Positions 1 to 64,000 of a stretch of 64,000 nt of DNA are shown here, piece by piece. Position 1 is the stretch's first letter, and every line of letters starts with the position of its first letter. Location: the NCBI RefSeq assembly GCF_902652985.1, contig NC_047019.1, positions 3,100,001 through 3,164,000 of the forward strand, given 5' to 3'. Origin of the DNA: Pecten maximus (taxonomy: Eukaryota). A program made the translations under genes and the position numbers. The notes beneath the pieces are model-generated. The model saw only the letters and a list, made by a program, of their open reading frames with translations. It made no database searches and was not told the DNA's origin.

Positions 1-151
1 ATTAAGAGATATACATGTATCATCTTACCATCACATTGTTACATGACAGAATACAGTGGTCTTTACCATACAGATGTATGGTATCTTCTGTTTTGTTTAT
101 CTTTGGTACCTGCTGTAGTGGTCGGTAGTGTAAACTTGTTGTTTATTTCAG

Positions 152-3100
152 GAGAGTGTCGCAGCAGAAGCTTGGCATAAGTATGAAGCATTAACAGCCA
201 GTCTGTCTCAGGAACTGTGTGAGCAACTACGACTGGTACTGGAACCATCCCAGGCCACAAAACTCAAGTAAGTATCCCTTACCAGGCCACAAAACTCAAG
301 TAAGTATCCTTTACCAGGCCTCAAAACTCAAGTAAGTATCCCTTACCAGGCCTCAAAACTCAAGTAAGTATCCCTTACCAGGCCACAAAACTCAAGTAAG
401 TATCCCTTACCAGGCCACAAAACTCAAGTAAGTATCCCTTACCAGGCCACAAAACTCAAGTAAGTATCTGTGACCAGGCCACAAAACTCAAGTAAGTATC
501 TGTTACCAGGCCACAAAACTCAAGTAAGTATCCGTGACCAGGCCACAAAACTCAAGTAAGTATCTGTTACCAGGCCACAAAACTCAAGTAAGTATCCCTT
601 ACCAGGCCACAAAACTCAAGTAAGTATCTGTTACCAGGCCACAAAACTCAAGTAAGTATCTGTGACCAGGCCACAAAACTCAAGTAAGTATCCCTTTCCA
701 GGCCTCAAAACTCAAGTAAGTATTCCTTACCAGGCCACAAAACTCAAGTAAGTATCCCTTACCAGGCCACAAAACTCAAGTAAGTATCTGTTACCAGGCC
801 ACAAAACTCCAGTAAGTATCTGTTACCAGGCCACAAAACTCAAGTAAGTATCCCTTACCAGGCCACAAAACTCAAGTAAGTATCCGTGACCAGGCCACAA
901 AACTCCAGTAAGTATCCCTTACCAGGCCTCAAAACTCAAGTAAGTATCTGTTACCAGGCCACAAAACTCAAGTAAGTATCTGTTACCAGGCCACAAAACT
1001 CAAGTAAGTATCTGTGACCAGGCCACAAAACTCCAGTAAGTATCCCTTACCAGGCCACAAAACTCAAGTAAGTATCTGTTACCAGGCCACAAAACTCCAG
1101 TAAGTATCTGTTACCAGGCCTCAAAACTCCAGTAAGTATCTGTTACCAGGCCACAAAACTCAAGTAAGTATCTGTTACCAGGCCACAAAACTCAAGTAAG
1201 TATCTGTTACCAGGCCACAAAACTCCAGTAAGTATCCCTTACCAGGCCACAAAACTCAAGTAAGTATCCCTTACCAGGCCACAAAACTCCAGTAAGTATC
1301 TGTTACCAGGCCTCAAAACTCAAGTAAGTATCCCTTACCAGGCCTCAAAACTCCAGTAAGTATCTGTTACCAGGCCACAAAACTCAAGTAAGTATCTGTT
1401 ACCAGGCCACAAAACTCAAGTAAGTATCCCTTACCAGGCCACAAAACTCAAGTAAGTATCCGTGACCAGGCCTCAAAACTCAAGTAAGTATCCCTTACCA
1501 GGCCTCAAAACTCCAGTAAGTATCTGTTACCAGGCCACAAAACTCAAGTAAGTATCTGTTACCAGGCCACAAATCTAAAGTAAGTATCTGTGACCAGGCC
1601 ACAAAACTCCAGTAAGTATCCCTTACCAGGCCTCAAAACTCAAGTAAGTATCTGTGACCAGGCCTCAAAACTCAAGTAAGTATCCCTTACCAGGCCTCAA
1701 AACTCAAGTAAGTATCTGTTACCAGGCCACAAAACTCCAGTAAGTATCCCTTACCAGGCCTCAAAACTCAAGTAAGTATCTGTTACCAGGCCACAAAACT
1801 CAAGTAAGTATCCCTTACCAGGCCTCAAAACTCAAGTAAGTATCTGTTACCAGGCCACAAAACTCAAGTATCTGTTACCAGGCCACAAAACTCCAGTAAG
1901 TATCCGTTACCAGGCCACAAAACTCCAGTAAGTATCCGTTACCAGGCCACAAAACTCCAGTAAGTATCCCTTACCAGGCCACAAAACTCAAGTAAGTATC
2001 TGTTACCAGGCCACAAAACTCAAGTAAGTATCTGTTACCAGGCCACAAAACTCAAGTAAGTATCCCTTACCAGGCCTCAAAACTCAAGTAAATATCCCTT
2101 ACCAGGCCTCAAAACTCAAGTAAGTATCCCTTACCAGGCCACAAAACTCAAGTAAGTATCCTTACCAGGCCACAAAACTCAAGTAAGTATCCTGTTACCA
2201 GGCCACAAAACTCAAGTAAGTATCCCTTACCAGGCCACAAAACTCAAGTAAGTATCCCTTACCAGGCCACAAAACTCAAGTAAGTATCTGTTACCAGGCC
2301 ACAAAACTCAAGTAAGTATCTGTGACCAGGCCACAAAACTCAAGTAAGTATTCCTTACCAGGCCTCAAATCTAAAGTAGATATCTCTGTCAATTTTGATA
2401 TTTTCTCTCAGACTTTTACCAGTGAAACATATAGGGCGAACTTGATTCTGACGTGCCAATGGCAAGGCAGGAAGGCGGTAAAATTACTTGATTGTGTCCC
2501 AAATAGGTGCGCGCGCCTGTCAGGCTATTTTAGTCATCATATATATTACAAAATTCGCCCATAACAAACCTCAAAAACCATCCATGACAGCTTTACAAAA
2601 CTTTATAATCATACACATGATGTCATAACCTTGTGCTCCAGTACTAATATGTCTTGTCCTATTGGTGCAGTCTCAATTTTTATACTTCTATTGTTGCCAT
2701 GGAATCTGAAATCAAAATTAATAATTTCAAGAAAAAAAATTCAGGATCAGTTGAAAAAAGCTTCCACAATATGTACGTATATATACAAAGTCATTACTCT
2801 TCAGATGTCGTCACCTTCAACATCTCCCTTAGGTTAAGTTAGTGGGCAATCTGAATGGCACTTTTGTAGGGAAATAAATGGCCAGTAATGATTAATATTC
2901 GTAAATTTCTTTGCTTCCAGGGGCGACTACAGAACTGGAAAGAGGCTGAATATGAGGAAGGTCATTCCGTACATTGCCAGTCAGTTCCGTAAGGACAAGA
3001 TTTGGCTACGTCGCACCAAGCCAAGCAAACGGCAGTACCAGATCATGCTGGCTATCGATGATTCCTCTAGTATGGTGGATAACCACTCCAAGCAGGTATA

Positions 3101-6100
3101 CATACAGTTGAAATTAACACAGGGATTTTTTACTGTTCAGTCTTACTTATCGCTGTTCAAAGTTTTTAAGTATACTAACTGCTGTTTTAGTTTTACTGCA
3201 TTTCTTTCACGGAAGCACAAAAAACTTTAAATTATTTTAGGTTGAGCTCGCCGGGACGACGTCCAGGGGAGCTGTCGCTGTATTTCTAGAATCATCTATA
3301 GGGTTTAATAAGTTTTTATAAAACAGTTTTGTATCAATGCTAATGAGGATACAGCTTAGGTATTTAAGATGTATTCCTTGTTACAAGACCTTTCTATTGG
3401 TATTGATATATTTTCAGACCTGCTGACCTTGACTGCGACCTTTGACCTACTTTAAAAAACCTTTAACCTTGCCCACAGTATGTTATCCATATGAGATAGG
3501 GCGTTCATATATGAACATGGCATTGCGTGTTCCTTTGTGACAACACCTTTCCATTTAGTACTACATGTACATTTGCAGACCAACTGACCTTGACCCTGAT
3601 CTACTTTTAAAAAAAATTATTCTAAATTTCACCCCACACAATGAGTTATGTTGTCTTCCGACAACACTTGTTGTATTTGATTATAGTCCAAGTGTTACAT
3701 TTCAGCTTGCGTATGAATCCTTAGCGTTGATTGCCAATGCCTTGACGTTACTGGAATCTGGAGAGCTGGGTATTTGCAGGTGAGGCAGAAATTATCATTC
3801 TTTTGTATAAAAAGTACTAAAAACAGTGGATCTTGTCTAAAATGACATTAAGGAGGATTGAAAGCAGTGTTGGGGAACCTGTCTAATCTGACAGGAAGTA
3901 GGGCTGGATCTTTTGGTCAGATAGGACAGTGTGTCAGTAAACCTTTCTTAACTGACAAGATGAACTTGTCTAGAGTAATTAATCTTTAAAGACAGAGTCG
4001 GGAAACCTGTCTAATCTGACAGGAAGGAGGGCTAGGTCATTTGGTCAGATAGGACAGTGTGTGATCAGAAAACCTTTCTTAACCGACACCATGGATCATC
4101 TGGTTAGATTAAACCAGTCTTTACCAAAATGAAATAACTGTATTTTGTTATTTAAGACCAGATCATTTTGAATAAAGCTGGAATAGTCTATTGGGAACAT
4201 GGAATGTTGATAGGAGGAAATGTCCATGGAGTCTGGTGTTGGTAAAACTACAAAACTGCTTATATAAATAGGGGATATAGTATTCATTTGATCCATCAAT
4301 AAGCTGTCTTGTCTGATCCATCACTAAGCTGTGTCTTTATTTGATCCATCAATAAGCCATATTTTTATTTATCCATCAATAAGCTGAAAAATGTTGTTTT
4401 TAAAAAGTTTTTGTGGTTTTTTTTCAGTTTTGGAGAAAGTGTTCGTCTGTTGCATCCATTCACAGAACAGTTCACTACTCAATCCGGCGCCCGACTTTTA
4501 CAACACTTCACGTTTGAGCAGAAGAAGACCAAGATTGCACAGGTAGCAAAAAAAATTATCTAAACTCAGAATTTCCACAAGACAAACATTGTGGATGCAC
4601 AAATTCATGAAAGCAATCCTCAGATAACATTTTATATTGCATTTAATGTTTTTCACATTACCCTAAAATATGACAGTTCAACAATATGTTTTCACAATAA
4701 TATTTATTTTTTATCAGAAAGGATTTTCACAACAGTTTTACAGCATCTTACATTTGATATTGTGCTACAGTAGGATATTTCAAAAATATGCATGTTTACT
4801 TTAACCAAACTTTTTATCAGACTCAATAAGATTTTCACAACTTCTAAAATTTGAAATTGCACTAAAATCTGAAGGTTCAAATGTATATATTTTGGAGATA
4901 GGGTGATCTAGTGGTAGGATGCAGGGCTACATATATGTGACTGAAAGGTCACTATTTTGAGTCCTGGCACGAGTGCCCTGTTGTATCTTTGAACACGATA
5001 ATTAACTCAGTTGACTCAACTGTAAATAAGTATGTGGTATAGCAGTGCAAGAAATCACTGTGTAAGCGGTTAGTGCCAAAATGGCATCTTTTGTTGTATG
5101 TTCCCCAGAGATTTGAGAAAGACATTTTCTGGTGATTAACTAAAGGCCCAATAACCATGGATACTAATTTGTTAATCACTTTGAGATGTGGCTGTGTTAC
5201 TGCGATATAGCGGTATATAAAATCCCTGAATATTATTAGATTACATGTATATATGTTTACACTATCAAATTTGTATAATACATTATTTTCACAACTTTTT
5301 TACAGCTTCTCAAACAGATTACAAGTCTGATGGTGGATGCACGGTCTAGACAGCAGGGCATGCTGGGTAATCCGGACACCTCCCAGCTGTTACTAATCGT
5401 GTCTGATGGGCGGGGATTGTTTGTCGAGGGTATGGAGACGGTGAAGGCCGCGGTGAGACAGGCCAGAGAAGCCAGACTTTTCCTTGTCTTTGTTATCATC
5501 GACAACCCCGAAAATAAGGTAACAGCCAGCTGACATTCTCCAACCTTTCTTAAGACATACACGAACTGAGAATCAGTGCAGCATTAAATTATATAGGTCA
5601 CTATGACCCAATTCTGGTATAATTCATGATGACCCAATTCCCATATAGTTCATGGTGACAAAAAACCTCATCTAGTTCACGGTGACTCAATTCTCATATA
5701 GTTCATGGTGACAAAAAACCTCATCTAGTTCACGGCGACCCAATTCTCATATATGTACAGTAAAACTCACTTGTGTCGAACACGGTTGAATCGAATACAT
5801 CGGATGAGTCGAACATTTCGTTCGGTCCCGATTTTTTCCCTTCTTTATCTTAGTAAATTAAGCACGGATGATTCGAACACTGTTGAATCGAATACTGCGG
5901 TTGTGTCGAATATATTTTGTGGTCCCTTCCTTCTAAACTATACCAAAATTTCCATTTTTGTGTCGAACATCGAGGCGTCATACCGTCTCAGGTAAAATTT
6001 GCTGGCCTCGTCTCAATGACCGAGTGTAACCGATCACCCGTAACGGTGTTACCAGAGCCTATTGTTAGTTTCCGGCTGTCGGTCCCACACCATCCCATTG

Positions 6101-7379
6101 TTTATACAGGTGCACAGGTGAAGTAAAACGCTCAGGTATACATAACTAAGAATAAAATGTGCACGTTTTAGTCTACAAACCAATATGTGTTCTGTTTACT
6201 GTTTTGATACACATGACCGCCGAAAAAAATAAGGAAAAAGTAAACGATAAACTACATTATCTTCCATCGAAAAATACAAAGAAAAAATACCTGTATGTCA
6301 TTGATTTATTTATATATGCCTAAATTCTGAATACGAAGATCCAATAGTAACAATTGTAGAACAATATACATGTAAATGGATTTTAGCTTAAATAATATGA
6401 GTACAAGATATACATTTATATTCTTATAATGTATGTAACGTTTTCATAGAATATTATGTTGTCATTGTACGACTTCCGTGTGTAAATCGATCGTGTGTCT
6501 ATGTCAAAGATGATTTTACGCATGAACTTTGTTTTGATCTGTAATTATAACTGTACACAATATTGTTTATCAGATAAAGGAATAATTGTTATCATGTACC
6601 ATTAATTAATTTCTTTGTTATTATTTATTGCTTATTTTTGACTATGTTATGCAAGCACTTGTTCTGCATACAACCAATGATAGTCGGGTATTTTGTCACC
6701 GTATACAAACACGGATAAGTCGAACCATCGGATAAGTCGAATATTTTGCTTGGTCCCGTCGACTTCGACTTATCCGAGTTTTACTGTAGTTCATGGTGAC
6801 AAAAAACCTCATCTAGTTCACGGCGACCCAATTCTCATACAGTTCACGGTGACCCAATTCTCACACCACTGAGTTAAGATTTCACATTCAGTCCCAGCTC
6901 TATAAAACATTTTCTAGTTTTGTAAGAGATACATTTTCAAAGAATACATGTTTTATCAAATTCTGACTGCACTTTCTTGTTTTTTAGGATTCGATATTGG
7001 ATATCCGAGTCCCAGTGTTTAAGGAAGGTGGACAGGTAAGATTAATGTGGCTGTTTTAGTCAACAGCTTCATCCTCAACCTGTATTATATCGGTTTGATT
7101 TTTAGCGAAATGATAAAAAGCTGTTATAATAATGTGATTATATTTACTATAAAGCAGTTATCCTATTTTTGCTGTAGATGTCAGAGAACATATTTAATTT
7201 AATATGCAATTATTTTTCAATAAATCAATTTCCTATCTTTACTGTAGATGCCGGAGATCAAGTCTTACATGGACCATTTTCCGTTCCCGTTTTACATCAT
7301 ACTGCGAGATATCAACTCCCTTCCCAGCGTGCTGTGTGATGCCCTCAGACAATGGTTCGAACTTGTCACTTCTGTGTGA
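152..7379 (+). CDS. MDN1: Midasin (AAA ATPase, 60S biogenesis), 3' part: last 7 coding exons encoding the C-terminal MIDAS/VWA domain; 5' part lies outside the window
   Basis: Exons 152-267, 2921-3095, 3706-3779, 4428-4542, 5306-5518, 6988-7035, 7248-7379, all GT-AG with consistent phases (873 nt). Spliced peptide ...LSQELCEQLRLVLEPSQATKLKGDYRTGKRLNMRKVIPYIASQFRKDKIWLRRTKPSKRQYQIMLAIDDSSSM...LLLIVSDGRG...DSILDIRVPVF...FPFPFYIILRDINSLPSVLCDALRQWFELVTSV* matches the midasin C-terminus (DDSSS MIDAS motif). Confidence 0.97.
251..2377 (+). repeat. 32-bp minisatellite (about 66 copies) made of the MDN1 exon end plus its 5' splice site
   Basis: Unit CAGGCCACAAAACTCAA|GTAAGTATCCCTTAC with variants (tctgttac, ggcctc, ctcca); the first copy is the real exon end and donor at 267/268. 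Confidence 0.97.
3236..3672. mobile_element. Probable non-autonomous interspersed element (Helitron/Helentron-like, mollusc type)
   Basis: Ends GAGCTCGCCGGGACGACGTCCAGGGGAGCT (hairpin-like) and TTGTCTTCCGACAACACTTGTT; internal TGACCTTGAC motifs. Family assignment is from recall. Confidence 0.4.
3872..4092 (+). repeat. Direct duplication of about 90 bp, spaced about 128 bp apart
   Basis: AACCTGTCTAATCTGACAGGAAG...TTTGGTCAGATAGGACAGTGTGT...AAACCTTTCTTAAC occurs at about 3876 and 4005. Confidence 0.85.
4286..4386 (+). repeat. Short tandem repeat of about 26-30 bp
   Basis: (T)GATCCATCAATAAGC x4. Confidence 0.75.
4898..5235 (+). mobile_element. Degraded SINE-like element
   Basis: A-box-like GGTGATCTAGTGGTAGG, decayed B-box, CCTGTTGTATCTTTGAACACGATAATTAACTC core and a GCGGTATATAAAAT-type tail. 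Confidence 0.4.
5596..6865 (+). repeat. Minisatellite (26/53-bp units) split by a DNA transposon
   Basis: TAGTTCATGGTGACAAAAAACCTCATCTAGTTCACGGCGACCCAATTCTCATA occurs at 5596-5752 and resumes at 6787-6865. Confidence 0.85.
5758..6786. mobile_element. Non-autonomous Tc1/mariner-pogo-type DNA transposon (about 1.03 kb)
   Basis: TA|CAGTAAAACTC ... GAGTTTTACTG|TA terminal inverted repeats with TA target duplication; subterminal CGGAT(A/G)AGTCGAA motifs at both ends; no transposase ORF. Confidence 0.85.
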
Positions 7380-8150
7380 AGCATTCATACGACAGTTCAG
7401 ACATTTTACTTCTGCCCCACAGCTTCAGAGAATGATTCTGGCTTGTTAGTTTAGGGTGATGCCCTCAGACAAAGGATCAGACATTTTACATCAGCCAGAC
7501 ACACTCGAACACTGGTTCAAGCCCGTCACTCGATGCCATCGGACAATGATTCAAATGTGTTACTTTTGCATCAAGTCCTCTGATGCCCTCAGACAACGGT
7601 TCAAATGGTTACCTTTGAATCAAGGCCTCCGGTGCCATAAGACAATGGTTCAAACATTTTACATCAGCAAGACACACTCAAACAGTGGTTCAAGCCAGTC
7701 ACTCGATGCCATCGGACAATGATTCAAATGTATTACTTTTGCGTCAAGTCCTCCAATGCCATAAGACAATGGTTCAAACATTTTACAACAGTGAGACACC
7801 CACAAACAGTAATTCAAGCTTGTCACTCGATACCCTCAGACAACGGTTCAATTGTTACCTTTGCATCAAGGCCTCAGATGCCCTCAGACAATGGTTCAAA
7901 CATTTTACCTCGGCGGGACAGCCTCAAACAGTGGTTCAAGTTTGTCACTTGATGCCATCGGACAATGATTCAAATTTGTTGCTTTTGCGTCAAGGCCTCG
8001 GACAATGGTTTTAGTGCATTATACCTGCTACCCCCTCAAAGTGTCTTATAAACTTGCTGTTTCTCTGTGATGACACCAGACAGTAGTTAGAAACTTGTTG
8101 ATCCCTGTGTTACTTGTGTGTGATGCCTTCAGACAGTCGTTCAGATAGGT
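7336..8150 (+). repeat. Diverged tandem array in the MDN1 3' UTR derived from the last codons
   Basis: GATGCCCTCAGACAATGGTTC (codes DALRQWF) recurs about 10 times; ORF-track peptides read DALRQRFK, NAIRQWFK, DALRQWFK. Confidence 0.85.
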
Positions 8151-10974
8151 AAATCGTGATAATATATAGTCCTGATACATGTACGAATAAATAAAGGTTC
8201 ATTGTACAAAATAATGTAATTTAGCTTATCTAATGAAATATTCATGCATATACATGTATACAAGTTTCACACTCAGGTGTTCAAATGTGTTACGTCTGTC
8301 AAAAATAAGTAAATTCTTAAGATGATTTTAATAACATGAACAGGCTGCTATGCAGTGATGTATGGAAAATGTATCGCCAACTGGAATAATTTGACTTTTG
8401 CAGAAATTTACAGCATTGACAGATATTTTGGTGTTTTTCAATTGTTTAAAGTTGATTGATGCAATAAAAGGTGTCTTGAATATACAATGTAAGTAATTAA
8501 AATTGTTCCAATTTCATCTTATACAACAATGTATATTGATTGTAACAAAAATTGTTGAGAAGACATTTGAAATATTCTACTTAAATGTAAATGTCCCGAA
8601 ACATTTGACATGTCAGAGTATTTTTAGTAAATGTATTACAGGTACATTGACTCAGTCAGCATTTTAAATTCTGTTTAAGATTGTTAATGTTGTTATAAAA
8701 CTAGTACATGTACATAACTTATTTTTATTCTTGTCATGTTTGTTCACATTAAGGTGTGACAATAGAACGAGAGGTATGAAGTCTTGTCAGTGTGAATGAT
8801 TACTGAATGTCAGAGCGGCTTACACTTGTGGCGTGTATATGCCATAGTCTTGTTAAGGAATAAAATACTGTTTTATCATATAGATGTTTGCTGTGTGATT
8901 ATTTTATTTTCTAATCTAGGTGCTATATATTTGTAATACTCTGCTGAAGAAAATTTAAAATTCCTAGAAATACTACGTATATGTACAACTACTTTATGAA
9001 TCAATAAGATCTAAGACCAAGAAATGATTGTCTTGAAAAATATTTTACCAGATCAAGTATAAAATTTGCCGTAACAGGTTTGTGATATTCTGTTTAAATA
9101 TTCAGACATGATGAATTAACTCTCACAATATAGGGCGAAAGCTGGTTACAGCAAGTCAGGGGGGCTGTAATAACTCAAGTCAGAATGCCGACCACGTAAC
9201 CTCAGGTGAATGTCTGCAGCGTCTTGGTTCAACGCTCCATAGACGTGTTAGTTTATGTTTCTCAAGAAGCCGAGAAACGGGCTGGTCTGTGCTGTCGTGG
9301 TTGTATCCTTCGGAAAAACACTTTACCCTAATCTGAACGGCATGTGACAGGCTTCTCATATATTGTCCAGTGAGGTAGTCACCAACTACTACAAGGAGAA
9401 CCTGCCTCCAAATAAGCTAGAGGAGCAGTCACGAAATTGATTAGTATTTAAATACTAAGACAAATTACTAGGACAAAATCTGTAGTCATATTATTCTTTA
9501 ATAGATTTTTTTCTAAATTGATGACATTCCAGAATGCATCTTGAAACATATTGTTAAGATACACTGTAAATGATGTATATCTATATTTACTTAATACATT
9601 ACATGTATTACTTACTTAATACATTACATGTATTGTTTTACTATCACAAAGTGCCATCAGAATTTGTAACACATTATCTACAAAATGACGATTCCTGGAG
9701 TCTATTACAAATCATGACAAGTACGTATACTATAACAGTGAAATGGAGATGAAAACAACTTTTAACAATTATATTGTATACACAGTAAAGTTACCACCAG
9801 AGGTTTTACAGGGATTTAGACGAAAACCAAATGGTAACGAGACAGTGGGCTAAAACTATGCCTATAATATGCCCTGTGTAATTTATAATTCATTGCAATA
9901 CATTTTTGTGTGAAGAGCATCTTCAAGATACATTCTAGCACACAATGAACAATTCAATGTGCAACACTATCCTCCAGATACAATTATACAAGTATATCAG
10001 TTTTGTATGAAGAGAGGTCTTTTAGGCATGTGTTGGTTTGAACAGACTATCCTTGAGATCCAATCAAAATGCAACTTTTAAGTTTCTTAAAGCATTTTTC
10101 TAGAAACACAAGAAACGTACAACACATAACGGTATGGATAATTTATGGGAGATGTGTCTCTAGCACCAAACAATTTTTTGGACACGCATGTCCATCCTAT
10201 ATAAGGGGATTTGTTCTAACTTGCATGTGCTCTCGTGGCGTAGAGGGAATGTCCTCAAGATATGCTGGATTATGGGGTCCCGATCTAGAGTATCCTTCAC
10301 AAGATAAACCCTAATACATTACATTGTAATGTAGGAACTGTCACAAACATGTAAAATCAATTAATTATGTAGAGGGATGCTGCAAAGAGATACATACTCC
10401 GGGATACCACTTGGAGATCTGAGAGCGTAGTGCACTAGCAGGTCAATTTCAAGAGAGAGTATTCTTAACAGATAGGTACTCTATTTTGTCACTATTTGAG
10501 TTTTTGTATAGAACAATATTCATTACAAGTGTTCTTTGGCATATCACTTTGTGCTAGGAAAATGTCCTTCAACAGTTCAGTACTCTGTCCATCCCTTTTG
10601 GGCTCAAAGAGCATCGTTAATGAGATGAACCAGTACAACACCTGAGTGTTGAGTGTTCATCTTTCTTCACAAAATCGCAATACACTTTGTGGTGTGGACA
10701 CCTCCTCACTATGTTTACGGGCATACTCTAGCACACATCACTTACAGGCCCAGTGGGCATCTTTTACAAGGCTTGCTCTATCTAACACACAAAGGTAATT
10801 CACACACCGGGTGGAGTCAAGAATTACTAGATGTATCAATGTTCCAACGGATTTCTTTATATGAACATGTCACGGTTCAATGAAAATGCACCACAGTTCG
10901 GTGAACACAATATACTATTCAGTGGAAAAAAGACAAATCCATGAACACACATGCTGCCTCTAGTACGACTCCTT

Positions 10975-11310
10975 CCATTATGAGTCCCCGTCAGATTTAA
11001 AGGTTCGGACTGTGGTCAGGTGTGACTTCTTCCTTTACCAGTCCCCGTCAGATTTTAAGGCTCAAGAGTGTGGTCAAGTGTGACCCCTTCTATTACGAGT
11101 CCCTGTCAGATTTTAAGGCTCAAGAGTGTGGTCAAGTGTGACCCCTTCTATTACGAGTCCCTGTCAGATTTTAAGGCTCAAGAGTGTGGTCAAGTGTGAC
11201 CCCTTCTATTACGAGTCCCTGTAAGATTTGAAGGCTTGGAGCTTGGTCCAGTGTGACCCTCCATAACGAGTACCCGATCAGATTTGAAGGCTCAGAGCGT
11301 GGTCCAGTGC
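10975..11310 (-). repeat. About 58-bp tandem repeat (about 6 copies) derived from the PAXBP1 last codons plus stop
   Basis: Plus-strand unit ACGAGTCCCTGTCAGATTTTAAGGCTCAAGAGTGTGGTCAAGTGTGACCCCTTCTATT; the copy at 11278-11310 is the real CDS end (..DHALSLQI*). Confidence 0.9.
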
Positions 11311-14300
11311 ATGAACATTCACAAGCATTTTGTTGATCTGTTTGATCATGTCTCTGGAAATTTCAAAAAAAAATTTTTGTCATTTTCAAATTTTTAATAA
11401 AAACTTGAACTATGAAATATGGTATATATCGTTGAATTAAAACAGTGACATTTTGGTGTTAAGCAGTGAAGAAAACTACCTCCAAATTAAATTGAATCAC
11501 AAAAATCCTTACATAAATTTTCCATATAACAAGCATATTGGCTACATAAAAGATCATACAAGATCTGGTCCAACACAAATACTGTATAAACCACTAACCC
11601 TCTCTTGTAGCAGATTTGAAAATAATTCTCAAATATGTAACAAATTTTTTGTTATATGTACCTGTGTTCCTTCTTGTCCATGTCTTTAGCCATAGCTAGT
11701 TCTCTTTCCATGCTCCTAGCAGCAGACACCATGTATTTACAGAGATTCTCCAGCTGGGGTAGTGTCTTCTCCTCGTTCAGCCCCGCAAACCACTCCTTCG
11801 GGAATGTAGAGACAATCTGGGGACAAGAGATCAAAGTCACATCTTTACACAGTTACACAGTAACACCAGTCTTATCTCAAGTTTCTCTATAACACAGTAA
11901 CACCAGTCTAATATCAAGTTTTTCTATAACACAGTAACACCAGTCTAATATCAAGTTTTTCTATAGCACAGTAAAACCAGTCTAATTTTTAACACTTCCT
12001 GAACCTAGTTAAAAGTCTGGAGTTCTAAAGCATACAGATTTGGTCCAGACACTGAACACTGCATGTCCAATAGATAATTATATTCAAGTTTTACAGAATG
12101 GAATGACTAATACCTGGTTCTCCAAAAGGTAAACACAATAGAATTATTTCACAAATATGAAGTGAAAAATATTTCTATATTCTTACATGAAGTGACATTT
12201 ATGAGACTTTATGAATGAAATTTTTTAAAGATACTTGAAAAACTTATCGAGTGATGTTTCTGTAGAATTAACGTCTGCTTTATCTATTCTACAACAACTG
12301 CAAAAAAGCTATATCAACTTATATTTATCGCTTTTGCTGGGCCGGATGGAAGCATGCACAAGATATTACTGTGGGAGGAAACTGGAGAAAACCCATTTGG
12401 CTGGGAATACCATCAAACCCTAGGCACCTTACATGTAGGTAATAACCAAGCATGTTACCACGTTATCACATCAGCACCCAGTGTAGTTTCTGTAGACTAA
12501 CTTATGAGACTCACCGAGTGACATTTCTGTAAAGTTACTTATGAGACTCACCGAGTGACATTTCTGTAAAGTTACTTATGAGACTCACCGAGTGACATTT
12601 CTGTAAAGTTACTTATGAGACTCACCGAGTGACATTTCTGTAAAGTTACTTATGAGACTCACCGAGTGATATTTCTGTAAAGTTACTTATGAGACTCACC
12701 GAGTGATATTTCTGTAAAGTAACTTATGAGACTCACCGAGTGACATTTCTGTGAAGTTACTTATGAGAAACACCGAGTGACATTTCTGTAAAGTTACTTA
12801 TGAGACTCACCGATTGACATTTCTGTTAAGTTACTTATGAGACTCACCGAGTGACATTTCTGTAAAGTAACTTATGAGACTCACCGAGTGACATTTCTGT
12901 AAAGTTACTTACCGAGTGACATTTCTGTAAAGTTACTTATGAGACTCACCGAGTGACATTTCTGTGAAATTACTTATGAGACTCACCGAGTGATATTTCT
13001 GTAAAGTTACTTATGAGACTCACCGAGTGACATTTCTGTGAAATTACTTATGAGACTCACCGAGTGACATTTCTGTATAGTTTCTTGGTTGAGAACAGAG
13101 TTACAGAGTCCCAGGATAATATAACGATTAAGGAGGCCGTCTAGAGCGAGGTTCTGTAGAATACTGGTCGATATAATACCATGCCAACTCATTATACTGC
13201 CTAGTAACTGAAATAACAAAACGCAAATGTTATCAATACCCTCTCAATACAAGTGATGAGAATCAGTTTCACTTTCAGAATCAATGATCAAAAACTTGAA
13301 ATTGATTGCTTATCGATTATAATCGGTTTTCTAAATTTAGCAAAGAATTGACCTTTTGTAGAAAATTTATGTACATCTCAAGTACATTATTACACATCTT
13401 AGCCTTTGTTATCAACATTTTTATACTGAACACATTTGTTCAATTCTCTCTAAATCTACATCATTAAAACACTATTTAAAGTCTCATCAGATAATTGCAT
13501 GAAAATATTTGATCTCAGTCATGCAGATACAATATTCTATTCTTCAACTTTTATCATAGTTTCAGTTAAAAGTCACATGAATTGACTTTTTGTAGAACAA
13601 CTCAGACATTTATTCACCTTAATGCAAGTCCAGGACTGTCGATGGAAGAATACTGCGGCCCCTGATGATCGATTCTCTATCGCCCTGGAAAAAAGATAAT
13701 CATTGTTCAGAAATGAATTTTCCATGTTTTTAGCCATTTCTATCTCAGTTTAAGTTTTATCTCAAATCATTTACACAATAAATCTGCCCTGTTATTTAAT
13801 AGTTACAATTATCTTCATTTTGATTTTAGTGTTATGTGTTTGAAGTGTTATAAAAAAGATTGCAGTAATAAAGTAAAATTCTTATACTGTAACTTACGAC
13901 TTTGGATAGAGAGGCATGAAGACATCATCATCTAAGGTTTTCTGTAGGCGTTTCACAACAGCATGTAGTAAATTCTGAAAAGAAGCATTTAAATGTAAAG
14001 ACTGCATAAAAACTGGGAACATGTGTCAAAGTTTTCTCTACCAGATTTATCCTGTAGTTTTTTCACATGCCCTGTACAATTAGCAGATCAAAGTGGTTTA
14101 CTCAGCTTATATATTTACTAGCAGACTAAGGAATTAAAAACAGCAAAAAAAAAAAAAAAAAAAAAGTGTCTGCATTTATGGCTTCATTATTTTGATTATT
14201 TGTAAAAATCTTGTTCAATTCATTTGATAAACAGGTAAATTGTAAAATAAAAACGTGTTTGTCTTAACTGAATTTTTTTGTTTTAAATCTTTCACCTATT

Positions 14301-17300
14301 ATAGGATCTCTATCAGTAGCTACACTCTTCCTTATAATGTTTATCCTCAAATTGAGCTACCAAGTCAAGAAGGTGCTTAATACAGTCAGTATGTCTTAAT
14401 TATGGCAAACAGTCTTCGATTTTGAAGTACAGTGAAACCTGAGTTTACTGACACTGTATGGGACCGAGTCAAGTCAATGTGTTGGATATGACAGTGTTGT
14501 TAAAGTCAGTGTTGGCAATGACAGTGGAAAATGTCACCATTACATGGGGGATATAGTCAGATGTTACAGGATGTCATTAAGGTCAGTGGTCGGTTAAGTC
14601 AGGTTTCACTGTACAAGACGATGTGTACCTGCATGGATCTGTTTGAACTGTGAGCACACGGGTAATCTCTGATGATACGCTGGATTGTGTTGACGAGGCG
14701 CGAGGTCTGGGTGGTAGATAGAGGGTCCCATACCGTCTCTGCTAACACTACAACAACAAAGACACCACTGGTTACAGGAGATACAATCTACACAATTTTT
14801 ATCTCCTGGAATATATTCATGCTAGAGTTTGTGTTCTAAAGTCAACCCCATTAGTATATTTCTTACAGTGAAATACATGAGTATAGTTTGGTTTGGTTTA
14901 TTTTGTTTAACATTCTATCAACAGCCAGTCATTTAAGGACGTGTCAGGTTTGGAGGTAGAGGAAAGCCCGAGTACCCAGAGAAAAACCACCGGCCACCGC
15001 CGCCCCACTTGAGTATAGAAATGCCTGATCTCATGCCAAAGTGGTATACAGTCTTCTAACACAGTGGTATACAGTCTCCCCACAAAATACATGAAAATAT
15101 GGAAAAATGTAAGCATTGTCAAATCAAAATACACTTCAAAACGCAGGACTTGTTAAAATGAAACCCCATCAAGTATCAAAGAGTTTGGTAAAAAAAAATA
15201 ATCTCCATCCCAAAATACTCTTGTCAAAACATTTAACAGGCATTAAATAATCAAATGGATGTGTTGGAATGTTCAGTATTCCTGGAATTTTTAGTTTAAT
15301 ATTGAAGTGATACATACCAGTTATTCGTGGAATTATTATTTTTTCTGTGATGGTGGGTAAAAGTTTGATATCATCATTGTTCGTTTCCAGCTCTGACGCC
15401 TCTGGCTGACAGCCATAGAAGACCAAGGTCTCAAACCATTGGGTATCTTCAAAGTCCTGACCGTGTGCCTAAAACATTGAAATTTAAGACTTTCAAATCT
15501 GCATTTACAGGACATGTACAAGTACAGCTGTGTTAACAGTGCAACATAAAACAAGGATTTTCATCATAACCCATTTATCACTGTACAACAGTCCATTTCC
15601 TACAGGATTCATGACAAACCCATAATTAATGTCAGAATTTTACGATACGTTTTACCAAATAATGTAATTAACAACTGGAGCGATCAGACATGTGTTGTAC
15701 ATAACAAATCCAAACCTGGGGAGATGTTTACATCAGCACAGCATCAAGGGCACTTTAAAACTATAATACTGGGGGGAAAAACACTATAACTGATTTTCAG
15801 AATTTATTTTTTTACAGTAGAACTCAACAGAATTCATTAACATCTCTTATCAAAGTTCTTGCTATTTAATTTTTTGGACAGTCAATATTTTACATTAGTA
15901 TTGTCAAATGTAATATTCTATTATGAATATAAGACGAAGAGATAGTCAGTTTGCCGACAGAAATAGTGTCGCATAAAAACATAGCCATCTCAATCAAGAT
16001 CTTCACCGTCGATGTTGCTCGCGTAGGAATCTTTCATATTTTCATCACAATTTTACACAAATTCCTGGGTCAATATCGGGACACGTCGGGTATTTGCATT
16101 TCCGACCAATTCAGAATCATCATCTCAGGCAGGAATGACTTCCCTGGGTAAGAAATTTCACAATTCATTTTTTAACAAGTAAAATATATAACGGATCATA
16201 CTTCAAGTGGATTCCATTGAATTAATTGAAGTCGCACAAATGGATTGAAGAGCTTAGGCAAACAGAGTCCGATGTAGGCGTCCGAGTAAGTCTCCCCATA
16301 TTCCTGTTTCCACGATTCAAATCGTTCTCGCACACAAGACACTTCCTTAAAATCGTTTTCTACATCTTCAAACAATCTCTCCACCCCTGTATCAATAACA
16401 TCTGAAAATAGACGAGAAAATTTACACAACAATAGATCAGTGAAACTCTGTTATACTGCCAACATAATTTATATTACCATTGAAAAATATTGATTGGCAT
16501 AATAAAAATCTATTACAATACTGTAAATTGGGATATTTTGGTGTCAAGAAATTTTGGCATTTTTCTTTATTGTCAAAACAGATTGGTTTTATTTTCAATT
16601 GGTGTATATAAGTTTGGTGTTTCCATCAACCCTGTGTCAAATGTTGGCATATTCCGACTTTAATGTTGCAATACAGACTTCTGCCATCTGAACCAGAGAT
16701 TAAATGAAGTTTTTATGGTACAGATTCACAGCTTACCTTTTTCTGAATTGAATTTGGTAATTTCAGATTGATTTTCCTCATCATCAGACGATAGTCCCTC
16801 ATGATGACCTCGTATGTTCTTTACTTCTCGCTTCCTCCTTCGTCTCGACCTTCAGATGTAAAACATATTTCATTAATTTTGTCACAGTAATTTCATTACA
16901 AGGCATAACTCCACCCAACCCCACAGTCCTCATCCAATCCCACCCCAAGGTGTTCAGCCCCACTCATCACCCCCAGGTATTTCCTACAATTTTTTAACTG
17001 GGTCCAGGGTCCATTGTATTGGAAATTTCTATCACACAAAATGTGACATTGGGAAAAACAAAAACATAGTGAAATTCATACAAATTTCAGTTTTTCTTTG
17101 ATGATTGTGTTGCCTTTATATTATTTTTTATTTCATTTTGTTATCTGTAGCTGTTTTTTATTTTTTTAAATTGCCTTAATATAGGTCTTTGTATAAAACA
17201 TACTTAAACATTCAAAAGTAATTTCAAAATCGGGAATTTTTTAGTGGCAAATTGGGAATTTTTACAAGATATTTTTTTTTATAGGAATGGGTCCTTTTAA

Positions 17301-20300
17301 TGGACCCTGTTTCTATTGGAGGAAAATCCCTGATCCCACCCCACAGTCTTCATCCCTACTCACCATCCTAATCTATCTTCTCAATCATCGATACTTTTTA
17401 TGCCAAATTAGTATTAACAAATAAAAACAACCTTCTTTGTTTTAGAGTGAAAAATAATAATTTTCTGCATAAAATTACTTTTTGAAGTGAGAACTTTGTT
17501 ATGTTATAACACTTCTTTCTTTCAGCACATTAAGGTAGAAACATAAATGGTCTGCTGGCCTGTCAAATAGATTACAAATATTCCTATGACCCCTACATGA
17601 CCTTGTGTTAAATAGATTACGAATATTCCTATGACCCTTACATGACCTTGTGTTAAATAGATTTCAAATATTCCTATGACCCCCTACATGACCTTGTGTT
17701 AAATAGATTATAAATGTTTCTATGACCTCTACATGACCTTGCGTTAAATAGACTACAAATATTCCTATGATCTCTACATGACCTTGTGTTCAATAGATTA
17801 TAAATATTCCTATGACCTCTACATGACCCTACCTTCTGGCCTCACGCTCTGCTGTTCTCATCTGTTTGGCTTGTCCTTCAGAAGACTCCATCACAATCTT
17901 GGCTTTACCTAGAAAGTAAAAAATTAAAAACCCACTGTTTATAGATTCTACTGTAGGGATCTCGCACATAATAAAAACATGTACAGGCTTTATAACCGTG
18001 GGTGGGGAAGATACAACAAACACAGGGTTCCTCCTTTAATCAAACCCTGCATAACTAGAAATACGAGACTAACTTAGATACTGGTAATGTACACAGTCAC
18101 TCTAATGGGTTTCAAGAACAACTGGAGGTTTTCCAGAAGCCATCTTTATTTTTTTACTGACCCAATATATATATCTGGCAAGTGTGTGACAGAAACATTT
18201 GGGGTCAGTGATAAAACATGAGGTTGGTGACAAAACACAAATATTATTATCTCAATAACATAAAACCTATTTTTGTTGACAAATATATATTTTTTGGTTC
18301 ATTTCAATTACAAATTATTTGCATCGAATCCCTCCTGAAACTATAAAATATACTCCTTTATCAAATATACCATTTTTTTCTTCAGTCTAAAAGAAAATCT
18401 GCTTTAAACACATAAATGATTTTATTAGTGCAATCTTTATACCATAACTTTGTAACATGATTATGAAATCCTGACCAGCTTGTCTATGAAGGTGACTATA
18501 CATTACAAAGGAATTAATAGAATTTCTGTACAAGGTACAATAACTCATATCTATCATCTACGGAACTGTATCTATCGTTTACGAGTTTGTTTATTTAGAT
18601 GCTGCAAAATGAAATTGAAATAGGTACAAAATTTTTGGGTCAAAATTCTGGCAAAATTTCAAATCAATCCAAGATATTTATATCTTTTTGACAGTCCTAC
18701 ATGCAACTCTTCGTGGTGTTGAAGCTAAATACTGACAAAATCTTTTCTGATAAGTTGACAGACGACAGACATAGCACCATGACCTCAATCCACCCTGTAT
18801 GTGAGGATGATCTGGTTATGATTGAGTGTTTTTTACATTTCACTTTTATGCTCTGTAAGATGTTTGCTGTTGCAAATTAAACACAACTGCTATAGGATTC
18901 TAATTTTCATATTTACATATTCTGAACTGATATTGAATAATACATAAAAACAAAATTTAAGGAAACATTTTGACTAATACAATAAACTTATTAACAAATA
19001 CAATAATATTTGGTGTATTTTGAGATATTCTATTTAAAGCAATTATCTGAAGACAAAAAATAACATTATATTCTTGAAGCGTCTCAAAATATCATCTTAA
19101 GACTATTTTTAATTACTTATTTAAATGAACAACAGAAATCAGAACTCGAAACATTACAGTTCCAAACAAATGGGTCAAGGGTCATGATCAGATTGATATA
19201 TTTAGTCCATTATGAGAAAAATTACAGGTTACACTTCTGTAGAAATCACCAGACAGAAGAGTATGTATTTGTAAATTATAAATACAATATATTTTTAAAC
19301 AATAACATTATTGTGTAGATTTTAGATAATGGATTCACACTATCCAATCTACAGAAAAAATCATTTTCTATTTTCTAATCACACAAGGTTCATCAGAATA
19401 TCAAATATACTAAAATAATGCATGGCAAAGAAATACACATCAACCATAAATGTTTGTAATTTTTTTTTTTTTTTTTTTTTAAATATTTGGGAAATATTTT
19501 TAATTAAAAAACGCTGCAGGATCGTAATATTTCTGAAATATACAGGGAAGGAACGACAGTAAACACTGTTCTAAAATAATAATTTGGTGGTGGGGAAAAG
19601 TTTGATGACAATATAGAGCCTTAAGGTGGTATGTACTTTATAGGAAAAGTTTGATGACAATATAGAGCCCTAAGGTTGTATGTACTTTATAGGAAAAGTT
19701 TGATGACAATATAGAGTCCTAAGGTGGTATGTACTTTATAGGAAAAGTTTGATGACAATATAGAGCCCTAAGGTGGTATATATAGTTTGGAAATGTTTGA
19801 CCATTAGGGACATACACATCAGTGGACTGTAGATGGATACCGACTTGTCATATAATCCTGACACTGATCGCGCACATCCTGCTGTCGCCGGGATACCAAC
19901 TGCTCCGATCGACGCCGCAGCATATTCAACATCCTCGCCTCCAGGTCGTTGATGATAGGAACCTGTTATAGAAGCAATGTAACTAATCATCAGATATTCA
20001 AACAGTTTTACTAGTTGTGAAGTTCACCGAAATAGTGGATTGTGTGATTACACACCGATTTATAGGAGCTTGCATAGGTTTTCATTTCCTGAACAATTGT
20101 TATATATTACAAAGAAAACGAGATCCAACATCCGATATTGTTAGTTCTGTACGTATGGTAGTTTACCTAGGATGGATTCCAATTAGATTACACGAGTACG
20201 GGCCATGATACATATAAACAGTAAGTTTAGCAGACCAGACAACATCTGTAAGTAGATCTTCAATAGGTTTTAAGGGATTTTCCTACAATAGAAACAGGGT

Positions 20301-22689
20301 CCATTAAAAGGACCCATTCCCCTAAAAAAAACTTGTGAAAATTCCCAATTTGCCCCTGAAAAATTCCCAAATATGAAGTCACTTTTGAATGATTAAGTAA
20401 GTTTTATCTACAAAGATCTATACTAAGGTACTTTTGAAAAATAAAAAACAGATAACAAAATGACATATCAAAAATAATATAAAGGCAATATTCATCAAAG
20501 AAAAACTAAAATTTGTATGAATTTCACTATTTTTTTCGTTTTTCCCAATGTCACATTTTGTCGCATAGAAATTCCCAATTCAATGGACCCTTGACCCAGT
20601 TGAAAAATTGTAGGAAAATCCCTGATGAATTGTTTAATTAATCAAATTTGTTGAAGATATATCTACAGCTGTTGTCTAGTTGTCTGTACTTAGTGTTACA
20701 CATGTTATACTTTAACTTACAATGTTGTACTTGTTCTAATTTTCGTCATTAATTATAAATGAATATTTAATAATTTAAAGACACATAATTTCTAGAACAT
20801 CAATCAGGAGAGGTTTCAATAAATATTTTTGGGATATCAAAACAACACACTGACCATTAAAAGGCCTGAATTATAATCCGACTCATTGTGTATTGAATTA
20901 CAATATAGCCTGAATTATAATCCGACTAATTGTGTATTGAATTACAATATAGTCCGTCTCAAAATCTGGCTCATTGTGTATTGAGTTTTCAATCAGTTAA
21001 TAAACATCATGGAAATCAACATAAAAAGAGATGATGAAAAACCTGCTTTATCTACAAACTACACAGAAATAACAGATCTGCTTCACTCAGATAGTATTAC
21101 TGTACAGGACATTGTTATCTGACACTTCACCACACAACATCAACACCGACAGTTCGACCTAATTCCATTACAAGTGAGTTGCAGTGACAGAAAATATTTT
21201 CTCTTTTAGCACCAATAAATTAGTGCTACTGTTTTGCAAATACATGTAGTAACCTAGCTAGCAATTCAAACAGGCAGTCACCAAATTAAATATTTATCTG
21301 CAAGTAATTTTATTAGGAAATTGGAAATTTTGAACACCATCATCTTTCAGATTTCTTTCCTATTATGTCAGTTTTAGTTGCGAAATTCAAATCTACAATT
21401 ATTTGTCGTATCAATTTTAGACTTAAATGAATTGAACGACATTGACATTGGTAGATCTGTCACAATATTTGACCTTCCCTAATGATGATCGTCCTGAAAT
21501 ATCAACCATGAACAAGACTGGTATGGACATTTTATACCCGATGTACCGAGTAATATCTGTCATGGAATGGAGAGCTGTTTTTAAATATAATTTGCTACGA
21601 TTTAGAAAGTTTTTTCCTATATGTCTTTTGTTTAATTCAGCACATACAACCTCAGCACATACAACCTATGTCCTTAAAGCAGAACCCCAAGACATAAAGT
21701 TTTTTTCCCTGAGAATCATTATACCAGTTTATTCCAAAATTAAATGAACACTTAATTTTTACCAGATATTCAAATATTTTGCAAATTATTTACTTAAAAT
21801 CATGAATATCAATATATATTTAAGACTTTTCACATGTCACAGAAAGTCTGACAAACTTTTACTATCTTCGGGACATTTTTAAATGGTTTATTTTAAACAA
21901 AGATTTCACTGCCTATTAAACGAATGCCCAGGACTGAAGCACATGTCACCCAATCCCCACAAAATCATGTTGTCAGACTTAACATATCCATGTTACAATC
22001 CTTCATTTCCCAGGACCTGACAGGGTGACTAGCATTATGTCGGAGAGGAAGATTTTCCTCCCTGTTAAAAACGCAAACTGTCCCAGTCAACAAGGTCGGT
22101 GAAGGATATAGCGAGAAAGATATGCCGACATACATCTGAATTTGTGAGGACGGGATACAGGTCACAACTAAAGACATCTAATAGGCATCATCAACCCACC
22201 TTTTCATTGAGACATTCAACCAAGTCTCGCACATACCCCCTCATTTCTTGGAAGAAGCAATATCGCTTCTCCAGCGTATCGACACTGCCTTCGCATGTGA
22301 CAGTATTTTGATCAGCATCATCGATGTCGGTGACGAGTGTATCCCGTTCCTGTGTGTGACGCCGGCTGACTTCCTCCATAGAGTCAAGTCTGAAATAATC
22401 ACAAAAGATTTTAATGCTTTAAACATTCAATGGCACTGGGCTATTATCAAGTTTATGTTGAACAAGCTTTCTGAAAGTATTGTTCTGAGAGTATTGCTAA
22501 AGCATGCCCCCTCTTAAAATAGTAAGTGATCTTTGACCTTGACCCAAAAACCCTGAAACTCTAACTTGATCTGTAGTTATTCATACTGACTTTCACTAAC
22601 AAACCTTGAAGCAAGGCTGAGAAAAGTGTGGAAAACTAAGTGGACAGACTGACAAACGTACAGACAAGATGGATGGGGAGGAAACCTAA

Positions 22690-22723
<34 letters not shown>

Positions 22724-25700
22724 CATCACCAAGAAGGAGTTGGCGAGTAAAAATATATTTTAGATTTCATATCAGTCTTACAAAATGCTGTTTTCAAGAA
22801 TGTTTGCAAACATTTTTTCCTGTGAGGTAAATAAAATCTTACATTTCTTTCCATTTCAAATGAAGAAACTTGTATATTTCTGAAATATTCCTGTGCTAAC
22901 TAATGCATCTTGTAATTTGACAATTCTTTTAAAAGTTTTGATTGAAGTACTACATGCTCAAATGAATTTATATATCATACATTATTTTATTAGACATCCA
23001 GATACTATTAATGACCAGAGATAAAATGTTTCTGTTTTACTTAACAATTCATCAATTTGAAAGATAACAATTACTCAATACAATTTAAGTATTCCATAAT
23101 ATAACTACCAGAGCCAAAATAGTTATTATTTCCAATGGAAGTTTAAAATCTAAATTCTGAAAAATCAAAATTGTCAAACATCGAAAACCTTTCTTGGAGT
23201 CGCTTTCTAATGACATCCATGTTTATATCGGCCAGGTTTTCCGTCTTTGACATGGCGGTGAAAGGTTTGAATGTGGTACTGCTGGTAGACTGGTATGTAT
23301 AGCCGTTACTCTGCCCTGTACCATCGTCCGACATCTGGTCCTCAGTTTTCGACTCCACTGGCTGTCCAACCTGATGACAATGTCAAACAAGACCGTAACA
23401 AAGGGTTTGAAAACAACCAATAGAAAAATAGAAAAATATTTTAGCCCACCTCAATCGACAATGAACTGAACAAATAGTTGGTTTAATTTCGACATAAAAA
23501 ATTCCAAGACTGTTTTAATTGGAGAAACAATGGTGGTTTTGAATTTTATTTTTTTTTTCTCTAAAAATTTCTACTTTTAATGCCAATGGTTACAAATTCC
23601 TTGTCACAATGAGCATTTATGAACTTGCATTTATTTTTTAAACAACTGCAAAACTGATTTATCATAACCCCAGTAGTCTTGGTAAAAGGCTTATGTGTTA
23701 TCTAATGAGCCACCTGACCATCACACCGTGCGACCAAACCTAGAGGAAGCCTAGATTTATATTGTAGATCACTGGTGCGTTAGAGAAAAGTCCCGTCACT
23801 AGGTGACAGCATGTGACTTACTGTGACTCCTTTTTTGATCTGTTGTGCCTCCCACTCCCGCTCCTGGTCACTCTCCTCGTCACTTCCTGTGTGACAAAGT
23901 CAGCATTATCAACATATACAATTCATATAGTCTATGTTATACTATTACTAACAATAAACAGCAAACAAGGTCTGTACTCAAAGATATTGATAAGGTCTAT
24001 ACACAAATATATTGATAAGGTCTATACACAAAGATATTGATAAGGTCTGTACACAAATATATTGATAAGATCTGTATCATGTATTGAGTTTTACAACCAT
24101 TGTGATTTTAAGACTGTTTTTCACCACAAAGTGGAAATATCTTCTACTTATATTAACGCATGGCCTTTTTTTAGTGAAAATACTAAACATTGTACATGAT
24201 TTTGAATATTTAGTGAAAATACTAAACATTATACATCATTTTGATATCTAGTGAAAACACTCGACATTGTACTATCATAATTTGATGTTTCAATCATAAT
24301 GAAGACCCAGTTGCTTATATAAAGATCTGCAAAGGTTAGATTTTGACATAGATCCTGATGTGTGCGTAAAAATGTACTGAATGCTTCATAGAGTACTATT
24401 TCAGCACAAAGAAGAATTAGAAGAATGCAAGGAATGATGATGGATTACTATAAATCACTTAATCATAAGCCTTCAACTCAGGCAACCTAAAAATAATCCA
24501 CGACACATAGAAGAACTGTGAACTGTATATAAGAGGGAAAATGTGTGTAATTTTCTGTATAAAAAGAGAATTTAAAGCAAAATGATATATCTCTAGTTAA
24601 GGCACATCTCATATCATTTTAAATGTTTACCATGCTCTGCAGCCAAGAACTGGTCCTTGATACGTTGTCGTTCCAGAGCCTCTACATTTACAGAGAAATC
24701 CATTCTGCCTTCCTCTTCATCTTCACTTTTATCATTGTCATCCTCTCTACAATTGTAAACAAGATATATGATTCCCATTTCAGAACATGGCGCCAAAGTC
24801 CACAAAGTTTTCATTTTACTACCAACCTAGAAAGAAAAATTTCGGACACAAGTCAAATATTGGTGGTAAATAATTCATCATTAACAAGTGATATGGGGTA
24901 TAGCTGTCCATCAGCGAAATATCGGTTTGATCCATATCTGCAAAAACAAGTTTGATATCTGCCTTGCTTGCAACACCTCTGTTCTACAATATGTACCACT
25001 GATAAAAAAAATCAACAGGTTCTGATCGAAATCATTTCATCTCTTGTTTGAATTAAATCTTACATTCTACATTGCTTTCATTCTGTCGTATCTGACACGG
25101 CCATGTGAAAATCTATCTGTCAGCTCCCATTCAATAGATCTTTGAAAGTATGTTTTTGACCTACCAAAGTGAATGTCTATTTGACTTTTGTGTATTGTGA
25201 AACTCTAAATTTACAAGAAAGACTAAAGACATGGAAACCTCTGCCAGCTGTGTTACGGGCCGCGGTGGCTGAGTGGTTAAGGTGTTCCGACACTTTATCA
25301 CGAGCCCTCCACCTCTGGGTCACGAATTCGAAGCCTACGTGGGGCAGTTCCCAGGTATTGACCGTAGGCCGGTGATTTTTCTCCTGGTACTCTGGCCTTC
25401 CTCCACCTGCAAACCTGGCACGTCCTTAAATGACCCTGGCTGTTTACAGGACATCAAACAAATTAACCAAACCAAACTGCCAGCTGTGTTTCTAAGCAAC
25501 ATCTTTACAGAGCCTATGCCACCTACCTAACAAGTCTAGAGGAGGAATTCTCAGGCTTAGCCGCATTATCCAACGGTACAAAATCTCCCATGTCTCTAGC
25601 CTGCTGTCGCTTTTTCCTAATGTTGTGGATCAGGTTGGCATCTGGTATTTCACCCTCTATAACACAAGTCAGATTTGTCTGTACCAACTCTGGCAGATAA

Positions 25701-28352
25701 TGTTCAGAATATCAATATTCACTAGTAGTCAATCAGGTTTAATCTAACCATACAATTGGGAATGTATAATAGCCAGTTACATATCACTCCAGGTCAATTT
25801 CAAACATTTTAATCGGCAAATTAATATTCAAGTGGAAAATATAAACTAATATCTTAAAAGCCTCTTCTAAGCTGGAAATTTACCAGTTTTCTATAAATAA
25901 TTTTTCAAATTTAGACCTTTTTTATGTTTTATTTTTGAGAATTTGACATTCCTAGCAAATGAAACTTTCGTTAGATACAAACAAAATTAAGTAGTTGTAA
26001 AAGTGACACCTACTTCCCAACAATTTATGTAAAGTGCCTTTATCCTCTTCTTCACTGTCTATATCCAAAGCTGCCGCATCATCACCATTTAATGTCATAA
26101 ATTCCTCTCTCAGTCTCTGAAAAACACAGCACCACAAAATGTAAAGATACAGCAAGAAATTATTAAAACATAAATATATTTTTATTGCTTCGATTTCTCC
26201 AATGGACAGAAATTGCAATTCTAGCAACAAAATGATTTCTTTACTATTTATATAACTGATCTTCAGTCCGTGATGCACAAGTTGAAACAGACAAGTTATG
26301 AAAAACAGCAGTTATTATTTTTTAATGGGAAGGAAGAACCCGCACAGGCAAAAATGTATTTAAAACCCCTACTACCAGAGTGTGGGCTAATAAAAAATAC
26401 AAATTCTGTTGATCTTATTTTTTTTTCAATTTTTAACCCCATTCTAATTAACTGATTTCAAGAGAGTTCCATGCTACAACATCTTCCATCCATTCAAATA
26501 TACCGAAGTTATTAAATCTTCAAGGCGCTCATCTTCATTAGGTTGAGAAAATAACAGTCCTAGTTATAAAGTATTTACCCTGATTTTTTCATCAGTCTCT
26601 TCCTCAGACCGTTTCTGTGGTCGATCCTTTGAGCTGGAGTTTTCTTCCTTAGCTTTCAATATTTCTTCTTTCTCTTTCAACCTTTCTTTCTTCAGCTGTT
26701 TGGCTAATCTTTTGCTTTGACTGGATTTCTTGATTTTGAAAACATCCCCATCTGTATGAACAAAGAGGTTATGAGAGCTATTGTGTTGGAATTATCGTTC
26801 GCTTGAATCATTTTATGATTGTACACAAATATGACATGAAACATTGTGTAATCATGTGACCTTTCAACACATACACATTATGAATTAAAATGAGAAATTT
26901 GGACAGTTTCAGGTAAAGTAGTGAAAAGTGAGCTAATCTGATTTGTATTAATAGGGAACAATATATTGCCATCACTCTTATTTCCATAAACAAGGACAAA
27001 AAGGAGGAATTTGACAATGATTCATTGATTGTGTAATTTGTAGCAAGTGATATGATTATATGATTTTTCCTTGATGTGGGTTGTAGTTGCTATGCAGTGC
27101 CATTTAATAAACGTTATTTTAGATGTCTGAAGTAAGTTGGGATTATGGATAAATATCGTCTTGCATGAAGATGCAATTGTTAACCTTGTCAATATCAACC
27201 CATATTATTATCAGAACCCCGGCCAATATGAAGATGTTGTTTACCAACATCTTTTAAATCCAATGGACTATTTAGCTATGTTTTTTTCATTAGTCCTTGC
27301 TGAAATCACAGTAAACCTAGTGTACAAGTTACAAGCAGTGGGAGATCCAGCGTCTGTGAAGGTAGTAAGGGTACGGTTCTGATGACGACATGCCTTAGTG
27401 TCGAAACGAGTCAACATTTGGATTAAACTTAAAGCCAAGAAACCAAGCTAGACGTTGCTATGGTCATTTTTTTTTTTTTACTTGAAGTGCTCAAGTGTTA
27501 CCATAGATCCCTTTCATGTGATGTCAAAGGGTGAGGATTAAGGCAAAAAATACCTACATTATGAGTAGTGTAGGTATCCGAGGTATGTATATACCATTTA
27601 TAACTACTTCCTAGCTCTATAAATGTATGCTATCCATGAGTATTATCCTTAAGCCGCTGCAAATTCATTTTCCTTCAAAATTATAATTTAGAATCGGTTA
27701 ATTCTCCAGGAAAGCTTGACTGCAGTTTTCGAGGTTTTAAATACATTTTTTTTTTTTAAATAAAGAAGTTACAGTATTGCATTCACGTGCACCCTATTTT
27801 TTCACTACATACTTAATTAAACCGGTATCATAATACATCACTGACTACGCTCCAATACATGGCTACTTGATTCCTGGTTTACATTTTCAAACACTCGACA
27901 ATTTTTTTTAAATTCGTAGGCTATACTTTTCATGTACTGTAGTTAATTTTTTGGAACAGAATTAACTACGTGGGTGCCGAATTAACGTTCAAATACAGAA
28001 ATTTCGGTACCACATGCCAACACTCATTCAGCTTAAATATCTGTATTTTGTTATGTCTCAATCTTCAAAAGACAATCATGTACACAACAAACATTACAAC
28101 AAGCCAAAACGTTGGCCTACCGTCGAAGTCATGGTCGTCTTCAAAACTGAGAAGTTTCGAGGACTCTTTTTTGTCTTTCTTCTTCTTTTTCTTTTTTACT
28201 GGTTTCTCGATTGTTTCGAAAGCATTCTTCTCTTCTTCTATCTCCATGACCATGTCATCATCTTGTTGTTCATTTTGATTGTCTTCGGGGTCGCTTTCGT
28301 CGGCAACCTTTCTCCTGAAATTCCGCCATGGCTTCTTAGATGTAGCCGCCAT
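11278..28352 (-). CDS. PAXBP1: PAX3/PAX7-binding protein 1 / GC-rich sequence DNA-binding factor (GCFC family), complete, 19 exons, about 829 aa
   Basis: Exons 28352-28121, 26751-26579, 26116-26014, 25656-25527, 24746-24631, 23886-23822, 23370-23189, 22389-22200, 19962-19845, 17908-17833, 16849-16737, 16401-16202, 15468-15318, 14747-14629, 13974-13898, 13684-13618, 13207-13061, 11816-11662, 11353-11278; total 2490 nt, all phases consistent. Motifs SKLLSFEDD, GEIPDANLIH, WEAQQIKKG, FFQEMRGYVRDLVECLNEK, HEGLSSDDEE, YSDAYIGLCLPKLFNP, WDPLSTTQT, LDDDVFMPLYPK, LDGLLNRYI. The exon 3 and exon 9 donors were chosen to fit phase. Confidence 0.95.
11855..11986 (+). repeat. 37-bp tandem repeat (about 3.5 copies)
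   Basis: ACACAGTAACACCAGTCTAATATCAAGTTTTTCTATA repeated. Confidence 0.85.
12300..12480 (-). mobile_element. Degraded SINE, family B
   Basis: Resembles 55100-55333 (GGCCGGATGGAAGC...TTACTGTGGGAGGAAAC). Confidence 0.6.
12497..13077 (-). repeat. 37-bp minisatellite (about 15 copies) made of the PAXBP1 exon 17 end plus its 5' splice site
   Basis: Minus-strand unit ACAGAAATGTCACTCG|GTGAGTCTCATAAGTAACTTT; the first copy is the real junction at 13061/13060. Confidence 0.96.
14430..14611. mobile_element. MITE, Tc1/mariner-type (182 bp)
   Basis: TA|CAGTGAAACCTGA...TCAGGTTTCACTG|TA inverted termini with TA duplication. Confidence 0.85.
14886..14998 (-). mobile_element. 5'-truncated SINE, family A
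   Basis: Matches the 3' half of 25255-25476 (GTCCTTAAATGAC..GCTGTT tail plus AAACC repeats). Confidence 0.8.
16974..17332 (+). mobile_element. hAT-like MITE, copy 1
   Basis: Termini CAGGTATTTCCTAC / GGAGGAAAATCCCTG; imperfect 8-bp flanking repeat ATCACCCC/ATCCCACC; inverted copy at 20272-20624. Confidence 0.8.
17565..17829 (+). repeat. 45-46-bp minisatellite (about 6 copies) abutting the PAXBP1 exon 10 donor
   Basis: TACATGACCTTGTGTTAAATAGATTACAAATATTCCTATGACC repeated. Confidence 0.9.
19593..19800 (+). repeat. 49-bp tandem repeat (about 4 copies)
   Basis: GGAAAAGTTTGATGACAATATAGAGCCCTAAGGTGGTATGTACTTTATA repeated. Confidence 0.9.
20272..20624 (-). mobile_element. hAT-like MITE, copy 2 (inverted relative to copy 1)
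   Basis: AGGGATTTTCCTAC...GTAGGAAAATCCCTG termini; reverse complement of 16974-17332 over its full length. Confidence 0.8.
23962..24076 (+). repeat. About 25-bp tandem repeat
   Basis: ATATTGATAAGGTCTATACACAAA x4-5. Confidence 0.85.
25255..25476 (+). mobile_element. Full-length tRNA-derived SINE, family A
   Basis: A box TGGCTGAGTGGTTAAG, B-box-like AATTCGAAGCC, AACC tail; 14-bp target site duplication CTGCCAGCTGTGTT at 25241-25254 and 25477-25490. Confidence 0.92.
27100..27445 (+). mobile_element. 3' remnant of a Penelope-like retroelement
   Basis: Decayed peptide EDAI...NPGQYEDVVYQHLL resembles the end of PLE GIY-YIG domains (KEAI...NRDxGxY...YxHLL) and is followed by a minimal hammerhead motif. 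Confidence 0.55.
27376..27415 (+). ncRNA. Minimal type-I hammerhead ribozyme motif
   Basis: GTT-CTGATGA-C-GACA(tgccttag)TGTC-GAAA-CGA-GTC-AAC: both core boxes, stem II GACA/TGTC, near-palindromic stem III ACGAGT, GUC cleavage triplet (after 27412), stem I GTT/AAC. Confidence 0.7.
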
Positions 28353-28520
28353 TTTGCTTGTGGAAGAAACCTTGATAAGTTTACGCCCTTAACTAGCCGA
28401 ACACCACAGGAAAAGATAACGACGCTTTACCTCAGGTTCCGCAAAGGTGAACTTACCGGTGTTATGGCAAACAATGTCCCGGATAACATTATCCACGGTT
28501 GTACTAAACAACTGAAAGCC
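28345..28520 (-). promoter_or_regulatory. Probable PAXBP1 core promoter / 5' UTR
   Basis: YY1-type CGCCATTTTG overlapping the ATG (28347-28356) and a locally CpG-richer stretch upstream. Confidence 0.4.
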
Positions 28521-29529
28521 AGTTTTATCGACAAACAAAAAATAAACAAAAGGTGCCTGGGCTATATTAAAGAATTAATGATTTCACGTCGATTTTTTAA
28601 ACTTAGACTTGTGCATGTTATTTTTTAATATTATTATTGAATAAAATACTGAAAAAATGTGATATATTTATAATGTACTTTTCACTGCTTGGTAATGAGA
28701 GAACAAGTTTAACTCACTTCAAAAAAAAAGAATGAAACAAATTATGCTGAACATATTTGGTGACTTATTTCAAACATACATTGTACTTTATAATTCCAAT
28801 TGCACGATAAAGGATCTGCAACATGCAGATATTCTGGCTTTAACCAAAATAAAAGGCATAATGTATTATATAGTAACCAGTAATTTCAAAAATCCGTCAT
28901 AGACCCTATATAAAGCTATTTTGTTAGCAGGAAAACCAGCTTTAATTGATATATATATATAGATGCTGTTTATAAAGGGATGAGTTTGTCAAACAGTCAA
29001 TACATTTGCTTTTTGGATTTTTGGATTTCAATTTTGAATAACTAGATAATCTCTATCATAGAAATTTCAAATGGTCAGTATAAATTGTATGACTGGTCAA
29101 AATCTGTCATGAGCAAACTATACAAATGATCAAAGTTATGCTTGGAATTCATACTCAGATAGGGTATAAAGTCCAGGCTTCAACAGTGTGTAAGGATTAA
29201 AGTGTTATGTACATGTATACTAGTGACCCTTCTCCCCTAATTTGCCCCCTCCATATATATTTGCCCCTACTCCCTTAATTTGGCCCCTCTATATATATAT
29301 ATAATTTGCCCTACTCCCGTAATTTGGCCCCCTCTATATATTTGACCCTATTCCTCAATCCTTATGTTAAATAGTCTGTAATGTCATTTGTAAAATATTC
29401 CAGCACAAAAACAAAACTACATTTTTAAAACCAATCTTTTAGAAAGTGAAACCCAATCATCAATGCATTTCCCCTAATTATGGCCTCGTGACATGTTTAC
29501 TTTTGGCGTACTATTTGTTACATTTCAGG

Positions 29530-29651
29530 CTAAATTTGGTTAACATCGATATCTCTTCAGTAATTTTGAACTAAATTTGGTAAACATCGATATCTCTTCA
29601 GTAATTTTGAACTAAATCTTGTTAACATTGATATCTCTTCAGTAATTTTGA
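29530..29651 (+). repeat. About 41-bp tandem repeat x3
   Basis: CTAAATTTGGTTAACATCGATATCTCTTCAGTAATTTTGAA repeated. Confidence 0.85.
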
Positions 29652-31817
29652 AGTACATGTAGTAAAAATGAGTTCCCTTTGCATAAAGACTCCTTGTGTT
29701 TTTAAATCTACGAAACTAAAATCAAATCAGCCATATACTTCAGGATGATTTTAAAGGAAAATGTATGTATAATTAAAGGTGCTTTCCTCCTCCAAATCAA
29801 AAATATAAATATACTAAAACTGTTTTGGCAAATAACTTTATTCACGTTTTCATTACATAAAATATTGAATTTATATACAAAGCAACAATGTATACTCAAG
29901 GCTGTACAATAAACACATATGTATGTATTGTATACAATCACATAAATATTTTACAATATAATTATATAACGAAAACATTAAATTAAATAATACGCTCAGA
30001 CTATCAGATTACAAGGCCTTTAATCAAATGCTAGGCATAACAAGCCAAAAATGAATGAACTTCTACCAGACGGAGACCTACATATTGAACCTAGAAAGCA
30101 TGATTGTATTAGGAGTCAATGTCTATAAAAATTCACCTTCAAAATCCATGGGTTCCATTCTCACTGTATTTTCCCTGTAAAATTATTTTCCTTGCACCTT
30201 ATTTTCCCTGGACTCTTTGAATAAGTGGCCAAATGAAATGCTTATAGATAGCTGTTTGATTTGTTACGGCCATGAAAAACTGACCAATCACAATGTTGAT
30301 ACCCTCTGTTTAAAGACTACAGGGATTATTGTTCATGGAAAGCCATGCAATAAGCATTTATTATAATGAAGCTGGTGTATAGTGATTTGATTTTGTCATA
30401 ACCAAGGAAGCAGCAAAGGTACGAGTGGAACCCTTGGATTTTCAAAGTAACTAGATGTTAAAAACAGATCAATATCTATCTACAGACCTATCTCTCATCT
30501 CTATTTCTGGAACAAACTGTTTCCATGAAAACTGCCTTCAGGAAATATATTACTACATACATTTTGTGCCTCTCAACTTTCCTAAAATGGTCGATATTAT
30601 CATTATACAGAATAGCCATTTTAATACTCCATTTCAGATTTCTTCTTTCCAGTTGACTTTTAACCCATTTCTCTGATGATTTTAAAAGAAGAAAATGAAA
30701 AAGAAATGACATGACCACAATCTGACTGTAAAACTTTACAAATGTAAGTGGTAATGTATATATAATTTTATTAAAAATAGTTTTTCTTAAACAGGGCATC
30801 AAGTTGACCCTTGATTTTTTTAGCAATTTCAGAACTTAAATAACTACCATAGCTAGGTCACAGGAATCTGAAGGGACAAAAAATGTCAAATATCCCTTCA
30901 ATTCCACATGAGTCAGATATTATATCATTTTGGGGAGTCCAAACCATATACATGTACTCTCAAAAGTCAACTAGATGCCCTGATAATAATTCACACAGGT
31001 GTGCTACCTGTTCAGATTTTTCTGTACTTTCCACAAACGTAATACTTCAATAACGCTCTCCAATAAATCGGACCATTAAATGAATCTCCGTGTTGGATGC
31101 ACAGTTTTTACGCACACATATACGTTACTTCAATAAAGTTAACAGAAATATGACAGGTATGCAATACCTGTTCACAAAAACAATTTGATTTAAATAATAT
31201 CACCAAATCTGTACTTGTTCACAAAAAACTGATTTAAACAATATCATCAAAGTTCTATAAATAATCAAGCCTTATTGTTACACAAGTTTACAATAGTTGA
31301 TTGCTAAAATATGAAATTGCTTCATGAAATGAAATATACAAAATACTTCATCTATAATGATATATATACATAATGTATATGAAGAGATGCGAGAACAGTT
31401 CCTCCATGTTAACATATAAAATATTAAGTAAAAATCACCTTTTTATTCATTTTTTTTATTCAACATCTTTTTTTCACAGTTAACTGTATATCTTAGTTAT
31501 TCTATCAACAATGGAGTTTTCCCTTCGAAAAACGTCGATTTATTTAACTGAATACATACCCAAACTGCAGGTATAAAACAGTAGCACTTACATTCTCATA
31601 TAATAGAGTTATTTCCCTTTGTCAACAAGATTTTTAGCATACCATTAATAGTAAAGGAAATTCCAATGATACCCTTCTAACAATTTGGTTTTTCTAAAAT
31701 ACATACTTCTAGAATTTATGCCAAGGTGGATTTGAATTATAAAATGGCACAATTCATAAGAAGCTCACAAGAAATATTTCTAAAAAAATTCTACAAGCTT
31801 ACTTAGAGTAAACAGTA

Positions 31818-32485
31818 GTGCTCTGTTGAACATTTCCAGTGTTATACTCTGTTTAACATTTACAGTGTTATCCCCTGTATATTATTTCTAGTGTTATTCT
31901 CTGTTGAACATTTCCAATGTTGTATATGCTCTGTTGAACATTTCCAGTGTTATATATGCTCTGTTGAACATTTCCAGTGTTATGATAATTAGAACATTTT
32001 CAATGTTATGCTCTGTTCAACATCTCAAGTACAAGTGTTATGCTCTGTTGAACATTTTCACTGTTATTCCCCATAGAACATTTCCACTGTTTATGCTCTG
32101 TTGAACATTTCCAGTACTAGTGTTATGCTCTGTTGACCATTTCTAATGTTATGCTCTGTTGAAAATTTCCAGTGTTATGATAATTAGAACATTTCCAATG
32201 TTATGCTCTGTTCAACATCTCCAGTACAAGTGTTATGCTCTGTTGAACATTTTCACTGTTATTTCCCATAGAACATTTCCACTGTTTATGCTCTGTTGAA
32301 CATTTCCAGTACTAGTGTTATGCTCTGTTGACCATTTCCAATGTTATGCTCTGTTGACCATTTCCAGTGTTAATGATAATTAGAACATTTCCAATGTTAT
32401 GCTCTGTTGACCATTTCCAATGTTATGCCCCATAGAATATTTTCAGTCTTATGCTCCATAGAACATTTCCAGTGTTTTTGCTCTT
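31818..32485 (+). repeat. About 26-bp minisatellite with a higher-order period (about 190 bp) in the TMEM50 3' region
   Basis: ATGCTCTGTTGAACATTTCCAGTGTT about 24 copies; the variant block at about 31980-32170 recurs at about 32175-32365. Confidence 0.92.
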
Positions 32486-32589
32486 TAAGTTGCTCTTTTG
32501 TAATGAATATTGTCTTTTGTCATCCTTATATTTAAGTAGATATAGATGAACGGGAATATTGCATTGGTACTTAATTCTTTTGTTGTTTT

Positions 32590-41581
<8,992 letters not shown>

Positions 41582-41935
41582 GATGGAGTAAAGAAAAACT
41601 GTTTCCACACAGCTCAAAATTCAGAAATGTCAGACTGTCTATTGACTGACAATCATGTGATGAGTGGCAAAGGAAACCGTGGTATATAATGCCCGGCCGG
41701 AACTAAATTATACCAATCGATTTGACCCGTCGGCAAGTTTATATTTTCGGCATACAGTTTATTGCCATACGGTAAAACATTCAAAGTTATATTAATATTC
41801 AATATTCTTAAATTATCATATAAAACCTCCATGCAATTTACATAATTATCACATTCAAAGACACAACGATTTCTTATCGGGACTGTTTATGAGGGTTTCA
41901 CGGAACAAATCATAATTCGATTAACTACACCTATG

Positions 41936-41983
41936 CAGAGACCTATATATATATACTAAAGTAGTATAGTATATAGGTCTCTG
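41936..41983. repeat. Short palindrome / mini-MITE upstream of TMEM50
   Basis: CAGAGACCTATATA...TATATAGGTCTCTG; a half copy lies at about 40448. Confidence 0.65.
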
Positions 41984-42119
41984 ACCAATGTCGTAATTAG
42001 TATGTATAATATTTGTCTTCATGTCACCAAAATTTAAGAAAAGTTGGATATTTATCTTCAGAAGATATGGATAAAATTTTCTCTAAAGTTGCCAAGGAAG
42101 GAGATGATCTAGTAGTTAG

Positions 42120-42680
42120 GTCCAGATCATTCCACATCTGAAGAGAGGAAGGTATAAAGGATCGAGAGGAAGTAAGATATTCTGTATTGGGGAATTCTAT
42201 AATTATTGTTAGTTCGTAGTGTGTACTTGTTAGTATCGAATACTTTTGAAGAAAGAAGACAATGGAGATAATTTCGTGTTAACTTCCTATCCATTTTATT
42301 AAAAAAAGACATAATTTTCTTCGTTTTCGTCTCTCAGAAATTGTCCCAAGGCTCGTTTCTGAATATAGAGCTGAAATATTTAGATGGTAAACCAGTTATG
42401 ATGCGAGCTGCCTCACGTTGGACTAATTCTGATTTCATAGAGTCAGATGTTGAACACCCATCCCAAAGTTCACATACATATTCTAAGATAGGTAGAAAAT
42501 GAAAGTTTTATAAATTTTAAGTAGAGCATCTCGTTTTAATATGTATTTTAATTTCTTTTGCATATTGATATTTTTCATAACTGACTGATATATAGAATTA
42601 ACATGATCCCCCCATTTAGCAGTTGAACTAAAAATAACCTCAATATTCTGGGTAACAGGTTGAATACATTTTTTTTCATT
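42120..42680 (-). mobile_element. LINE fragment (CR1/L2-group ORF2 C-terminal part), pseudogenised
   Basis: Minus-strand peptides KWGDHVNSIY..KKLKYILKRDALLKIYKTFI..LEYVCELWDGCS..VQREAARIITGLP, with frameshifts. Confidence 0.8.
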
Positions 42681-43079
42681 AACAGAAGCAGTTCTCAGCG
42701 TTTCGTCTCGCATTATTTAAAATAATAAGACAGTCCCGCATTGATAACATTAAAAATAATCTTCAAATGTTTAACATACATTAAACATGTACATAAAGCA
42801 TTAATTAATATGCATGGCATGATACACACATTCAACCATTATCATACTAGGTCAACATCTAATACAATTAGATAACAATAGGGCCATATAATATAATGTC
42901 CCTGATAACAAGTAACAACCAAAGGAAAAAAGAACAAATAAAAGAAAGAAAAACATAGAAAAAAAGTAATGATAAGATTGTTTGTTTTAAGCTTTTTAAA
43001 ATACAATCAGAATTGAATGAAATATTTGACAAAGGAAGAACAAATGGAAATAAGAAAAGAGTGAGATTTTTTCTTTGTT

Positions 43080-45060
43080 TTTAGATTTTTCAAGTAGTCT
43101 TTCCAATTTGGCCAATTCTCTTCTAAACTGATTGAAAGAGTTGCCTCCCTTACCTCTGGCAATCAATTTCTGATATATGTTTTTAAGGCTACTATGTCAG
43201 GTCATTCTGAAGGCACCTTGATGGTTAAGAGCATCACATTATCAGCTTTCCTATATATGCCAATATCAGCCAAACCAAAAAGAATTTATCTGTTTATTAA
43301 ATTCAAATGTGATAAGCGGATTATTTAACAAATTTTCTAAAAGTTTGCATTTTCTCACAATTCCATAATGTGTGTTCAATTGTTTCAATTCAGTTTTGCA
43401 AATATAACATAAAGGACAAGTGGATAACCTCACTTTAAATAAATCTGAATTTGTCGGCAAAATATGGTGATTAATCCTAAATTGAAACGACTCTAACTTA
43501 GTGTTTTCAGTAACAGAAAGAGGAAAGCTTAAAAAATATCATCCGAATAAAAATGTTTCTCACATTTGTTTACCAATTTTAATTATATCATATTTATAAA
43601 TTATGTCATAGAAATCGTTAGTACTATGTACCTTTCTTGTTTTCATAAAAAATACTCTATTTCTTGGATGGATTTTCTATTTTTGGATGGATCAAGCCAT
43701 GTTGAATGCAATCTTCCTAAATAGCTGTTATAATACCTTGATATTTAAGAAATAATTAACGATGATTCGTGTATTATTGCAGGATATACAACGAGGACGA
43801 GGATATTTTGCAATTTAATTAATAACGAAGGCGGCCTTCGTTATTAATTAAAATTGCAAAATATCCTCGTCCTCGTTGTATATCCTGCAACAATACACGA
43901 GTCAAAGTTGATTATTTCTATTCTACCATGTACTGTTTAGTTCTGAGATCGACCTCTTTCTAATAGAAAAACAGCAAAGAAACCCCGGAAAAACCTCATA
44001 ATTTATTTCTTGAGTATTGTATTATTTGTTGATGAAATATACAGGCAATACAGTACTATGATCAAGAGCATCTATCATATGGCATTGATTTTGAAAATTA
44101 AAAAAAAAAGGGATAAAAAAGAAAAAGAAAAAAGAGGGGCTCCGCAGGATTCGAACTCGCGACGTGATAAAAATATATTGAAAAACTAACTCATTAGCCC
44201 ACTCGGCTATAGTAACCTTTTAAGAAACGGGTGAATATTAGATATTTAAAATTGTAACAGCCGTGACTCGCGACCGTGTATTATTGGCACGAGCGTGGGT
44301 TATTGGAAAATAATACATAGTTTTAAACCAATCAAAACTGGCGTTACATAGCAAACATGGTAGAATGTAAGATAATGTTGGAACACAATATTTTCCTCTG
44401 AAATCCAAAAAATTAAGGAAATTATCAAGTCATTAACTACTACTACTCCCTTTCTGTACCAATTTTTGCATAAAATAAAAAAACAAAAAACAAAAAACAA
44501 AACTTTTCATTATACCATAAAGGCATGTTCGAGATGGATTTTATTCAAGATATTTTTTCTTCTGATTTATCTTTCCAAAACATATTTTGGAGGTTGATAA
44601 TATGTTCCTGAATGGGAGTTTAATGAATCTATAGGTTTTAATTTTTTATAAAAGTGTTATCTGGATTTGGAAGAGAGATAAACAGGTAATTAAACTGAGA
44701 AATCAATAAAGATTTTATCATATTTATCCTTCCTACAGGTGTAAGACTTCTCATATTCTTAATGATTTAAGTTCTACTAGTTTTTTTTAATCAAAATTCA
44801 AGTTTGGGATACGATAGTTCAACATGAAATTCAATTCCAAGAATAGTAAATTTTTGTTTGCCCCTATTGCAAATTCCAGTCTTTAGTCAAAACTTCCTTG
44901 CTATGTTTTTCAATTTCCAATCCAAACTTATTGTGTTTTTCCAAGATTCATTTAAACCGAGATTTAAAAGAATCTTATTCTTTAATTGATTCTTGCAGTG
45001 ATAATTCTGATCCATAAAGAATTAGAGATGTGTCACCAACATACCGAGAAAGTAGAATAG
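43080..45060 (-). mobile_element. LINE fragment (L1/Tx1-group ORF2), pseudogenised and interrupted by an insertion
   Basis: Decayed YADD box (SRYVGDTSLIL, about 45020-45050), FTILGI, LTPVGRINMIKSLLISQFNYLFISLPNP, and zf-RVT-like FRINHHILPTN..CPLCYICK. Confidence 0.8.
43745..44387. mobile_element. Non-autonomous element with a 134-bp palindrome and an internal tRNA-like segment (Crypton-like?)
   Basis: Near-perfect inverted repeat 43767-43900; second IR pair ATTCTACCATGT (about 43920) / ACATGGTAGAAT (about 44375); minus-strand A/B boxes at 44138-44211. Confidence 0.6.
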
Positions 45061-46385
45061 GGCGATCATGTTCAGTTACTTTTACTCATTTTATGTTTTT
45101 GTTATGTTTTAAATTGCTGAAATTTCAGAACAAAGGATAAAGACGAAGGGCGCGATTGGGTCGCCTTGACGACAACCCCTTTTTCTCTCAAAGAATTATG
45201 ATGATTCCCACAATGGTTAATTGTAGAATTAGATGGGGGGTTTTTTTTTTGGTTTTTTTTTTATGTCTGAATCCATTTTTTTATACTTTGCCCAAATTTA
45301 AAAAAATCAAATACTTCATTTATAAATGTCCAAGAAACTGAATCAAATGCGTTCTCAAAAAACTATCGTAAGTAACATTCCTCGTTAGTTAATTTCTTCC
45401 AATAAACTGCATTATATCATTCATGTGACAATTTCCCAAACTGACCAGAAAAAAAACCTCACCGTCATTCAGGAAGCATTATACGTCAGTATTTGACCTA
45501 ATTAGTCATATTTCGTTTTCATGGATGTGGGGACCAATTCCTTTAAAATCTGAGTTCCAAGTCACTTTTGCAGAAATATTTTCAAAATAACATCGTAAAT
45601 CAAATTTTATATACCACTGTATCACAGCAACATAGCTGTCTTAAAGTGGTTCACAAATTATTATCTATAGTTATTTGGCTTTTAGTTACCAGAAAGTGTC
45701 TTTCTCGACTCCATGGGAAGCATACAGCCGGAGCTGCCATTTTGGCGCTAACAGTGTGCACACGGCATTTCTTGCATTGCCCTACCACGTGATCATTTAC
45801 AGCTGGGTTGACTGGAACACAACAGAATAAAGTATCTTGTTCAAGGATACAACACAGCGCCCGTACTGAAAGCATAGCTATAGAAAATTTGTAGAAACAA
45901 TGCAGAAAAAATGAGAGTCACGTACTGTATATAAATTTGATGTTGTTTGTCTATATTATTGTCGGGTGAAAATATGAGGAATTAAAACGTAATGATTATC
46001 TTACTTTTCCCATTACAGCTCGGCAAAAATGGCGGTATTGTAGATTTTATTTGATCACTGTTATATATATTTTTTCTTTTCAGCAACATTAAAGGCAAAA
46101 CTATAAAGTTATCCCCGGTAAAACGAAATGTTTGAGAGTTATATTTTAAAATACATGATTTATACAAAGAATTTTCATTATTTTTATGCAAAGCTATGTC
46201 TAAAACCTTTCCTGAACTTTTGACCGAAACTGTGAAATTATCCTCTGGTTAACCCCGAATATCCCAGTGTAGACAATTCAGAAGTTACGTAACTGATACA
46301 GGTGATTGTTGTGAGGTCATTTTTACCAATAACCGGCCGATATGAAGTAGGACAAGGCCGTCACTGATGTAGGTGATAAGCTCCT

Positions 46386-46399
46386 CTATATATATATAC
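46386..46399 (+). promoter_or_regulatory. Possible TATA box of the oxygenase gene
   Basis: (TA)n run about 70 bp upstream of ATG 46464; could be a simple microsatellite. Confidence 0.35.
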
Positions 46400-46463
46400 T
46401 TGTAATTGCAGAAATGAAATTGATTACAAGGCGCAGACACAGCAGTATCACTCTCCTTTGGTC

Positions 46464-48613
46464 ATGGCGTTAAATGAAGCATTGCTTGTTTTGCTTGTGT
46501 CTGTCTTCCTCCTGGCGGGTACTGCCGAGGCAGATGGTTCAGAGGGCTTTGAAATGTGGTTTACTACTAACACGGTTGAAATGGAAAACAAACCAATCTA
46601 TTTTGATAACCCACTTCCTAAATGGCTCAAAGGAACTCTCGTAAGTATTTATAAATTCATATGATTTTTTATTAACAAACCCTTTATGTTAAACGTCAGA
46701 TTACAAATAATTGTTTTGTAAACGAAAACGTCATATACTATACACATATTACTTGTACATGTCAGTAGCTAAATTTATGTATTCAGTAGACGTATGAAAG
46801 TGCTAGCTCAGATGCTTTGTTTTTAAAGTTAAGAATATCAACCATGCTGTTATCAAATGTGGTTTTAACGTTAAGAATATCAACCATGCGGTTATCAAAT
46901 GATAGCAGATTTTGCAAAATATTTCAATAGTGCAACGGTCGTTTTCGGGTAAAAAAAAATGTATGTATTGGTCGATCCTAATGAAACAGAATGTCGAACT
47001 CTGTACCAATTATTGTCGCTAATCTTGCAGCTGGCGTTGTCGTGTTGGCACCTTGTCCAATACAACAATGCGACAACGCGTCCATGACGAAAATCATTCA
47101 CAATGAACAACTGACTACTGTTGCCATATAATTAAATGTTTCAATTAATTCAAATTAACTTTATTTAAATTTATTAGAATTATGAAACTAAATCTTCATT
47201 TCCCTCTACTGACAGATCAGAAATGGTCCTGGAAAATACGAGATGGGAAGCCGGAAGTTCCTTAATGCACTAGACGGGTATTCCAAGCTCTCCAGTTGGA
47301 CATTCGCTGGAAATGGTTCTGCTTATTTCTCCACCAAATTCCTCAAATCAGACACTTATAAAGATTCTATGTCCAAAGATGACGTAGCACCGTTTCTCAC
47401 GTTTGGCGGGGTCGATCCTCCATTTAACGATGTCCAAAAGGCGGAGGCTGTCGGTCATCAGCTGGACAATATGAACGTTAACGTTTTTAAATTCATGGAT
47501 GATGGCGGACCCGTATTCGCAGCAGTGTCTGATGTTTGGAAACTGTATGAATTCAACGAATCACTGGCTACTTTAAAGGCTGTTGAGGCCAAACATCCGG
47601 AAAAAAACCCCGACGGAAGTATTGGGTTCATTAACTCCATGTCATGCGCACATGCGCTTCCGGAATATGGTACCTCAGATACATACTTCAATTTCTACAG
47701 TAGTTTAAGCTTAATTCCTGGTATTAAACACAAACTAACTCTTGTACGGATTAAATCGGTCAACGATCGACAAGTTGTAGCAGAATGGAACACGGATAAA
47801 GTAGCGTATATGCATTCCTTCTCGGTAACGCCAAATTACGTCATATTTTTCGTCGCCCCTTATTACGTCAACACGGAAAAACTTCTCTTACACGGATCAG
47901 TAGTAAACGGCATGGATTGGTTTTCAAAACAAAATACAACAGTTTATATAGTAAACACAAAATCAGGTCAAATCCACAACATGGATATTGCAAACGTCAT
48001 GGCGTTGCACCATATAAACGCGTTTGAATTCACCGACGGTAAAATCGCTGTAGATGTTGCGGGTCATAACAACCCGTTCTTTTCAAACGCTTTTGAGATG
48101 TCGACCATTCACAATATTACAGCACGCGCCAACAGCAAATATAAAACTTTGGTAACCAGGTACATTTTTGATATACAGAGAAACACTTACCTGAAACAAA
48201 ATTTCCAAGATTCTGATAAATATCTGTGTGCCTCGAAACTAGAAATACCGACAATTAACGAACATTACCGATCAAAGTCGTATTGCTTTGTGTATGGGGC
48301 AGTCTACAATTTTGACGGAAAAGATTTTGCTCATATAGCGATCGTCAAGAAGGACGTGTGTGGTCAAAAGAGAGACAAGGCGCTATACATCCCTAACCAC
48401 TACCCTACCGAGGCTTGGTTCATACCTTCACCGCCAGGTGTCGCTACGTCAGAGGACGATGGTTACTTGGCATCAATATTCCTCGACGGAACAACGAAAA
48501 CGAGTTATATCGCTCTGATTGACCCCAAAACCATGACAATTACCAATAAAGCCGTACTTCCAACGGTTGTTCCTTTTGATATCCACGGACGTTTCTTTCC
48601 TGACGTTGTATAA
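46464..48613 (+). CDS. Carotenoid cleavage oxygenase (RPE65/BCO superfamily, BCO-like) with predicted signal peptide; 2 exons, about 524 aa
   Basis: Exons 46464-46640 and 47216-48613 join as LPKWLKGTL|IRNGPGKYE. Four Fe-ligand His motifs SCAH, YMHSF, HHINAFE, DIHGRF; also LEIPTIN, YPTEAWF and SEDDGYL. AATAAA at about 48712. Confidence 0.95.
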
Positions 48614-49203
48614 TTAATCTACTAATTGAAAATTAGCTTTCATGTATTTCTGTAAATTTTATTTCGCGAGACTGTATTATTTATTATTTATGTCATTATT
48701 ATGAATATGTTAATAAAAAACAAAAAATATTTGTCAATTAGTTTTGGAGTTCTTAATTGTTCATTGTTTCAAGTACATAATTAATGTGATTAATACAACT
48801 CTATTCTATACAAAATCATATATATATAAAAATTTAAAAAAAAACTTCAAAATTTCATGTTTGTCCCAAATTCTATGAATAACGTTGTTGCTCGCCGCGT
48901 GCTTACTGTCTAGTGAATCAGTCCGTTTTAATGAAAAGTTTTAAGATTTTTTAATTGTCACACTTGTCACAATTGAAAATGAACCAAATTTCATTGGCAT
49001 TTTAAATCGTGATTTGTCCTGGTTCAAGTTGCACGGCATATCATCTAACTGTGCAAGATATTGTAAGCGCACACATTTTAGCGGCAAGCTTATTTAAGCG
49101 GGGTTTTTTTTCGCGCTTAAACATTTGGCTAATTAATGATCGCGCTAATTACACTTAATTCATATCACTTTCTGCTGCAAATATTTGGATGCGCTAATCT
49201 ATA

Positions 49204-49760
49204 AGGTGACTGATTTGTGCCATTTCGTCCTTTCGTCTCTTCACCCCGAAAAGACACGAACACGAACATACCGCAGCCTCCCGGGATACACATACGCACT
49301 CACCACACGTATGCATGTCGCACGCACGGGAGGCCGTCCTTAAATGACTTAGCTGTTAATATGACGTTAATCAAAATAAACCCCGAAAAGACGAAAATTA
49401 ACCAAACTTATATTGCGTCTTTTCTACTTTTCGCCCCGAAAGTAACCAATTTTCGTCTTTTCGGGGCGAAAGACGAAATTTTAAAACCTTAATTTTCGTC
49501 TTTTCGCCCCGGGGAGAAAAGTCGAAAAGATGAAAATTAAGGTTTGTTAATTTTTGTCTTTTCGGGGTGAAATGTCGAAAAGACGAAAAGAATGAACCCG
49601 AAAATACGAGAAATAAAGTCGTTAATTTGCGTGCATTTATTTTGTCTTTTCGAGTATGATGTTTCGTCTTTTCACCCAGAAAAGACGTAATTTAGATTTT
49701 GTTAATTTTGTCTTTTTGGGGCGAAAGACAAAAGGACGAAATGGCACAAATCAGCCACCG
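49204..49760. mobile_element. MITE with TA duplication and internal TTTCGTCTTTTCG subrepeats
   Basis: TA|AGGTGACTGATTTGTGCCATTTCGTCCTTT ... AAAGGACGAAATGGCACAAATCAGCCACCG|TA. Confidence 0.85.
49256..49379 (+). mobile_element. 5'-truncated retroposon sharing the SINE-A 3' tail
   Basis: 13-bp target site duplication ACCCCGAAAAGAC (49243-49255, 49380-49392); tail GTCCTTAAATGAC..GCTGTTAATA.GACGTTAA. Confidence 0.8.
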
Positions 49761-49901
49761 TAAATTCGATTATGCGCTGTTTGAGTTTGCCAAATTGAGT
49801 ACGGCTACAACAATTGGTGCTGATTTTTTTTCTGGGAGTTTTGGGAGACGATATAATTTGACATATTACGTCACCGGCGCTGACTATACGACTGTTTTTA
49901 A

Positions 49902-50276
49902 AGGGACATTCCTTCTTTCGGATATCAAAAATATGCATTCCATTGATAAAATCTATGTCCGAACGATGACTATATGTGCCTACATGTAAATGTGCCTACA
50001 ATACATGTCATGAAATTAACGCCGACATGTACATAAAAAATGCGTATCGTACTGATATACCGTAAAATACCGTATGTCTTTGCGGTAATTAGTGTTACTT
50101 CGGGTCGAAATAAGAATTTTCAGGACTTAATACTTGAAGAACTTCGGTTTATCTTGAGAGTAAAACTGCATTATTTTAATGTAAAGATTATAACTTTTAC
50201 TACTTGGAAAAATTCGTAATTTCCAGTAATTCTAATTTTGACGACCTAAACTTTATTCAAACGAAGGAATGTCCCT
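49902..50276 (+). mobile_element. TTAA-targeting non-autonomous element (Kolobok-like), copy 1
   Basis: TTAA|AGGGACATTCCTTC ... GAAGGAATGTCCCT|TTAA; purine-starting termini favour Kolobok over piggyBac. Confidence 0.8.
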
Positions 50277-50570
50277 TTAATTATCTATTTCAAACTATTA
50301 GACGTTTCTTTGGACACTTTCTTGTTTTCCATATTTCTTTTTCTGGATTTCCAAACGTTTGGACCGTACCATCACTAACGGATCCCGGAAAGTCAGTTCA
50401 ATTTTGATCATTTACTGCACGTTACCGTCCCAAGGACAATAGTACTTCAGGGGTGATACAATACCTGTTGCCTACATATGTATTAACGGAGAAATCGAAT
50501 CGAAAATATGCGATGATCTAAGCATAAAAGCCGTAATCAAACAGTTAATTATACTTCATCAATCATTAAT

Positions 50571-50909
50571 TTGGTTTGGTTTGTTTTGATTAACATCCTA
50601 TCAACAGCCAGGGTCATTTAAGGACGTGCCAGGTTTCGGAGGTGGAGGAAAGCCGGAGTAGCCGGAGAAAAACCACCGGCCTACGGTCAGTTTGGTTTGT
50701 TTTTGTTTAACGTCCTATTAACAGCCAGGGTCATTTAAGGACGTGCTAGGTTTTGGAGGTGGAGGAAAGCCGGAGTACCCGGAGAAAAACCACCGGCCTA
50801 CAGTCAGTACCTGGCAACTGCCCCACGTAGGTTTCGAACTCGCAACCCAGAAGTGGAGGGTTAGTGTTAAAGTGTCGGGACACCTTAACCACTCGGCCAC
50901 CGCGGCCCC
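50571..50909 (-). mobile_element. SINE family A: full copy (50691-50909) plus a tandem 3' half (50571-50690)
   Basis: Reverse complement of 25255-25476; A box TGGCCGAGTGGTTAAG, B box GTTCGAAACC. Confidence 0.9.
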
Positions 50910-51179
50910 AATAAAAAAAAATTAAAAAAAACCCAATTTACTGATTATTACAATGAATTACTATAAACATACTTAATTTGACGCTCTCAAATTTAGCGCA
51001 AATTAGGTGAAAACAAATTAATGGAATAATAAAATCAGTACACTAACAATGATCGCTATAGAAACCAATGTAGATAAACTACAATAAGCGAAATCATAAT
51101 TTAGCGGATGCTTCCAAAGCGAAAAATGCTGAAATAAAATTACCGCTAAAATGTGTAAGTTTACAGTATGCAAGTTTTG

Positions 51180-51990
51180 ACATAATTTCAAGGACGAGAA
51201 ACTATATCAAAGACTAAACGTTTACAGCTGCAAAAAGACTTGTCATCCATCTATACGTTTGAAGAAACCAGTAACTGTTCCGATCAATTTTATAGTAATG
51301 TATTTAAACAACGTCTTTTCAATAATTTCCAGCAAGAATGTTTTATGAAAGTAAATTTGTCGTCTAAAGGAATTTTATACCAAAATCTAGTTGATGATAT
51401 TAAACTTCAGTCGTATCTTTATTTAACCAGTTAATTTTAATTACCAAAAACTCATTTGTCTGCACATGATCTAACTATTGAACGTGGAAGATATATTGAT
51501 ATTCCGAGGCAAGAAAGAAAATACATTTTATGTGATGAAAATGATATAGAAGACGAATACCATTTTATTTCTAAATGCAAGCGTTACGCAGACATTCGTC
51601 TTAATTTGATTAAAGCATATTATTTTAAAAACCCTATGTTTGAACTTATTCAATTACTCAAAGTAGAAAATACAAAAGAACTTAACAATCTAGGAAAATA
51701 TTTATCAATAGCAAATAAACGTAGGAAAGATTTGTTATCAAATTGTAATTAAAACATATTCATTTTCAACTTATTAGATTAATAATATATTAATTGTTAT
51801 TGTTCTTTAAGATGGTTGTAAGAATTATTTTTGTTGACTGTAGATGTATGTGAAGACAGTCAGTACTATTTTGTAGAATGAATGATGAATTATGTAAGAG
51901 AGGGTCACTGTGTCCTTTATGTATGTATACTACGTTATCTAAGAAGTTGTAAAACTTACGGATTAAAGTTGAATTGAATTGAATTGAATC
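51180..51990 (+). mobile_element. LINE 3' fragment (RTE-X-like) with (TTGAA)n tail
   Basis: Peptide SAHDLTIERGRY..ERKYILCDENDIEDEYHFISKC (decayed CCHC-type C-terminal motif); ATTAAA followed by TTGAA x4 at 51962-51988. Confidence 0.75.
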
Positions 51991-53660
51991 TACAGGATTT
52001 TGTTTTTGTCAAATGTCACAGAGTATTGATACAGATTTAGGACGATCCGTGTTATACATTATCAATTTGATGTTGCACTAATCTTGTATTAGCTCATCAT
52101 CACGAGACAGTCGGTCTCGCACAGATACTGTTTTGATAACTGCTTTGGCAAATACACAATTCACAAGTTATCGCGTTTAGAAGAACCCATAAACATTGCA
52201 CTATCATATGCAGCAGGGCTTATGTAGGGATGAGACACATCATCACACAATATTAGTGATAAACGCGTTTAAATGTCTACATTGAGTTGGAGATGACCGC
52301 TCCATTTTGATTAATTAAGGGTCGTCTGCCTGTATACAGAGAAATAACGTTAAATTTAAAAATCGAACAAATATCCACAAATTTGCACAAAATCAGTCAT
52401 GTATTATACCCAAATGTTTGTCGAGACATGTATTTTTTTCTTTTCAAAATCATCAATAATTTGCTGCAGATGCTGGCGGTTTATTTCTTAGAATTACTTT
52501 GTGATGATATGTAGTAGGAAATAATTTTGAGTGACACAAATTATCAAACCCAAAAAATGGACATGCCGTTATACTCACATTTGTCTATAGTACACAATAG
52601 GGGCAATTGTTTAAATGCAAATTGCGGTTGTTAATGGCATTTCACAAATATGACAGAGTATGAGTAATGTTTTTACGTAGACGATAAATAGTTAAACTGT
52701 GGAGTTTTTTTCAGAAATATGCATCTTTTACCTAAATCTCGGCGGTTGAAACTTCCCACAAAACAATCATGTTAGAATTTCTAATAGTTTAACATGAGTA
52801 TTTTTGATGTCTGAAATGTTTGTCTATATGCCATATTTTTGTGATATTGCTCACAGCCGACATTTGCATTTCAAGGCATAATAGAATCAGTGAAAAGAAT
52901 GCCCATTTTGTGTGCTAAAGACACTTGTGAGTGTAAAGGCACGGGCATTTTGTGCAATATACATTGTATATATTATACTAATACATGTACATATGTGATG
53001 GACAGGAGTTAATAGTTTTCACCGGAAACATGCATTTTCACATGTTTTGTCGCGTTTTACAAACGGCTTAGAGGTTTCATGTCAACGGCATGGTCCATGG
53101 TTCGTCATGTTACATACTAACAATTGATAAAGTTACTTCTGTTAAATTTAACCAGAGTAGTGGTTAATAGGCTTGTTAATGCTCACGAGATTTGTTATTT
53201 AAATAACCCTTAAAATAGTTACGCTTCCGGAAGGTAGTTTCTGCCATAGCTAGTAGTTCCACATAATGGGTCATATTTCTGAGGACAACATTAGTTAATT
53301 TTCTTAACCAGCCAGCGTAGAGCATTAAGTTAAACTTGTCAAACCACCCAGTACTCAATTAAGTATAAAATGATAATATTTCACCTACTCTCGTGCCCTT
53401 TATTTATCTAATCAGAATCAAAGCTGACGGGCCAAATAAGGTACGTGTAGGTCAGAAATAAGGTAATACCAGTCACCGTGTCAGAAAGGATAGCCGAGTA
53501 TTTAATTTATGTATAACAATGAGCAGCAAGTTACACTAACAATACTTGTATGAAACATTTCGATAAACCCATGATATTAGTTGTTGTAAAGACTTCGAAA
53601 CAGGAAAAGCATATAGAAATGTAAACAAAATCGCAATTCTAAATTAAATCAAAATAAACA

Positions 53661-53835
53661 NNNNNNNNNNNNNNNNNNNNNNNNNNNNNNNNNNNNNNNN
53701 NNNNNNNNNNNNNNNNNNNNNNNNNNNNNNNNNNNNNNNNNNNNNNNNNNNNNNNNNNNNNNNNNNNNNNNNNNNNNNNNNNNNNNNNNNNNNNNNNNNN
53801 NNNNNNNNNNNNNNNNNNNNNNNNNNNNNNNNNNN
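53661..53835. other. Assembly gap
   Basis: Run of N. Confidence 1.
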
Positions 53836-54494
53836 AGTATATGGACGATTTACATGTTCTCAAGGCAAGTGTCTTCTGCTACATCGACGAAGCCTCCTAT
53901 CTACATAAAAATCAAAATAGGAACAAAAGTAAAGATTTGCATTGAAAACCATTGAAAAGGTACAAAAATAATAAGACCAGATGTTCAAGAAGAGCAACCG
54001 TCTTCTGCTTCATCGACGACACCCGCCATACAAATCTAGGTCACATCCGGGCTATTGTGGTGATGACGGAACTACTAGGCATATCAACAAAACATCGAAT
54101 ACGTCTGATCGACGTCATACCTTACAAGGAAGTGGAATTCTTCCCGATGAGGTCTTGGTGGCGACTGGGGGCTGGATCGACTATCGCACATCTACAAAAT
54201 GTGTGGTAAGGTTTTAACAAAACGTAACTGAATTGACAATATCATATTACCATCTCGTACACTACTCAATACAGATATTACATATGGTAATTGTTAGCCG
54301 AAATGACCTGACGGTTAGGTTACAACTTCGCACACTTTGGCATTCAAATACACACACGTTTCACAAACACATATTGTATATAATGCATTGATATAACTTA
54401 TAATCAATTTAATCCATAACAGAACAATAGCTATAATTCTTGATTAACCGTTCTAGAAAAGTAGTGCTATATAACTTATATTATTAAATTTTAA

Positions 54495-54836
54495 AGGGGC
54501 ATTCGTTCTTTTGAATAAAGTTAAGGTCGTCAAAATTAAACTTACTGGAAAATATGTATTTTTTTTTCTAAGTAGTAAAAATCATCATCTCATTAATAAG
54601 GCAGTTTTACTCTCAAGATAAATAAAAGTGCTTCGAGTATTAAGTCCTGAAAATTCTTAATTCGACCCGAAGTATCACTAATTACCGCAGAGACATGCGA
54701 TACGCCTTCTTCTTGTGCATTTCGGCGATAATTTCATTACATGAAGGTACAAACACTCAAATTTTCATCGTTCGGACATAGATTTCATCAATAGAAATTA
54801 TGCATGTTTCTGATGTCCGAACGAAGGAATGCCCCT
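54495..54836 (-). mobile_element. Kolobok-like TTAA element, copy 2 (inverted)
   Basis: TTAA|AGGGGCATTC ... GAAGGAATGCCCCT|TTAA; reverse complement of copy 1. Confidence 0.8.
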
Positions 54837-55097
54837 TTAAGCATTATTTAAGAATACATATACTAAATCGTCAAAGACGATATAATCAGGGAGGGTTTGT
54901 CAATTATTTTCACTCCGATATTAGTCATACAGAAATAATAACGTTCTAGTTGGATTCGGAAACAAGTTTTCACAACTTATATAATTCCCTCTCAAGATTA
55001 AAATTTCATTTGATCAGGTTTGTTTTTTTAACAACCAGGATCAGGAACGAGACACGATGCTATTAAATATTGAAAAGAAATTCGAGAAGAAATGTAA

Positions 55098-55333
55098 ACT
55101 TTATTTATTTTACAACAATTGCGAAACAAGTTATATCAACTTATATTAATCACGCTTGTTGGCCTGGATGGAAGCGCGCGAGGGGTCTTACTGTGGGAGG
55201 AAACCGGAGTTTCCGGGGAAAACCCACGTGGTCGGGCAGGTGACCACATACCTTTTCACGTCCGATCGGGGAATCGAACCCCGGCCGCCTAGGTAAAAGG
55301 CAAGCGTATTACCACTGTGCCACCCGACCACCC
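55098..55333 (-). mobile_element. tRNA-derived SINE, family B, near full length
   Basis: Minus strand GGGTGGCACAGTGGTAA (A box) ... GGGGTTCGATTCCCC (B box) ... GTGGGTTTTCCCCGG..CTCCGGTTTCCTCCCACA core, AATAAA tail. Confidence 0.88.
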
Positions 55334-55340
55334 TTAACCC

Positions 55341-55388
55341 ACCCCACCACATTTCCGCTCTTCGAGAAGAGCGGAAATGTGGTGGGGT
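55341..55388. repeat. Perfect 23-bp inverted repeat
   Basis: ACCCCACCACATTTCCGCTCTTC-GA-GAAGAGCGGAAATGTGGTGGGGT. Confidence 0.9.
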
Positions 55389-55664
55389 TGTCCAAAATAC
55401 CAGTGAAATGATTCGACATAATTTATTTAAAGATGTGTATGGAACATGACAGGATTCGATTATTCGACCAGTAACCTTGTTCATTCAATATCTAATCTTA
55501 CGACCGGTCAAGTTTAAATGTAAACTACCCTAAGGTCAGTTAACTGATACCAGCACTCAATACTCAATTAAGTATAAAACGATAATATTTCACCTACTCT
55601 CGTGCCCTTTATTTATCTAATCAGAGTCAAAGTTGACGGGCCAAATAAGAAACGTGTAGGTCAG

Positions 55665-55876
55665 GTTTGTTTTTGTTTAACGTCCTATTAACAGCCAGGG
55701 TCATTTAAGGTGTGCCAGGTTTTGGAGGTGGAGGAAAGCCGGAGTGCCCGGAGAAAAACCACCGGCCTACGGTCAGTACCAGGCAACTGCCCAACGTAGG
55801 TTTCGAACTCGCTACCCAGTGGTGGAGGACTAGTGGTAAAGTGTCGGAACACCTTAACCACTCGGCCACCGCGGGC
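55665..55876 (-). mobile_element. SINE family A, full copy
   Basis: Highly similar to 50691-50909. Confidence 0.9.
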
Positions 55877-56531
55877 CCCCCCCAAAAAAAACAAAACCAC
55901 AAGAATCTAAAAAAAAACAAAAAAAAACAGCAACAACAAAAATCAACACAAAAACCAACAACAACACACTCATACAACACGCGAACACACATCAATCACA
56001 CGTCGACTACACTTCAACATATACAGTGTATATAAACTCTAGAGAATGAACAGATGTACATGCGTGTCAAGTGTGCCCCAAGGTTTAGCGCTGGGTCCAT
56101 GTTAAATGTAAACTACCCTAAGGTCAGTTAACTGATACGAGCACAAATTCAGCGAGATTGTGGGGGTAAAAAGTTGAAGACATGACCAGTTTGCACTAAT
56201 GTAGCCGTCTGTCAGATCACCTATGATGAGAATGCCGTCAGAAGAACTGTGAAATATTTCTTGAAAGTTTCCTAACATTTAATTGTTTTTTCTAAGGTTG
56301 ATACTTAAAAACTGAATAATGAGTTTGTCGATTTCATCGAGTGATGAATTGATTTTCATTCAATCTGGTAAAGCTACAAATCATCACTATGTATAATGAT
56401 GATTTGTACCTTAATTAGATGATGATTTAAATCAAAGCATCACTCACTGAAAACGACAAACTCATTATTGAAGATTATCTCTTTTTAATCAGACTGGTCT
56501 TGCATCACATTTTATTAAAGAGTATTCTGTG

Positions 56532-56611
56532 CACAGGGATTTGGCGCAAATTTCTAACCCGTGGTTCTTATACACAGAACGTGGATTGAGAATTCGCGCC
56601 AAGTCCCTGTG
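56532..56611. repeat. 80-bp imperfect palindrome / mini-MITE
   Basis: CACAGGGATTTGGCGCAAATT...AATTCGCGCCAAGTCCCTGTG. Confidence 0.75.
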
Positions 56612-57861
56612 ATTCTATGTCTAATTTATTATATAATTAACACACGATATTGTCCATACGTTTGGTAAACTAGTCGTTAATATGGTTTATCCTCGGTGAT
56701 ACTAATAATAGAAAAAAAACCAACGACATAGAAATGAATAGAACTTTAGCCAGAATCTTGTAAATCTAACTTGCTGTGAAGATTCCAGTTTTGGCAATGA
56801 AATATATTATGGATAACCTTCCGGAACGCCTGGACGCCCGGACAGGCCAGACGTCTCGACAGTAAAGAGATTATTCGATGATGATATCACGATTATCTAT
56901 TATGCGAGATATAGTTATATAATAAATACCTCGACAATTTTACTGTTTGTCAGTTTCATATGATAACAGTAGGAATTGGGACGAAGGTCATTTTTTTTAT
57001 TTGAAAGGACAGACGTAGATAAAGATATTCACCAGTATCCTCATAACCGGGTAAATATACTTATTTGCATAAACCGTATATCTTCAAGTAAACAATGGGA
57101 ATATAAACAAAATATTTTTATTTCTGTAGCCCCTGAACCTTCACAGCAATATATATATTTTTTATAAATATAAATATATTATTTGATAAAAACAGAAACA
57201 ACACACATACTACACTCCAGCACAATATAAGCTATTACCAATGAACATATGTATATGCATGCTAGGCGTTCGCCAAGGTTCAGCACTGGGTCCCTGTTTA
57301 TTTATTAATGACCTACAAAATTAAATGAAATGTCAAGTCAGCCAATTTGTTGATGATACTATATATAATATACATCGCAATCTCTTAAGAAAGTGGCCCA
57401 AAACCCTTGCAAAATTACATAAAATTATAAGAAAAATTGAAAAATGACTGGCTGACAGCTTTTCATTCGTGTTCGTGCTTTGGCGTTAAAAGGCGACAAC
57501 ACGCCAAAGCGACACTTTAACGCGCCAACACAACAACGCGAGATTGTCGTAATCAACCATTATATATTGTTCATGACTAGGCTAGCTGGAAAATTTACAT
57601 ATAGTGTAATCAGAAAGTGAGATTAATATTTAACATTGAGCATACTTATTTACATTCTTTCAGGTAACGAGTAGCAAACATCAAATATTGAAATGGAATA
57701 CTATTATACAAAGTAAAATGTAAATAAAGCTGAAGAAATCATCTATGTTAATGTACCAATAGAAATCTACAATTACCAATTTGAATGAGTTGATATAATT
57801 TTAACTATTACCCTGTGGTCTTCCTAGGACTATTTCTATCGTGAAAATAAAAATAGTTTAA

Positions 57862-58194
57862 GGGCATTCCTTCGTTCAGACATCAGAAATTTTATTGATG
57901 AAATCTTTGTCGGAACGATGATTATATTTGAGTCTGTGCCATCATATAATGAAATTAACGCCGAAATGTACAAGAAAAATGCGTATCATATACAAATACC
58001 GTATGTTATTGTGGTAATAAGTGATACTTCGGGTCGAATTAAAAAAATTCAGGACTTAATACCCAAAGAATTTCGATCTTGAGAGTAAAACTGCCTTATT
58101 AATGTAAAGATTGAAAATTTTACTACTTGGGAAAAAAAATTCCAGTAAGTTTAATTTTGACGACCTAAACTTATGCAAACGAAGGAATGCCCCT
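57862..58194 (+). mobile_element. Kolobok-like TTAA element, copy 3
   Basis: TTAA|GGGCATTCCTTCG ... CGAAGGAATGCCCCT|TTAA; collinear with copy 1. Confidence 0.8.
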
Positions 58195-58320
58195 TTAAGC
58201 ATTCAAAGTCTGTAGAAAAACAAGAGATTCAATAGGGATCTTGGCGTCCATCATTGAATGATCTTTATTCGTTCTATGTTTGATTTTTTCTCTTCCTAAA
58301 TAATTTAACAATAAGGGGCG

Positions 58321-58472
58321 AACACAAACAAACTATCCAAACAAAACAAACAAACAACCAAACAAACAAACAAACAAAACAACAAAGCAAACAAACAAAA
58401 CAACCAAACAAACGAAACAACCAAACAAATAAAACAAAACAATCAACCAACCAACCAAACAAAAACAAAACA
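58321..58472 (+). repeat. Degenerate (CAAA)n microsatellite
   Basis: Direct inspection. Confidence 0.9.
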
Positions 58473-59043
58473 ATATCACAAAATAGCTTCCTTAACTAAG
58501 GAAACTAAATCTAAGCTATACAGTATTTTTATAGTTAATTTGTGTATCTGCCAGCTTGGTTCTATTATCTACCTAGAGTATACACGAGGTTGATCATATA
58601 CAATGAAGAGGCTCTCACGGTCTGTGATTTTATGTATGCCAGGCGAGATTAGACATTTACAGTACATGTAGAAATTGTGAATTATGCCTGTTTGAGAAAC
58701 TATGAGTCAGAAGATCTAAGGGTTATACAAAACCACACAAGATATTAGCACATTTCAAAACAAATTGAAAGTTAGATAGACTAGAGGCAAAATCAATTAA
58801 ACAGCATCATACAGCTGTTTCGACCTTCTAGTGATACTAAGTCAGTAAAAAACTTTAAACTTTAGTATCGATAAACAGCAGAAAAAAAGAGAGAAAAAAA
58901 GGGCAAAAAAAATAAAATAAATAAGAACCAACCCCCCCCCCCCCCCAAAAAAATAAAACAAAACAAAAATAACAACATATACACATAAAAACTTCAAATA
59001 CATTTTTTTTTTAAATTTAAAGTTCGAACATGATTAAAATTGG

Positions 59044-59262
59044 GGGGTTGGGTAACAGCGGTAATTCACTTGCCTTTCACCTAGGCGGGCGAGGTTCGAT
59101 TCCTCGATCGGATGTGAAAAGGTCAATTGTCTGACTACGTGGGTTTTCCCGGGTACTCCACAGCAGGACGTGATCTCGTGCGCTTCCATCCCGACAAACA
59201 CGAGTGGTTAATACATATTTATATATATAGGTTGACATATCTTGTTTAGATATCAGACAATT
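59044..59262 (+). mobile_element. SINE family B
   Basis: GGTTCGATTCCTCGATCGGATGTGAAAAGG...GTGGGTTTTCCCGGGTACTCC; matches 55098-55333. Confidence 0.8.
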
Positions 59263-60514
59263 ATTTATATATATACATTTGTATATAAAAAAAAACAAAA
59301 AAAAAACGAATTCTTGATATAGCGGGAGGGCTATGGGCCTTAACTGTCACAAAGAAAACCTAGCTGAGTTTTGAAATATTTCAGTCTATTTGACCCTTTT
59401 TGCCCCCGCCCATCAGCCCCCGAGGGTTAGTCAGGCCAGCTGTATATACCATCAAACTGTCACCCCAACCTGCTGATTCAAACCAATTTCATTAGAAATT
59501 CAACAAATGATAGTCAAAAATGTGATTTACCTATATAAACTATACAAAGTTTATCCCCTCCTAAGGGACAGATGCGAAACCCCAGGGTCATGAAATTCCA
59601 TCTATGAAGAGTATTCGTTTCTATCTTATTTTGGTCTTGAAGAAGCTTTTTTTTTCAAAGGTGCTGTTGCAGAACCGCCCACAGCGATTTCTTGAAACCG
59701 ACTATATTTTCCAGTAAAGCTATGACAAATACATATGGAACAAGATGTTATTTTCCACTTGACCCATAAGCGCGCCCATAGCGCCATCTACTTCACTTTT
59801 TCGTTTACAAGCATACCTGTGTTTTTCACAGACCCATAAGTGGTATTTCTGTTTGTCACTGAGAGGTTTTCTCACGACTAGGTATTGTACATACATTGTA
59901 GTTTAAAATGATAAACAGTTGGCCATGAAAAAACAAACGAGTTTAGTACAAGATGACGTAGAAAACCAAAATTCGAAAATTTTCATCAAATTCAAAATAC
60001 CATTTTAAAAATCAAGCGGCAAATTCGGCACGATAATAGTACTATCGATGTTAGTGTTTTAAAAACATATTTGACTACCCTTCTGTATACCAGCAAAAGA
60101 AAGTCGTGCCGAATCACTGGATAAGGGCAGTAATTCAATGTTGAAAAATGTATGTGGAAAAAAAGCACGGGCGATACAAGTGGTCCTTGTCGTACACAAT
60201 AATACAAAGTATTGATTTATTATGAAAATGATTTGATACAATGTCCATGGCAATGTATTATGTTCAACTATGTTTAACATACGTACTTATAGTAGTTCCG
60301 TATTACGTATGATTCATCATTTTTCTCACTTGACCATCTTCGTCTTCAGTACTTCTTCAAAGCTTCTCCTCTGTTGGAGTTCCCTTTGCCACTTGGTCTT
60401 TTGACTACTCACCGCGAATGGTGCTCGGCGTGTTGTTATAATTGCTGTTACGTTTTACAATTCTATTTAGTTCAGTTATTCTGTAGTAAAGTTGTCTTTG
60501 TCTCAAATAGGAAA

Positions 60515-61564
60515 ATGGAGGGAGAACTCCTGCGTTGGGTTGGGATGTAAAGTTTAGTTCAAGTACAACCAGGTTGGCGATGGTAAAAATACGCGAAAAA
60601 TTCAGGACTGGATGAAAGATGTTCTCCTTTCTGAAGGTGTCATACTTTCTGAATCAACAGAAGCAAAGATGTGTCCAAAATGCTTTCTCAGATACCTCAA
60701 GAAACGTCCTGCATCCGAGAATGCCAATGAACCGGAACGGAAAAAAACTTCCGTAGACAATGATCTTGGTAAGGATATCAGTCCTGACATTGAGCCGGTT
60801 TTGACAGGTTTCTCAAACCTGGACAGAGTCAACATGATGGTAAAGAGGCAAACACAGACAGGTGATTCACTAAAACAAGATGGGTGGTTGAAAGTTATCA
60901 CTCTCGTTTCAAGCAATTCAGATTTTTTCAAACTGAACTCACATCAATCTACTTCATCAAAAATCTCGAAAGTCTTCTGAAAAGTGTCACGGCATGTCTG
61001 AATTGGCTACGTGGACCCATATATCAGCCTTCATCAACAAAAGCAGCCGAAGATGAAAAAGTTGCTCTGGAGATGAAGTCACTTCTAAACAAGTCCAACA
61101 TCCTAGCAGAGCGTGTTGAGAAAGAGCCAGACCTATCACGGAGAGCCAAATCCCAATGGCAGAAGCGAGAGGCAGTCCAGCTCGAGTTCCCACGTCTTGA
61201 CCAGGAATATCTAGAAACTCTGGCATGTGGGACGTACCAGGTGAAGTTGGCCCCCGGATACATATCGGAACATTTGACAACAGATGGAGATTATGAAGTC
61301 ATGGCATACCAACACTCTTCTGACCTGATTCGATGTAAAATCCGATCTCGTCATCAATCGCAAACGAAATACAACATATGGATCCAGTACTCAGTTACCG
61401 AACAACCACCAATACAGAATTACTACTGTACGTGTCCAACCGGTCAGAGGACTGTTGGTATGTGTGCTCATATCGCCAGTGTTCTCTTCTACCTTGGGGT
61501 CTATGTCCATAGTCAGTCTCGAAAACCACTTCGACCAACTAAGTTTATGCGACTGATGAAGTAA
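60515..61564 (+). pseudogene. Decayed, apparently internally deleted DNA transposase (Harbinger/IS5-type DDE C-terminal motif plus C-terminal SWIM zinc finger)
   Basis: The frame of ORF 60884-61564 extends upstream as FLKPGQSQHDGKEANTDR*FTKTRWVVESYHSRFKQFRFF (catalytic-Glu motif RWxVE; stop at 60863-60865); it ends with the SWIM motif YYCTCPTGQRTVGMCAHIASVLFYLG. Confidence 0.75.
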
Positions 61565-62559
61565 ATAGCCCGCTAATACATATAATCCAGAATGTAGGGA
61601 AGATACTACATTGAATGTTTCTGATATACACAACGTAGCGTCATTGTCACTCTTCAAAAATGATCGACAGTGTCTAGAATGTAACTGTGAAGGAATATAA
61701 TACTCATATATATATGATATTAAGTTCTAAATACACAAATAATACATGATGAGCTGAATGAGCAAGAACAAAGCACATTAGTTGTACAACAAAGTCATGG
61801 AGATAGGAAAATTGGTAAAGGGACTAACATTATCCTGACAAAAATCTTGAAACAAATAGTTTCCTTGAAGGCGAATTCGTCCAATCGTGTTTCCTATAAT
61901 ATTTCAACGTATTTCTTGTCCGGACGAGATGTCTTCACTAGCATGCAGTGTTTTCAGCACTTTGATCTATATGAAGATTTATGGGGGGTTGACTGATAGA
62001 AGTTGCAAAAACGAGGCATATCCAGTAATTCTGAAGCGCAATTTTTTTTCATGGATTACACAAATGAATGGAGATATTTTCTATCGACAAAATTCGATAG
62101 TACCCGGGGTTTGAATTAGACAAAATGCCGTTTAAACGTGCATTCAACTTTATGAGAGATATCATTTTTTATGTTTGATGTCAAATTTCACAGAAACTAA
62201 CGAAAAGATTCATACAATCGATATCCAATTACGTTGCCCGATATATAAATGTAATTTTAGTACAATTTTCCTTACAAACAAATAACATTTTGACCTTATA
62301 AATACTTGATAAAGTGTGCTTGTGAGTATTTACGACTTTGGTACAAAATGGCCTCGTTCTGGCATGTCCGGAACGGAACAAGGTTTTCATATGTACTAAC
62401 AGATGATCCTAAGTGACGTCAGCGGTCGCGAACAGCCATTCCCGATTTAGGAGGCGGTGCCAGCGGACGTGTTTTCTGAATCACCTGACCGGCGAGGTAA
62501 GGACCAAAGTTTCTAAAAAGCCCGTTATTTAAACAAGTAAACCATTATGGTACATGTAC

Positions 62560-62828
62560 TTGTTTTGCATGTTACGCAACCAGGAGGGTTGCAGACCGAA
62601 AAGGATATTAGTTTTTTGCATGTTACACAACCAAGAGGGTTGCAGACCGAGAAGGGTCTTAGTTTTTTGCATGTTACACAACCATGAGGGTTGTAGACCG
62701 AGAAGGGTTGCAGACCGAGAAGGGTCTTAGTTTTTTGCATGTTACACAACCATGAGGGTTGTAGACCGAGAAGGGTCTTCGTTTTTTGCAAGTTACGCAA
62801 CCAGAAGGGTTGCAGACCGAGAAGGGTT
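62560..62828 (+). repeat. About 52-bp tandem repeat (about 5 copies) upstream of the gag-like frame
   Basis: TTTTGCATGTTACACAACCATGAGGGTTGCAGACCGAGAAGGGTCTTAG repeated. Confidence 0.9.
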
Positions 62829-63289
62829 TTAATTTTGAGTGTGACACCAGAAAGGTGGAGAATATTAGGTGGTTTGATATTACGAGTAAAAAGACAATAT
62901 ATCAGTGAAACGGTTGGATAGGTTTTATGGCAGAAATTATAAACACAATGCGACCTTTGTAATTACTTAAATTATCTGGTCTATAGTCGGGGTGTAGCGA
63001 TATTATTTTACGCTACGGGATCGTAATTTATTTTTTGATACAAGATAAAGGTATATTGTATGATAGACATTGGAGGCGGGGCTTACAGAGTGTGGGCAAA
63101 TGGTCGGTTTGCTCTAGTTCTACTTGCTGCTTGAAAGAGAAACCAATAAATGTCGCCTTTATGGACGATGAGTGTAATTTATATTGTGGATAAACTTTCG
63201 ACACCCTATTAACACAAGGTTGTTGAGATAATTGAGAGGGCGAGGTTGTTTTGATTTGGTCAAGTTGAGTAGATGCATACATTAAATAT

Positions 63290-64000
63290 ATGACAGAATA
63301 ACGACGATGACGAGGACCCACCAAAAAGGTACATAAATCGTCAGAACAATCCCTCGAGAGGAGGATCGAGAGTTTGGAAGAAAAATCGACAAAAGAGAAA
63401 ACGGAAGTCATTGATACACTAAAAGAAAAGGTACGATGTCTGGCACATCATACAAACCCGAATACCGCCCTTCTTTTGTTATCGATGGAGAAACTGGCAA
63501 CCGTATCTAAAAAGTTAAAGCATGATGAAGCTGATGTATTTGAAGAAATGGTGAGACAAGCCCAGCTGAACTCGTCAAAAATTGACTTGTCGAGTTTTTG
63601 TCTTAATGTGCTAGGGGGTAAGGTATCTAGCATTGTTACAAAGGCTTTAACAAAGTGTCTGAAAGGGAGAGCTGAGGAAATTGATAAAACACCTACTCCT
63701 CCCTCTCAAAAACCCGACGGTCAGGCAATGCAATTAGAGTCGCCGTTAATGGGCTTGTACCAGCACCCCGGACAGACATATTATGCGCCGCCACCACAGG
63801 TTCCCTTTTCACATTATCTTCCAAGATTCGGTTATCAACAGTCCAATCAGGGGTCATATCGTCGTAATAGGGGAGGAGGGGGTTATTTTCGAAGTCAAGG
63901 TCCAAGAGGGAATTGCCATTTCTGTAATACTCCTGGCCATTTCTATAGAGATTGCGAGAAAATGAAATCTGCAAGGGGGAAAATGTTTAGCGGTAACATG
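63290..64000 (+). mobile_element. Gag-like ORF1 of a retroelement (DIRS/Ngaro or LTR type), truncated by the window edge
   Basis: Frame open from 63311 to the window end (absent from the ORF track because it has no stop): coiled-coil LERRIESLEEK, a P/Q-rich and RGG-rich linker, and zinc knuckle CHFCNTPGHFYRDC (CX2CX4HX4C). The in-frame ATG at 63290 is followed by stops at 63299 and 63308. Confidence 0.75.

What the first reader, a model, noticed from the sequence alone, without database searches (positions are those of the whole stretch)
46464..48613. Carotenoid-cleavage oxygenase with a secretory signal peptide and N-glycosylation sequons
Seen: the N-terminus MALNEALLVLLVSVFLLAGTAEA|DG has a hydrophobic core and an A-x-A cleavage site. 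There are four sequons (NGS, NES, NTT, NIT), no obvious C-terminal anchor or KDEL, and all four iron His retained. The PDPCK-type motif is replaced by VDPPF, HWFDG by NALDG, and one second-shell Glu position appears to be Asp (AVSDV). Known: BCO1, RPE65 and NinaB act on the cytosolic side and BCO2 in mitochondria. Inference: a secreted or lysosomal Fe(II) oxygenase of an invertebrate BCO-like clade, possibly cleaving dietary algal carotenoids or other alkenes outside the cytosol, with possible relevance to tissue or shell colour.
Basis: partly seen in the sequence, partly recalled or inferred. Interest (0 to 1): 0.78.

Follow-up and report, generated by a model that had tools for sequence, protein, structure and literature searches.

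The report
Scallop secreted-type carotenoid oxygenase (BCOL)
This is an ordinary, already annotated king-scallop gene of the BCO-like (BCOL) carotenoid-cleaving enzymes, whose signal peptide, sugar-attachment sites, VDPPF motif and Glu-to-Asp change were published as family hallmarks in 2017 to 2026.

Summary
A two-exon gene (46464-46640 and 47216-48613, + strand) encodes a 524-aa RPE65/CCD-family protein. It is identical to an NCBI Pecten maximus protein, and RNA contigs from two studies confirm the intron.

- **N-terminus:** MALNEALLVLLVSVFLLAGTAEA|DG has a 16-residue uncharged core and an AxA site. It is the only hydrophobic segment in the protein.
- **Catalytic residues:** all four iron His are present (H205, H259, H324, H516). 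The second shell is D165, E402, E458.
- **Motifs:** VDPPF replaces PDPCK.
- **Disulfide:** the two Cys that form the disulfide in the secreted lancelet enzyme BCOLg (PDB 9plv, the best sequence match at E 1.6e-79) are conserved.

All of these features are published hallmarks of the BCOL clade. Poliakov 2017 tabulated signal peptides for mollusc members. Secretion was shown in 2020, and the glycosylated crystal structure followed in 2026.

The count of four sequons is not above chance (4.66 ± 1.97 expected). Only their conservation carries weight.

The gene belongs to a scallop-specific one-to-one orthogroup, and P. maximus has at least seven intact paralogues of the same gene structure. Substrate, tissue and final destination are untested. 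The link to colour is speculation.

Nothing like this was noted earlier in this scan. Verdict: real, correctly read, already known; low interest.

The parts
46387..46398 (+). TATA-like run (TATATATATATA) 66-77 bases upstream of the ATG; possible core promoter
   Evidence: Sequence. Inference only; no transcript 5' end was seen.
46464..46532 (+). Predicted cleavable signal peptide, residues 1-23 (MALNEALLVLLVSVFLLAGTAEA), with an AxA site before D24
   Evidence: A 16-residue uncharged core at 6-21 is the only hydrophobic segment of the protein, and the -3/-1 rule is met at A21/A23. The AF2 model shows a detached helix at 2-18, then pLDDT below 50 at 19-21. Orthologues keep a hydrophobic leader although its sequence diverges. 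No SignalP-type predictor was available.
46464..46640 (+). Exon 1: start codon (context GGTCATGG), signal peptide and the first 36 mature residues (DGSEGFEMWFTTN...KWLKGTL)
   Evidence: Identical to residues 1-59 of P0001. The last 41-50 bases are joined to exon 2 in RNA contigs.
46641..47215 (+). Intron, 575 bases, GT..AG, phase 0, placed just before the IRNGPG motif
   Evidence: The joint 46640->47216 is seen in contigs of runs X1 and X2 (two studies), and depth across 46771-47092 is zero. Paralogues share this intron position: the Pfam match starts at profile position 30 in all of them.
47216..48613 (+). Exon 2: the rest of the seven-bladed CCD propeller (residues 60-524) and the stop codon
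   Evidence: Pfam RPE65 PF03055, E 2.1e-57. PDB 9plv BCOLg, E 1.6e-79. AF2 model pLDDT 91.8 and pTM 0.89. Foldseek best match is NdCCD 6vcf, TM 0.90.
47411..47425 (+). VDPPF motif, in place of the palmitoylated PDPCK of canonical metazoan CCDs
   Evidence: Identical to the motif in BCOLg (PMC13734108). V-x-P-P-F variants dominate in the family alignment.
47531..47533 (+). D165, a second-shell residue at the position of RPE65 Glu148 and BCOLg Asp167
   Evidence: Alignment to 9plv. Asp in 83 of 83 BCOL-like relatives.
47651..47653 (+). H205, iron ligand 1 (SCAH)
   Evidence: Aligned to BCOLg His210. Invariant, 83/83.
47813..47815 (+). H259, iron ligand 2 (YMHSF)
   Evidence: Aligned to BCOLg His263. 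Invariant, 83/83.
48008..48010 (+). H324, iron ligand 3 (first His of LHHINAFE)
   Evidence: Aligned to BCOLg His328. Invariant, 83/83.
48242..48244 (+). E402, a second-shell residue at the position of RPE65 Glu417 and BCOLg Asp408; here it is still Glu
   Evidence: In the family this position is Asp in 58, Glu in 24 and Leu in 1 of 83.
48284..48286 (+). C416, predicted disulfide partner 1 (SYCFVYG), equivalent to BCOLg Cys422
   Evidence: Alignment combined with the disulfide Cys422-Cys449 reported in PMC13734108. Cys in 82 of 83.
48359..48361 (+). C441, predicted disulfide partner 2 (KKDVCGQ), equivalent to BCOLg Cys449
   Evidence: Cys in 81 of 83.
48410..48412 (+). E458, a second-shell Glu at the position of RPE65 Glu469
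   Evidence: Invariant, 83/83.
48584..48586 (+). H516, iron ligand 4 (DIHGRFF)
   Evidence: His in 82 of 83, with one gap.
47312..47320 (+). Sequon N92-G-S, the best conserved N-glycosylation candidate
   Evidence: A sequon sits in the same column in 68 of 83 relatives and in all four scallop orthologues. It lies four residues from BCOLg's glycosylated Asn98 in the alignment.
48113..48121 (+). Sequon N359-I-T
   Evidence: A sequon in the same column in 36 of 83 relatives and in all four orthologues.
47933..47941 (+). Sequon N299-T-T
   Evidence: A sequon in the same column in 21 of 83 relatives and in all four orthologues.
47555..47563 (+). Sequon N173-E-S, poorly conserved
   Evidence: A sequon in the same column in 8 of 83 relatives and lost in the Ylistrum orthologue, which has DQS.

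Best explanation
This is a Pecten maximus member of the BCO-like (BCOL) clade of carotenoid cleavage dioxygenases.

Exon 1 supplies a cleavable N-terminal signal peptide (residues 1-23) that takes the nascent chain into the ER. There the Cys416-Cys441 disulfide forms and conserved sequons (N92 above all) are probably glycosylated. The mature protein of about 500 residues is a soluble seven-bladed propeller. It holds Fe(II) through H205, H259, H324 and H516, which are braced by D165, E402 and E458.

The protein has no PDPCK palmitoylation motif, no membrane anchor and no ER-retention signal. It is therefore expected to leave the cell or reach an endo-lysosomal or digestive compartment, and there to cleave a carotenoid or apocarotenoid double bond with O2, as lancelet BCOLg does with beta-carotene.

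- **Shown here:** gene model, splice, family membership, and conservation of the catalytic, disulfide and leader features.
- **Inferred by homology:** secretion, glycosylation and carotenoid cleavage.
- **Unknown:** substrate, tissue and final compartment.
For: - The gene model equals NCBI protein P0001 exactly, and the splice joint is seen in RNA contigs of two studies.
- Pfam RPE65 E 2.1e-57.
- The best PDB sequence match is the secreted BCOLg 9plv at E 1.6e-79. This compares with NdCCD at 7e-38 and with NinaB, BCMO and RPE65 at 1e-16 to 3e-21.
- The tree puts it in a Pectinidae orthogroup (support 100) inside the mollusc, nemertean and lancelet clade (support 97), apart from the distant CCDs.
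- All four His are invariant, D165 is found in 83/83, and the disulfide Cys pair in 81-82/83.
- The N-terminus is the only hydrophobic segment, is too short for an anchor at 16 residues, and ends in an AxA site.
- A hydrophobic leader is present in 32-34 of 46 full-length relatives. It is also present in the genomic frame of a paralogue whose annotated model lacks it.
- The AF2 model has pLDDT 91.8, with a detached N-terminal helix.
- Literature: TargetP signal peptides for mollusc BCOLs (PMC5643517); BCOLg secreted from HEK293F and not palmitoylated (PMC7221588); BCOLg glycosylated, disulfide-bonded, E->D, VDPPF, and cleaving beta-carotene to retinal (PMC13734108).
Against: - No signal-peptide predictor could be run.
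- The n-region has no Lys or Arg and carries Glu5.
- The RNA contigs do not cover the ATG or the leader, so a different 5' exon cannot be excluded from reads.
- The sequon count is at chance level.
- Secretion, glycosylation and activity have been shown only for a lancelet relative that is 36% identical.
- Bivalve digestion is largely intracellular, so 'extracellular' is not implied by an ER signal.
- The nonpolar surface patch listed for BCOLg is partly replaced by charged residues here. By the alignment, the positions of L133 and I284 are D and E. Substrate capture may therefore differ.
Confidence: 0.85

Rival explanations
1. The protein enters the ER but is not released from the cell. It ends up in the endo-lysosomal or digestive-vacuole system of digestive-gland cells, or in secretory granules, and meets carotenoids from phagocytosed algae there.
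For: A signal peptide shows only ER entry. There is no anchor and no KDEL, which fits both secretion and lysosomal sorting. Conserved N-glycan sites could carry sorting glycans. From general knowledge, bivalve digestion is largely intracellular.
Against: The one tested relative, BCOLg, is found in culture medium (PMC7221588, PMC13734108). No lysosomal sorting motif can be read from the sequence. The tissue is unknown because run labels were coded.
Confidence: 0.25
2. The hydrophobic N-terminus is not used. Translation starts at a downstream Met (M32, M40 or M68), or an alternative first exon replaces the leader, giving a cytosolic enzyme like BCO1.
For: RNA contigs reach only about 46591. One P. 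maximus paralogue (P0041) is annotated with a non-hydrophobic first exon.
Against: - ATG 46464 is the first in-frame ATG after a stop and has a good context, G at -3 and G at +4.
- The NCBI model uses it.
- The leader is kept hydrophobic in all four orthologues although its sequence diverges.
- The conserved disulfide pair and the invariant loss of PDPCK fit a secretory protein.
- Even in P0041 the genomic frame encodes a leader directly upstream.
Confidence: 0.05
3. The leader is a mitochondrial transit peptide or an uncleaved signal anchor. The enzyme would then be organellar or membrane-tethered, like BCO2.
For: BCO2 has an N-terminal targeting extension. One Crassostrea BCOL scored as mitochondrial in TargetP (PMC5643517 Table 1).
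Against: Residues 1-25 contain no Arg or Lys, carry two Glu and one Asp, and are not amphipathic. The hydrophobic run of 16 residues is shorter than a typical anchor and is followed by small residues at -3 and -1. Most mollusc BCOLs score as secretory.
Confidence: 0.03
4. It is a secreted CCD-fold enzyme whose real substrate is not a C40 carotenoid. It could be an apocarotenoid, a stilbenoid or another alkene, or the protein could be a binding protein with weak catalysis.
For: - The closest non-BCOL relative by sequence and fold is the archaeal NdCCD, which was crystallised with an apocarotenoid.
- The orthogroup sits on a long stem branch of 0.41.
- The nonpolar patch residues differ from BCOLg.
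- The HxFDG motif is NALDG here.
Against: The catalytic His and second-shell residues are intact and under family-wide conservation. Tested lancelet BCOLs cleave beta-carotene or lycopene (PMC5643517, PMC13734108).
Confidence: 0.15

Closest known systems
Lancelet BCOLg (Branchiostoma floridae XP_002601288.1; PDB 9plv; Uppal et al. 2026 preprint PMC13734108; Poliakov et al. 2017 PMC5643517)
   Same: - Best sequence match: E 1.6e-79, about 36% identity, colinear over the whole propeller.
- N-terminal signal peptide of about 22-23 residues.
- An identical VDPPF motif in place of PDPCK.
- Asp at the Glu148-equivalent second-shell position.
- Both Cys of the Cys422-Cys449 disulfide.
- Four sequons.
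- All four iron His.
   Different: - The Glu417-equivalent position is still Glu (E402) here, while BCOLg has Asp408.
- The sequons are at different positions, though N92 lies 4 residues from BCOLg N98.
- Nonpolar patch residues L133, Y134, L137, L140 and I284 are D, V, A, V and E here.
- Secretion, glycosylation and 15,15' cleavage were shown for BCOLg and not for the scallop protein.
Mollusc BCOL proteins listed in Poliakov 2017, Table 1 (Crassostrea, Aplysia, Octopus, Lottia)
   Same: The same clade. The Lottia hit P0035 has the 522-aa length of the listed Lottia BCOL, is 44% identical to the query, and groups with it in the tree. The lengths are similar at about 510-540 aa, and TargetP calls a secretory signal in most.
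   Different: The window protein belongs to a scallop-specific expansion (12 rows, support 99) and to a 1:1:1:1 Pectinidae orthogroup that was not in the 2017 data set. None of the mollusc members has been tested biochemically in the papers I could read.
Canonical metazoan CCDs: BCO1, BCO2, RPE65, NinaB (including scallop PyBCO2, PMC11012205)
   Same: Seven-bladed propeller, four-His Fe(II) centre and Pfam RPE65 membership. Foldseek TM is 0.77-0.79 to NinaB and RPE65.
   Different: - Only about 20-22% identical, with E-values of 1e-16 to 3e-21.
- The canonical enzymes have PDPCK with a palmitoylated Cys, three second-shell Glu, no signal peptide, and cytosolic or mitochondrial location.
- They are encoded by many exons: PyBCO2 has 12, and the two multi-exon P. 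maximus genes on C16 match this pattern. The window gene has two.
Nitrosotalea devanaterra CCD (NdCCD, PDB 6vcf)
   Same: Second-best sequence hit at E 7e-38 and the best structural hit in the Foldseek library at TM 0.90. This fits the published placement of archaeal CCDs next to BCOL.
   Different: It is a prokaryotic cytosolic enzyme with no signal peptide. It has HWFDG and DPC-type motifs, and it lacks the disulfide pair.
PyBCO-like 1 of the Yesso scallop (causal gene of orange adductor muscle in 'Haida golden scallop'; cited in PMC11012205)
   Same: A scallop CCD homologue tied genetically to carotenoid coloration.
   Different: I could not obtain its sequence or accession from the papers held. 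Whether it is the orthologue P0004, another BCOL paralogue, or not a BCOL at all remains unknown.

Membership tests
Carotenoid cleavage dioxygenase superfamily (Pfam RPE65, PF03055) | Significant match to the family profile over the whole domain | tested here: met
   195.7 bits against a cut-off of 27, E 2.1e-57, covering profile positions 45-469 from exon 2 alone. In the genome search the match is 207 bits.
Carotenoid cleavage dioxygenase superfamily (Pfam RPE65, PF03055) | Four iron-binding His | tested here: met
   H205, H259, H324 and H516 align to BCOLg His210, 263, 328 and 522. They are invariant in 82-83 of 83 relatives.
Carotenoid cleavage dioxygenase superfamily (Pfam RPE65, PF03055) | Seven-bladed beta-propeller fold | tested here: met
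   AF2 model with pLDDT 91.8 and pTM 0.89. Foldseek TM is 0.90 to NdCCD and 0.77-0.85 to NinaB, RPE65 and ACO.
Carotenoid cleavage dioxygenase superfamily (Pfam RPE65, PF03055) | Fe(II)- and O2-dependent cleavage of a C=C bond | not testable with these tools
   This needs recombinant enzyme and HPLC assays.
BCO-like (BCOL) clade (Poliakov 2017; Uppal 2026) | Phylogenetic placement with lancelet and mollusc BCOLs, apart from canonical BCO/RPE65/NinaB | tested here: met
   The closest solved protein is BCOLg, by 40 or more orders of magnitude over canonical CCDs. In the tree, a clade of mollusc, nemertean and Branchiostoma sequences has support 97 against the distant CCDs. Caveat: vertebrate BCO1, BCO2 and RPE65 sequences were not in my tree, because no referenced copies were at hand.
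BCO-like (BCOL) clade (Poliakov 2017; Uppal 2026) | No PDPCK palmitoylation motif; V-x-P-P-F instead | tested here: met
   VDPPF at residues 125-129, identical to BCOLg.
BCO-like (BCOL) clade (Poliakov 2017; Uppal 2026) | Glu-to-Asp replacement in the second coordination shell | tested here: met
   D165 is Asp in 83/83 relatives. The second replacement seen in BCOLg (Asp408) is not present here: E402 is Glu, as in 24 of 83 relatives.
BCO-like (BCOL) clade (Poliakov 2017; Uppal 2026) | N-terminal secretory signal peptide | tested here: inconclusive
   Rule-based features are all met: a 16-residue h-region, AxA at -3/-1, no other hydrophobic segment, and a detached helix in the model. The leader is conserved in orthologues. 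However, no trained predictor and no experiment were available, and reads do not cover the leader.
BCO-like (BCOL) clade (Poliakov 2017; Uppal 2026) | Intramolecular disulfide (BCOLg Cys422-Cys449) | tested here: met
   C416 and C441 align to both Cys. They are conserved in 82 and 81 of 83 relatives. Actual bond formation was not testable.
BCO-like (BCOL) clade (Poliakov 2017; Uppal 2026) | N-linked glycosylation and secretion of the protein | not testable with these tools
   Four sequons are present but at the chance count. The N92 sequon is conserved in 68/83. Confirmation needs PNGase F treatment and a secretion assay.
Canonical BCO1/BCO2/RPE65/NinaB | PDPCK motif, three second-shell Glu, no signal peptide | tested here: not met
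   VDPPF, D165 and a hydrophobic leader are found instead. The NCBI name 'beta,beta-carotene 15,15'-dioxygenase-like' is a similarity label and not an orthology call.

The most novel reading that the evidence does not exclude
The window gene is the P. maximus member of a Pectinidae-only orthogroup that sits on a long stem branch. It keeps Glu at the position where most BCOLs have Asp, and it has lost much of BCOLg's nonpolar patch. It could be a neofunctionalised secreted enzyme that acts on scallop-typical xanthophylls (pectenolone, pectenoxanthin or fucoxanthin derivatives) in gut lumen or haemolymph, and so sets how much pigment reaches muscle, gonad or shell. It might even be the orthologue of the colour gene PyBCO-like 1.
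Probability: 0.1. Interest if true: 0.5.

Novelty: already known. Interest (0 to 1): 0.15.

Why it matters
The finding has little value as a discovery. The protein is already annotated. The set of features that looked surprising (signal peptide, sequons, VDPPF, Glu to Asp) is the published definition of the BCOL clade, and a crystal structure of a secreted member now exists.

Its residual value is practical:
- It adds a well-supported mollusc BCOL with a clean two-exon gene model.
- It shows family-wide conservation of the disulfide pair and of the N92 sequon across 83 relatives.
- It documents that scallops carry at least seven such genes. These are candidates for studies of carotenoid handling and flesh colour in aquaculture species.

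Tried and rejected
- **Sequon count as evidence: rejected.** Four were observed against 4.66 ± 1.97 expected from composition.
- **Second copy or tandem duplicate in the window: none.** tblastn of both exons against the window found only the gene itself.
- **Rfam and tRNA scans** around the gene and over the whole window found nothing.
- **Foldseek against PDB did not return BCOLg.** That library stops at April 2026, so the sequence search was used for that comparison.
- **Tissue of expression: not obtainable.** Run, sample and study names were coded and the libraries were mostly unlabelled.
- **5' end from reads: not obtainable.** Logan contigs stop about 50 bases into exon 1.
- **Orthology to PyBCO-like 1: not resolvable.** The original paper is not in the library, and citing papers give no accession.
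- **Earlier notes of this scan:** none concern this gene or any carotenoid oxygenase.
- The exons were searched by reference. The full-length steps (alignment, tree, fold) used P0001, the database protein that a search returned and that proved identical to the joined model. The identity check was a string comparison inside a script.
- **Not used:** the large representative-protein search, the atlas search and complex prediction, because the family assignment was already unambiguous.
Full report
**What is in the sequence**

The finding's span holds one gene on the + strand.
- An ORF opens at ATG 46464 (context GGTCATGG) and runs to a GTAAGT donor after 46640.
- A CTGACAG acceptor ends at 47215, and the frame continues from 47216 to the TAA at 48611-48613.
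- The intron is phase 0 and lies just before the IRNGPG motif that starts the conserved core of carotenoid cleavage dioxygenases.
- The two exons give 59 + 465 = 524 residues.

A word search with exon 2 alone returned a 524-aa NCBI protein, 'beta,beta-carotene 15,15'-dioxygenase-like [Pecten maximus]' (P0001). It is letter-for-letter the same as exon 1 plus exon 2. The window is Pecten maximus contig C5:3100001-3164000.

I sent no hand-joined sequence to any search tool. Exons were searched by reference, and full-length steps used P0001.

**Transcript evidence**

I laid contigs of four public runs of this species on 45000-49800.
- Two runs from two different studies carry the joint 46640->47216 (GT..AG, 575 bases skipped), with 50 and 41 bases on the exon 1 side.
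- Exon 2 is tiled by contigs, and the intron interior has no depth.

The splice is therefore real and the gene is transcribed. The contigs stop near 46591, so reads do not show the start codon or the leader. Tissue labels were coded.

A TATA-like run at 46387-46398 would place a start site after the only nearby out-of-frame ATG at 46414. This is inference only.

- **N-terminus.** It reads MALNEALLVLLVSVFLLAGTAEA|DGSEGFEMWFTTN. Residues 6-21 form a 16-residue uncharged run. A21 and A23 satisfy the -3/-1 rule. This is the only segment in the protein with a Kyte-Doolittle 19-residue mean above 1.6. The C-terminus, HGRFFPDVV, has no KDEL-type signal.
- **Sequons.** They are at N92 (NGS), N173 (NES), N299 (NTT) and N359 (NIT).
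- **Named motifs.** VDPPF is at 125-129, NALDG is at 76-80, and AVSDV contains D165.
- **Catalytic residues.** Alignment to solved structures puts H205, H259, H324 and H516 on the four iron ligands. D165, E402 and E458 fall on the three second-shell positions, which are Glu148, Glu417 and Glu469 in RPE65.

One correction applies: four sequons is not more than chance. Shuffling the mature sequence gives 4.66 ± 1.97, P(>=4) = 0.71.

**What family it belongs to**

- Pfam scores exon 2 at 195.7 bits for RPE65.
- Against PDB sequences the best hit by far is 9plv, 'Beta-carotene oxygenase like g (BCOLg)', at E 1.6e-79. Next is the archaeal NdCCD at 7e-38. NinaB, nematode BCMO, ACO and RPE65 follow at 1e-16 to 3e-21.
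- An AlphaFold2 model built on 38 relatives is confident (pLDDT 91.8, pTM 0.89). It shows an N-terminal helix at 2-18 followed by a stretch with pLDDT below 50 at 19-21, which is how a detached leader usually appears.
- Foldseek's PDB copy predates 9plv. It returns NdCCD (TM 0.90), then NinaB, RPE65 and ACO.
- In a maximum-likelihood tree of 54 proteins, the window protein falls in a four-member orthogroup with one protein each from P. maximus, Argopecten irradians, Ylistrum balloti and Mizuhopecten yessoensis (support 100).
- That orthogroup lies inside a scallop-specific expansion (12 rows, support 99). The expansion lies inside a clade of mollusc, nemertean and Branchiostoma proteins (support 97) that is separate from the distant CCDs.

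**Family-wide conservation**

I aligned 83 BCOL-like relatives.
- The four His are invariant.
- Asp at position 165 is found in 83/83.
- Position 402 is Asp in 58 and Glu in 24.
- Glu458 is found in 83/83.
- The motif column is dominated by V-x-P-P-F.
- C416 and C441 are conserved in 82 and 81 of 83.

These two Cys align exactly to Cys422 and Cys449 of BCOLg. The crystal structure shows that pair to be disulfide-bonded and calls it a mark of a native secreted protein. In my view it is the best sequence-level support for a life outside the cytosol.

The N92 sequon is kept in the same column in 68/83. N359 is kept in 36/83, N299 in 21/83 and N173 in 8/83. All but N173 are kept in all four scallop orthologues.

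**The leader in relatives**

The four orthologues share a conserved mature start, GFE-x-WFTTN. It is preceded by 27-32 residues that differ in sequence but always contain a strongly hydrophobic run after the Met. This is the usual pattern for signal peptides.

Of 46 relatives with a full-length N-terminus, 32-34 have such a run. Some of the exceptions are probably annotation problems. The P. maximus paralogue P0041 is modelled with a polar first exon. However, the genomic frame directly upstream of its residue 23 reads MSPSIFYILLITTICWTGVDLCLR, which is homologous to the leaders of its orthologues.

**Genome context**

P. maximus has at least seven intact genes in which the Pfam match starts at profile position 30 in one long open exon. 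This is the same intron position as in the window gene. They lie on C5, C11 (three in tandem) and C15.

There is also a split copy, a stop-ridden pseudogene at C5:29718445-29719180, and two multi-exon canonical CCD genes on C16. The canonical scallop BCO2 has 12 exons and a PDPCK motif (PMC11012205). That makes a clear contrast with the two-exon BCOL genes.

**Comparison with what is known**

- Poliakov et al. 2017 (PMC5643517) defined the BCOL clade from lancelet, nematode and mollusc sequences. They noted the missing PDPCK motif. Their Table 1 lists TargetP secretory calls for Crassostrea, Aplysia, Octopus and Lottia proteins of 509-553 aa.
- Uppal et al. 2020 (PMC7221588) showed that BCOLg is not palmitoylated and is partly secreted from HEK293F cells. 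They refer to 'the secreted BCOL subfamily'.
- The October 2026 preprint (PMC13734108) reports the 2.4 Å structure. It describes a signal peptide at 1-22, four N-glycans, the Cys422-Cys449 disulfide, Asp at two of the three second-shell Glu positions ('a general feature of BCOL proteins'), VDPPF in place of PDPCK, expression in gut, and symmetric cleavage of beta-carotene to retinal.

Its premise that all known animal CCDs are cytosolic or mitochondrial was out of date.

**How it most likely works**

- **Shown:** gene model, splice, family placement, and an intact and conserved catalytic centre, disulfide pair and leader.
- **Inferred from BCOLg:** co-translational entry into the ER, leader cleavage near A23|D24, disulfide formation, glycosylation (N92 the most likely site), export as a soluble enzyme, and Fe(II)/O2-dependent cleavage of a carotenoid double bond.
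- **Unknown:** substrate and regiospecificity, tissue, and whether the end point is extracellular (gut lumen, haemolymph) or endo-lysosomal. The second is a live option in a bivalve whose digestion is largely intracellular.

There are small differences from BCOLg. E402 stays Glu. By the alignment, BCOLg's nonpolar patch residues L133, Y134, L137, L140 and I284 are D, V, A, V and E here. The scallop enzyme may therefore be even less membrane-seeking.

**Colour**

A scallop CCD homologue, PyBCO-like 1, is reported as the causal gene for orange adductor muscle in the Yesso scallop (cited in PMC11012205). I could not get its sequence or accession from the papers held. No link to the window gene can be made.

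**Verdict**

The feature is a routine member of a described, structurally characterised enzyme clade and is already in public annotation. Interest is low. The scan's earlier notes contain nothing on this gene.

Noticed in passing
window 48611-48625: RNA contigs of two runs (X1, X3) carry a 14-base insertion, AATTAATCTACTAA, right behind 48611. It is a tandem duplication of the bases that follow. It starts inside the stop codon but regenerates TAA, so the protein is unchanged. This is probably an indel polymorphism in the 3' UTR.
   Followed up: partly
window 45805-45965 and 49186-49507: Both short stretches flanking the gene have very high summed contig depth in all four runs (up to about 380). 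Many different contigs run off into unlike sequence on both sides. This is the behaviour of transcribed interspersed repeats, not of parts of this gene. There were no tRNA or Rfam matches.
   Followed up: partly
G000:C15:9572100-9575100 (L005 2306-2384, minus strand): The P. maximus BCOL paralogue P0041 is annotated with a polar first exon. The genomic frame directly upstream of its residue 23 encodes a signal-peptide-like MSPSIFYILLITTICWTGVDLCLR, homologous to the leaders of its orthologues. Either the model is wrong, or the gene has alternative first exons giving forms with and without a leader.
   Followed up: partly
G000:C5:29718445-29719180: This is a BCOL-like pseudogene fragment with several in-frame stops. 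It lies about 18 kb upstream of an intact paralogue at C5:29736693-29738051. Three intact paralogues lie in tandem on C11:22.37-22.44 Mb.
   Followed up: no
window 46414-46473: An out-of-frame upstream ATG opens a 19-codon uORF that ends at a TAA overlapping codons 3-4 of the main ORF. It would matter only if transcription starts upstream of 46414. The TATA-like run at 46387-46398 suggests that it may not.
   Followed up: no
window 53661-53835: A run of 175 N, either an assembly gap or masked.
   Followed up: no
proteins P0098, P0101, P0105 (distant CCDs): Some distant CCD homologues from metagenome sources are only about 26-27% identical and lie outside the BCOL clade, yet they also start with signal-peptide-like hydrophobic N-termini. 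Secretory CCDs may therefore not be confined to BCOL.
   Followed up: no
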